Both the position numbers and the translations under genes were made by a program. The notes beneath the pieces were generated by a model. The model saw nothing but the letters and a program-made list of their open reading frames with translations. It had not been told where the DNA came from and ran no database searches. This document shows, in pieces, positions 1 to 64,000 of a stretch of DNA of 64,000 bases; position 1 is the first letter of the stretch, and each line of letters begins with the position of its first letter. Source of the stretch: Paraphysomonas bandaiensis (Eukaryota; Protista; Chrysophyceae). Location: NCBI GenBank assembly GCA_965644295.1, contig CBFFRP010000426.1:1-64000 (forward strand), given 5' to 3'.

Positions 1-211
1 GCTTGGTGCTAGTGATCTTGGGTGCCAGCGGTATACCATTGCGCGGTGACTCTTCGCGGGAGTCACTAACTGAGTTTAGGTCTAAACTTGGAAAAAAGTG
101 TTTTAATAATAATACCGTTATTACTGTGCTTGTTGGTTCAGTGTAGGTGTTGTTGTAGTTTTATTGTTTACGAGCCAACACCCTGGTTATCAAACCGGGT
201 GTTGTTATACA
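1..211. mobile_element. Non-Copia sequence interrupting the 5' part of the left Copia; possibly the end of a nested LTR element
   Basis: The first ~40 codons of ORF 88..1827 are not Copia-like; Copia GAG-pre-integrase sequence (SKKSLRKMKGICKAC) starts at about 212. The segment ends ...GGGTGTTGTTATACA (CA terminus) and contains two hairpins (GTGACTC-n7-GAGTCAC near 46-66; AACACCC(T)GGTT-ATCA-AACCGGGTGTT near 177-203). Confidence 0.35.
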
Positions 212-3200
212 GCAAGAAGAGTTTACGAAAAATGAAAGGTATTTGTAAAGCTTGCGCAAAATCAAAGATGACAAGGAAATCATTCACCGCAAAGAGAGAT
301 GACGAACTGCAAGCTACAGAGTTCCTTGAGAAGGTTTCTGTGGACATTGCTGTATATTTCAATTGCCCATCCAGACAAGGATACAAATATGTTCTGACAT
401 TATCAGATATAGCCACAAAGGAGTTTTGGGAATATCCGTTGGAGACACGGTCTGCGAATGAGGTGTTGAGTTGCGTGAAGGACTGGGTTGAGCGTAAACT
501 CCCTACATATCCCGGTTCACACCGGTTGATACAGTACCATTCGGATGGGGGGGCTGAGTTGATCGACAAGTCCATTCAGCAATACTTAATGAGCAAGTTT
601 GGAACTAGCATCACTTGGAGCTCCACAGACAGCCCTGAGATGAATGGTGTATCTGAGCGTAGGAATCGAACATTGGGAGAAATGACTCTGGCTCTGTTAA
701 TGGACTCAGGATTACCCGTAATTTTTTGGTGGGATGCTTATGTATATGCATGCATGATAGTTCGACGAATGCCTACACGTACATATCGAGGTTGGATGTC
801 TCCAATGGAATGCGTCCCAGGAGGTTCAGTCCCTGACTTATCGAGATTTCGACGCTGGGGGTGCAAGGCTTATGTGCTTATTCCCAAAGGTGATCGTCGA
901 AAGGACTGGCAGGAGAAGTCGCAGACTGGGTATTTCATAGGTCTATCCAATACGAAAAAGGGATCCCGTGTGTGGCTTGGTGACAAAGAAGTCGTATCAG
1001 TACATGTTCTGTATGATGAAAGTATACCTCCAAGAGATAAGGAGTACTATGCAGAGCTTGAAGAGGCCTTAGTCAAAACTGACCCATTAGATCGATCAGT
1101 TGAAGAGTTTAAACATCTGATTGGTTCGTATCATGTGGACGACGGGTTTCTCTTCAAGACTACGAGAGTTGTGGTGCGAAAAGGACTAATTGTGGCGTTT
1201 AGGGCGCTAGTAACTGCTGGGAAAGAGCAGATAGAAGAAAAAGTCCCTATTCACGTACGTGATATTGCCGAGTTGACTGGTGACTATAACCGCAGGCTGT
1301 ACTCAAAACCTCGTTCTTGTGACGACAAGAGAGGTGGATCGTCATCTACGCCGGCTTCGGGTGACACGCCCAATAAGTCTACGGCGGATGAGATTCCAGG
1401 GAAGAGAATGTCCCTTCGTACTTTGCCGGAGAGTAGTGCGGGTGCTGTACCGAGTGGGGTCAGCGCGAATCGTGTCTTTGAGAATGTACCTTCTTGTGTG
1501 CCAAGTGAGAATAGTGGTACTGTACATGCTGAGTCAAGGGAGACCAGTGGTAAACGTACGCGAATCCGAAGGGTGTTGACTAATGTGTCCACCCTGGGTG
1601 AGGTAAACCTTCTCCATGACGAGGAGATTGTTAACTTGTGTGATGAGAGTGATTGCGCACTTATGTCTAACTCGTCTACTTATAGAGAGCCTGAGACGTA
1701 TGAAGAGTCATTGACATGTCCTGAAGCTTCAAATTGGAAGGAAGCTAGACGATTAGAGAACGGAATGCATTATTCAAGCGGGAAGTGTTTAATGTCGTTG
1801 AGACGCCACCTGGTGTTAGACCTCTAAAGTCCAGATATGTGTTCAAACGAAAATACAATAAAGATGGATCAATAAAAAAGCATAAAGCTCGTCTGGTCGC
1901 TCTGGGATATGGTCAAAGGACAGGTATAGACGTCGAAAATACATTTGCTCCTGTGGTGAAATCGATTACGGTTAGACTAATCATTGCCCTTGCTTTCATG
2001 TTTAGTATGCACATCCATCAACTTGACGTGTCGAATGCATTCTGTTATGCTAAAATCGAAGGAGACGTGTACATGGACCCTCCTCCCGATTTTCAGTTGC
2101 CACCAGGACACTGTTTCAAACTATATCGCTCACTATATGGCCTTCGGAGTTCTCCACGTTCATGGTGGAAGACCATACATGGATTTATAAAGTCTTTGGG
2201 ATTCAAACCCTGCATTTTAGAACCATGTCTATATTATATGATGTACAAAGGTCATCGTGTGTACTTAACCATATACGTTGATGATATAGTAATCGCTTGT
2301 GCGGATCTGACTATTTTGACAGAAATCAAGAAACGGTTTTGTGAAAGATTTGACATGTCAGACATGGGAGAATTAGAGCATTTTCTCAACGTTCGAGTTA
2401 CAAGGACCAAGAATTATATTCAACTTGACCAATCGACATACGCTGAAAAAATTCTCACCAAATATGCAGCATTCCTTGGACCTTCAAACAAAGTTCGCAA
2501 ATCCCCACTACCTGTAGATGCCATGGACAGGATTAATTGCACTGATAGTGAGAACTCATCTCAGGAGGAAGAGGGAGTCGACAATTATCCCTATCGTAGC
2601 TTACTAGGTGCCATGCTATATCTATCAATGAATACGCGTCCAGATATTGCGTATGCTGTTGGCCTATTGTCACGATATGCTTCGAAACCAACAAAGGCTA
2701 CATGCAAGTTGATGACTTATTTGTTACAATACATCAGGGGTACTGTGCGGAAAGGTATTCGGTTCAGTGGTAAGAGCTTTGACATGCATATTTTCACAGA
2801 CGCTGACTGGGCAGGCGATACTGTGTCACGAAGGTCGACAACTGGATACATTGTGTTTGCAGCAGGTGGACCACTCACCTGGCAATCAATCTTACAAGTT
2901 ACTGTGTCTACGTCTTCAATGCAGAGTGAGTACCAAGCTATGTACGCTGGCATGCAAGAACTGGTGTGGCTTCGGGGGGTGTTGGCCGAATTGGGACTTC
3001 GACTGTACGAACCCACTCCATTTTTTTAGATAGCCAGAGTGCTCGTGATCTAGCATTAAATCCAGTGTTCCACAAAAGATCAAAACACATTGAAATCAAA
3101 TACCACTGGGTGCGTGAACATGTAGATCCAGAAGGACGTTTTAACACTGCGATATTGTATCACGTTGGAACTGATAACCAGACTGCAGACATATTTACGA

Positions 3201-3316
3201 AATCTTTGTGTGGCGTTATATACGAGAAGCATAGAAAGAGATGTCTAGGAGAAGATCAGAAGTCATCTGTGGATGTCATCAGAGAGAATTCATACAAACG
3301 AAACAGAGGCTCATAA
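212..3316 (+). pseudogene. Copia pol, frameshifted
   Basis: Split over three frames (88..1827, 1785..3029, 2966..3316). An extra GA dinucleotide near 1755 (TTAGAGAACGG) and a T7 run near 3021-3027, where T8 would restore PTPFFLDSQS. Confidence 0.85.
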
Positions 3317-3443
3317 ACGTGTTGTCTACGGAGAGGCTAGCTGAAACGTCGGAGCCATACGTCCACCGGTTTGTCCTATACGGTTTCGGTGGTTGCGTAT
3401 CCGTCAGTTATGCCATGTGTTACAGCTTTGAATTGAGAGGGAG

Positions 3444-3763
3444 TGTTGAGTTTTGCTGTTTGTGAGCAATTAAAAGCTGTAGTTTCCAAGATATTAGAAT
3501 TATATCCGTTACTCAAAGAATACAGTAGTAGCTAGCTGTAGTATGAGAACCAATAATATGATAGCCATTGTAGTGATAAAACTGAAATATACTGACTGTA
3601 CAAGATAGTGACGATGTAAGATCGTACTAGAAATGGTTGGTGTAGTAGAGATAGAAAGAGTTGGTGAACGTCAATGAATGAAGTATGGTATCTCTTATAA
3701 TTATATAATATTCCATATAAGTGTTAACAAAGGTCTTATTACTAAAAATGTCTATTTCTAACA
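3444..3763 (+). repeat. 3' LTR of left Copia (about 320 bp)
   Basis: Starts TGTTGAG immediately after the PPT and most plausibly ends TCTAACA at 3763. The 5' LTR is not in the window, so the right boundary is unconfirmed. Confidence 0.7.
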
Positions 3764-4316
3764 AGAGGGACGATTCATGCGTAAAAGCATCAGTAAGTCT
3801 AAATAACGAGGAGTCATCTATAATAATCTTTTAGCTCTTCGGAATAATCTTTCAACCTTTTGAAAACTAATTAGTGTTTTACACAACCCTCAGAAATAGT
3901 AGCCGAGATGTGACTGAAGCCTGTTTTCGTAACAAATAAATATGTAACTAACAATGCATGGTGCGTATGTAATTTAAAGTAACAAGTAATACTCTTCTTC
4001 CTTCCTCCACAATCAATGATTCAGTGTTTGAAAACGAGACTTTTAATTTCTTGCTATATACTCTAAAAGAAAAATACAGAGCTATAAACTATAAACTCAA
4101 ACAGCACTGCTGAAATACTCCCAATAATATCTTGTTATAGTTAGTATGTAATACATAAATCCACCATAATTTTCACTATAATTAGACATACCCAAGTGAG
4201 ATACAACATTCGAAACATTAGCACAAATTAGTTAATAATTGGTTCCTTCATCCACTATCCACTTAAATAGAATAAAATATATTACTAAAAAAGAAAATTA
4301 GATCTACGTCGCAAAC

Positions 4317-5647
4317 CTACTGACGAGCATCACTATCCGACATTACATTTCTTACCATATCTAGCCCATTATAGAATACATCCAATACTGCCTTCCTCGA
4401 TTCGTACATGTCATAATAACCTATCACTTCGTCGATTGACTCCAATGCATATGACTCGTTGGTTAGATCTCTTCTGGATATAGCAATTTGAATTTTGAAA
4501 GTACAGTCTCCTTTCGAAGCAGTAATTTCAAAAGTAGTATGTTCAATATGTAGGTTTTTCCGAGGAAGAACTATGCTAACATAATTATCTCTGCAGAAAG
4601 GAACGGCTAGCACTATAGTAAGGAGGAAAATTAAAACTCATGCCACGATTAGAAAACTACAATAATGGTAAGCATACTGCACATATCCCAATGCAAATTG
4701 CAACAAATATCACCTACCCAGGATTACACACCACCAATATATGACCACCTACCATTGGATGTGAGTAGTCGAACAGCAAATGCTTCATTTATTCCTATAT
4801 CTGCGGCCGCACCAGAATTCAGTTCTTCATACGATAAGTGACTCCTCAATGCTACCCCAACGTCCCGGACGTTAGCGGCATCTTTGAGTAGTGTTTCTAC
4901 CGTGGCAATCAATGGAGCAAGTGCATCTCCAATGCTAGTCATTTGTTGACTCAATGTTGTCATCACTGACTGGTGTGTTGCTGATAATAATGAAAAGTAT
5001 ATCATAGAAGTTAACAATGTTGCAACGTACGTACCCAGTGCTGCACTACTGACAGCTTTTTCCACTTGTTGTTTGACGTACACTACAACCAGTACCTTAT
5101 CGCTCACACCCATGGACATATTTAATGCTAAGTCTAAATATTGAAAATTTTTTTTTGCCCATTTCATTAAGGCTTTCGGAGAATCCTCAAAGAACCTCCA
5201 GTTGTCAACGGGGTAAGCATGATATGGAATATTCATTGGTAAAGTTAATACCAAGAATCCTCCAGGCTTGACTGCAGTAGCAAGGCGCAAAAAACTTTCC
5301 CAAAAAAAGTCATCGTGTTCGAATGCACTGGAAGATACCATTATATCAACAGCACCCTCAGGAAATGGCCACTGGAAGACACCGTCTTCATTTTCAGGAT
5401 CAAGAACAACATCAACATTGGGACCATACGATATATCCGCTCCTATATAGATGTAATTCCTCTGATGAAAGCTACTCATAGCAATAGCATCACGACAGTT
5501 TCCATTAACATCAAATGATCCGAAATCAACTATCACTATACCACTGTCCTCATTGAGATATGATCGAGACTGAGGGAAGAGTGGCAGTATACTCCGATCG
5601 AATACCGTAAATAGAGAATAAATAAAGGAGAAATCTCCAAAATGCAT
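4317..5647 (-). CDS. Class I SAM-dependent methyltransferase (type 11-like) with C-terminal extension; spliced
   Basis: ORF 4724..5647 has VDFGSFDVNG, YIGADISYGPNVDVV, VSSSAFEHDDFFW, VKPGGFL and YHAYPVDNWRF. ORF 4317..4613 is probably a downstream exon; exon structure not fully resolved. Confidence 0.75.
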
Positions 5648-5687
5648 TGGGCTTTAATGTGAGATAAGTGAAGAGATTTATGTATTA

Positions 5688-5711
5688 TCAAGCAATGTGT
5701 ACGCATATACA

Positions 5712-5742
<31 letters not shown>

Positions 5743-5804
5743 CATACATACATACATACATTAGATTCCCACACTTCTGTTCAAGCAATGTGTACGCATA
5801 TACA

Positions 5805-5835
<31 letters not shown>

Positions 5836-5945
5836 CATACATACATACATACATACATACATACATACATACATACATACATACATACATACATACATAC
5901 ATTAGATTCCCACACTTCTGTTCAAGCAATGTGTACGCATATACA

Positions 5946-5976
<31 letters not shown>

Positions 5977-6228
5977 CATACATACATACATACATACATA
6001 CATACATACATACATACATACATACATACATACATACATACATACATACATACATACATACATACATACATACATACATACATACATACATACATACATA
6101 CATACATACATACATACATACATACATACATACATACATACATACATACGTACGTACATACATACATACATACATACATACATACATACATACATACATA
6201 CATACATACATACATACATACATACATA
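5688..6228. repeat. Compound repeat: (TACA)n tracts of about 12, 24 and 70 units separated by an identical 45-bp linker
   Basis: Linker TTAGATTCCCACACTTCTGTTCAAGCAATGTGTACGCATATACAT occurs at 5761-5805 and 5902-5946; its last 25 bp also occur at 5688-5712. Confidence 0.95.
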
Positions 6229-6329
6229 GCTGTACAGTTTGTAGTCCATGTCTAGAAGAGTTCGTCGTCTTCTGGATGGGTATGTGGAGTTGTTCCAGCC
6301 GAATCTAGGCATCATTCACCTGTATCGCC

Positions 6330-8120
<1,791 letters not shown>

Positions 8121-8989
8121 ATTATAGATAATAAGAAATATATATATCGTCACTACTGAGATGTAGCAGTGTAAGTGGTTATCACCCATACGCTACTTTT
8201 GTATAATAAACAAAGAGGTAGTTTATAGTATGTATTCTCTCTGTGGATTACTCATACTAAATTCGCGTGTGGTAAAAGCACATCCATTGATTGTTGATAA
8301 TATTAATACTAACTCTAATTACAGTTAGTGGTAAGATAAAAGAAGCAATATTATACTTTAGACACCTCATGTACTACCGCATTGACGATTATGTGAATAT
8401 CACAATTATTTATAACTGTAAGATGATTGCCACGCTATTGGTATTCATAGCAAATACAGAATTCAGAATTCTGCAGTGCAACTGCACTGTGGTACATAGA
8501 CACCCGGACATGTATTATGTATACCAGGTCTACTTACATACATAATTGTTCCCACTTCCACTGGTGTCGGGACTGCTTGTGCATTGCTGTGAACACCACG
8601 TTGTAACCATCCCGTATATGTATAACATAACATAACGTATGGGATGACTGCAACATGGTGCTCGCAGCAATGCAAAAGGCAATCCCAACGCTAGTAGAAG
8701 TGGTATGGTTGCACCATAGTGCTCGAATAATTATAAAATCACTATTTACGACAACGAAACACACCAGTAAAAATCAGACCTTCAGGAGTAAGCTGTTCTT
8801 CTCCATATGATTGTGGTTTACCTCCATCTAAACCTCTCTAAATGAGACAACAGCACCACTATCCTAGCATGATGGCCCACTTAGCTTGTCACATCATCAA
8901 AATCACACCCACGCAGAGATGAGTGGACAATTCCTGATACCACGCACATCACCATACTATCATTATCTCCAGTATACTCCAGTATACAC

Positions 8990-9107
8990 ATACATACATA
9001 CATACATACATACATACATACATACATACATACATACATACATACATACATACATACATACATACATACATACATACATACATACATACATACATACATA
9101 CATACAT
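8990..9107. repeat. (TACA)n microsatellite
   Basis: Perfect tetranucleotide run. Confidence 0.97.
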
Positions 9108-9353
9108 AAATATGTATGTGAGGCATCTTGGAACAAAAATATACAAAGGATGCCAATAGGAATACGCTGCTGGATAGCAGTCGACCAACTGGCTCATTTT
9201 TCACTTGGGTCGTAACATATACATATATATACACTCTGTGTGTGATATTCCTTTACATATATATCATTACACAGCACAGTGTCCATATAACATCAACTCG
9301 TATATTATTTCTATTACAATTATTAAATACAAGTTATTATTTTTATCATAATA

Positions 9354-9599
9354 ATGCGTCCTATTGTACGTGATTTATATAAGCGTATTATATTAGTTGG
9401 AAGGGATTATCCAGGTGGTCTAGACACTGTAAGAAGAAAAGCCAAAGAGGCTATATATGCTAATGCTGAACTAACTGATGAACTTGAGATAAAGAAGGCT
9501 GTTAATTGGGGTCGTAGTTCTGTTCGAGATATGATTGGAGTTATTCAGATGAAGAAATACAGATCAATGAAGTCACGATATGGTGGTGAGAATGAATAG
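9354..9599 (+). CDS. LYR-motif protein (LYRM5/ETFRF1-like)
   Basis: 81 aa; VRDLYKRIILVGRDYP near the N-terminus and KKYRSMKSRY at the C-terminus match the LYRM5 pattern. Confidence 0.8.
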   Translation: MRPIVRDLYKRIILVGRDYPGGLDTVRRKAKEAIYANAELTDELEIKKAVNWGRSSVRDMIGVIQMKKYRSMKSRYGGENE

Positions 9600-9859
9600 G
9601 CCCGACATATACATATATATATATGATTGAACACACAGTATGGGTTTATTCCGTATAGATATATTCGTAGACTTGTATATATCCTTTTCTTGAAGTCAAG
9701 TGTCGAAATCATATTAATTTATTGTAGTAGCAGAATGCTATGGTGTATTATATCTTGCATCATAAACTACGATTAAGCAAGATGTTTTATTCATGGCAAG
9801 ACGTTTTTATGAATGCTTTAAACATAGCTCTTGAATGTACTATGTTGTACAATGAATGT

Positions 9860-10402
9860 AATGGGTATAATATGTTGTACACTTATATTCTCTCGTTGAG
9901 CCGAGTGCATGCAAGAGGCTCATCTTGTACTGAGAGACAATAGTGCATGACGTGTATTGGTTGTGTGATGGGTATAATATGTTGTACAGTTCTACTACTG
10001 CTACGTGTGTTAGCTGAGTGAATATAGTATGCTCAGGCAGTATTGGCTGTGTGATGGGTATATGTTGTATATTGTTATGCTACACTTATATTCTCTCGTT
10101 GAGCCGAGTGCATGCAAGAGGCTCATGTTGTACTGAGAGACAATAGCGCATGACGTGTATTGGTTTTGTGATGGGTATCATATGTTGTACAGTAATACTG
10201 CTACTACGTGTGTTAGCTGAGTGAATATAGTATGCTCAGGCAGGGTGCATCGAGAGATAGTGTATACGTGTATTGGTTGTGTGATGGGTATATGTTGTAT
10301 ATTGTTATGCTACACTTATATTCTCTCGTTGAGCCGAGTGCATGCAAGAGGCTCATGTTGTACTGAGAGACAATAGTGCATGACGTGTATTGGTTGTGTG
10401 AT
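9860..10402. repeat. Tandem repeat, about 2.5 units of 203-230 bp with internal sub-repeats
   Basis: TACACTTATATTCTCTCGTTGAGCCGAGTGCATGCAAGAGGCTCAT recurs at 9878, 10081 and 10311; GTATTGG(T/C)T(G/T)TGTGATGG recurs about 5 times. Confidence 0.9.
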
Positions 10403-10843
10403 GGCAATGGGGTGAACTACAGTTCAATTGAGTGAGAAAGTGATAAATATTCATGGACTTAGTGTGTGTTGTTCATACAGTGAAAGGAAAGTTATATGAT
10501 GTAATGTGTTCATGGTCGTACGTAAGTTGTATATTTAAATCACAAGTGGCTAGAAACAATGTAGCTACAAGTAGGGCAATGACTGCCGGCAACTACACCT
10601 ATTTCGCTCATCGTGAGGATCAATGGGTTGACAGTGATAGTATGAGGGCAGATAACGTGGTTGCTGGTAAGCAAAAAGGCGCTTCTGTTACATCCTATGA
10701 GACTTAAAATTGTAATAAATTGTTGTCTCTAACCCTAATACCACAAATAGAATAGTTTCTTTAACATTTCTACTTAAATACTTTAAATACTCCTAAATTT
10801 CCCAAATTATCGTAAAATTCCCACGTTTGCATAATGTTTACTT

Positions 10844-10896
10844 ATTGTCTTCAAGTGACATACTGAATATACTAGAATAAGATCCATATTCTAATA
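10844..10896 (-). repeat. Fragment of the Copia LTR family seen at 53185 and 60172
   Basis: ATTGTCTTCAAGTGACATACTGAATATACTAGAATAAGATCCATATTCTAATA is nearly identical to 53439-53490. Confidence 0.8.
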
Positions 10897-11170
10897 CAGT
10901 AAATGAATACAGTGCTATACTTGGTCTGCTATGTTTTGAGCTACTTTAGTCAACTATACTTAGGATCCAGATAAAAGTGTAGTCAGTGGACCTTGCAGAC
11001 TATGGTTTAAACATAGTAGCAAGTTTAAGAGAATATTTTAATGAGTGCCGTGCTACAATGTTTCTCGACAGCAACAAATACAGAACATCAAAAATCATAT
11101 CATGCCGCCCCACAATGAGAAATGTATATAGTACTATCCGTAGTAAATGTCTGTTTTTTTAGCAATATCC

Positions 11171-11360
11171 TATTAGAATATTCTAGTATATTCAGTGCGT
11201 CACATGAAGGCAATGTACGAGAAGACAGTGAAATGTGGTGGTGTACAAATTACAAACGCTGTGATGATATTGAAACTGAAATAGCTAGTTAGATCTTTCA
11301 AGATATGTTTAGTAACGGGAGGTTCACATATGTAGCAGATTATGCGTGGAGCAAAATGAC
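11171..11360 (+). repeat. Degraded LTR of the same Copia family
   Basis: Begins TATTAGAATA and contains CTAGTATATTCAG, CAATGTACGAGAA, AACTGAAATAG and TCTTTCAAGATATGTTTAGTA, matching the reverse complement of 53185-53490 and 60172-60464. Confidence 0.8.
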
Positions 11361-11886
11361 AACACTAACACTTCATAAGGAGAGCGATATAAGATAGATA
11401 TATCAAGCTTCGAAGGATAGCTACCAAAATTATATAGCTAGTAGGGTAACTAGAAAAATAAAATTCGAACTGTAAAACAAACATCTCTCATCCTTCATTG
11501 CCATTCACTAAATCTATACCACCACTACTACTACCAAGCAATATATATTATTAAATCTTAGATAGTCACGATCCTCTATAGCAGTCAAGGTACTTCACTT
11601 TCACTAACATAGAGCACCTATCACCTATCATATTATTAATTCACAAAGTACTGCTTTTAACTGTACTCTTCTATTAGCACTCATAACTCTAATTCGATGG
11701 TTGTGTCAAGCACAATTTTAATAAATGCGCACAGAAGGAACGATGAAATCGACTCAGTGGTTCGGGTCCATTTTTCTACAGGTGCCTAATTTCTCCAACT
11801 CGCTCGCCGAGAGGTAGGGTCCAAAGGTGCGAGACTGCGGACACTGGTTCTCATTCCCGGCCCGACTTCTCTTTCGTAACTGCCGC

Positions 11887-13493
11887 TCACTCGACAGACC
11901 AAACGGGAACGCAGCCTCCCTGAAACTTCCACCCATCGACCTCGCCCCCCCCCTGTGCAGTATCACTGCCTCTCTTCGCCGCACCTGCATCTTCGGCACG
12001 GAATTCCCAGTCATCACACCCTTCTTCGTTAAATACAATGGTCTGAGCTGTCTCCCACTCCATCAGAGATGACATTTGGTCCTTTGAGATTTCCATCAAA
12101 CATGCGAGAATTCGGATGACTATATCACGAGTGTTGTAGACTCTATGTTCAATGTAATGGACTCCTTTGGTGAGAGGTTTGTCGTTATCATCGGGTGCAA
12201 CGAACCACACCAAGGACCCTACAACGACGTTCAGCACCATTCCCCGCACGATGTGGGCATTCCCCTCTGCGGCCAGGGCCAGGTTACTGGCGATGACCTG
12301 CTCTCGAGGACCCATACCATTCCCGTGCTCAATCCCAGCAGTCTTCTTAGTTTCGAAGTGTGATATATTCTCTGTCGACTGCTGAGAAAATAGATTGAAC
12401 ATGAGGTCTACCTTTGCAGATACAGGGATGACAGGACGATTACTTAGGATCACATCAGTGGGTTTCAATCCAATGAGGGAAGCATACTCATCACGACTGA
12501 CATCTAGATCAATTGACCATGTCTTGTTGTTTATCGTAATGGATCCCGGTAACCTTAAATCCTCTATCATACCTTCAAGGAATTTTTGTATCACTGACTG
12601 AGTGTAAAGAACATCATGTGCGATGTTCGAAAGCGTTAAACAATACATCATAGCACATCTGATATCTTCCAAAATATTTGACCATACATCAATAAAACTC
12701 GATTGTTGTAAAACAATGACGTTTGTATAGTATTTTCTAAGTCTTTAAATATGAGTTGTTTTACATGAAGTTTGTGTTGTGTATGTGATAACATGTTCAC
12801 ATTAAACACACTAGCTGTCAATACTCCAGGGATAGGAAATGCATCTATACTGGAGAACATGTTGTTGTGCATATTAGACTGCTGCTCTGTAGTCAGTATA
12901 GTATCTTTAAACTGAGAGCGCACTTGATCGAATTGTGCCTCATTAAGACAATGAAGAAAGTGGTCACTATTAATGAATAGTCTGGCAAAAAACCTCTTTC
13001 TGTTTGAATCTAATTCAACCCTGCGTTTTTCTTCTTCTAAATCCTGTTCCATCTTCTCAAGTTCACGAAATCTTGCTTCATTTTCACGACTTCTTGCTTC
13101 ATTTTCACGTCTTCTTTTTTCATTTTCACGTCTTCTTTTTTCATTTTCACGTCTCATCTTGTCAGTTTCCTCTTTCATCTTGTCAGTTTCCTCTCTCATC
13201 TTGTCAGTTTCCTCTTTCATCTTGTCAGTTTCCTCTCTCATCTTGTCAGTTTCAAGTCGATACAATTCAATAGCTTTATGTCTATCTTCTTCAATTTTTT
13301 GTTTAATTCTTTTACTTACCCGACTCATACTTTCATTCATACATTGATGATAATAATTAACAGCCTGAAGTCTTTCTTCTTCAGTATTACATTCCAACTT
13401 TTCAATTTCAAGATCATATATCTGTTTTATTTCTTCACATGCACGTTCAACATACTTTTCAGTATCAATGAAATATTCATTTTCAAAATCCAT
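11887..13493 (-). pseudogene. Coiled-coil protein with a putative PD-(D/E)xK nuclease-like C-terminal domain, split by a frameshift
   Basis: ORF 12648..13493 (heptad repeats ETDKMRE/ENEKRRR) overlaps ORF 11887..12672, whose frame is open upstream (LQQSSFIDVWSNILEDIR). The C-terminal part has SAKVDLMF...SHFETKK...REQVIA. Confidence 0.45.
13072..13253 (-). repeat. 21-bp coding tandem repeats (heptads)
   Basis: TCATCTTGTCAGTTTC x5 and TCATTTTCACG x4, each at a 21-bp period. Confidence 0.9.
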
Positions 13494-13625
13494 AATATAA
13501 ATATATAGAGAATATATATATGGTTAGATATGATGAACTTTGATTCACTTCGACTTTAAAGATCATGGACCTCGATATGCATAGAACAAACACTTCGTAT
13601 TACTTTGCAACAACAGTCATCACCA

Positions 13626-13845
13626 CATACGTACATACATGCATACATACATACATACATACATGCATACATACATACATACATACATACATACATACAT
13701 ACATACATACATACATACATACATACATACATACATACATACATACATACATACATACATACATACATACATACATACATACATACATACATACATACAT
13801 ACATACATACATACATACATACATACATACATACATACATACATA
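13626..13845. repeat. (TACA)n microsatellite abutting the pogo-like element
   Basis: Near-perfect tetranucleotide run ending at the TA immediately before the left TIR. Confidence 0.97.
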
Positions 13846-16800
13846 GGAAGGGGGGGCTCTATTATGAACCATTTTGATTTTTTTGGACCCTATTATGAAC
13901 CATTTTCTGAAAACGAAGTTGGAAGATTTGTGGACTTCGATCACTATTTCCTCGAATGAAGTGCTGGCAGCGTCTCTATTAGTATATACGGTCACATGCT
14001 TAGACTAACTTGAGTATGCTTGACACACTGGCCCCTTCAGATCACACTCTCATCTCATATTTATAGAGATAAGTGACATGAATCCTCATGGTGGCCTCCC
14101 ACCATTAACAGCACGATGCAAGCGACCCGCCCCCTCCACTATTAATATAATTGCATCAGTAATGAAAGCGACTAAGACTGGAAATATGCCTGTATCTGTA
14201 CCTGAAAAAAGGGTTGTGAATAGGTTGTTGGGGGCACTCCCGTCTATAGATCACCTTAATTCAGGCTCCTCCCGGGCACCTGAGCGGACCATCAGAGCAA
14301 CCGCCAAATCCCTCCCTGGCATCAATTTTCCACAAAGCAGGAAGGTCTACACCCTTGAGGAACGTGTTGCAGCCCTAAAAGCCCGCGTTATTGGCAAAAT
14401 GAAGCGGAGCGAGATCCTGGAGCAGTTTGGAGTTCCATTTTCTACTCTAACGAGGGATATAAGCCTTCTTCGGGAATGTCTCGATATGGAATCTCTGTCG
14501 GTAATGAACGCTTTTGTCTCAGACGATACGAATCATCATTTGGTGGCCAATGTCATCGACGAGTTGCAGTTTCCTCTATCCGGACCACCTCCCCTCCTGC
14601 GATCACGTCTTGACAGGGATTTGATGGCAGTGAAGTTCGACCTCCATGACCAAGCTGGTTATGGGTATAGTCGAAGCGAAATGTCAGAATTCGCAGTGCA
14701 ATACTGCCACCAATATGCGGATGCTGTCACTGCGGCGAACGGGGGGGTCGCTACGAATCAGTCTGAACGACTTAGGAAGGCCAAATGCGGGAAGAACTTT
14801 TTAAAGGATAACTTCTTAACACCGAAGGATTATGAGTGGGCGGAGAACACCAGACCAACAATTAGCAAAACTTCTGAGATTAGCTTCAGGCGTGCGGAGG
14901 CTGCAGATCCAACACGGCAAAGCACAATGGCTAGGAAGTTCCTTGCTCATATGGCTGACTGCATCAACTCAGGCACTCTCCCCAAGGGTGGTCCAGGTGG
15001 AGAGGATGTTGAAGACTGGGACGAGATCGGCTTTGATCCCTGGGGAAGGGCTTACAAAACCTTTAGCTTATTCAAGGATGGAAAGGAGAGACGATTCTCG
15101 GCTCGTCATGGAGAGAGGGCGCCCTTCTGGGTTACCCTGTTGTACGGCATCCGTGCCAACGGTACCCTCACAGCCCCAATCATCGTGCACCAAGGCTCAA
15201 GTATGAAGGTAAAGTATATTCTCTACATGTTCATACATATTCAGGACTGAATATATATAGGGTAACTTCTCCATGAATCTGGGGGAGGAATTTGGCGTGG
15301 ACTGTACTAAGTCCGGCTATGCTGATAAGGACACCTTCAAGGTTGCAGTCTTCTCTATGAGTACCGCCGGCCGCCCCAAGTGGATCTATGTCGATGGGCA
15401 CCACTCTCACTTAGATCCGGATAGTCTAGCCTTTGCAGTGAATCATAATATTCACATTAATTTTCTGTGTGCGCAAAACTCTGTTCGGGATGCTGCCATA
15501 GACAACGGCCCCAACGCCATGCTCAAGAGCCTCTACCGGAAGCGGTTCTTTGCGTGGAAGATGCAACATCCTGGAGAACTGCTCAGCAAAGGAGATTTCA
15601 ACAAAATCATTACCGAGGCTTGGCGTAAATTTGAGGCAGAACCAGATCTTAAGGACTGCATCATTAAGGCCTTTGTCAAAACAATGACGTGGCCGCTAGT
15701 TGATCCCCTTCCAGATATTGGTGTCAGTTCCCAGGCCGATCCTGCTAGAGTCACCTCCGGTACCATGATATCCGCCATCTATTGTACAGATGATAGAGAT
15801 AATGACCGGAAAGTGGAAGCGGCCCAAGTGAGGGAGGTTATTGTCGAGGATGCCCCTGATGTTGCTGGGATGAAACGTGTGAGATGGAAGGAGCCTATCC
15901 CAGGGGTGGATGACACCTATGGACTTCTTGTGAATGCCTACTCCCACAGTCTCTTTGAGAAAAGTTTTATCGTCCCTGCCCAGGAGCTTGCAAAGCGACG
16001 AGAGGAAGAGAACAGGCTAAAAAAAATCACCATTCCAAGGGCAGCGCCTACATGTCTTCTAGATACCGATTGTAGTGACAATGAGTCTGGGGAGGAGGAA
16101 ATTGATGACGAGGTAGCGGCGCAGCGGGTGGTGAACACAACCACTGGGCACTGCTGCACTCAGGCCACCGTCGACAGGGTACAAGCCGCTGCCGCACAGA
16201 TGGAGAAGAAGGCGGCCGATAAGTTGGCCAGAAAGGAGACTGCAAATGAGAAGGCTAAGAATACCCTCATGAAGCAGCAGGTGGTATACAAACGCGTCAT
16301 AGAATCTATCCGCGAAATTCCCACCTTCAATTGGAGATATGAAACGGTCGATATTCTCAAGGCATTGATAGCTGTACTCCCCAGGTCATCTGAAACTATC
16401 AGCGCCTTCGTCAAGCCGGGGACTAAAGCCCACCTGATTGCATTGTTGGAGTCGCCGATGAAGGTACGGTTAGCAAGTCTGAATTTAGTAGATGGAGGCC
16501 TTGTATATGACACCACCATGGTATGAGCAATTTGTGTATGATTTATTTTATCTTTTCGATTAGCTTTAAGTTTTATATGATTAACTAGTGTAGCAAAATT
16601 GGGTACTAGTCGTGTCACTAGCTTGAGTGGGTTATCTTTTCGATTATTTCCTTTAATATTAATATGATTAACTGAGAGTAAACACTTTTAATTACCAAGT
16701 TTTTATTAGTGCGCGTTAAGAATTCCAGCCTGGTAGTTACTAATGGGTAGTTGAATAGTGCCTCAGTGTCCTACTATATCCTACATATACAAATACGACT

Positions 16801-17528
16801 GTAACGGGACTCTACATTGTCACCAAACGACCAATGAATAGTCTGGAAGGTTTACCTAGTAAGTCTATCAACATTTACATTACTCCTAACGTTTCTAGAG
16901 AATCTCGACAGGACTGCGGGTCTCTTGCTATTAGGGTCTATGGATTTGTTACATTTGGATTATCACATGAATATGACTTCGGCATAGGCGCCATGGAGTA
17001 AAATAAACTTCTGATTAATTCAAAACAATGGTACTAGTTCTATTTTAACACATATAAGTGGGTATAGAGTCACACTACAGATATGACACTCATGAATCAC
17101 AAACACGACGAATCACATAAACTCTACAATATCTGTAGACGTAGAATGAATTACAAGGATCAGAGCACACAGGCGTGTCAAGCAGTATAATATTAGTCTA
17201 ACTGTCATGAAACATGTCTGCACTATTAGTATATGTGTTGAGATATGTGTAATAATGTGAATATGCCTGTCAACTCTACGTTTTGAAAACGGTTCATAAT
17301 AGGGGACCTGTTTTTTTGAACGACTGAAAATCGCCTTAAGGTGTTCACTTTGGCGGGCTATAACATAAGAACCAAATTATGAGAGAAGCTGATCAAATAA
17401 TATGAAATTAAGTTGAGAGCAAGCCTGATCTCATGATATGCTCAGATTGATAAGTCATGATTTAAAAGGTTGACTATATGAGCGATGAAAATGGCCAAAA
17501 AACGGTTCATAATAGAGCCCCCCCTTCC
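13846..17528 (+). mobile_element. pogo/Fot-like (IS630-Tc1-mariner superfamily) DNA transposon, about 3.7 kb, apparently complete
   Basis: Perfect 25-bp TIRs GGAAGGGGGGGCTCTATTATGAACC (13846-13870 and 17504-17528) flanked by TA on both sides. Inner copies of CTATTATGAACC at each end (about 13890; about 17291 inverted) and further imperfect subterminal inverted similarity (about 14000-14043 vs 17158-17201). Confidence 0.93.
14078..16526 (+). CDS. DD35D transposase (DDE_1/pogo-like), 2 exons, about 798 aa
   Basis: Intron 15209-15260 (GT..AG, 52 bp) joins ORFs 14078..15250 and 15273..16526 in frame. N-terminal HTH-like segment (RKVYTLEERVAA...FGVPFSTL); catalytic DWDEIG, YVDGHHSH and AIDNG with 35 residues between the second and third Asp. 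Confidence 0.88.
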
Positions 17529-17801
17529 TACATACATTCCTGCAGAGTCATGTATTCATAGTCTGTAGAAGTGCAGTAGTTTCGAAGAAAAGACAAGAAA
17601 GAAGTGAGATGAAGGAGAGGGCGGTGATGTTAACTCGGCCTCTTATGTATTATCTATCACCTATGCACTCTGATTCCACAACTATTCATGATTATCCAGT
17701 GACAACAATAGACCCATAATACAATGCTATGACTATTCCCACATCTCATGAGTATCGATCTATATATACCTCTACTCTAATCTATCAATAGTATACATCA
17801 T

Positions 17802-20800
17802 ATGTTAAATCAAGACTTATTTCTAACTATTCAACAAGCTCGTGATCTATTAGAGCACTTATCAGCAAAGGCATGGCCTGGATGGAGTAATTCGACACCT
17901 CTACTCCAAATACAGGACCCTGTAACATCTCTATGCAATATAGACGATGCGTGGAATCACTTTAAGACGCTTGATGTTGAAACACGCTTTGCTCATATAT
18001 ATGAGGCATTAAATGAAGTTAACTTCAGAGCAACGTTTCATAAACTAATTAATGTAATCAAAGCGTCAAAGTATAGCGCAACAAATGGGACTTTTCTAGT
18101 TCTGCGCGCCCATCTACAGTCACTCTACACACAATCTGCAACAGTATTGCAAGAGAGAACGAAGCCGGCGAAGCCTACGGATCATATTAAAGTTGTGGAG
18201 CTGATTGAAGAGTCGCAATTTAACCCAGTCAACTCTGATTGGCTGTTGAGCAATATCACAATGCCGTGTATGTTTGCGGCTAAGTATAACGCATCGCACA
18301 GCACCGTGGATCATTCATCTGTATGTCTTGCCCCCTCTAGTATAATGGTATGCTGTGTATCTGTGCTAAGAGCTGAAATCGACAGACTACTTGATGAGCA
18401 AATGAGGGCTATGGTAAGTTGGCTCTTGTATTGTAACTTGCTGAACAAGTGTGTACAATGTAATGTCGTATTTCATGCAGCCTATCCAACGCGTGAGTTC
18501 AAGAGAGGTAGATGCCGCCCAAGCCAACACACCGGGTTCTCATCATGCAGTAGTTGCAGCGTTCAGTCTAGCAGCTCTACTTGCTCGACAAGTGCAAGTG
18601 GCGGTAGGTCGAGCGTATGAAGACCTACAGCTTAGAGAAAGTGCTCCTGGGGCGGAGAGCAGCTTCAGGCTGTGTAGTATATCAGTTAGATGTACAGGTG
18701 ATGTGTCTGCTGCACCAACCAACTGGTGCAAAGTTTACTCGTAGAAACAGCTTACACCATTGTAGATAAGTTTAGGCATCCTGGACCATCCACCCTTCCT
18801 GTTTTTTCAGCGCGGTTTGTTGATAGTCTATGGCGAGACAGTGTGCACTCTGAACGGCGTCGATTACTGGCGCAATTAGGTGTTACGAATTTGCCAACAA
18901 CAGCGTCCAAGGGGGGGAAAGTCAAGCGGAAGTCAGAACCGGAGTTAGCACGCTCACAGGACGCCCTCGCTCAAGTGCATAGAGAGTTGAGGCAATATTG
19001 TATTGATCGATCGCTATGCGATGTTGGAGGGATGGCCGACAGTTGGCTTGAAGTGGACAGTGCGACAACAGAGCGGGAGGAGTGGGTGGATCTCGAGTCG
19101 GGAGCTTATGAGCCTCCAGTATCTCTCACCCCTGTCGAACAAGCACAAAAGAATCAGGACGAGTTTCTCAGTTGGTGTGTGGGACAGGATGCACTCGGTG
19201 CGGCTCTGTGTGAGTATGTTTCTACGTGCCCGATATTAAAGCTATTCTTGCCGACATCTGCACCTCCAGAGGCAATTCCATGGCCACAATGGGCATCTGC
19301 TGTTGCTACCGCCCTGGAGGGTAAGTGGGTAACTCTGGAACTGATGGCAGGTTGCGATGGCGGAGGAACGGTAGAAAGTACGACGGATGGATCGCAGCTA
19401 CAGAGTAGAGGATCAGGAAAAAATTCACAAAAGAAGAAGAGGAAGTCTAAAGGAAGAAAAACTGCGGTTGAAGTTCGGCATAGCAGTGCTAGCCACCCAG
19501 ACGCGGTCCACACTACAGCTGGACAGATAAATTCCTCGATCGGCGGAGGCAATACTGATTGCGTTACTGATGTTTCCTGTCAAGGTGACGAAAAACATGC
19601 AGAACGAAGTTCTGTTGCTTCGCCTACAATAATTCTGAAAGATGAAGAATACATTAGCGATGCTACCCATGTGAAAGAGTGTGGAGATGTATACAATGCT
19701 GCATTACCAACAGATGATGTGAATGATGTCACCGAGCTTCGCAGTAATAGCACTGCGAGCTACGGAATATCGGAGCAGCAGCCAGTGGCGGACCCTAATT
19801 TGGAGAAATCGTCACACTTTATAGTGGAGTGTGCAGATTCATCGGTAATTATGTATAATGATGATGATACTAACACTACTGGTAGAGGAAGTAGTCTTAC
19901 ACGGACTGATGAGACGACAATGCCCGTGCCGAGCAAAACATCTCCCGAAATTTCTGTGGATAATAGCAAGAGCTTGGTAGGAGAGCGCGTGAATAGTTGT
20001 CGAGGAAGTAGTCCTACACGGACTGATGAGACGACAATGCCCGTGCCGAGCAAAACATCTCCCGAAATTTCTGTGGATAATAGCGAGAGCTTGGTTAGAG
20101 AGCGCGTGAATAGTTGTCGAGGAAGTAGTCCTCCACGAACTGATGAGAGGATTGTTGCTGTATCGAGTGACACATCTTGCGAAATTGCAGTGGACAATAT
20201 GGAAAGTCTGGGGGGAAATCGTGTGAGTAGCGGTCGAAGCAGTAGGAGCGCTTCGAGTAGCGATGGAGGGACTTCAGCTGAATCTTCTGTTGACCCTCCT
20301 CGAAGAATGTCAATGAAATTTAGTTCTTCCGTCTGTACATCAGCAAGTCCTCACTCATCGCCTAGCCTGAAGAACCACAAGGTAACCCTTAATCGCGGTT
20401 GCTGTAAGCACGTCTTACTTAAATTTCGCAGGGGGACTATATCTGCAATGAGTGTGATGGTGATAGAGTGGGTACCGACAGCACAAGTCGAATGGATCTA
20501 CTTAAATGGGATCAACAAAGGAGATTAGCTGATGTACTTACTGAGGAGATTATCGACATGGCAGGGGCATTGCACAAAGTGGCTAATATGCGCCGCCCAT
20601 GGCAGACAGCTGCAATTGATCGGGTTCGTGGAATTGTGCAATCTCTGTGGGGACCGCATGCGCGATGCGAAGTATTTGGCTCCTTCGCCACTGGACTTGC
20701 CATTCCATCTTCTGACATAGATATTGTAGTATCTGGTAGGTATTATCAGAAATGGTCTGCTCATTTACTCGACTGACTGATGTCTTGGCACAGGTATATC

Positions 20801-22113
20801 CAACCATGTTCAGTGGTGGGGTGGCAAACCGTTAACTGCACTAGCTGTCTTATCCCATCAGTTAGAGCAGGCCGAATGGGTGAGTACAGTTCGGGCAATA
20901 GAACATGCCCCAATGCCTGTGATTAAGCTTACCACCGCACCTGTGCCAATGCCTCCTGTTGGTGGCACAGGAGAGAGAAAAGACTTCAGAGGAGTAATAA
21001 AAGTGGACATTACCATTGCCACTCACACTCATGGTGGGTCCCTATCGTCGTCGGAGTCCTATACGTTACCCACCCCTGTACCCATGCCGGGTGCAGGTGG
21101 TCCATCTCCTTATCCCCCGTACTCTTCCCCACAACAACAGCAAATACTGCCCCCTGGTCATCATAGTGGTGGAATACCATGTACACCGCCACCCCACTCG
21201 CCTTCCTTTCAAGTGCATCAAGGTGTTACAACTCGCGATTTTGTACTCCGCCTGTGTGCCATGAACCCAGATCTTATTCCCTTGGTACTAGTGATGAAGC
21301 AGTTTCTCCAAGAAAAGGGTTTACATGACCCTTTCACTGGAGGGCTTTCATCATATGCCGTCACCATCATGGTGGCATCTATTATTCACCCACATGCCCT
21401 GGAGAGGCCAGAGACGAAACCAGACCTTGGTACAATGCTGCTTTCGTTTCTGCGACGATTCGGAACTCGCTTTGACACACGCCGACATGCGGTAGTACTC
21501 TCTATCAATGGGCCTTTTGCGCCACTTGCTCCAGGGATGGCCCCTGCTCATGTACCGAGAGTAGGAACTCCAAACTATTGGCGTCCCGCCGACCCGGTGG
21601 TAGTAACAGGTAGTGTACTATACTTGGCACCTATGTTCTTTATTGTACGACTGTCTAAGCTCACTCTATTATTCAGACCCACTGGACTCTCAGAATAACC
21701 TCGGAAGATCGTGCTTCGGATTTAGACAGCTACAAACGGAATTTGACAATGCTTTGGAACGGGTTATGGCATGTATTGGTGACGAGGAACTGCTGGCATT
21801 CCCCACTGACCTCAATGATGGAGACCTTAGTAAGAACAAGAGAAGGAGAAGTGTTTTGGGTGCAATGTTTGGCACTACCCATCATGATAGTGTTGTGAGA
21901 CTGCAAGCGCAGATTTGGTGCCCACAGGAAGTTTTTGCGGGTCAAGAGCTATGTCGTGCTAGTGATTATGATAACGCTACAGAATCTGAAGCACCGTTGA
22001 AGGGATCACAAACTCTAAGACAAGAGTGTGAAATGCTTCTGGCATGTATGACAGAGAAACAGCTACTGGAAGCTAAAAATATGCTGATGGAGATAAGAGA
22101 GTGTAATCACTGA
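17802..22113 (+). CDS. Non-canonical poly(A) polymerase / terminal nucleotidyltransferase (Trf4/PAPD5-like) with long N-terminal extension; multi-exon
   Basis: CEVFGSFATGLAIPSSDIDIVV (GS-x10-DxD), PVIKL, LVLVMKQFLQEKGLHDPFTGGLSSYA, and DPLDSQNNLGRS (PAP-associated domain). Linkage of the upstream exons is inferred. Confidence 0.8.
19880..20235 (+). repeat. 117-bp (39-aa) coding tandem repeat x3
   Basis: RGSSxTRTDETTMPVPSKTSPEISVDNSxSLVxERVNSC occurs twice, plus a diverged third copy. Confidence 0.9.
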
Positions 22114-22633
22114 CATACAGTTTGTTTATGATGTCTTGTTAGTGTATGTATATACAGTATTGAACTCAATTCTGAACATAATATTTATATTAAATTTTTA
22201 TATTCAATTCAAGTACTATGTTAATATATGATACGTGTATATACAATATACTGTAATTATACATGTATTGTTTAATAAAGTGTATTGTTGAAAAATATAC
22301 GTATAACTTGTTATGAAGTAAGAGCAGATCTGTAACAAAGCCCTGTTTATTCCACAACCACTTTGCGCATTCAAATGGTGTACTGAATACTGATAAAGTA
22401 ACGAAATTTTACTGAATACGTATGGCGCGATGTTGGATTCAGAGGTATGTTGCCAATAACGGCAGCTGAGAAGATAAAGTAATGTTGATATTAGCGTGAA
22501 GGAAATTATTATTTTGGTTGTTTATTTTGATGAATATCACTGTTGTATGAGCACATAGTTAATATGTGAATAGCTAGTAAAACGTCAATCGACTTAATCT
22601 ACTACAGTTAGGACATATATTTATTTCTCATAT

Positions 22634-22725
22634 TGAAAGTCTTATTATTAGCAATAGGTGTTAAAAATCTGCAATAGCTTAGTAGCTAGACCAGAACTAG
22701 TCAAGCTAGATAGACATTCCTATTA
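22634..22725 (-). mobile_element. Short 3'-tail copy of the LINE-like element at 37137-38190
   Basis: TGAAAGTCTTATTATTAGCAATAGGTGTTAAAAATCTGCA matches 53650-53690 and the reverse complement of 38140-38188. Confidence 0.65.
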
Positions 22726-23006
22726 ATTGTCAGTTCCATTGACATGTGTTGAAAAGTGTTCATACTGAAATTGATTTCTACATAGTAAATGCGAAAGAAC
22801 CAGCAATATGGCGCTTCGGTATTATCGTTCACAATCACTCAGTTTGATTGTATTTCATGCCATCTAGTTTGCAATGCTATATAAACAGATAACAGATAAA
22901 AAAAATCAACCGACACAACACGCAAAAGAAACAGACATTTACAAATTACACACCGAGCTAGTTTGTAAAAACATATCCATATAACTGCTATTCATATACA
23001 CAGACT

Positions 23007-23648
23007 CTATGCTCCATCATCGATCCATCTGATTGCCGACTTCACTTCATCTACCTCTGCAGGAGTGAATTCATTCGGAATATCAAAGCGTTCGCGAATT
23101 TGGTCAGGTGTCTTATTTCGAAGTATGCATGCCAAAGCAGCACATCCAAGATCAAGAAGTGATTTTATATCCATGAAATTAGCAGCTAAGATAAGTTCAA
23201 ATAACATTTCCTCATTATCCCTGTCAAAGGTTACAAAATCTGCATACCATGCAGGTACAATGTCATGCATGCTGGAAGACTGGATTGGCTGTGGAAAGGA
23301 TATATGATTAACAGTTACAGTAATTCATTTTTGCACATTTTACCTTTTCTATAGGCGGATAAGGAGTTGCTTTGTAGCACTCCATGAACTTTATCACGTT
23401 TGCTAACACTTCAGCTCGGACATTTGGGAGTGGAATTTCTTGAGTCTCATCGACATCCACATCGTCTACAGCAGAGCAGTTAGCGACAACTATAGCAGTT
23501 AATAAAACATACCATCTATCATTGTATCAATCAATCCTGATAATCTGACAACCTCTAGACCTGCTTCAAATCGTTCCCCCTCCTGTGATATGAGGTATAC
23601 TTTATGTGCATTGGCTGTACTGGCCGTTACCATAGTCTTCTCCTCCAT
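23007..23648 (-). CDS. SKP1: SKP1 (SCF E3 ligase adaptor), 3 exons
   Basis: VYLISQEGERFE, EIPLPNVRAEVLANVIKF, LFELILAANFMDIKSLLDLGCA, KTPDQIRERFDI. Confidence 0.93.
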
Positions 23649-24786
23649 TGATATGGATATACTACCTTCAATAATGTAATTCAATTCAATAACGATAATT
23701 GAATAACACAAGCTATATTGTATGACTGCAACTGAATAGCCTTAATAGAGCATTGCTCACATAGCTATATACTGCTACATGTGTGATGTATGTATTAGGC
23801 TGCTTGTGGCAGTTGATCAGTTGATAGTATGGTTTTATACACCTAAAAAATACCTAAAATCTGGCATATTTCTAATACACCAGTGTAAAATACTGCAGTA
23901 TATATGCACGCAGGAGTGGATATCCGAGTATTTCTCAGTGCTATTCCATATTCAACTGTGTATGTAGTTGAAAAGTCCATATTTTTCTGTCATAATACTG
24001 TACTATTCAACACACAAAACTACGACAGTGATAAGCAAGCAAGCATGTCTCATCTATCGCTCTGTGCACATTACACACAGCTTCAATGTTCATATTGTGT
24101 GACGTATTGTCTGCTTAACGGTTTCTCATATAATTGTATTTCAACTCTTGAGCATGGCTTCTAGTAGAGCACACTATTATAAAGTGCAAGATTACTTTGT
24201 GCTCTGTATGAAGCATAGTTAAACTCATGCCAGTTTCATCTATGACAGATGTATATATAACGAGTACTTGCTATGCAATGGTATGATTCAGAATTGGAGA
24301 AGTTCTACTCTTCTTCACGTACTTTGCTTCCGGGATATCGAATTTACACCAGTTGCTGGCTGGTGATATAAACGTCCAGGAAATACTACTTGAATGTTTC
24401 AAGCAGTGTGCTGTGGTGGTATATATCTAGTCGAGGCACGCTGCACTACTCGTTACATTCTACACTCGTGACATTAGGGTAATCCCCTATCACACGTGCT
24501 GCTTCAACCGGGTCAGTGCACTTCAAACGCTGAAGTACTAAATGCTAAATGCTGTATTACTGTATTATATATAATGATGTAATAAATTTCCTCCAAAAAT
24601 AAAGGTTCTATAGGGTAACGAACTTTCTTTTTCAATTAAACGTAGTGTGCTTATACACAAACACACTACTCATCAGTTAGAATTACACAGTTTACATACT
24701 ACAATGTATCTTAACATTTTACACTTCTGGAATTCATATATGATGAGATACAGTACTGTACTACTAGTGCACGTAGAACATATTAA

Positions 24787-25628
24787 TTACCAATTAATCA
24801 GCTCGCCTGCATAAGAGACATAAACACATCCGTTGGATTTCAGAGCTCTCGAAACCGGGTCTGACGGCTCTGTGGATTCTACAAATTGGACAGAGAGTGC
24901 TGATTCGATCACGCTGGATATTCCTGATACGCTCTGTTCAACAGAAAGAGGAGGAGTACGGCCTGCCGATGATCCCATATCAGTATTTACCCATCCTGGG
25001 TGCAGCACAACAACTCGTCCACCAGAGTTTTGCACTGGCGCTTCATGGGCAAGCATCATGCTCACCATATTTAGAGCAGCTTTAGAGACGCGGTAGGAGG
25101 CTGCAAAAGGGGAAGATGTCTCATACACAGATCCCATAATGCTAGATACCATAACAAAAAGCTTTCCACTACTGGCACACACAAGATCGTGAAGAACCTT
25201 CACATAGCAGTTCAGAATAAATGATTACATTATTGGGCAGAACAAACCTGAGCGGTAAACATTGAACCATTTACATTCGTCTGAAAAGCCGAATTCATAT
25301 CTTCATCAGTGGTTTCCAATAAAGAACTTCGACTAGGTGCAATACCAGCATTAGCAATGAGGATATCAATAGAGTCAATCCCCTTGGTATTCAAAGTTTC
25401 TCTGAGACCATCACAGGATGATTTCTTAGATACATCCATGGGTAAAATGAGAAGTCTGTCGCCATATTGCGATTGAAGGCTAGATAAATCTGTCGCAGAT
25501 CCAGGAGATCTACAAGTTGCTATAACGTGAAGGTTGGAATTGGCAAGGTAAGACCTAACCAGGCCCAGACCAATTCCTCTACTCGAACCAGTAATTAACA
25601 CACGCTTGCATTTAGATAAGTTGGACAT
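24787..25628 (-). CDS. Short-chain dehydrogenase/reductase (CsgA/C-factor-like), 2 exons
   Basis: VLITGSSRGIGLG, IDILIANAGI, SSIMGS, catalytic YRVSK, LHPGWVNTDMG. Confidence 0.92.
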
Positions 25629-26039
25629 CTTCTCAATCTAAGTACCTATAGATTTCAGGGAGTAGTATCACTGGTAATATAGTTGCAGCAGAATGCAATC
25701 TTGTGCTGTGCAGTGGAGAGAGTTGCAATGAGAATACATGCATGCACTGCACCGGCAGCAGTTCCTAACAAACCACCATCTAGAATACTACAGAATACAG
25801 TTGATAATGTATGTATACTCGATATCAGTATTAAGCGAATCAGTATGTAATATAAGTATTTACTGACATATGATTGGATGACTTCTCTCGATGTCAATGG
25901 CCCTGTAAAGAACGCATATACATACATACACACATGCATTTATGCAAGCCTCCCAGTAGCAGATATAGTAGACATCAGGAGACCATAAGAGAACTAGTCA
26001 TCTCCATTAGGATCCTCTGAGTGATAGTAGAGAGAGAGT

Positions 26040-27723
26040 ATGTACCGTCGTCTGTTCTCTAATGTATCTCGGGGTTCTATACGAGTGTACTGCAATAAGA
26101 CATACAGAGACAGTGGCATCAAAGAGGCGTATATGTCTCTTGTTAATAGAAACTCTTTGCAATATGATGAGAATCAATGGCGTATTATTAAAGTACATAT
26201 ATACGGTTGCGTATTATGTGTATTTAAACTAATATCTTTATCAGGTTATGAGTAGAGTGCAGGATATTATCGTATCATCTCCTGCAGTTATGACCACTAA
26301 TGATAATGATGAAAGTGACACCAAAAGTCCCATTCCTCGGGGTCTTTATGTTTGGGGCGAAGTTGGAACCGGTACTTGAATTGTATTGAAACATTATCCA
26401 TTTACATTTATTCTAGGCAAGACCATGATGATGGATATGTTTTACTCCACTACACCCATTGAACAAAAACGTCGAGTGCACTTTCACAAGTTCATGCTTG
26501 ATGTTCATAAGCAGATTCACGAATTCAAGCAGGAGCTTCTTCGTGTTTATGGCCGCGATATTCAAATTAACCTCTCTGCTGACAGAGACCCTGTTCTCCA
26601 CGCCGCCCGTAGCATCAGCTCAACAGCCAAATTACTCTGCTTTGATGAGTTTCAAGTAACGGATATTGCGGATGCAGTGATAATGACGAAATTATTCAAC
26701 GAACTTTGGAGGAACGGTACGGTACTTGTAGCAACATCTAATCGTCCCCCTAGCGACCTTTACCTGGGCGGTATCAACAGGGAGTTCTTTATGCCTTTTA
26801 TAGGGGCCCTTGAATCCCGTTGCTTGATAAGGGAACTTCGTTCACAAACAGATTACAGGCAACTGATGAGCTCTCGTTCCAATGAGGGATACTTCACTCC
26901 TCTATCAGAGGACTCCACAACGCATCTATACAACTGTTTCTGTCGACACAGCGGAGATGCTCAGCGCATAGAGATACCAGTAATGATGGGTAGGAAGATG
27001 CAAGTTCTTGCCAAAGGAAGAGTCTGTTGGGTGACATTCCGCGAAATGTGCGAGGACAACAAAGGAGCAGCGGATTATGCGGCACTCGTGGAACACATGG
27101 ATGTGATTTATATGGATGGCATACCAACGTTATCAGTACTGGTAGTGTTACTTTATCGCTTGTTTTTATTAATGTAACACTTGTCCTTGAAGGAACATGA
27201 CAAGGCGCGGCGGTTTATTACTTTCATAGACGAAGTATACGATGCAGGGAAAGACTTGAGATGGACAAGTCAGTCAGATCCGCACCAATTGTTTCGCTTT
27301 CTGACACCAGAAGATGAAAAAAGCGGGTCATTGGGAATGGATCACTCTTGGGTAAACCGTGATGTGGTAATAGGAGAATCACAATCCTCCGTCACAACAC
27401 ATGGCCCCTCATCTGTCAGTGCTAACGACAAATCGTTCGAGTACCAGAAAGCGCCTTTTGATTCAATTTCAGTCTCAAGTAAGCCTCAATTATGTTTAGT
27501 TTACTAGTGTCTGAATCTCGTATGCCCAGAGTATTTCAAGGTGCCCACAACGGAAACACGAACTGGAGAAGAGAGTGAGAGAGAAATTGAGCTGAAAATG
27601 CTCGAAGGAGAGCTAGCATCAATACAGGAACTCTCATTTGCATTTCGTAGGGCGGCATCTCGAATGGTGGAAATGAGTAGTGTAGAATACAAAAATAGTT
27701 TACAGCGAAGCCTTATAGAGTAG
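26040..27723 (+). CDS. AFG1/LACE1 (ZapE-family) mitochondrial ATPase; multi-exon
   Basis: RGLYVWGEVGTG|KTMMMD (Walker A split by an intron), RRVHFHKFM, LCFDEFQVTDIADA, VATSNRPP, RRFITFIDEVYD, FAFRRAASRMVEM. Confidence 0.9.
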
Positions 27724-28237
27724 TCGCTTTGTTCACAACTCTAAATACTGTATTATCGTTAAAGTATCTTACTCTATTGTATTTGTCTCGTTCTATTACA
27801 ACATCTATACCACTTGCATAGCGATTTAGTAAAATGAGTAATTGAGAGATGATGTACGTTAAACGTTTACAAAGTCAACAATGATAATCGAAAGTGCTAA
27901 ATGGTTGTTTATTGTTTATTCTACTTTGCCTTCAGTATCATAAAGCTATATGGCGCTTGTTTATACAACAAGATGAACTATCCCCTTATATTATTCTTGG
28001 ATTCCATTGTATTAATGGGTTGGTTGTGGTAGATTGTAGATCCATCCTGTACTCTACAATATTCGTTATTCGTGTGTTTTCAAATAATTTAATCGATTAT
28101 CTACACACTTGAAGTGAACCAACAAGAATATTTATTTTGATTATATTTATGCACAATATATGGGCTCAGGTAGAATTTAACGGTCTATACGTGCACAATA
28201 CACAACAAACTTGAATTCACAGCTACAGGCAGCAATG

Positions 28238-29347
28238 TTACGATGATGGTTCAATATAAACCTTCTTAGGCCTATCCGTGAACTTGGTCAGTACCTCATA
28301 ACCGATAGTTCCAGCCTTTTCTGCAACTTCATTGACGGAAAGGCCATTTCCCCACACGCAAACTTCATCCCCAACTTCTACCGGAGGTGTGATATCTGAC
28401 ACATCAACTGTTATCATGTCCATAGATACCCTTCCAGCAAGTGGGGCTCGTTGTCCCTTGATCAATACGGGAGTTCCATTAGGCGCATGTCGGGGATAAC
28501 CATCGCCGTATCCCATGGCCACAGTCGCAATACGAGTGGTCGGTACACGGCTTGTGGTAAAGGTTCGACTGTATCCGACGTGCTCACCTGGGGGTAGATC
28601 ACGGACCGCTATAACCGGTCCAGTCAGAGTCATCACTGGCTTCAGGGGCTTATCATTGGGATGTGGCTCCTGTAGTGGAGAGTTGCCGTAAAGCATAAAT
28701 CCAGCACGATTCCATGTCCCGTGTGACTCAGGTATACTTAAAATCCCCCCTGAGTTGGCAATACTCCACTGTTGCAAATCATGCCTCCTTTGGATATCTC
28801 GCAACACCTCAAGCTGCTCCGTATTAAATGACAATCCCACTTCATCACTACATGCGAAGTGAGAGCATAACACGAATCCATTTTTACCAAATTTATTAAC
28901 CAGACTAGGAATAATGGCATCGCACAATGCAGGTGGAAGGCCCAATCTATGCATGCCGGTGTCAACCTTGACCCAAATTGGCACAGAAGAAGGCCAACTG
29001 CTACTAAGAGCATACGCAATCTGTGATTCATTCTGAACCATAGGAGTAAGTCGGTGGCTCAGTGCTTGCTCCCATGCCACCACATCATTGGCACCCTGTA
29101 ATATAAGCAGAGGCTCAACTTGGATCCCATGTTCCCTCAACTTTATCCCTTCATTAATATTAGCAACTGCAAGACCATCTGCAACATCAGAAAGAGCTGT
29201 AGCAGCTCTTACCATGCCGTGACCATATGCATTGGCTTTAATAACAGCCATTGTACGAGAATTCGGAGCCAAAGACTTCGCATATAAATAGTTGTGCTTC
29301 AGTGCATTTAAATCAATATAAACAGTGGTTGTCTTTGAATCCGGCAT
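28238..29347 (-). CDS. alr: Alanine racemase (PLP-dependent, bacterial type), intronless
   Basis: AVIKANAYGHG (PLP lysine), KVDTGMHRLG, SHFACSD, ANSGG, VGYSRTF (catalytic Tyr), GYGDGYPR, GRVSMDM, GTIGYE. Confidence 0.95.
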   Translation of the reverse strand: MPDSKTTTVYIDLNALKHNYLYAKSLAPNSRTMAVIKANAYGHGMVRAATALSDVADGLAVANINEGIKLREHGIQVEPLLILQGANDVVAWEQALSHRLTPMVQNESQIAYALSSSWPSSVPIWVKVDTGMHRLGLPPALCDAIIPSLVNKFGKNGFVLCSHFACSDEVGLSFNTEQLEVLRDIQRRHDLQQWSIANSGGILSIPESHGTWNRAGFMLYGNSPLQEPHPNDKPLKPVMTLTGPVIAVRDLPPGEHVGYSRTFTTSRVPTTRIATVAMGYGDGYPRHAPNGTPVLIKGQRAPLAGRVSMDMITVDVSDITPPVEVGDEVCVWGNGLSVNEVAEKAGTIGYEVLTKFTDRPKKVYIEPSS

Positions 29348-29866
29348 TGCTACTTCTCAAGGAACAAGAAACTATTACTATATCTCTATGGGTAACTCTG
29401 TATATAGATGGAAGTTAAGTATGCGGCTGCTCTATGCTGTACATGTATATGTATGCCTGGATATGCCGATCTCTATACTACATACACGTACATACACCGT
29501 GTGTAAGAAGGCATATAGAAGGAATCTAATGTTCTGTTTTTTTGGGGGGGTGACATTTTATTGGGGTAAATGGGAATATCTGATATCGAACTACGGTTGA
29601 AATACAGTAGGTGTATACCGCCCTCATAACTGTTCGTAGTCCTGTACTCCATATATATACATGTATATGGTATATGTATACAGCAGAGTGCTGTATGTAC
29701 AGTGAGCGGATCGCTGTATCTATCTGCTATTATGGTATCTCTGCCTATCTACTTGCATGCGTGCTTGTTCATAGACACTCTCATCTCACAGTCTGTAATG
29801 GAAACTGATATATGAATTAAACCCAGTATGATAACGGAGTGTACATAAGATTTATCTTATTAACAG

Positions 29867-30892
29867 ATGGGCAAACACGAAACAACTGACGTTCTTTTGC
29901 ATGTTCTAGGGACTCTATCCGCTCTCTCAAGCTTATTAATGATTATTTCGTATATGAGAATGAAAGGAATACGAAAAATGTATGACAGGATGATATGCAA
30001 CATAGCAGTATCTAATTTATTCGGATCAATAGGAATCGCCATTGGATTAACTCAGAATGGCACTGTTCAATGCTACACCCAAGCTTTATTAACTAACATA
30101 TTTCCTATATCGAGCGTGTTTTGGACAACAGTGATAGCATATGTACTATACACTGTGGTTTCTTCATCCACGAGCTTGGATGTATTATCACCTTATGTCA
30201 GTATATGGTGTTGGGTTGCACCAGTGTTGTTAACATTACTTCCTTTAACAACCAATACTTATGGTACTCTCGGCGAAGAATACGGATGGTGCTTCATTGA
30301 AAAGACATCATCTACTCCAAAGCATGCGACTGTAATATGGGTTATATTGAGCTTCTATGTATGGATATGGCTAGCTCTATTTCTGTATGTCATGCTGTTC
30401 TTTTTCATCCGATGGAAGGCTAGACATCAGACTGAAGAATACAAGAAGAGAACATTTCGCGTACTTTATAAGCTCTGTTGGTATCCAGCGATCGTATTAA
30501 TTTGTTGGATATATCCAACATTTTATGACATATTTGACTCCTTAAATTCACAGCGAGATGAGATCGTGCACTCCCGTGAATCTTTCAATGTGGCGTATAT
30601 TACACCTAGCGTTCAAGGACTGCTAACAGCAGTTGCATTCTTTAGCAGTCAAATAGAAGAAGATAAAATAAAAGCTTGGTTCTGCTGTAATGTGCTATTA
30701 TGGCATAGTGGATTTGGATATACTGACAATGTCAGCTACGACACCTGTCATCAGCAAGAACGAAACGCGATCCGTTGGACTGAAAACTCAGGTGCTGTGA
30801 AGACCTCGATTCCTGTCACAGCTGAAACCCCTTTAGCAGCTAATACTCCCTCATTTCGTCAGAATAGTGAGGAAATGCATAACCAATTGTAA
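29867..30892 (+). CDS. 7-TM G-protein-coupled receptor, cAMP-receptor/GCR1-like
   Basis: Seven hydrophobic segments; CYTQA, SSVFWTTVIAY, YGWCFI, KLCWYPAIVLICW, QGLLTAVAF. Confidence 0.8.
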   Translation: MGKHETTDVLLHVLGTLSALSSLLMIISYMRMKGIRKMYDRMICNIAVSNLFGSIGIAIGLTQNGTVQCYTQALLTNIFPISSVFWTTVIAYVLYTVVSSSTSLDVLSPYVSIWCWVAPVLLTLLPLTTNTYGTLGEEYGWCFIEKTSSTPKHATVIWVILSFYVWIWLALFLYVMLFFFIRWKARHQTEEYKKRTFRVLYKLCWYPAIVLICWIYPTFYDIFDSLNSQRDEIVHSRESFNVAYITPSVQGLLTAVAFFSSQIEEDKIKAWFCCNVLLWHSGFGYTDNVSYDTCHQQERNAIRWTENSGAVKTSIPVTAETPLAANTPSFRQNSEEMHNQL

Positions 30893-32578
30893 ATTGAATG
30901 TGCTTGGGATATGCTTTGTACTACATGTTGTGTGCTGAGTCGTTATGGTATCTATGTGACGGAAGAATATTTCTTAAACAAGTTAAGAATGATATAATGA
31001 TACAATATATTTTCTGCATTATAGACGCTTAGCTAAGCTGTTTGGTTATATTAGTAACAGGAAACACAAAACACCCAGTCAATTTTATATACAGTTGTGC
31101 ATGCACACGATATCACCGTCCTACAACTCGACAACTTGAGAAATGTACTTCCAATACATGCGAATGCCCTGTTGAGCGCAGCTAGACTTATTAACTCAGT
31201 TCTCCGCAAAAAAAATGCATCCCACTACACTTGATATTATAATGTTGTTTATATAACTAATAGACACTTGTTGACGGATGCATATTTCAATCAATTTTGA
31301 ATGAATGTGGTGATAATAACACCAATGGTTCAGAGAATGAGTTGCAGGAAAGTTGTGACTTGCTAGGCAGTAAGTAGTCTTTGTCTAACAGCGTAATGGG
31401 TCTAGTTATTATGCGATCTTAATAACTAGTACTGAATAAGGTATCTACACAAGTGTTTAATTGCTGAATAACGACACTACTATATTGCAATAGTATTAGT
31501 TGAGTAGTACGATTTCTCTGCATTAAGCTGTGCTTCATTATATTTCACAAGCATTTAAATAAACATTGAATCAAATCATAAGGACCCAAGAAGAATATGA
31601 AACAGACTTGTGTTAAATAAAGTATAAAGTACACGGGTTACATTAGTGCAGTAAAACATCCAAAATATTAATGAATATATTGTCATTTTAAGAGGGTAAC
31701 AAGGTTGAAACATATAACATACAGGGGTAATATTCAGCACTACTACAACTTCATCTATAATAAGAGATCACATCACAGTCGAAAGAGGACTACCAAGTAA
31801 AAAGGGTCTCTCTGCGACTATTAACCATTTGTTATTTAATAACAGGAACAATTTGTTGCAATCGATATACATAGATTACATAGATTACATAGATATAGAG
31901 CGAGACGGTTGCTTCGTGTCCACATATTGCATGCAGGACAATCAATAGTTCAGGGAGCCTTCTAAATGGACTCTATTGTATGATACCGACATAACGTATC
32001 TAATACGAGCATATAGATAATGCACAACTGATCTGACCGCATATGTTTATAAGATCCTGCATATATCGGGTATGTATCATCTACACTATACATTCCACTG
32101 CATCTATTGTTGTATGCACACATCATCTCATACCAGCATCTATGCATGCATAGTCTTGGGGATAGTATGTCCTTTTGCAGACACCATCGAGGGTAGTTCT
32201 GTGATAACAAAGTGTATAGTTTTTAGAAGCTGTGACATAAAAACACTGCATATTTCTCAAAAATCCATATTTTCCTTCTAAAAATTCAGTATTGATGATA
32301 TAGAGTACAGCAGTATGTACACTGTACATGCATCCACAGCAGTGTACAAGACGTCGCGTCATAGAAAACTATAGAAAGAAATCACACTCAACAACATACT
32401 TAACATCACAACGATAGAATGCCATACTGATAGCTAAATATGAATTAAACTATCAATCGTTATCCCATGAGCTCACTTCACAGTATTTCTATAGCCTCTT
32501 TGACATTCTCTGAATAGGAAATCTATTAAATAACACAAACAAATCATTTACAGAGTTATTCATTGATAGTATCGTATA

Positions 32579-35456
32579 ATGGAGATGGGAACGATGTCTC
32601 TTCCTGTTATAATATCTGATAATGTGTATTTTCCTCACTCATATTCGTCTATTCCACTCAGTGAAGATTCAGTCTCAGATATTGCCCCTATCGGTGAGGC
32701 GAATGCTCATCACCCGCTATTAGTTATCGCCACTAGAGTGCCTATGGAGATTTCCAGTGAATTAGAGACAATAAATGCAGGAAATAATATGCTTGTTAGC
32801 AAAATAGCAGTTGTCGCTCGACTAATGCGTGCAATTGATAAAAGCTCTGGAGATACCCCTCGTTCTGTAACCGTTCAAATATGTTGGCGTTGTAGCATAG
32901 TCGAGTTTCAACCGGATGCTGCGGAAAAGCGAGCTTGTCTGATAACAACGAAACACTCTGTCGATCCATCTGCAATGTCTGCATCTCTCTCGCTTATGTA
33001 TTCTACACTCAAGGTGTTGGCACAAAAGCTCCTCTCAGTGCTGCCTCCGTCACGTGTGATGCTTCTTGCAGCTTATATGCAAGATGGTCCGATTTCTCCC
33101 GCACTACTGACTGATGTGATGGCCAGTATTTGTAGTAAGAGTAAATTATTGCAGAAGTTAAAGGTGCTTCAGGCGAAAACTGTTGAGGAGAGAATGGAGT
33201 TGGTGCTGGAGCTCATCCGTAATGAATTGCACGAGAGGACACTTCCCTCCAGTCATTCATCTCCACTTCAGCTGTTGATCGTCGGAAAGAATGGGATTCC
33301 CAACCCCTCTAATCGATTCCACAGATTGAGTGATGGATCTATTGATAATGATGATGAATTGGGCGAATTTCGGCGAAAACTGGTGAATCCCTTCTTACCC
33401 AATCGTGTGCGCGATATATGTGAGAAACACGTAAAACGCCTGGAGCGCCTTTCCCAAACATCACCCGACTATGGTGTTCTTACTTCACACCTTGAGGCCC
33501 TCCTTGATATGCCATGGGGGCAGGAGAGCGCAAATCAAACACCGACGTCGTATGCAGTTGTACTGGAAGAGGCCAAGAAGTCGTTAGATGCTGATCACAC
33601 AGGTATGGCGGAAGTGAAGAAGCGGATATTGGAATTCGTTGCCGTACAGTCTTTACAAGCACGAAACAAGAAAAACTTTGACTCTCCTTCCCTTGACCGT
33701 TCTGTTGACTCTACTGTTCACAGTATTGTTACCCCAACGATATTGTGTTTGGTGGGCCCACCTGGAGTGGGAAAGACATCTCTGGGGCAGTCTATCGCCG
33801 CTGCACTAAGGAGAAAATATGAGAAAGTGGCTCTGGGGGGGGTATCCAACGAGGCTGTCCTGCGAGGACACAGGCGCACATATGTGGGAGCCATACCAGG
33901 ACGCATTGCGCAGGCTATTAGGCGTGCGGGCTGTATGGACCCAGTTATCTTGTTGGATGAAATAGATAAGCTCGGGGTCAGTGGGTCTGGCGGTGACCCT
34001 GCAGCAGCGCTTCTGGAAATATTAGACCCTGCGCAGAATTCTAGCTTTACTGATCACTATTTGGGTGTACCACTAGACCTTTCAAAGGTCGTATTTATAG
34101 CGACCGCGAATCGTGCGGACCTTATTTCTGGTCCATTATTGGATCGTATGGAGGTGCTTACTCTTCATGGGTACACGCAACGGGAAAAGTTAATCATCGC
34201 CCAGCAACACCTCATTCCTCGACAGACAAATGGGGCATGCCTGAAGTTGGGTGTTGATCTCCAAGTTTTACCTAGTGCAGTAGCCGAGTTGGTGTCAGGT
34301 TACACCCGAGAGGCCGGAGTCAGACAGCTCACCTCACGGATTGCATCTCTCTGCCGCAGTGGTTTGTAGCTATTCTTCCTGTTTGACTTCTCATGGTATT
34401 TATGACCAGTTGCAGTGAAAAAGGCATCCGGAGAAGAAAATTTGTTCCCAGTCGTGGTGACGCCTGAGTATGTTGAAGAAACACTGGGCCCCCGCAAGTT
34501 TCATACAGAGGAAGCATTGCAGACTCCCCCAGCAGGTACATAAACCGAATTGTATTCGTTCGATACGCTGATTCAATATCCTTACCACGAAGGGGTGGCC
34601 ACTGGAATGGCCTGGACGTCCGCTGGAGGGGAGTTGCTGTTCATCGAAAGCTGCTGCTATGTGTCACCATTTTCGGGGGGAACAGTTGGTGACATTACTG
34701 TGACAGGTTCTCTTGGGAGTGTCATGCGTGAGAGCTGTCACATTGCACTCTCATGGGTTCGTAATCATACAGAATTAATTTTAAGCCGAGCGAGGTAAAA
34801 AAATAACTTGATGGTAGTCTCTCCTACTCTAACTTATGTTTATGTCGATGTATATCCTATGTACGTAAATGTGTCAATGATGCTGTTAGGGAAAATAAGA
34901 TGCTGGAAACAAGTGATATCACACATTACTTGCAAGGGGTGGAAAAGAAGATTTTTTCATCTGCAGTGCATGTTCATGTTCCTGATGGGGCGGTATTGAA
35001 GGATGGACCGAGTGCTGGCTGCGCTATCGTTACCTCATTGGTGTCAATGGTCACTGATATTCCCGTTGACCCACTTACTGCTGTTACCGGTGAGGTCACT
35101 CTCAGGGGAGCAGTTTTGCCAGTTGGAGGAGTCAAAGAGAAGATTTTATCTGCTATTCGTGGAGGAATCAAGTGAGTTATTTTGTATTTAGGTTTTCAAT
35201 GTAACAAATATACTAGGCAAGTGCTTATTCCGTGGAGAAATATGACAGATATCAAGAATCAGAGTTCGGATGATATATTTGAGGTAAGTTTCTACCATCT
35301 ACCGTTGCTCGTCTCACACATATGCATTTGAACTATTAGAACATTAAAGTAGTACCAGTGACCAGGATTGAAGATGTGCTGCAGCATGCACTGTTTACGA
35401 CATCAACAGATATGGAAGCTGTACAAATAGAGTCTCACATTCGGAGTCGCCTCTGA
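32579..35456 (+). CDS. Peroxisomal Lon protease (LONP2-like); multi-exon
   Basis: LON N-domain, [37 protein letters not shown] (Ser), VGGVKEK (Lys). The last exon ends ESHIRSRL-stop, a PTS1 signal. Confidence 0.9.
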
Positions 35457-35814
35457 GTAAATACATGAAGTGAAATGTATTGATCTCAGTGTTGTGTGCA
35501 AACCATTATTTTAATCATGGCGGTGTGCTGATTTTCCTTGACAAGGTTCTAATAATCGCTACCCGGTGACAAAGATTAGTGTAACTCTGTTGCGAGTTTT
35601 AAGGCCTTATATTAGTGTGCTTCTCTGTAGTTGTTATACAAATTCCGTTTACTATCTAGTTTGTATGATGTTGGCATATGTAGACTGAACATATTTCCCT
35701 GCGCATTGAAGCTTTATATAAAAATGTTTGAAAGCGGGTACAATATATGAACGTTCTGTTTTATTGTCGAAGCTGTGATGTTCATCTTCTTAAGCTAGAG
35801 TTGATTTTGTTATG

Positions 35815-36650
35815 TAATTATCCCCGTTTTGTCTCAAAAACAGTGTTTAACGCTCATATCAGCACCGGGAAAGTATAGACAATCAACTTTATTCGGTTCA
35901 ACAGAAACTCACTTCTATCTTTATTATGATATTGACTGTCATATGTACGTGATTTGATTATATTACACAATTATAGAGCAACCACAATGATGAGCCAAAT
36001 ATCAAAAGCAGATCACCGAGCACTCCTAATTGCATTCCATACTTCGCCTGCATATATGATCATACTTAAGTCCGTGCAAGCGACCAACAATCATCATAAC
36101 CTGGACTTCAGAACTACTTCAATAATATTGCAGGAGAGTTTAAGTGCCATATTATTATATCTGATGCTGTATAGGTGGTTAGGAGTTAGGAGCAGTGTCA
36201 CGCAGTTGGCACAACATTGTGCTTATCAGGATTCTGTGCCTCATCAGATGCACTAGCAGAGGTTAAGCGAATTGTATATAAATGCGATGATCCTAATTTA
36301 GAATATAAGAAGCCTCGTGCGACTACAACTCTTCACATTCATCATCACACTTATGTACGAATATTAACACCACGCAGTTGCTATGTTGCTATTCCCTCAG
36401 TATCCTGTGGTAGGAGTACATTTGTTGTAGCTATTATAGACATTTGGGGCTTACCATATTGAAACTCCTATTGCTGTTCCCTATAAGCATACAGTATACA
36501 TACCATTGATTTAAAACAATATGCTGTGTTCTCATTTGTTTTCCTAATCTTAATCAGGAAAAAGTAATTTCTTCTTACAGAATACAAGCTACAAATAATT
36601 GCTATACAATCTAATATTAAATTTGCCATACATCCTGCGGATAAGCTATA
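35815..36650. repeat. Dispersed non-coding repeat, copy 1 (MITE-like)
   Basis: TATCCCC(G/A)TTTTGTCTCAAAAA...CGCTCATATCAGCACCGGG...GCTATACAATCTAATATTAA...GGATAAGCTA is shared with 59226-59960 and, more diverged, with 52805-53620. Confidence 0.8.
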
Positions 36651-36769
36651 ATTTTGTTCAAAACGATGGTGTAAATAGTTCTTTTATATACAGATAAAAG
36701 ACAACATGCCTGGTTGAACCCAACACCAACCCTCCGCTGCCTTTGGCGCACCGTACAGTAGTCCTACTA

Positions 36770-36965
36770 GTGCGTCACAACAAGCGCCAAGGTGCAAACA
36801 CTTTAGCTCTATCACTCAAAGCAAACGCAGTGAAATTGCAAAATGTTGGCATACCAGACATCTGCTGAATTCTTCAGGATTTTCCCTTAAGGTGAACATC
36901 CCGGAAGCTTTACTTCAGCAACAGGCAGCCTAATACCCCCGTTACCCTTGAGGTGGGCCCAGGCT
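36770..36965 (-). mobile_element. LINE-like 3' region fragment
   Basis: TGCGTCACAACAAGCGCCAAGGTGC, GGTGAACATCCCG and GGCAGCCTAATACCCCCGTTACCCTTGAGGTGGGCCC match 53800-53950. Confidence 0.6.
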
Positions 36966-37136
36966 TCTTGCCGTCATATTATTGGCATCTGGCATCATCA
37001 TCACGTTTATGCACAACATACAACACGCTTGACCTCAGACGTAGAATGAAATACAGCTTGGGGTGTTTGATGATCTGCTATTTACTATATATTTAAAGTT
37101 AACTTATCTTTTACATATATATTGCAGATGCAATAG

Positions 37137-38190
37137 CCAGAGATGACTGGCTTGAAGTTGACCGATTACTGGGACGACAAAAGTACACTGTCTGTGAAAT
37201 CGAAGTGGACCAAGCCATTGAACGAATACTCACGGCGGGTGTATGGCACTGGCGCTTATCCGGGGAACGACGGCCTCTACTCACTGACTTCCAATCCCTC
37301 CGCAGTCAACGGATGCTGGAGACCTACACTGCACTTCGAGATCAACGCTATGGTCACAATCCCGACCGGGCGCCTGAATATTGGACAGACAGTGAGGCAC
37401 TACTTCCACGTAAACTGGCACAAGCAGATGGCGGTCCATCAAAGGATAAAGATAGCTCACACCTATGCCAGAGAGTGCTCAATGCAGCATTGACATGGGA
37501 CAAATCTTTCAGCATAATAGGGAGAAATCGGGCAAAAATCAAAAAAGGTCTTGCTCTCTGGTCAAAGCTGCATGTTCTGACTGTGGCTTTCCACTTGAGT
37601 CTCTCAAACACATGTGTCTAGACTGCACAAATGACACCATCACCCAGATACGGGAGACCATTCACAGCCACAAAAACGCGCTTCAAGAGGTACAGAGAGA
37701 TCAGGTGCTACAGCGGCTCTCCAGCAGGGCCTGGATCCCCTCCTTCCCGCAGGTGGAGAGATTCTGGACAGGCACCGCCACTGCTCAACTCGAGATGGTT
37801 TTTGGAGATCACATCCAAACGGTGCACTGAGACAACGCCGCATTCCACCTCTCCACCCACCTCTCAGCACACACATCTAGCACTCGGTACACTCAGGCCT
37901 GGTAGAGCCTCATCCCAAGGGGAGACCCCCGATAACACCCACCAATAAGTCCTGGGACACACGATCATGGCAAACCTCAAAATCAACATTTGAACGGAAG
38001 TGGTCGCACCTTGGGGCTTGAGGTGACGCACAAGCAGCTTCAGTAGCGCTAAATAGTAGGATAATAAAAAGTTTGTGCTGAATAGTTATGGGTAGAGGTC
38101 TAAATAGTATGTCTAGCATTCAACTAGCCATTACATTGGTGCAGATTTTTAACGCCTATTGCTAAATACTAAATAATAAGACTTTCAATA
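37137..38190 (+). mobile_element. 5'-truncated, frameshifted non-LTR retrotransposon remnant
   Basis: Overlapping broken ORFs with a LINE ORF2-type C-terminal zinc knuckle (CSDCGFPLESLKHMCLDC), then a 3' tail ending AATAATAAGACTTTCAA that is shared with truncated copies at 22634 and 53650. Confidence 0.6.
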
Positions 38191-38562
38191 TATATCTTAT
38201 CTTTGTGGTTTCCCTAATAATTTGTAATATAATAATGTCACTTTCAAATATTCTAATTAAGACAGCAGATATTGAAGTTGAATGTCTAATTTTGTGCTAA
38301 TATGGGCGTTCTACTGAACCCAATTCAGGTAGAAAAACACTCTTTCGAGACGAAATGGGGATTTATATTATAAATAATGACTACCTCGCAGTTATTTTGC
38401 TAAAGACTACAATGCATGTAAAAGAAAATGTACATTAATTTAGTGGCGCGGAGCTGTAGAGGACAACCACAAAATACGATATAGTTCCAAGTATAACGTT
38501 ATTGCGATGAGCTGAAACACACTGCAAAAACATGTACTACAAGATATTTACACCATGTCCAC

Positions 38563-41500
38563 TTATTTTATATTACATAGTTTCGGGCCTGCCACTCCAT
38601 CGCTTTTGGAAGCAGTCCGATTTCTTGATTCGCCTTGCGTTACCGCTCTTCTTTTTCGTCCACCTAGCGCTTCATATTCATGAAGACGTTGAACCAGATT
38701 ATTAACCTCATTTAATGCTTCCTCCAGTGCACTTTGAATGGGTGAAATTTCAGCGTCTACAGCCTTTTCAATAAGTTGTTTTACTTCTGGAGTGAGCACA
38801 GGAGTGCTACTGGTATCAGGTAAACGATGCAGATTCATATGAGAAAGTCTATCTTGAATGAACATGAGCTTTAAATTAACAGCAGCATCCATTTCGCTAT
38901 CATCAATATCCTGGTTCCTTCTCCGTGAAAGTACAGGGCTGAGGGTATTTTCTTCTTCATTATCTACATTTGAATTTTCCATAGCATTCTCTGAGTCATC
39001 TCTTTCTGTCATACCAACGAGCCCAACAGGAAACCAACTGACATCATCATTTTCCATGCACTGACGAACGTAGAGCTCTAGACTGGTATCTTGACTGCGT
39101 GGTTGCTGCCAAATTCTCATCACAAAATACAGATAATTCCACATATTGTGCGCTTCAGAACGGTGTGTTTTGAAGTCACATGAGTTGGCGGCCCTTTTAT
39201 CAAATTCCTGTTGATCAATGCCACATATGAAGCACCGGCCATTCATATCCATCTCACGATCCATCTTTACTCCACGCAATTCCCCGAATGTATCGATAAT
39301 AATACCAAAAAATATATTCCTCAGGATCACAACAATGATAAAGTAAAAGGCAACATCGACAATTATTCTGATTCCGATAGTATCATTCATGTAACGCCCG
39401 ATTCCTTCCTCAGACCTGAAGCCGTAAGACACCATGAGTTTGAAACTCTGCCACAGAGAATTGCACACTAAGTGCAAGAACTCGTCCCGGAAAAACACGA
39501 ATATTGCACTAGCAAATATGTGAATAAATATAAGAATAATAGCGATCGTTGTAAGTAGCTGCCTTAATGGGTTGACAACTGCCAACATAACCTCCTTCGT
39601 CGCGGAGTCAACAGCCACAAACTCCAACAGCAAACATGACAACAAGAGTGGATTTCGATAGAAAGCTATCCATGCTATCAACGTGTGCACAAAGTACCAA
39701 AGTGGAGTTGGAGCGATTATCGCATAGAATGCCGACAACAAACGAGACTTTCCAGCATCAATATGACAAGCATACATCAGTGGAACGCGAACAACTAAAA
39801 TAATAGTCATGGTTAACATCACCAATGCAATGTGAATTCCGTTTAAAGCATGGATGATGTTGTAAATGTTCATAGGAAGGTATATATCATAAGGAGACGA
39901 GGACACAGATGAACCAGACTGCAAAGTGTGGGAAGTGAGATGACGAGAATCGATATAACCGATCACAGGATCATAAAAATTCGAACTCTCACTCTGCGGC
40001 TTTACGGTGAAGTGCATCGTCAAAAGAATATTCATTATAATAACATTGACCAAGAGAGTCTTTGCCAAAATGCCTTTCCACGCCCACAAATGAACAATAC
40101 CGAATGATTTCAGTGCTTCCTGGTGAACACCTTCGCGATGCAATTCTCTAGCTTTCCGTAAGAAATCGTTCAGCTTGATTTCTTGAGTCAAGAAATCAAC
40201 TTCTTCAGTAATTTTTCGTTTGCTACTCTCAGATAAATCCTTAGCAAGTCCTGGAATATGAAAGTAATGTCGGTGCAATTGTTGGTTCCAAACTACTTCC
40301 ACAGATGCTATGTCATTTTCGATACATGCTAGGGCATTGGATGGCATTTCAACATTCTTGTCATCGGTGGACTTAAGAAACACAAGATGCTTAGCTTGCA
40401 ATCGCGATAGTGAATCGATATCAACAGAAAACCCAAATTCATCTGTCTCTGGGGGTAATATTATCATATTTAATACATTGACTTCAATTGCAGTTTGAAT
40501 TCGCTCAAGCACAACTGAATCACTTTTGAGACCCTCGATTGAAGCCCTTAAAACATCGATGATGTACTCTTTCAGGATTTCGACATCCTGCTGCCACTCT
40601 AAGGTAAATACAAGAGATGGTCTTGATTGACGGATAAGCCGATTCAAAGCTGTCAACAGCTCAGTATGTAGTACAAAGTACTCCTGACTACCTTTACAAG
40701 GTCCATGCATCAGGCACAATATGGTGTGAATTACCCGCACAGCCACCTTAGTGCAAAATGGACTTTCAATTCTACTCAATAAATCTACGAAACCAGTCAA
40801 ATGGTCAAGTATATTCACGAACCGACTGTTTCCTTCCTGCTCCCGCATTATATTTTTGTTTGCTGAGAAATTTCCATCGCACATAGATGATATGAGTTTC
40901 AGGACAAATATCTCACTCGGAAGACTTGTATTCTGCTGCAGATCCGGATCACTCGCATTTTCAGCATCTCGTTGGCACCACACCTGGAGCTGTTCAAGTA
41001 GTTCTTTCAACTCCTCGAAGAACAATGTGGAATCTGTATTACTTAAGTACTGATAGATGCTCCTTTGCACTCGCGTGTGACCACCAAACTTACATAATAG
41101 CGCGACGAGAAGCTTCACAGCTTCAACACAAAGTTTGGAATCAATTCCAATGGATATAATATCAAGACAAAGATATGTGACACCATATTCATCCATAACC
41201 GTATGAAAATAAGACACCTCAAAGACCTCGGTATGAGTGAGAGGATCCGCAATAGTCTCAACAGAAACCTCAATATTTTTTTCAATAATATGACGCAATG
41301 TCGTCATGATCCAGATAGAAGTATCAACTGAACTCTTATCCAAATATCTAGCCGAAGTCGTCCGTTCAAGCTGATTGCGTAGATGCGTCGTCATTTTAAG
41401 AAAAAATGGTTCTAATCTTACGTCCGACACGACATTGTCGTAAACTGACGGAATCTTTTCCAGGAGTTCTAGAGACTGTGGATCAAACCCTGATCCACTG

Positions 41501-44500
41501 GAGCTGTGCGTCACGGTCGGAGCAATTATATCAACAAAAGCTGCAAACTGCTTTCTGTAAAACACTTGTTGAATCTCGGCGACAATCGATGCCCGTCTTG
41601 CAGTATTCTGAGTACGACGTCGCGGATTAGCTTGCATTGAATTGGAGTGGTGTGCATCATCAACGAAATCAGACCAACATTGCAATGTTGATTCAATAAT
41701 TCCTTTCGTGTTCTTTGACATCACGGTGGAATGGCGGTCAAGAAAGCGCTTGATAGATGTGAATAGATGAGTAATAATTAAGCGAATGTCCACTTCGGTT
41801 TTCTTTGTCAATGTTATAAAGGATTCATCATTTTCGTACGACGTGAGTTCATTAAACGTATCAAAGTCAAAATCATGAAAGAAAGATCGTGTTATTTCAA
41901 GAGAGTGGTTCAGCCATTCGATACGTATAAACAGCTTTCTATGGTTTTCACTTTTGATCATTAGGTTCGATAAATCTTGTTCGGAAAGAGTAAATATGGT
42001 CGTGAAGTGTTCAAATAGTTGCCACAATGACTCTGACGCCTCCATACTCTCAACCCGCGTATTTACCATCTCCACGACCAATAAGAGAAGGGCATTTCTG
42101 ACGTGGGGAATCGTGTTTGAATCTAAAATAGCAGCAACGGCATCATCCAGTTGATACACAGCCTGTAATTTTGGACCCAACTTGCACCCCGCCAGCAGTG
42201 TCAGCAATCTAATGTGGTATTGCAAGTCCGAAGAAAGTTCATCTTCATCTGGCACTTCTGTGTCGCATCTATAGGGCTCCATGGCATCAATTCGACTTTT
42301 GTATTCAAGAGAATCAGGGGAGCAGCACCACAATAAAATGTGAGATGACCTTTCCCCGTTTGTTATATACCGAGCTATTTCACTGTGAAGAGCGGACACC
42401 CCACTGTCACCAGTGTCGTTGATATCAGTCATGCCCACAAACAAATCCAGGTATTCTGGTTTACGACCGTTAGTTACTATTTTCTGCATAAATTCAGCCA
42501 AGTACCGTCGCTGACACTGCTTGATCAAATATCGATTCCCAGCCAAAATGGAGCGTACAACTCTGGAACTATGAACACCATCATCAACTCTATCAAGAAA
42601 CCACTCCATATGTTTGAATGCGACGGCTTGATTGACTTCATTGTTGTTGACAAAGTCAGCAATTAAATCATTGCAAACTAATACTATTCTCTTGATGTGA
42701 GCATGAGGGTCCCCTAAACTCGCATCAAGCAATGCCGCCTGTAATGACATAAAGCACGTCATTGCATCAAGGTTCAAAAGAACTTGCTGAATTTCTGTGT
42801 CGACAAGGGCGACCGGATTTAGATCAAAATCCTTCATCATAGGCTTCACTTTGACATAGTCCCGTATTGACACTAACGCATCATGGGCACATTGAGCGGC
42901 AGCAAGTTCCTGTGGACTTTCCATATCAGACCATACTTCAAAAGCCTCAGCTAATCGTTGCAGCTGCTTCAACCAATTAATGATATTCTTGTACTTCATT
43001 TCCATTTTTGGTGTGTAAATAATTTGCAGATTACGCATTGCGCTGTAGAGAAGGTCGTTTTGGCTTTTATGCAGCAACAAAATTCTGAGAGCTTCTTTGA
43101 CAAGGTTGGGATCCTTATACATAGCTACATCAATAAGCGTTTGATCAAACTTTTTTGGAATGGCCTCGTCAAGAGTTTGCTCAGTGGAGACGATCCGCAA
43201 GTATGTTTCTCTAGCATCAACGTACTTCCCTTGCATATCTGCTTCGTACCACTCCACAAAGGCCTTAATTGCGCACGTCAGCTTTCTGTCTTGAATTCTG
43301 GTGTGAATTTGTGATAGAATTCGCAATATACCTGCCAGCGTACGCACTTCATTTACTGTAGTTTTACTGTAGCGCTCAGGAATAACCCACGCATCACTCA
43401 CGTTAGCACGATCAGCAATTTTCTTGAGTAAACGCGCGGCACGAAAGACACGAATTAAGCGAAGAATGCGTACAGTTCTGCACTATGGTTAACTCGCATA
43501 AAATAATTAAAAACACTTACTTCAAGGATGTCCTGAAAGATGCTGCGTTCCCAAGGAATTGTGCGTCTAATCCCAGCAACACAATGTCAAAGATGACAAC
43601 AACAATATCTAACTGGTTGAGAGGGGACTTGATGAACGAGGAGAGCTGCTTGTGAACAGTGGCATAGCAGTACATGCGGGCGGAAAGCTCCGAAAGAAAT
43701 ATCATAGACACAGCGAAGTCAATACGTGCAATTACCCTCGTGACTTCCAAATTCAGGACAAGCTGCAATACAGAATACACGGAGGTACCAATTACCAGTG
43801 CTAATATTAACATCAATGCCGTCACTGATTCCATGTGGTTCAGCATTGTTTGCTGCCACGTTACACTTTCCTTTTTAAGTGGAATACTCGTGTCGGAGTT
43901 AGCGATTCTCAGCGCTTTCACTTCAGCAACACTCTTGCTCCGCTCACGCGCAGCACTATTTTCAGTTGAAGTATTAGTCTCAGATTTCTACAATATACGA
44001 TGAGTGGCTTTGTCATGTATCAAACTAATCATGTAACACTACCTTCATCCCCTCCCCTCCATCGGCTCCACTATTGTCGTGTGATTTCTGTGGCGCTGAG
44101 ACTGAACCACGAGTATTTCTTGCATTCCAGAAAGCAAGCGACGATGAGCGCCTTCGAAATTCCTTTTTATTATCTTCGTGCATTTCCTTGCTTCGATGAT
44201 CCTCCAGAGCCTGTCATATTCATTATGATAAGAATAATCGATATATGTGCAACGCAACCTGTACAAGTGGCACAGTGATGTCTTGTAAATGTTCAGGTGT
44301 ATGATAAAATCCGAATTCCACTAAAGAAAAAAGTAATTCCATCATCTCTGCTGTTAGCTCATTGCAGTCTGTGGTGTCCAAATCGTTGTGCAAGTACTGC
44401 GAGATGATATGCTGGAGAACTGCAAAAGTAAAAGGACTTCCTGTATATACTTGAATCACACGGAGACTACTAATACTAGTGACAATCTTACCAGAGTGAT

Positions 44501-47500
44501 GGTCACTAAACGAGTCTTCGACACCGCCTCCTAATGACACGGAAGTCTTAACCAAACGTGGAAATCTAGCCGCAATCTTAACACCACTTCTGAGCTACGA
44601 ATGAAAACTAAAAGCTATATATAACCTGTGGCTCTCGGTCAACATATAGTGTGCGAATCAATTTGCAGATAGGCGCTCTGATACGCGGGGGGTTAGTGGA
44701 AGAGCGCAAAAGTGTCAGCAGTGCATCTATAGTGTACTTCTGTTCCAGAAGGCCTATTGATACATAGTTGCGGTCAAGACAAAGATCAGCCGCCAGGTAC
44801 ATCTGTGCTATAAAATACTCCGAAATTTGAACCTTGCGCTCCACTATAGTTTTAACTTTGTGACTATGTGCTGTCTTTCTATTCTGCAAGCGTTTACTTC
44901 CTTGTTTGTGCAGCATCCCTGAATGTCGGCGTTTCCTGACCGCAGGGGATGTTGACGGCTGCTTCCGAACACTGAATTCTAATAGGTTATACATATATGA
45001 ATATCCTAAGAATATATCGTTGGTACCTCGATAGTGCCTGCGGCTCAGTGTTTATGGTGAGCCGTTTCTTAGCTCGATTGAGGCTGGCTATATCTCTACA
45101 AGAAAGTCTGTTAATATAACACTTAACGCGTTAAAAAATTTACTTCTTCGAGACATCAGTTAGATATTCCAAAGGAACAGGATCGTTTTTGCCGCATATT
45201 AGCTGCATGTTAAAGTCACAGTCGAAAGTGCACTCCCACTTGACCATCATTCTAGGCAACCCGTTCCTGACTAGACTAAGTCCAAGTACTTCTGCAAGGT
45301 CATGCTCTTCGGTCGGCATGTAGATTCTCATGTCAGTCCAGTTCGCCTGTTAAAAAATGAAATTTTCCGTTATGGAATAACGCAGTACGGGACTTACTTT
45401 TCTTAACGTTGTATAGTTGGCCTGGAGATCAATAACAAGCTTCGAAAAAGGAGTGGATGAAGCTGACAATTCCTGTGCCTTGGCATTTATATCAAAGCCA
45501 GATATCGGAGACGACTTGCTCCAGGTAATACTGTTGGACCCTTGTTTCTCAGCAGGAAGAATACTTTCAATTAGAGAGGCAGACTGCAGTATTTTGACGT
45601 CACGATCTCCATAAAGAGCTGATGCAACCATTCTTTGGGTATTATCGACACCACTGGGAGAAGAACATGTGCTCTGTACAATACATACAAAGAGTTACAG
45701 GGTGATGTCATGCAGACGTTAGCTGCATACCCGTAGCAACTTTAAAAGAGTCACATTCATGGGACTTTCTTCAAGCAAGTCAAGAAAAATTCGGATCTCG
45801 CGGTCACTAACCTGACTCGATATGAGCGAAGGGAAGTAAGCTGACAGTATCACATGAATTCACCTTGGTTTGGAGCATCTGCAGATTATCGCGCAAGATT
45901 TCTTGTACACATGCCACTGCATACTCCTGATCTTTCACCTACTCAACGTTCATCAAACACCATTCTCTACATGTGCACTTGTCGACAGTACCTGATTGAG
46001 TAATATGGGGAAACGATCCGCAATATGCATTTGGTTGATGTGGTTATTATTCAGACACAAGTACAAAACGTGAAAGCAGATATCTGTGAGGTCCCCATCA
46101 GACGTCGCGGATATAGAATCAACAGTTGAACTTCTCGGGCGACCTACTCCACGTAGACTAGAGTAAAAACTTCGTCTCGAAGTAAAGCGCCCGGTCCCTG
46201 TTGAGCGACCTAGCGATCTATTGGAATGGTCCGCGGGTACTCTCCCGGAACTCAAATCGTCCTCGTCATCGCTCTCGGCCTGAGACATCTGTATGATGTC
46301 CAGGAGGACGTCGAGAATCCCCTGTTCCCGCATCATAGTTTGTCGAGTCACGACAGTTGCGCCTCCCATAGGTTCTAGTTCTGCTTTTAATTGCCCCTGT
46401 TCGAACCCAAGCAGATTACACAGAGAAACGTCAAACTGATCTGAGTTCGTCTCGGACTTGAGAAATACGAGCAAATACTCTAGACAGACAAAAACATTTT
46501 TAAGTTCCGCTTCCGCTACACTCATGGGTTGGTCCAAGAAGCACAAAGACGTAACGGAAGTATGGAAACGTCGTAACACACTTGCCGCCTCCACGCCAAC
46601 ATATATATCTACTCCCATATTTTGATGTAGACGTGGTGAAACAACAAGTGAAATCGCAACCGATCTATCTTTGGCTCCAGTACAATGTGACTCAATCCCA
46701 GAGCTCCCGGCCCGTTTTAGAGACACCCAAGAGCCTCTACAACACAAATGTATAAGAGAACCTTCAACAATACTAGTCCCAACTTCCACTTGTTGAGATG
46801 ATACGACCTCAAACAGTGAGCACTCCCGTCGATTTTTGACAGCGCACACACCGTCAGCCTCCATCTTCATATACAATCCTGTGTTCAGGTCACGAAGTGC
46901 AATGTGGCCACTTCGATTCCCCACGGGACCACCCTTACACATGTCTTCGAATTCAACCATCCACAGAAGATTCGTGCCAACATTACAATCCGACGCTGCA
47001 AACGAGAGCTGTATGCTGTTGGACATTATGACATTTGCGCGTTGTGTGAGTCCTGGTTTCTGCTGATCCAAAGTTAAGTACGTTGATGTCTCTGGTTCCT
47101 GAAGAGACACCAACTGGCCGGCCAGCATGTGTTTCGACTTAGTCTCCTTGGCCTGCTGAAATATGCTAATTGTCCATATCGAGCTCTCGAGAGAACAGTT
47201 AATCTCCTTGTTGCCATCGGGGTTGGTCTTGGAAGCCTTTCGTGCGGCGTGGATATACTCACTTGATCTCTCGTGAACACGAATGAAACATTCGTTTTCG
47301 TTTACAATTTGCTGACCAACTCTGTCGTACTTATATCTTGGCATAAATTCTACCCAGCTCATCGCATCGCCGCCTTCCTTGAGATATACGCGCATATTCT
47401 CTCTCTCGTGTTTGGCAAGTGAGGACATTGAAATAGTAAGAAACTTTTTCGACTTAACATGTAGCAGTTGAATCACATCCCCGAACGTAATAGGCTTTCC

Positions 47501-47875
47501 AATTTTCATGGCCATCAACTTTTTGTTCAGTCTCTGCTCGTTCATTGCTGTACGTTTGAGTTGGGTCAGCTTTAACTCGTGATCTGACACTGCTTTGCTA
47601 ACGCTTCTTTCTGATTGGGGTGCATCCCTGATAATGTCGTCCCCCCCATCGACACCTAAAAGAGCATCCTCATACTCAGAACATGCGCTATACTGACTTT
47701 GAACAGTCACTTGCCATAAGCAGTTTTCAATAACACTGTTATCCCTCGCTAATACGCTGTCTATATTGATAACACCTTCTGCGGACAACCAACCCTCATT
47801 CGGCTTGGCATGTTTCAGGGTTATTATATCTCCTATCCTCAATTTATCAGTTCCGCTACCTTTGATACGATCCAT
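38563..47875 (-). CDS. IP3-receptor-family Ca2+-release channel (about 2,930 aa, 11 exons) with an inserted voltage-sensor domain
   Basis: Hand-spliced GT-AG exons 47875-45992, 45938-45864, 45811-45731, 45673-45398, 45346-45144, 45095-45027, 44971-44626, 44576-44259, 44210-44043, 43987-43521 and 43477-38563 total 8802 nt in one frame. IP3R motifs: LRIGDIITL, FGDVIQLLHVKSKKFLT, RQTMMREQ, LYVDREPQ, FGFY, RIH-assoc (SMCDGNF...REQ...HGPC), FGIIIDTFGELR, CFICGI...HNMWNY. Confidence 0.92.
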
Positions 47876-48616
47876 TGAATGCTAATAGCTCGAGATATAG
47901 GAAGTTAACGGTAAGCTGTTGGGCTCTCTATAAGATTATACACAGATTCATACAATCAGTATCTTATCCATCTTAATTCCAACATTCGAACCAATCTAAC
48001 AGAAGAGAATAAGCCTAGCATTGAATTGACAATCTCTGGACTGAAATGGCTTAAGTTGGACCATATAAATTTCCCGATATAGAACTGGGATTCATATGCA
48101 TATGCAGTGGCCTATAGAGGCTGTGTCTATACACATAGACTGGTACACTCCACAGAGCAGTACATGGAATAGTGTGTACATAGTACTCTTCGACTTCTGT
48201 ATACACTGCTATATACTGGCTGTAGTCTATAATACGTCTGGAAGTTACACATCTCCAAAACGATATTTTTTGCACGTAGTACATAGAGTACTTCGTATAT
48301 GTATGTATGTAGAGGTAGACAGGTACGTTACGTACCTAGGTACTATATACTACATACTCATAGGAGTGGTGATGATGTCCGTTCATCGTTCATATATACT
48401 GCTGCTGTAGGTATGTATGTATGTATGTGTATAGAAGAACTTATGATGCCAAAATTACGTGCCAGCGTACGGTTTTATATACACCATTCTAGACATATAC
48501 ATATATATGTATAGTAAGAACAGAGAACAGAAGTATAGTAGAGTAACTTCCTCTTCTGGTTGTGTCAAGATATCGATACAATGACAGATGCAATGAGTAG
48601 GTAGATTGAATTAAGT

Positions 48617-51600
48617 ATGAATGATATAGTAAAGAGACTGAAGCGTCTGGCTACATGTCCCTACAGGTCCTCCAAGGAGCAGAGATCCAGCGGGTACCAA
48701 CAGGTATCCCTGGCTCTTGCTCGTCAGAACTCTCAGAAGAGAGGAGAGCTAATGAACAGTTTCGACTGGATGCTTCCGGGCCGCCCGAGTCATGTTGCAA
48801 TGAAACGCAAAGTGATGCAGTACAAACAGATCTCGAAATGGGGGAAGTTTTGGGATATCATGCAAATATTTCTGTCAGTATTGACATGTTGCCTTTACAT
48901 AGCGGAGACGTATACCCCTGGTTATAACGAGCACCAATTGTACAAATGGAATGAGATAGTCGTGACTCAATTTTTTTTACTTGATTTTATATTCAATTGG
49001 TTCACAGCTATCAACACGAAAATTTTCTTTCAAAATATTATGACAATAGTTGATGTCTTGACGATCGTGCCTGTTTATATTAGCTTTAGTACTGGGAGCG
49101 CGGTGAACCTGTCTATATTTCGATTTATTCGTATTCTCCGACTGGTTAGGGTACTGAGAACATTTCGACTTCTGGGTGATCTAAGCGGACTTAAGCGCCA
49201 ACTAATAACATTGAGTCTCACTCTACTCAGCCTATCATTCATGGCCGCCGGCATTGTAAATGTGATGGAGAACGATGTGCAGCAGCTCACGTACGACTGC
49301 CAGTATATCAATGCGTACACGAACTACCGTCCGTCATGTGATCGATGGACTGATACCTACGATTCGGAGTCCTGTGATTGTAAGGAGAATAACTGTATGG
49401 CTGTTTATAACCGGCACGATGATCGATATGAACCAACCGGTATAACTTGCGTCAAGTTACCATTTTTTGACTGCTTTTACTTCATTGTGGTGACAATATC
49501 TACTGTGGGATACGGGGATATAGCAGCAAGCACCACGCCATCCCGTGCAGTTATCCTGCTCTTCATCTTAACATCTGCTGTGGTTATCCCAATGCAGCTC
49601 AAACAGCTCACCAATCTTCTCTCTGCCCACTCGGTATTCCGCCGTGCGTATATATCGGATGGTACTGAGGAGCATGTGGTGTTGTGCGGACATGTCAATA
49701 ATAGGCAAAAATTGGAGAGATTTTTGAAGGAATTTTTTCATCCCGATCGTATGCTACCTTCGTCCCCCCACTTCCACATTGTGGTGTTATGTCCCGAAGA
49801 CCCTACAGAAGAGGTGCGTTCGTTACTCGTATCGCCTAGGTTTGACTCTCGGGTAACTTACCTCATTGGATCCGCACTCTCTGTCGAAGATCTCCAGCGT
49901 TGCCGAGTGGATATCGCCTCTGCAGTGTTTTTCCTTTCGAAAATTGAGGCTAAGGAAGAGGAAGCACTCGCCGAAGGCACTACTACTGTGTTACGCACAC
50001 TCGCTGTCACAGATTTTAACCCTGATATTCAGTGTTTGGTAGAGGTTCTTCACACACACGACAGCGACATTTTAAAGAATAGTGATGTAGAGGTAGTGTT
50101 ATGCGTGGACGAGTTTAAAACAGTTTTGCTAGCAAGGAACTCTGGTTGTCCTGGTATAAGCACGCTGATTAACAACCTTTTCCGAACGTACGGTGGGCCC
50201 TGTAAAGCTAATAGTGAGCACTGGATGACAGAGTACCATTACGGCCAGTGTATGGAGACCTACTATGTTCCACTGACCAAAATGTTTATGGAAGCTTTTA
50301 AGTTTGAATGGAACATTGCTGCAGAGAGTGTGTATCTGGAGTACGGGTGTATGCTGATTGGTGTCTTTGAGTCTTCCACTGGCGCTATTCATCTTAATCC
50401 TATGCAACTCAATTTCAAGGCTAACATGGTGGATGTGATGTATTTTGCAATCGTTATTGCCCCGGACCAGCATACAGCATCCAGTATTGCCAAAGGCATT
50501 GGAGAGTACTCTACTATTGCTCGGCTAACTAATGGTGTAATCGACGCTGAATATCGATTTGGTGTGAGAGCATTACCTAAGCAAGAAGGAACAATGCAGC
50601 GCGCTCAAAGCTCTCGGCGTAATTTCGATCCACATACGAAAGAAGACCGCCCGCAAATGCAGGATATGACTTTGTTCTGCAAACTACTGCGGCGACAGAG
50701 GCAAGGGCAGTTAATGACTGGCGGTTATGTGAAAGGTGCGGTGAATAGTAGTGGTCGTTCCACGAATTCTTCTGAAACAAGTTCCAGTGAAAGAAACAGT
50801 GTGTTGAAACCAAGCAACATGGTTCAACCAAGGAATTCGTTGCTGCGTGGAAGTAAAGTGGAATATTCTGCCGAAGACCTGGGTCAGATTACTCACGCAC
50901 ATCACCTCACACAGCATATCATAGTTCTCGGTTGTAAGGATAATGTTGCCACTTTTGTGGCTTATGCAGACCTCGACATTGTGACATCGATGAATGAGAT
51001 GCGTCGGCCCATACTCTACGTTGGAAGCGAACTCCCACGCAGATGGATGGCTCTCCGAAAGAAGCATCCGGAGCTCTATTTCCTCGAGGGTGACATATCA
51101 CTGAAAACAACATTCTCTCGAATGAATATATCTAAAGCATACAGTGTGATTATGCTGGCACATCGGCGGGAAGAGCTAGAGTTCGAAGAAGACGAAAACT
51201 TAGACTTCGAAATGTTGTTTTTGTACCTTAAAATATCGTCTTTCATACCGTCGACAGTCAATTTTACGATCGAACTGACAAGCGGTCGGAACATGAGCGT
51301 CTTAAACACTGTGGCCGTCAAAAAGGAACGCCGAGAACAATTGATGGAGGCGATGCATGGTGACCTCGATGAGCCATCAGTGTCTTTGCAAGACAAGATG
51401 ATGGTGGATGCAATAGCTGATGTGACTGGAGGTGAGACAATGGTTTCTGTTTGTACATAGTTTGTCGCACCAATGTAGATAGCTTTTCTGTTTACCACGC
51501 TACTCATGGAGATTAGTATCCTCATGAGTACCTATGTAATCTCACATTTTTTACTGCCAGAGCGAGAGATGTTACTGGACCAACTGCGTGGCATGTATCA

Positions 51601-52556
51601 CTCTTCCAAGGGATCCAAAACAGATCCCAAGATGAAGCGTGGTGTATTTTTTTCGCAATATGTCCAACACCTCGAAAGACAACCGTCATTCCAGGGCAAC
51701 TCATCAAGGCTACTGAAACAGCTGCCAGGTCGACGACTGAGTTCAATACAGTTGCGAAATTATTTTGGAGCCGAGGTACTGAGCGATTGTTGCGTGCACC
51801 ACCATTGCTTATTTTGTTCTTGTTCATATATGTGTAACCATTCCTAATAACAGACACACACCGGTAACGCCAAAGCCTGGGATGGGCTAGATAACCACAA
51901 TAATCTCGCAATATATGCTGCTGGGAGAGCGTTTGTTCCAGACGTAGTAGACAATATCCTCTGTCAGGTACAATGTGGACTCAATAGTTTCAGTCACGCT
52001 GACTTGTATTGTGTAGAGCTTTTTCTCTTCATTAACTTCGAATCTATGTGAATCCCTTGTGTGTGGGAAAGATGGTCAGGCGATGTTTCTCATGTCACTT
52101 CCGAGAACTTTTACCTACCGTTATTTCAGTGATGTTTATCGTGCCTGTATAGCGAGAAATGTGAGTAGATTTAAATTGCATGGCCATGGAATAATATATT
52201 CGTAGGTTCAAGTGATAGGCCTCTATCGAGCGCCATCTTCTACTGAGCGGTCGTTTATGCCGTTTGTATACACTTGTCCTCCACCCAAGACTATTCTTAA
52301 CGTGGCCGACAAACTATTTGTTTTTGCCACTACTGCTGATATAAAGAACGTGGAGGAACAATTAGCTCTTCCCTTTGGAAAGAGGGGAAATACCGTCATC
52401 TTAGGTATGTATGAAGTAATTACGTGTTGGCCGAAATATTATGTGAAGTATTTAGGTGTCAATGAAATAACGACTATGAGAAGACGTAGCGTTGCGAGCG
52501 CATCCATTTCACGAAATAGTGCACTCGCAGTAGCGAAAGGGCATGTGAATAAGTGA
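48617..52556 (+). CDS. BK/Slo-family voltage-gated K+ channel with RCK domains; multi-exon
   Basis: S4 RFIRILRLVRVLRTFRLL, pore TISTVGYGD, RCK1 HVVLCGH and YLIGSALSVEDLQR, ARNSGCPGISTLINNL, RCK2 HIIVLG, then YAAGRAF and IGLYR...FVYTCPP in downstream exons. Confidence 0.92.
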
Positions 52557-52804
52557 TAGTTACATTTTATGCAATAGAGTTTTAAGGTTTAGTTCAGAGA
52601 TTATCTCACGTATATGATTTATTTCTGAATATCATTGATAGGTTGGATTTCATATCATGTAAGATTGTACATTAGTATGCTCGGACATACGAGTTTATAG
52701 ATATGTGGCTACATATGAGATTGTCATTATAATTACTGTATATTCGTAACAATTATATATCTTTGCAATTGCTCTACTACCTTGATTAACATTAGAATAT
52801 TCCG

Positions 52805-53620
52805 CTATCCTCATTTTCTCTCAATAAGTGTTTAATTTCCTGAAGTGGGCCCAACATAATGCCCGAAGTAGCACCGGGAAATATGAAAATATAAACATTC
52901 TACTTCAATAGTCGGTTCAAAACAGAAACCGTTTGCATAATGAAGTATACAGTCATTTGAAAGAGACAAGAGACATTATTATATTACACAATGTTAGGGA
53001 AGCCAGAATGATGAGCACATTTTCAAAATGAGATCATCGCTCAAACACTCCACCTAGTTTTACTCCATTGTTTGTCTGGTGTAGAAGATCAAACTGATGT
53101 CAGTGCAAGTGATGCAAGGACGCAAGGACTTCAAAACAATACTTAAATGTCAGGCACTGAAAATGCTTAATGTTATTTAAAGTATATTGGAAATTGCTCC
53201 TTTTAAGCTAGATCACAGAGAGAATTTGTCGTAAGTCGTAAGACTAGATAGATTTATTAACATCGTTTACACGAAGTTGTGATAACCAACACTAACTCAT
53301 TTTAATCCACGCATAATATCCTACATATGCGAACCTCTCGTTACTGAACATATCTTGAAAGAACAAACTATTTCAGTTTCTCAATATCATCACAGCATTA
53401 AATTTTGTACATCACTATATTTCACTGTATTCTTGTACATTGTCTTCAAGTACATACTGAATATACTAGAATAAGATCCATATTCTAATAAAGTAGTCAA
53501 ATAGTGGCACCCAGTCCTTTCAAGGCTTGATTCACTTCGTGCTTATCAATGTGAGAATACCAACGACAACTAAAACCTGGAGTGACTGAAATTTTTCATA
53601 TTCATCACATTTACGTATAT
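52805..53620. repeat. Dispersed non-coding repeat, copy 2, interrupted by a solo LTR
   Basis: AGCACCGGG, CGGTTCAA, GATGTCAGTGCAAGTGAT, AGGACTTC and (after the LTR) AGTGGCACCCAGT match copy 3 at 59226-59960. Confidence 0.7.
53185..53490 (-). mobile_element. Solo LTR of the Copia family at 60172-64000, with 5-bp TSD
   Basis: Aligns end to end with 60172-60464; flanked by AAGTA at 53180-53184 and 53491-53495. Confidence 0.9.
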
Positions 53621-53649
53621 ATCTTTAAATATAATACATATTATTATGT

Positions 53650-54000
53650 TGAAAGTCTAATTATTAGCAATAGGCGTTAAAAACCTGCACCAATTTAGTA
53701 GCTAGATGAATGCTAGACAAACTAGTTAGACCTCTACCTGTAACTAATCAGTAGACACGTTTTTTATCCTACTATTTATTTAACGCTACGGAAACTGCTT
53801 GTGCGTCGCCGCAAGCACCAAGGTGCGACCACTTACGCCCTGAGTTCTTAAGAAGGTGAACATCCCGATGCTTGACTTCAGCAGGCAGCCCAATACCCCG
53901 GTTACCCTTCAGGTAGGCCCTGTCCCGGATGCCCTTGAGGTGGGCCCATTCCCGGATGCCTGTTTATTCGTCAGGGCCCAAAGACGTCTACACAAGTGAC
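53650..54000 (-). mobile_element. 5'-truncated LINE-like copy
   Basis: Matches the reverse complement of 38000-38190 and, further in, matches 36770-36965 on the same strand. Confidence 0.65.
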
Positions 54001-54463
54001 ACTTATCGGAATCCCTCCTTGTACCACACAAGCATTCGGCTATGAGTGAGCAGAAGAATATCTGCTGACTAAGTTTGCGGCTCACGTTAGTTTCCCAGGG
54101 AGAATCTCTCCGGTACTTATCCTCCAGAACACCACGAAAAGGTGCGAGTCCGACGTTGTTTGCTGGTAAATATAATATATGTTGAACGTAGACTTCATAA
54201 ATTCTTGTCTATTCCTGGTACCTGGTACACGTCCGACAGCAGCACACTATCAAAATTTAGACAAGGGCACGACACGTTTTACGCATTCTAAGCAAGGTAT
54301 TATTTTGTGACTACAAAAAGAATACTTCATACTAAAATAATACTCTGTAAGGCGTTTTGAATACATACTGCATGCATATAGATACTCCTATATATTATTC
54401 TATTATTCTAAAGTGTTTCAATAGAAGACTATTATTATTTACTATTTATTATTATTGCTGATA

Positions 54464-55749
54464 TCAATGAAACTCGATAGCGCGATTGAAGAGTTGGTAA
54501 AGATATACATAGTCAACTCTTTCATTGTACCCAAGTGCATGAACATAACGAAAGTAATCCACAAATTCACCTACTGTAAGGTTAGCACTACAATAATATT
54601 CTCGGCACAACGTGGTATTCAAGTACATCACATTGGCACATATACCTGGTAGGCCACTACAGAGCTGCTCTAAATCAACGGAGGCTTTCATCCGTGCCAC
54701 TGCAACTCGAAATTGTAACGAGCGAGCATACGTAGAATTATTCGCCACCAGTCGAGCCCAAGGCAACCTCTTTTTGAGAAAATACACCAAGGAGTAACCG
54801 AGTGATAGTAGGTCATCCCTAGGAGCATACTCTGCTCATAAATGTTCTGGCTTACTTCGTTGCGAAACAAATCAACAGCGCACCTATTCCTACAGTATTA
54901 TAGTAGCCTGCCCATACAAGGGAACCGTGAAAGCTATTCGTCTTCCTATGTATCCCGTCAAACCATTTGCTTATTCCAAAATCTAATAGAAATACTGATG
55001 AGTTATCCACAGAAAATGCGATATTACTAGGCTTGATGTCCCTGTATTATTTTAACTGCGTAATTCTCCTGTTAGCATTGTTCCATACCTAGTCAATGAC
55101 AGAAGTAATGATTTTCCACAACTACAACTGTCATGCACCTGTGAGTGTATCCTAACTCATGCGCACCCTGTAGTGCATTCATCAAATGGAGAGCAAACGA
55201 CAGGACTTTGTTTACAGGGAACACTCTGGGATGCGGCAAGGCTCTACGCGCAGCTTCCAAATTACTCCCTGTGCGTTCTAGTAGCATAACATTCATATCA
55301 TCATACGCTCCTTGCCAGTATATATGGGGTATTCCACCTGCAATACAAAGTTGAACTTAAAAATTACATTTCGCTCTACTCACTTGTATCATTGAGAGTC
55401 TCCATTACACGAGCTTCTTCCACTAATTGGGTGGATATATTTGCATATTCAAGCTTCACTGCATATGACTGCTTCGTGTGTATATCATATGCAGAGTATA
55501 CGCTTCCATATGAGCCCTTCCCAAGCTGATATTCCAGTTGAATCTGCTTATAACTGAGGTATGCGGGTATGAGAATGGAGCTGGTATTACCTCTTTGCCT
55601 CCAAAAGTGTGTATTCGGCTCATAAAGCTGTTGTTTAATTCAGGGACCATAGTGACTTTAACTCTCTTGTATGCCTCTATCTGACTCATTGACAACACCA
55701 GTAGCCAACCAACTAACCTATTTCCTGTGCCCATATTGCAGGGAGACAT
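54464..55749 (-). CDS. Casein kinase 1/TTBK-like Ser/Thr kinase; multi-exon
   Basis: After splicing: LGKGSYGSVY, YAVKLE, GYTHRDIKPSN, LLDFGIS, GIEYAPRDDLLSLGY, LPW, ALGYNERVDY. Start codon uncertain (55749 or 55689). Confidence 0.85.
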
Positions 55750-56402
55750 GCAGGATGATATCGTCAGGAGTTAACGCTATGGTCGTATATACATACAGTG
55801 TACTATATAGTGAACTATAAACTAAGCACTGCTATAGACTATACACGACTGTCTTAATAGGAGGACATATTCACATACTACATACAGAGTCCACGAAGTT
55901 GAACTTCATATCCTCCACTTCGTAGACTTCGCATATGTAGATATGGATATCTGATATGATGTTGGAGTTTGTACAACAGTACCAGGAGTATGAAGTATGT
56001 CAGCAGAAACTCCACCGAACTGGGGATATTTAGGACAGACTCAGTTAAAATTCCGTATTTATGATTAAATTCGACACCGAAAACCCCAAAATCTCTAATT
56101 TACAACACATAAATTCTAAAATTCGATAAGATAAAAACATCCGATAAGATAAAAACATCCGACAAATGGAATTCTTATCCAATCACCTGATTGGTTCCTT
56201 GAAACAGAATTCTCTGTTGCAATATGATGTACTTGGGGCTATGAGTATATCGTATAGGAACATCCACATACATTCACTCATTGTTTGTCAATTATTGGGA
56301 TATATTACCTAATCGTGTTCTAGTTATACACAATCTACGACCTTATTTGCTAGATAACTGCATTCTACTTCGACTTCGAGCTATACTTGTGAATACCTTG
56401 TC

Positions 56403-57415
56403 ATGGCAAGCAGAGATCTTACACTAGCGAAGGAATCATACGATACGAGAGATGTGGAGATGTCTATTAAAGCCCATGAGGCCAAAACTATAGAGTCTGC
56501 TACAGAAGATCACAGGTTAGTGCATATGTGTCGTGTGGTCAGTCTGACTAGTAGAAAAGCGGGGCAGGGGACTATGTTAAGTCACTGGTGTTTGGAGGGC
56601 TAGATGGAATCATCACTACATTTGCTATAGTAGCAGCTGTAGCAGGTATATGCGTGATATAGTATACATAGGTACAGTAATCTCTTCTACAGGGTCTGGT
56701 CTAAGTCCTGATGTTGTAATATTGATGGGAGTCGCCAATTTACTGGCCGACGGGATATCCATGGGGCTGGGAGACTATCTTTCGGAAAAAGCGGAGAATA
56801 GGTTCGTGAAACACGAGAGAGATCGTGAAATGTGGTACGTATAATAAGAAATTAATAGTTAACTGCAAATATTAATTTCAAATATAGGGAGACCAATAAC
56901 TTCTTAGATGGCGAGATAAAGGAGATGATCGAAATATATATGAACAAGGGCCTTTCCGAAGAGGATGCTTCACTTATCATAAACACAATGGTCAAATATA
57001 AAGACTTTTTTGTGGACCACATGATAGTTATGGAACTTGGCTTAATGCCAGTGGAGGATGAAGATGATGCATGGAAAAAAGGTCTTGTGACCTTTTTTTC
57101 GTTCCTCTTATTTGGGTCTGTCCCAGTACTGATATATATCATCCTCCGCGGTGTAGAGTACGGGGACACAAACATCGATGTTACATTTTTGTTGGCTATA
57201 GGAGGGACCCTATTGACAATATTTGTTTTGGGGGTAGCTCAAGGGGTGGTTACCAATCAAAATGTATGGATGAGGTATGGTTCCTATACTCGATATCTTC
57301 TATATGACGTAACTTTTTTATGCTAAGTGGACTTTCAATGCTCCTCAACGGAGGTCTTGCTGCAACTGTGTCATATCTAGCAGGATACCTTCTGGAGCAG
57401 TTTCTAGATATTTAA
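56403..57415 (+). CDS. VIT1/CCC1-family vacuolar iron/manganese transporter; multi-exon
   Basis: DYVKSLVFGGLDGIITTFAIV, GVANLLADGISMGLGDYLS, EMIEIYMNKGL, TFFSFLLFGSVP. Confidence 0.92.
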
Positions 57416-57765
57416 GTGTATCTTATGTTGTCGATATGAGCTAATTACTTCTATATTAGCTGTGCGATTCTCTTTAGTTGTCGAGTTAAATCATTGCATA
57501 ATATCGTCTGTCTTATCTCTATTCTGTTTTGAATTTAGCGAGGACTAATTGTGAAATAGTTAGGAAACTGCATCGTGTGATCGTGTGATGCACAGATATC
57601 TGTTGGTCGCTTAAAAGCGATGTGTCTGCCATTGCAATATATACTTCTTGTTTCTAAGTCGTTATATTATGTGAGCTGTAGCGCCTGAAACTATGCACAC
57701 CACGATATTCATATTAGCCTAATAGTGTGCATTGGAACTTATTGGTATACAATGCATCTACCACA

Positions 57766-58975
57766 CAGGGATAGGGAACAATATATTGTATTGCAATATA
57801 TTGTACAATATATTGCAATATATTGTAAAATATATTGATTGGTGGACTGGTCAAATATTCCATCAATAGTGTTTCTGTTAATAGAGCTCACAATACTATT
57901 GCAATATATTGCAATCAATATTATGATAGTCATATAAGAGAAGATCCTCAACTGTATGGTGCAAAATATACGCCTCTGTATACAAATATCCGGAAAATAA
58001 GAAAAAAAGCCTATTTTTGATGTTATTTTCTATTTTTTATGTATCGCCAGCTCAAACAGCACTCTACACCTCTCCACATGTATGTACAGTACTTCTCTTA
58101 ATATAGTATATATATCCTATAGTGACAAGAAGAGACAACTGAATGATGAGTGCATACAAGAGTAGGGACATTTACCGCTGTTTTTGGATGCCGGAACATA
58201 TTTGATGGCTTATTGAGGGACTTTAGGCCAAAGTATCCACTATCTGCTTTACAGAAAAACAGTCCCATTGTTAATGATCCGAATTTCGAGAATGGAATTG
58301 CAAAACTCCAAGCAGGCGAAGAATTGGACTTGACAAGATCTGAGAAAGATGCTGTTAGAATATATCTCCGTTCAGACAGTGATTATTGCAACAATACAGA
58401 GGATGATGAAGCTGAAGTTGGCTATGCGGAAAAAATTCTTCAATCAGCTCAAAAACTTAAGAAGCGAAAAGTTGAAATATCTAAGTACAGGTGCACGAGT
58501 CATGTAGTATGTACTTCCAATACGTGTGAACGCCTGTTCAGCGCAGCAAAACTGATTATATCAGTGTTGCGTAAACGTATGCATCCTACTACACTTAATA
58601 TGCTGTTGTTTCTGAAAGCTAACCGACAGTTGTGGCCGGATGCAAGCATATTTCAATCAATATTGAATGAATATGGTGATGATGATGTCACCGATGATGG
58701 CTCAGAGGATGAGTATGAGGAAACTTTTAATTAGTTAAGAGTAGTGGGTTTGATTATCAAGTGACCTTAGACCTTATAAAATATGGCAAGTACTAAAAAT
58801 GAAAACTACGGATGTGTTTACTTACTGATTAGTCATACTAATATATTGCAATATATTGTACAATATATTGCAATATATTGCAATAGTATTGTAGGGCCGG
58901 TTTAAAAAATCCATCAATACTATTGATGGAACGCTACCTAACAATAGTATTGCAATATATTGTTCCCTATCCCTG
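57766..58975 (+). mobile_element. Non-autonomous hAT transposon (internal-deletion derivative, 1210 bp)
   Basis: 23-bp perfect TIRs CAGGGATAGGGAACAATATATTG; 8-bp TSD CTACCACA at 57758-57765 and 58976-58983; subterminal arrays of palindromic CAATATATTG. Confidence 0.95.
58150..58734 (+). pseudogene. hAT transposase C-terminal fragment (dimerisation domain)
   Basis: TSNTCERLFSAAKLIISVLRKRMHPTTLNMLLFLKAN; the N-terminal and most catalytic regions are missing. Confidence 0.85.
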
Positions 58976-59225
58976 CTACCACATATAACAGTATGATAAT
59001 TTTTATATTATTATCCTGTAGTCAATGGTTTTTTGATACTATATCTAGGTCAAGATAAGGTACCACGACTATGGTAGTTGTTACAGGGAATTCTGCATAA
59101 AGTAGTTACAGTAATTATCATAAAGTGGCTGTTAACACTCATATGGGATCCGCATTACTTGAAGTGCAAACTGGATATATCAAATTACGTATATTTCTCT
59201 AATTACATAGTTAAATTTACATACA

Positions 59226-59960
59226 TAGTTATCCCCATTTTGTCTCAAAAAATGCTTTTCTGATTTGGGCTCAACAGGGCGCTCATATCAGCACCGGGCA
59301 AATATAGACATTCAACTTCAATATTCGGTTGAACAGAAGCTCACTTCTATCCTAAGTATGATAATGAGAGTCGTATATATGTGATTTCATTATAGTACAC
59401 AATTATAGAGAAACCACAATCATGAGCGAAATACCAAAAGCAGATCATCTAACACTCCAGGTTATATTCCATCCTTCGACTGCTGTATAAGATCACAACG
59501 ATGTCAGTGCAAGTGATCTGTCTTCATATCCAGGACTTCGAAACAACTTCAAGAATATTAACAGGAGAGTTTAAGTACCATATCTGATGCAATATAGGTG
59601 GTTAAGAGCAGTGGCACCCAGTTCTTTCAGGTTTGGAGCCATATCGTGCTTCCCAGGATATTGTGTGTCTCATATCATACACACATCTTTCGATCAGGTG
59701 AACTTGCAGAGGTAAAGCCTGCTGTATATAAATGTGATGCTGATGCTAATTAAGGCAATAAGAAGCCTCTCTTTCACCTTCAACTGTTCACGTTTATCAT
59801 CACACTTACAGTATATACATATCATTCATTTGAAACTATATGAGTTCTTATTTGTGTTATTCATGTTAATCAAGGAACATCTATTTCATAATACAGCAAG
59901 CATGCTACAAATAGCTATACAATCTAATATTAACTTTTCAACGTCATGAGGATAAGCTAC
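59226..59960. repeat. Dispersed non-coding repeat, copy 3
   Basis: Collinear with 35815-36650. Confidence 0.8.
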
Positions 59961-59962
59961 AA

Positions 59963-60080
59963 TTTAACCTAGGGATAAGGAGTATCGTCCCTTGTCTAAA
60001 TTTTAAAACTCGGGCTTTTCGCCCTCGTTTCAAAATTTTGAGCGCGGGACGATATAGCCTCCTTATTGCCCGTGGTTAAA
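59963..60080. repeat. Imperfect fold-back palindrome of about 118 bp
   Basis: TTTAACCTAGGGATAAGGAGTATCGTCCC...GGGC-TTTTC-GCCC...GGGACGATATAGCCTCCTTATTGCCCGTGGTTAAA. Confidence 0.85.
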
Positions 60081-60171
60081 TATAACTATAACTGTACGCC
60101 TATTCTATTTACACTAGAAGTATAAATATCCGCTTTATTGGTGTTGGTTGTCCTGGACCCACCATCACATC

Positions 60172-63100
60172 TGTTGGGAAATGCTCATTTTACTTAGATC
60201 AAAGAGAGATTAAGTTGTTAGACTAGATAGATTTATTAATATCGTTTACATGAATTGTGTTAAACAACACAAGCTCGTTTTGTGCCATGCATAAATCACT
60301 ACTTCTGTAGACCTTTCGCTACTAAACATATCTTGAAAGAGCAAACTATTTCAGTTTTCTCAATATCATAACAGCATCTACACATCACCATACTTCACTG
60401 TATTCTCGTACATTGTCTTCAAGTACCACATTGAATATACTAGGATACAGTCCATATTCTAATACTCCCACTCAATGTAGAATGCAGTGATACGAAACAA
60501 CAATGAGTACAGTGATCTTCATGCTATAAACTAGTCTCATAGGTAAAATAGATGTGAAATCTTATCAAGATACATATATAACTAGCAGTCAACTAGATAT
60601 ATAGTTATGTGGGATTCTCACCCACTAAAACACACCTTTAACCTCTTCGGGGTCGCTTCTTCTGCTGCTCCTCAACTCTGGTTGACACACTTCTCTTAAC
60701 CCCGGTAATAGTTTTCTCATGACGACTGAAAAGTTTCGTTGACAATGCCTTCGTGAAAATATCAGCCGCCATATCATCCGTCGACACATGAATCAACTTT
60801 GCCGTAGGAAATTTTCCATTTACATGCTCTCTCACCCAGTGATACTTGATGTCTATATGCTTCGACCTCTTATGATACACAGGATTCTCGGAGAGATCTT
60901 TCGCACTCTTGCTATCCATAAAGAATGGAGTCGGCTTCGCAACTAAGAGCCCGAGCTCCTTGAACACCCCCGAAGCCACACCAGTTCTTGCATAGCCGCA
61001 TACTCCGCCATATATTCAGATTCCATGCTCGAAGTTGCAACTGTGGTCTGTAGTTTAGACTGCCAGGCCAATGCGCCTGCACATAAGAACACAATGTATC
61101 CTGTTGTCGATCGCCGAGTCAGTCTATCACCAGCCCAATCTGAATCACTGAACACATGTAAGTCGAACTCACTCCCACTGAATCTGATGCCCTCATCAAT
61201 TGTTCCACGCAAATATTTCAATAAGTGAATCGCCAGTTTGCACGATGCATATGTCGGACAACTACTAAATCGAGACAATAACCCCACTGCATAAGCCAGA
61301 TCAGGTCTAGTATGCATTGCTAGATACAACACTGCTCCAATAATTTGCCGATACGGAAATGAGTCAACCCACTGCTTCTGCTCCTCCGTAAGTTCACGTT
61401 CCTCTGCCAACAGATCCTGAACATTAGTAGGTAGTGGGGCCTCCTTATTCTTACTACTCTTTCCCATAACTGAGCTGAATTTCTTGATAATATTCTTAGC
61501 ATACTCAGATTGATCTAACATATACCAATTTTCTCCTCTGGTTATCCTGATGTTCAGAAATCGCTTACACACTCCCAGATCATGCATCTCGAATGTTTCA
61601 CAGAACCTACGCTTTACGCTTTCCAAGTAAGTCAGATCAGCGGATGCAATTATGATATCATCAACATATATCAATAATAAATGCAGTTTTCCGTTACTCC
61701 ATCGCATATACAAACACGTATCCAAAATACACGGAGTAAAATGCAATGATTTAATAAACTTGTCAATATGTTTATTCCACTGTCGCGGTGAAGATCGCAG
61801 TCCATACAATGCCTTGATTAGTTGAAAACACCATCCAGCTAGTAATTCCTCATCTGGTGGAGGTGCCATATACACGTCATCCTCCAGATCTGCATAGCAA
61901 AATGCGGATGATACATCTAATTGATGCACATGCATCTGTAACATAAACGCAATCGCTAACACTAGTCTAATGGTTATACCCTTAACCACTGGAGCGAAAG
62001 TGGACGGCTCCTCCTCCTTCTTCTCTTGGAGATTTCCTAATGCCACTAGCCGAGCCTTGTACTTTACTATATTCCCTAGTATGTCTCGCTTCACCGTATG
62101 CACATATTTCGCTCTAACTAATTTCACTCCGCTTGGAATTTTCACGATCTTCAAGACACGTCTTTTCAGCAATGATGTCTTCTCCACCATTCGAGCTTTT
62201 CTCCATTGTTGATACTGTGGAGATCTCTCTGCCTCGGCATATGAATTTGGTATCTTGATATCTTCTGTCTCTGCATGGTTAAGATCAATATTATGCGCAT
62301 CCGGTACTTCAACCATATTAATCTCTCCTAAAACTGACGCGTTTGCCAGTCTCCGCTGCAGCCGTTTGCGTCGGACCCGACCATCACCATCTAGTTCAAT
62401 CGGTCGACGAGGTATATAAGAACCCGTACCTTGCTCATCCTGAGCACGCACATCGTGCGTTGTGGGAGGAGCCCCGCTCACAACCCCAGACTCATAGTCT
62501 TCAGAGGTCTGCAACCTCACAGCTGTCTCCTGACAGGTTGGGTCAGGACTCTCCTGTAACCCTCCAGGTCTTCCCTGGTCCAGCACCCTGGCTGGCATAG
62601 TACTCAGGGCGTCCCCCTTTCCTATATATCCGGTATTCCCGGGAGTTTCTGCAGTCATTCGCACTACGTCCTCGACGTGAATCGGCACCCGGTGCTCGAT
62701 ATGCTTCCGACCTGCAGTTACCAGAGATCGATAGGCTACTATTACCCCCTTTCGTTCTACTACTCTCGTGGTCTTGTAGAGAAGACCATCCTCATCATCA
62801 ATATGATATGTACCTTCTAAGCCCGCATAGTCAGACACAATTTTCGGTCTCTCGGCCTCCTTCACTCGAAGAGCATCTATCTCAGCGAAATAGCTCTCCG
62901 AGCGTGACGGTATGGACTCATCAGTTAATACATGTACCGACGTGACGACCCTATCAGTCGCAGGTAGATATACATCATATCCTACCTTTTCATCTGAATA
63001 TCCTATCAGATATCCGATAAGGGCCTTGTCGTCCCAGTCTTTCCGTCGATCCGCCTTTGTAGTGAGGACATACGCACGACACCCCCATACTCTGAGATAT

Positions 63101-64000
63101 TTCAGGTTGGGAGCCTCACCAGTCAAAAATTCAAGAGGGGACATATACCCCTTCGCTGTCTTTGTAGGCAATCGAATTAATATGTACCTGGCTGCCATGT
63201 AGGCATCTAGCCAAAACTGTGAAGGCAATCCTGACTGAATCAGCATCGCTAATGTCATCTCACCACAGGTCCTGAATTTCCGCTCCTCAATCGCGTTCAT
63301 CTCAGGAGAGTCCGTAGAGCTCCACGTATGTTGATAGCAACCCTGTGACCTAAGATATTGTCGCAGCTCATCACATATTAGCTCCCCTGCTCCATCTGCA
63401 TGGTAATGATGCATTTCTAATTTGTACCTTTTCACATCTCCTTCAAAAATCTTCTTGAAAACCTGCAGTACCGATGACCCAGTCCTATGAACAAGCCCTT
63501 CCGACCAGAACATCCGACTGGCATGGTGTGTTAGTTTGAGCACATATATTTCCCCTCCTCGAGCTGGACAATTTAAGTATACTGCTATATCGGCCGAGAA
63601 ATTTGGACGAACGGAGTCCTCATCCTTTGTCCGAAAACTTACTCTGGTGATCTTCGCCCTGGCGCATACATCACATAGACACTGTTCTTTGGAAACACGT
63701 TTCGAGAGATGTTTTCGTTTCAGTCCAGTCCCAATAATTAGCATTCTTTTGTGGGCTTCTACCAACGCATGCTTGTTAAAATGACCCGCTCTCCTATGTA
63801 ACAGCTCCAGTTCATCCTCACCCGTACGGTCACTGAGATTTACTTCTGAATCACTGGATGTCGATACGTCTGGAAGCTCCAATAACTGCTGTGTTGGCAC
63901 AGCAGTCATTCCATTCTTCATAGGTCCCTCCAACACCAGCTCATCCGTATTTCTGTCATATATCTGTATACCATACCATACAGTAAATCGATATCCCATA
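60172..64000 (-). mobile_element. Ty1/Copia LTR retrotransposon (5' part beyond the window)
   Basis: ORF 60943..63999 has GAG-pre-integrase (HRRAGH..CDVC), integrase (ADIA/HADGAGE/PEMNAIEER) and RT (KARLVA, QLDVSSAF, YVDD). RNase H continues in 60638..60979 after a frameshift in a G5 run. PPT at 60465-60476; 3' LTR at 60172-60464. Confidence 0.95.

Follow-up and report, generated by a model that had tools for sequence, protein, structure and literature searches.

Can a single channel of the IP3R/RyR type carry its own voltage sensor? IP3R and RyR channels are textbook ligand-gated release channels, on which voltage acts indirectly, via CaV1.1 or a second messenger. The question is raised by a 64,000-nucleotide stretch of DNA from Paraphysomonas bandaiensis (contig CBFFRP010000426.1, positions 1 to 64,000; the window below), in which an initial annotation made from the letters alone had proposed an IP3-receptor-like gene with a complete voltage-sensor domain (VSD) spliced into its cytosolic region. 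That annotation knew of no description of the architecture, and our full-text literature search returned no published account of a VSD-containing IP3R-type channel.

Gene structure and expression

The 12 exons of the gene (Table 1) join into a single open reading frame of 2916 residues with no internal stops; some exon junctions can be moved by 1–2 nt, leaving the product unchanged. Three transcript contigs of 8.3 kb, from three runs, extend from exon 1 through the 3′ end of the gene with the VSD exon included, and all 11 GT..AG introns are spliced out of them, leaving the ORF continuous. The in-frame splicing of the S1–S3 exon across a 43-bp intron, proposed together with one transcript and one polypeptide, is borne out by the contigs, from which exactly positions 43478–43520 have been removed. 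Evidence on isoforms comes from assembled transcript contigs, and skipping of exon 11, which is 467 nt long, would shift the reading frame. A piece at least 99% identical to the VSD exon is present in a marine metatranscriptome. The locus is thus one expressed gene for a 2916-residue member of the IP3R/RyR superfamily with a complete S1–S4 VSD.

We also considered whether two genes had been joined by mis-assembly or read-through, or whether the splice model was wrong, and we give this next to no credence. Nothing was found in its favour. Against it stand the spliced contigs from three runs covering the whole gene, the DNA runs, which contain 100% of the words sampled from the locus, the identical domain order in single intronless ORFs of other genomes, and the 8 VSD-bearing paralogues in this genome. 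Skipping of the VSD exon, a split into two genes and mis-assembly were all looked for in the contigs, the DNA runs and the ORFs of relatives and were not seen, and we rejected the artefact on the strength of the spliced contigs and the intronless ORFs.

Table 1. Positions in the window of the exons, helices and domains of the VSD-containing gene
Feature	Position	Strand	Remarks
Whole gene	38563..47875	(-)	VSD-containing IP3R/RyR-superfamily channel; spliced transcript contigs and single ORF
Exon 1	47875-45990	(-)	Ins145_P3_rec (aa 11-244), MIR, first RIH
Exon 2	45936-45862	(-)	
Exon 3	45809-45731	(-)	
Exon 4	45673-45397	(-)	
Exon 5	45345-45144	(-)	
Exon 6	45095-45027	(-)	
Exon 7	44971-44626	(-)	
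Exon 8	44576-44491	(-)	
Exon 9	44439-44258	(-)	
Exon 10	44209-44043	(-)	
Exon 11	43987-43521	(-)	Encodes S1, S2, S3
Exon 12	43477-38563	(-)	Opens with S4
FGFY...PLVQALED motif	44199..44315	(-)	aa 1049-1071; spans intron 44257-44210; last IP3R-alignable element before insert
N-terminal tether, scaffold to S1	43826..44198	(-)	~105 aa, low-complexity; includes intron 44042-43988
S1	43825..43766	(-)	aa 1178-1197
S2	43723..43670	(-)	aa 1212-1229; F-x-x-E-x-x-x-R (charge-transfer Phe, acid, Arg)
S3	43627..43568	(-)	aa 1244-1263; N-x-x-D and second Asp
Intron between S3-S4 loop and S4	43478..43520	(-)	43 bp, GTAAGT..CAG; splits Lys codon; absent from three transcript contigs
S4 KTVRILRLIRVFRAARLLKK	43522..43420 across intron (exon-12 part 43477..43420)	(-)	aa 1279-1298; first codon starts 43522-43521
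S4-to-scaffold linker IADRANVSDAWVIPERY	43369..43419	(-)	Short, conserved; family motif W-x-x-P-x-R-Y
First scaffold helix past insert, VRTLAGILRILSQIHTRIQDRKL	43279..43347	(-)	Equivalent to IP3R1 968-990
Second RIH, RIH_assoc, C-terminal channel	38566..43278	(-)	Pfam, PDB match, TM scan
Selectivity filter region YGFRSEEGIGRYM	39426..39388	(-)	PDB match alignment
Zinc finger CFICG...H...H	39234..39124	(-)	CFICG at aa 2694

Domain organization and point of insertion

Read from the N-terminus, the protein consists of an IP3R N-terminal domain, MIR, RIH, the S1–S4 VSD, a further RIH, RIH_assoc, a six-helix pore and a CFICG zinc finger. All four of the Pfam families for which a search had been proposed (Ion_trans, RYDR_ITPR, RIH_assoc and Ins145_P3_rec) were found: upstream of the VSD are Ins145_P3_rec (E 2.4e-25), MIR (2.2e-7) and a RIH domain (RYDR_ITPR, exon 1), and downstream a second RIH (RYDR_ITPR, exon 12), RIH_assoc and the pore half of Ion_trans. 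When compared with PDB sequences, the N-terminus matches IP3R1/3 (E 4e-21) and the flanks of the insert match IP3R with E-values of 1e-28 and 1e-52, and IP3R scores above RyR in every region; the RIH_assoc region gave no PDB match in a single-sequence search. A normal C-terminal channel domain, as first annotated, is present: the pore region matches ITPR2 2475-2710 (E 2e-32), a TM scan places the C-terminal helices at about residues 2415–2664, and the CFICG finger follows. The beta-trefoil N-terminus, the RIH/RIH_assoc scaffold and the pore domain with its C2H2 zinc finger together place the protein in the IP3R/RyR superfamily. At what we take to be the Ca2+ site, mapped by eye, the protein retains the first Glu and has Asp in place of the second (CDGN vs CEGH).

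The insert had been placed between the FGFY motif and the helix that follows it in animal IP3R1, and both flanks do align to IP3R there, the FGFY...LLAILD stretch ending at about residue 897–906 of IP3R1/2 and the alignment resuming at 968. By these alignments the VSD stands where IP3R1 has the loop that joins residues ~906 and ~968. The two connections to the scaffold differ in kind, the upstream tether varying in length by more than 100 residues across the family and the distance from S4 to W-x-x-P-x-R-Y staying within 5–13 residues, almost without exception, in the 51 sequences with the motif (median 8, with one of 20). We looked after S4 for the classical Kv/Nav/Cav layout, in which S4 leads through an S4-S5 linker to S5-P-S6, and it was absent; S4 runs instead into W-x-x-P-x-R-Y, and the scaffold helices after that motif align to IP3R1 968-1337.

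The voltage-sensor domain

The exon sequence gives a full set of VSD signatures, as had been claimed: S1 to S4, the F-x-x-E-x-x-x-R of S2, the N-x-x-D of S3, and an S4 in which basic residues (K,R,R,R,R,R,K) occupy seven positions at a spacing of three. S1 is entirely hydrophobic and lacks the selectivity Asp of Hv1. On its own, the exon for S1–S3 matches Pfam Ion_trans positions 6–87 (E 2.4e-4), a score that lies under the gathering threshold because S4 is across the intron. Residues 1172–1301 of the spliced protein match a local profile of the family VSD end to end (E 5.7e-38), which puts the identification well outside chance, and the VSDs of relatives match Ion_trans positions 3–125 with E-values from 1e-7 to 1e-13. 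Matches to the VSD among PDB sequences include Cav3.2 (E 2.4e-10), Cav1.1, KCNQ1 and TPTE2. Beyond the family itself, the closest matches are four-repeat Cav/Nav channels.

The fold was modelled on the closest relative, P0004. An alignment-based AF2 model of its residues 505–802 reached a pLDDT of 89.5, and residues 4–141 of the model superpose on Nav1.7 VSD-IV (Z 14.2, rmsd 2.7 Å over 129 residues), on the Ci-VSP VSD (Z 13.4, 3.3 Å, 132/136 residues) and on Cav3.1 (Z 13.2, 2.2 Å, 113 residues), so that the prediction called for by the annotation gave a VSD fold; lower-ranked structural matches include TRP and TPC domain I. With Foldseek, all the top matches to the two-domain model were voltage-gated channels, the best E-value being only 2.4e-3 because the alignments continued into unrelated helices; the VSD part was afterwards resolved with VIA-align. 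Structural neighbours in the Atlas were generic VSDs, among them one Hv1-like cluster. A model of P0004:505-700 folded from the single sequence, without an alignment, had a pLDDT of 46 and was unusable, and the alignment-based model was taken instead. Judged by sequence and predicted fold, the domain is most like the sensors of Cav, Nav and Kv channels.

A conserved family with an apparent single origin

A search for the same domain order elsewhere, which the annotation had proposed, found it in single ORFs of relatives, in a family of about 80 clusters at 50% identity with many marine protist sequences. The whole architecture is encoded by intronless genomic ORFs in P0017 (2603 aa), P0047 (3041 aa) and P0055 (3425 aa) and by a complete MMETSP transcript ORF, P0196; the RIH domains and RIH_assoc are present in 16/16 full-length relatives. 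This genome itself has 12 IP3R-superfamily loci, 8 of them with a VSD, and it encodes silicon transporters as well.

Among 72 family sequences, S2 has Phe in 68, Glu or Asp in all 72 and Arg in 67; the two S3 positions have Asp in 72/72 and 66/72; and each of the seven S4 positions is basic in 61–72. The S4 ladder is also kept in all 6 further paralogues tested in this genome. A few members of the family have lost S4 charges, so some lineages can do without the sensor. On a tree built with FastTree only, from 1048 columns of a fast alignment excluding the VSD, and with few VSD-less outgroups, 55/55 VSD-bearing rows form one clade with a support of 100, and the presence of the VSD is explained by one change. 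Taken together, the comparisons indicate that this design belongs to an old, conserved family of apparently single origin.

IP3-binding motif and selectivity filter

Comparison of a beta-trefoil 2 motif aligns the RTTGR of IP3R1 to SNSIQ (47032..47003). Basic residues of the IP3-binding core, those of RTTGR among them, reportedly coordinate IP3. By this alignment the motif has been lost, and at this position the protein does not look like a strict IP3-gated receptor. The filter reads SEEGIGR, where IP3Rs have GGGVGD and RyRs GGGIGDE; it is variable in the family, GGGIGD being kept by P0093 only. Given a filter other than GGGVGD, Ca2+ release by this channel is an assumption, and the loss of RTTGR and the altered filter, as read from the alignments, both qualify the label of IP3R-like Ca2+ release channel.

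Discussion

The protein can be compared with several known systems. With animal ITPR1-3 it shares Ins145_P3_rec, MIR, two RIH domains, RIH_assoc, the six-helix pore and the CFICG...H...H finger; it differs in having a VSD in place of the loop ~907–967, SNSIQ in place of RTTGR and SEEGIGR in place of GGGVGD. The coupling of CaV1.1 to RyR1 in muscle offers a functional analogy, a Cav-type sensor being mechanically linked to a scaffold of this superfamily, though with two proteins in two membranes there and one polypeptide here. In Ci-VSP, which matches in fold, and TPTE2, which matches in sequence, S4 likewise leads through a short conserved linker to a cytosolic module without S5-S6, but the module is a phosphatase rather than a channel scaffold and the VSD is N-terminal rather than internal. 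Oomycete PKDRR proteins are reported to be fusions of polycystin and RyR domains, PKD2-type channels that bear RyR domains (PMC7399828); they too come from a protist lineage that has combined domains of the RyR/IP3R type with pieces of a different channel family, and they are not reported to have a charged S4 sensor inside an IP3R scaffold.

How would such a protein work? We lean towards a functional VSD that shares a membrane with the channel's own six-helix pore and biases the scaffold via the linker, with voltage acting instead of IP3. Four helices return both ends of the VSD to the cytosol, a topology that fits this placement. A change in voltage would move S4, which, through the W-x-x-P-x-R-Y linker, would pull on the first helix of the scaffold's central linker region, the long variable N-terminal tether supplying slack only. 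Voltage would in this way bias the allosteric scaffold that in animals opens the pore upon binding of IP3 and Ca2+; it would be the primary stimulus, with Ca2+ possibly still a co-agonist. The logic would be nearer to that of voltage-sensing phosphatases, whose VSD acts on a module in the cytosol, than to that of Kv channels, where S4-S5 pushes directly on the pore. A sizeable steady membrane potential is not usually ascribed to the ER, so the membrane that matters may belong to another compartment. We infer direct voltage gating, as first proposed, and the conserved gating charges, the charge-transfer centre and the short, length-constrained linker strengthen the case.

Non-sensing S1–S4 bundles are common, and the TRP and TPC domain I matches noted above, together with the members that have lost S4 charges, would suit a domain that is insensitive to voltage and, in the manner of TRP S1–S4, anchors the protein in the membrane a second time, senses lipids or ligands, or tethers the structure. 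We consider this unlikely, though it deserves a hearing, since S1–S4 domains of the TRP type lack an arginine ladder, whereas here the ladder, the S2 Phe and acid and both S3 Asp are kept among sequences only 20–40% identical and in the 8 paralogues, as would be expected if selection acts to preserve charge translocation. That the VSD conducts ions itself, by an Hv1-like proton path or an omega current, and provides a counter-ion or pH pathway instead of controlling the gate, seems very improbable: conduction by a VSD alone is known from Hv1, and an Hv1-like cluster is among the structural neighbours, but the hydrophobic S1 without the selectivity Asp, the gap-free ladder of up to seven charges and the greater sequence similarity to Cav, Nav and Kv sensors than to Hv1 all speak against it.

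A further reading concerns placement. In the sequence, more than 1100 residues separate the insert, which is part of the cytosolic scaffold, from the pore helices. The central linker region of animal IP3Rs is well above the membrane, which counts against a shared membrane, since the short linker after S4 would call either for a scaffold of changed shape or for placing the sensor in a different membrane; if the scaffold keeps the animal geometry, the VSD would be held off the membrane of the pore. With the pore in the membrane of an internal store and the VSD in an apposed one, e.g. the plasma membrane, one polypeptide would do the job of CaV1.1 and RyR1. We regard this as improbable: all transmembrane segments of a polypeptide normally enter the membrane through a single ER translocon, and no protein is known to us whose integral helices are divided between two membranes.

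For the family as a whole we see about an even chance that its members are directly voltage-gated relatives of IP3R and RyR, in which an intrinsic sensor has replaced the IP3 trigger and one protein couples excitation to release in marine protists; in the boldest version, the sensor would report the potential of another membrane at a contact site. If the sensor works, it would be a third route for coupling voltage to a channel of the IP3R/RyR type, one that needs no partner protein. The family would serve, too, as a natural experiment on the transmission of force from scaffold to pore, and it would be a candidate for a compact tool with which to control Ca2+ release by voltage. A survey reports no IP3R in diatoms and proposes a novel channel type for their fast Ca2+ waves (PMC11085791), and in the light of that survey the VSD-containing family may be relevant to algal physiology.

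Transcript and domain organisation

The window gene represents a real, expressed and conserved new architecture within the IP3R/RyR superfamily. Its joined exons form a single 2916-aa ORF in a local reading-frame check. Exon 11 encodes a tether and then three hydrophobic helices, with F-x-x-E-x-x-x-R in S2 and N-x-x-D in S3; the intron behind it splits an AA|A codon that supplies the leading Lys of the S4 exon, which begins with TVRILRLIRVFRAARLLKK. Three transcript contigs of 8298, 8338 and 8392 nt, from three runs of the same organism, align to the window with a 43-base skip at this intron and ten more, all CT..AC on the plus strand and thus GT..AG on the gene strand. The initial annotation had proposed a 43-bp intron spliced in frame between the S3 and S4 exons, and all three contigs remove it exactly, running in one transcript from exon 1 into the last exon's 3′ portion. 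The RNA label of these runs is itself a guess, but as eleven introns are absent from the contigs the source can only be spliced RNA; in DNA runs of the same organism every sampled word is present. A 255-nt contig from a marine plankton metatranscriptome also lies within the VSD exon at at least 99% identity. As exon 11 is 467 nt long and S4 sits in the large last exon, no simple exon skip gives an in-frame protein lacking the sensor.

Database, family, structure and fold queries were single window exons or stored proteins rather than the joined 12-exon protein, which was used locally for the reading frame, for locating motifs and hydrophobic segments, for family-profile scoring and as one tree row. 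Pfam places Ins145_P3_rec, MIR and the first RIH in exon 1, the S1-S3 portion of Ion_trans in exon 11, and the second RIH, RIH_assoc and the pore half of Ion_trans in the last exon. Against solved chains the N-terminus matches IP3R1/3 (E 4e-21) and the C-terminus ITPR2 2475-2710 (E 2e-32), with RyRs scoring lower; together with the C-terminal helices, the latter match agrees with the earlier proposal that a normal channel domain is present. Profiles of the family flanks match IP3R upstream and downstream of the insert, and the animal IP3R1 motifs initially cited for these flanks proved correct. The upstream profile last aligns at FGFY...LLAILD, IP3R residue ~897-906 (E 1e-28), and the first residue aligned downstream is IP3R1 968 (E 1e-52), so that the VSD takes the place of a ~60-residue loop within the central helical linker region.

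Coordinates of the features discussed (nucleotides, or residues of the window protein where marked aa)
Feature	Location	Strand	Content
VSD channel gene	47875-38563	minus	multi-exon
IP3-binding RTTGR position	47003-47032	minus	SNSIQ
Exon 11	43987-43521	minus	tether, S1-S3
S3/S4 intron	43520-43478	minus	GTAAGT...CAG
Filter region	39388-39426	minus	YGFRSEEGIGRYM
VSD helices	aa 1178-1270
C-terminal helices	aa 2415-2664		five to six
Zinc finger	aa 2694		CFICG...H...H
BK/Slo-type K+ channel gene	48617-51460	plus	Ion_trans, Ion_trans_2, Slo-like_RCK, BK_channel_a
Adjacent family gene pair, other genome	L008:1-15126		divergent; 446-kb ENA contig
Short ORF, window's genome	C357:116668-117291		~400 aa
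Short ORF, window's genome	C363:170233-170859		~400 aa

The insert is a voltage-sensor domain

Relatives with an uninterrupted S1-S4 match positions 3-125 of Pfam Ion_trans at E 1e-7 to 1e-13, and the segment from the closest of these, P0004, finds Cav3.2 (E 2.4e-10), Cav3.1, Cav1.1, KCNQ1/2, TPTE2 and Nav sensors among solved chains. The fold was modelled on P0004:505-802 rather than on the window's joined sequence, and AlphaFold2 with a 73-row family alignment gave a mean pLDDT of 89.5. Residues 4-141 of this model match VSD-IV of Nav1.7 (Z 14.2, 2.7 A, 129 residues), the Ci-VSP VSD (Z 13.4, 3.3 A, 132/136), Cav3.1 (Z 13.2, 2.2 A, 113 residues) and coccolithophore NaVEh (Z 13.2), and voltage sensors make up essentially the entire top list in an all-against-representatives structural search. 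Z values of 13-14 can arise by chance between helical bundles, a doubt removed here by the agreement of the fold match with the sequence homology.

Across 72 family sequences at 20-50% identity, the S2 Phe is kept in 68, the S2 Glu/Asp in all 72 and the S2 Arg in 67, the two S3 Asp residues in 72 and 66, and each of seven S4 positions is basic in 61-72. This pattern is, judged by residues, the signature of a charge-translocating sensor rather than of a TRP-like S1-S4 scaffold; homology, predicted fold and conservation bear out the four helices initially read as a VSD.

Family, paralogues and neighbours

An exhaustive profile search with the VSD plus 170 downstream residues gave, at E <= 1e-30, 82 cluster representatives (clustering at 50% identity), nearly all with one continuous match over both query parts, at residue ~1000-1600 within proteins of 2000-3700 aa; four-repeat Cav/Nav channels enter only from ~1e-24. 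Among 16 full-length representatives, Pfam finds RIH and RIH_assoc in all, Ins145_P3_rec in 15 and Ion_trans in 14. Two also have EF-hand pairs, which might serve as an intrinsic Ca2+ sensor. Three relatives are each encoded by one uninterrupted ORF on a long contig of genomic or metagenomic origin; MMETSP supplies another as a complete transcript ORF, and EukProt several as gene models. One gene of the L008 pair is a 3041-aa intronless ORF.

The 62.6-Mb genome holds 12 IP3R/RyR-superfamily loci. Besides the window gene, those on C409, C288, C182, C324, C152, C238 and C46 bear the sensor, and those on C148, C363, C395 and C144 lack it. All six further paralogues that were read retain the complete sensor, and their S4 helices bear five to seven charges; the C409 paralogue apparently has an intron at the window gene's S4 intron site, absent there in the other six. 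The short ORFs on C357 and C363 match the family profile from S1 to position 196 (E ~1e-7), a span covering the sensor and the following linker and helix, and could represent either small VSD proteins or channels with six helices.

The BK/Slo-type gene lies head-to-head with the window gene, 741 bp from ATG to ATG. No BK-like match was found near the other seven VSD paralogues on their contigs; the genome's paralogues thus do not share this arrangement. Silicon-transporter (SIT) genes above the Pfam cut-off occur on C348, C406, C398, C150, C405, C298 and C149.

In a FastTree analysis based on 1048 columns that lie C-terminal to the VSD and include none of its own, all 55 sensor-bearing rows form one clade (support 100) that excludes animal IP3Rs, RyRs and two sensor-less protist homologues, and a single change accounts for the trait, as read from FastTree alone with few outgroups on long branches.

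A word-limited homologue search found no family members among named NCBI or UniRef proteins, and we found no description of a VSD-bearing IP3R/RyR in the full-text literature, protists included, a scope that excludes most subscription journals. An oomycete IP3R review makes no mention of voltage, and the architecture is absent from a survey of ER Ca2+-store evolution. Diatoms lack IP3R according to a 2024 survey of their Ca2+ channels (PMC11085791), a conclusion that would have to be revised if the window came from a diatom.

How the channel might work

The end of S4 is separated from a W-x-x-P-x-R-Y motif, which directly precedes the first scaffold helix, by 5-13 residues in nearly all of 51 motif-bearing sequences (median 8, one 20), whereas the low-complexity tether before S1 varies by more than 100 residues across the family. 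This is as expected if S4 movement were passed to the scaffold through the C-terminal end of the sensor, where voltage-sensing phosphatases likewise hand on S4 motion. The four sensor helices would share one membrane with a six-helix pore domain: four helices bring the chain back to the cytosol, making such a 4 + 6 arrangement topologically consistent, and it fits a single translocon inserting every helix. We rank this putative cis arrangement well above one in which the protein spans a membrane junction.

In the filter, the window protein has SEEGIGR in place of GGGVGD, with Arg at the key Asp position; this position varies over the family, and GGGIGD occurs only in P0093, another member. Alignment to IP3R1 shows the IP3-binding RTTGR replaced, making IP3 an unlikely trigger; the channel is probably not IP3-gated, and voltage may act in its place. 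A putative voltage-controlled channel function is well motivated.
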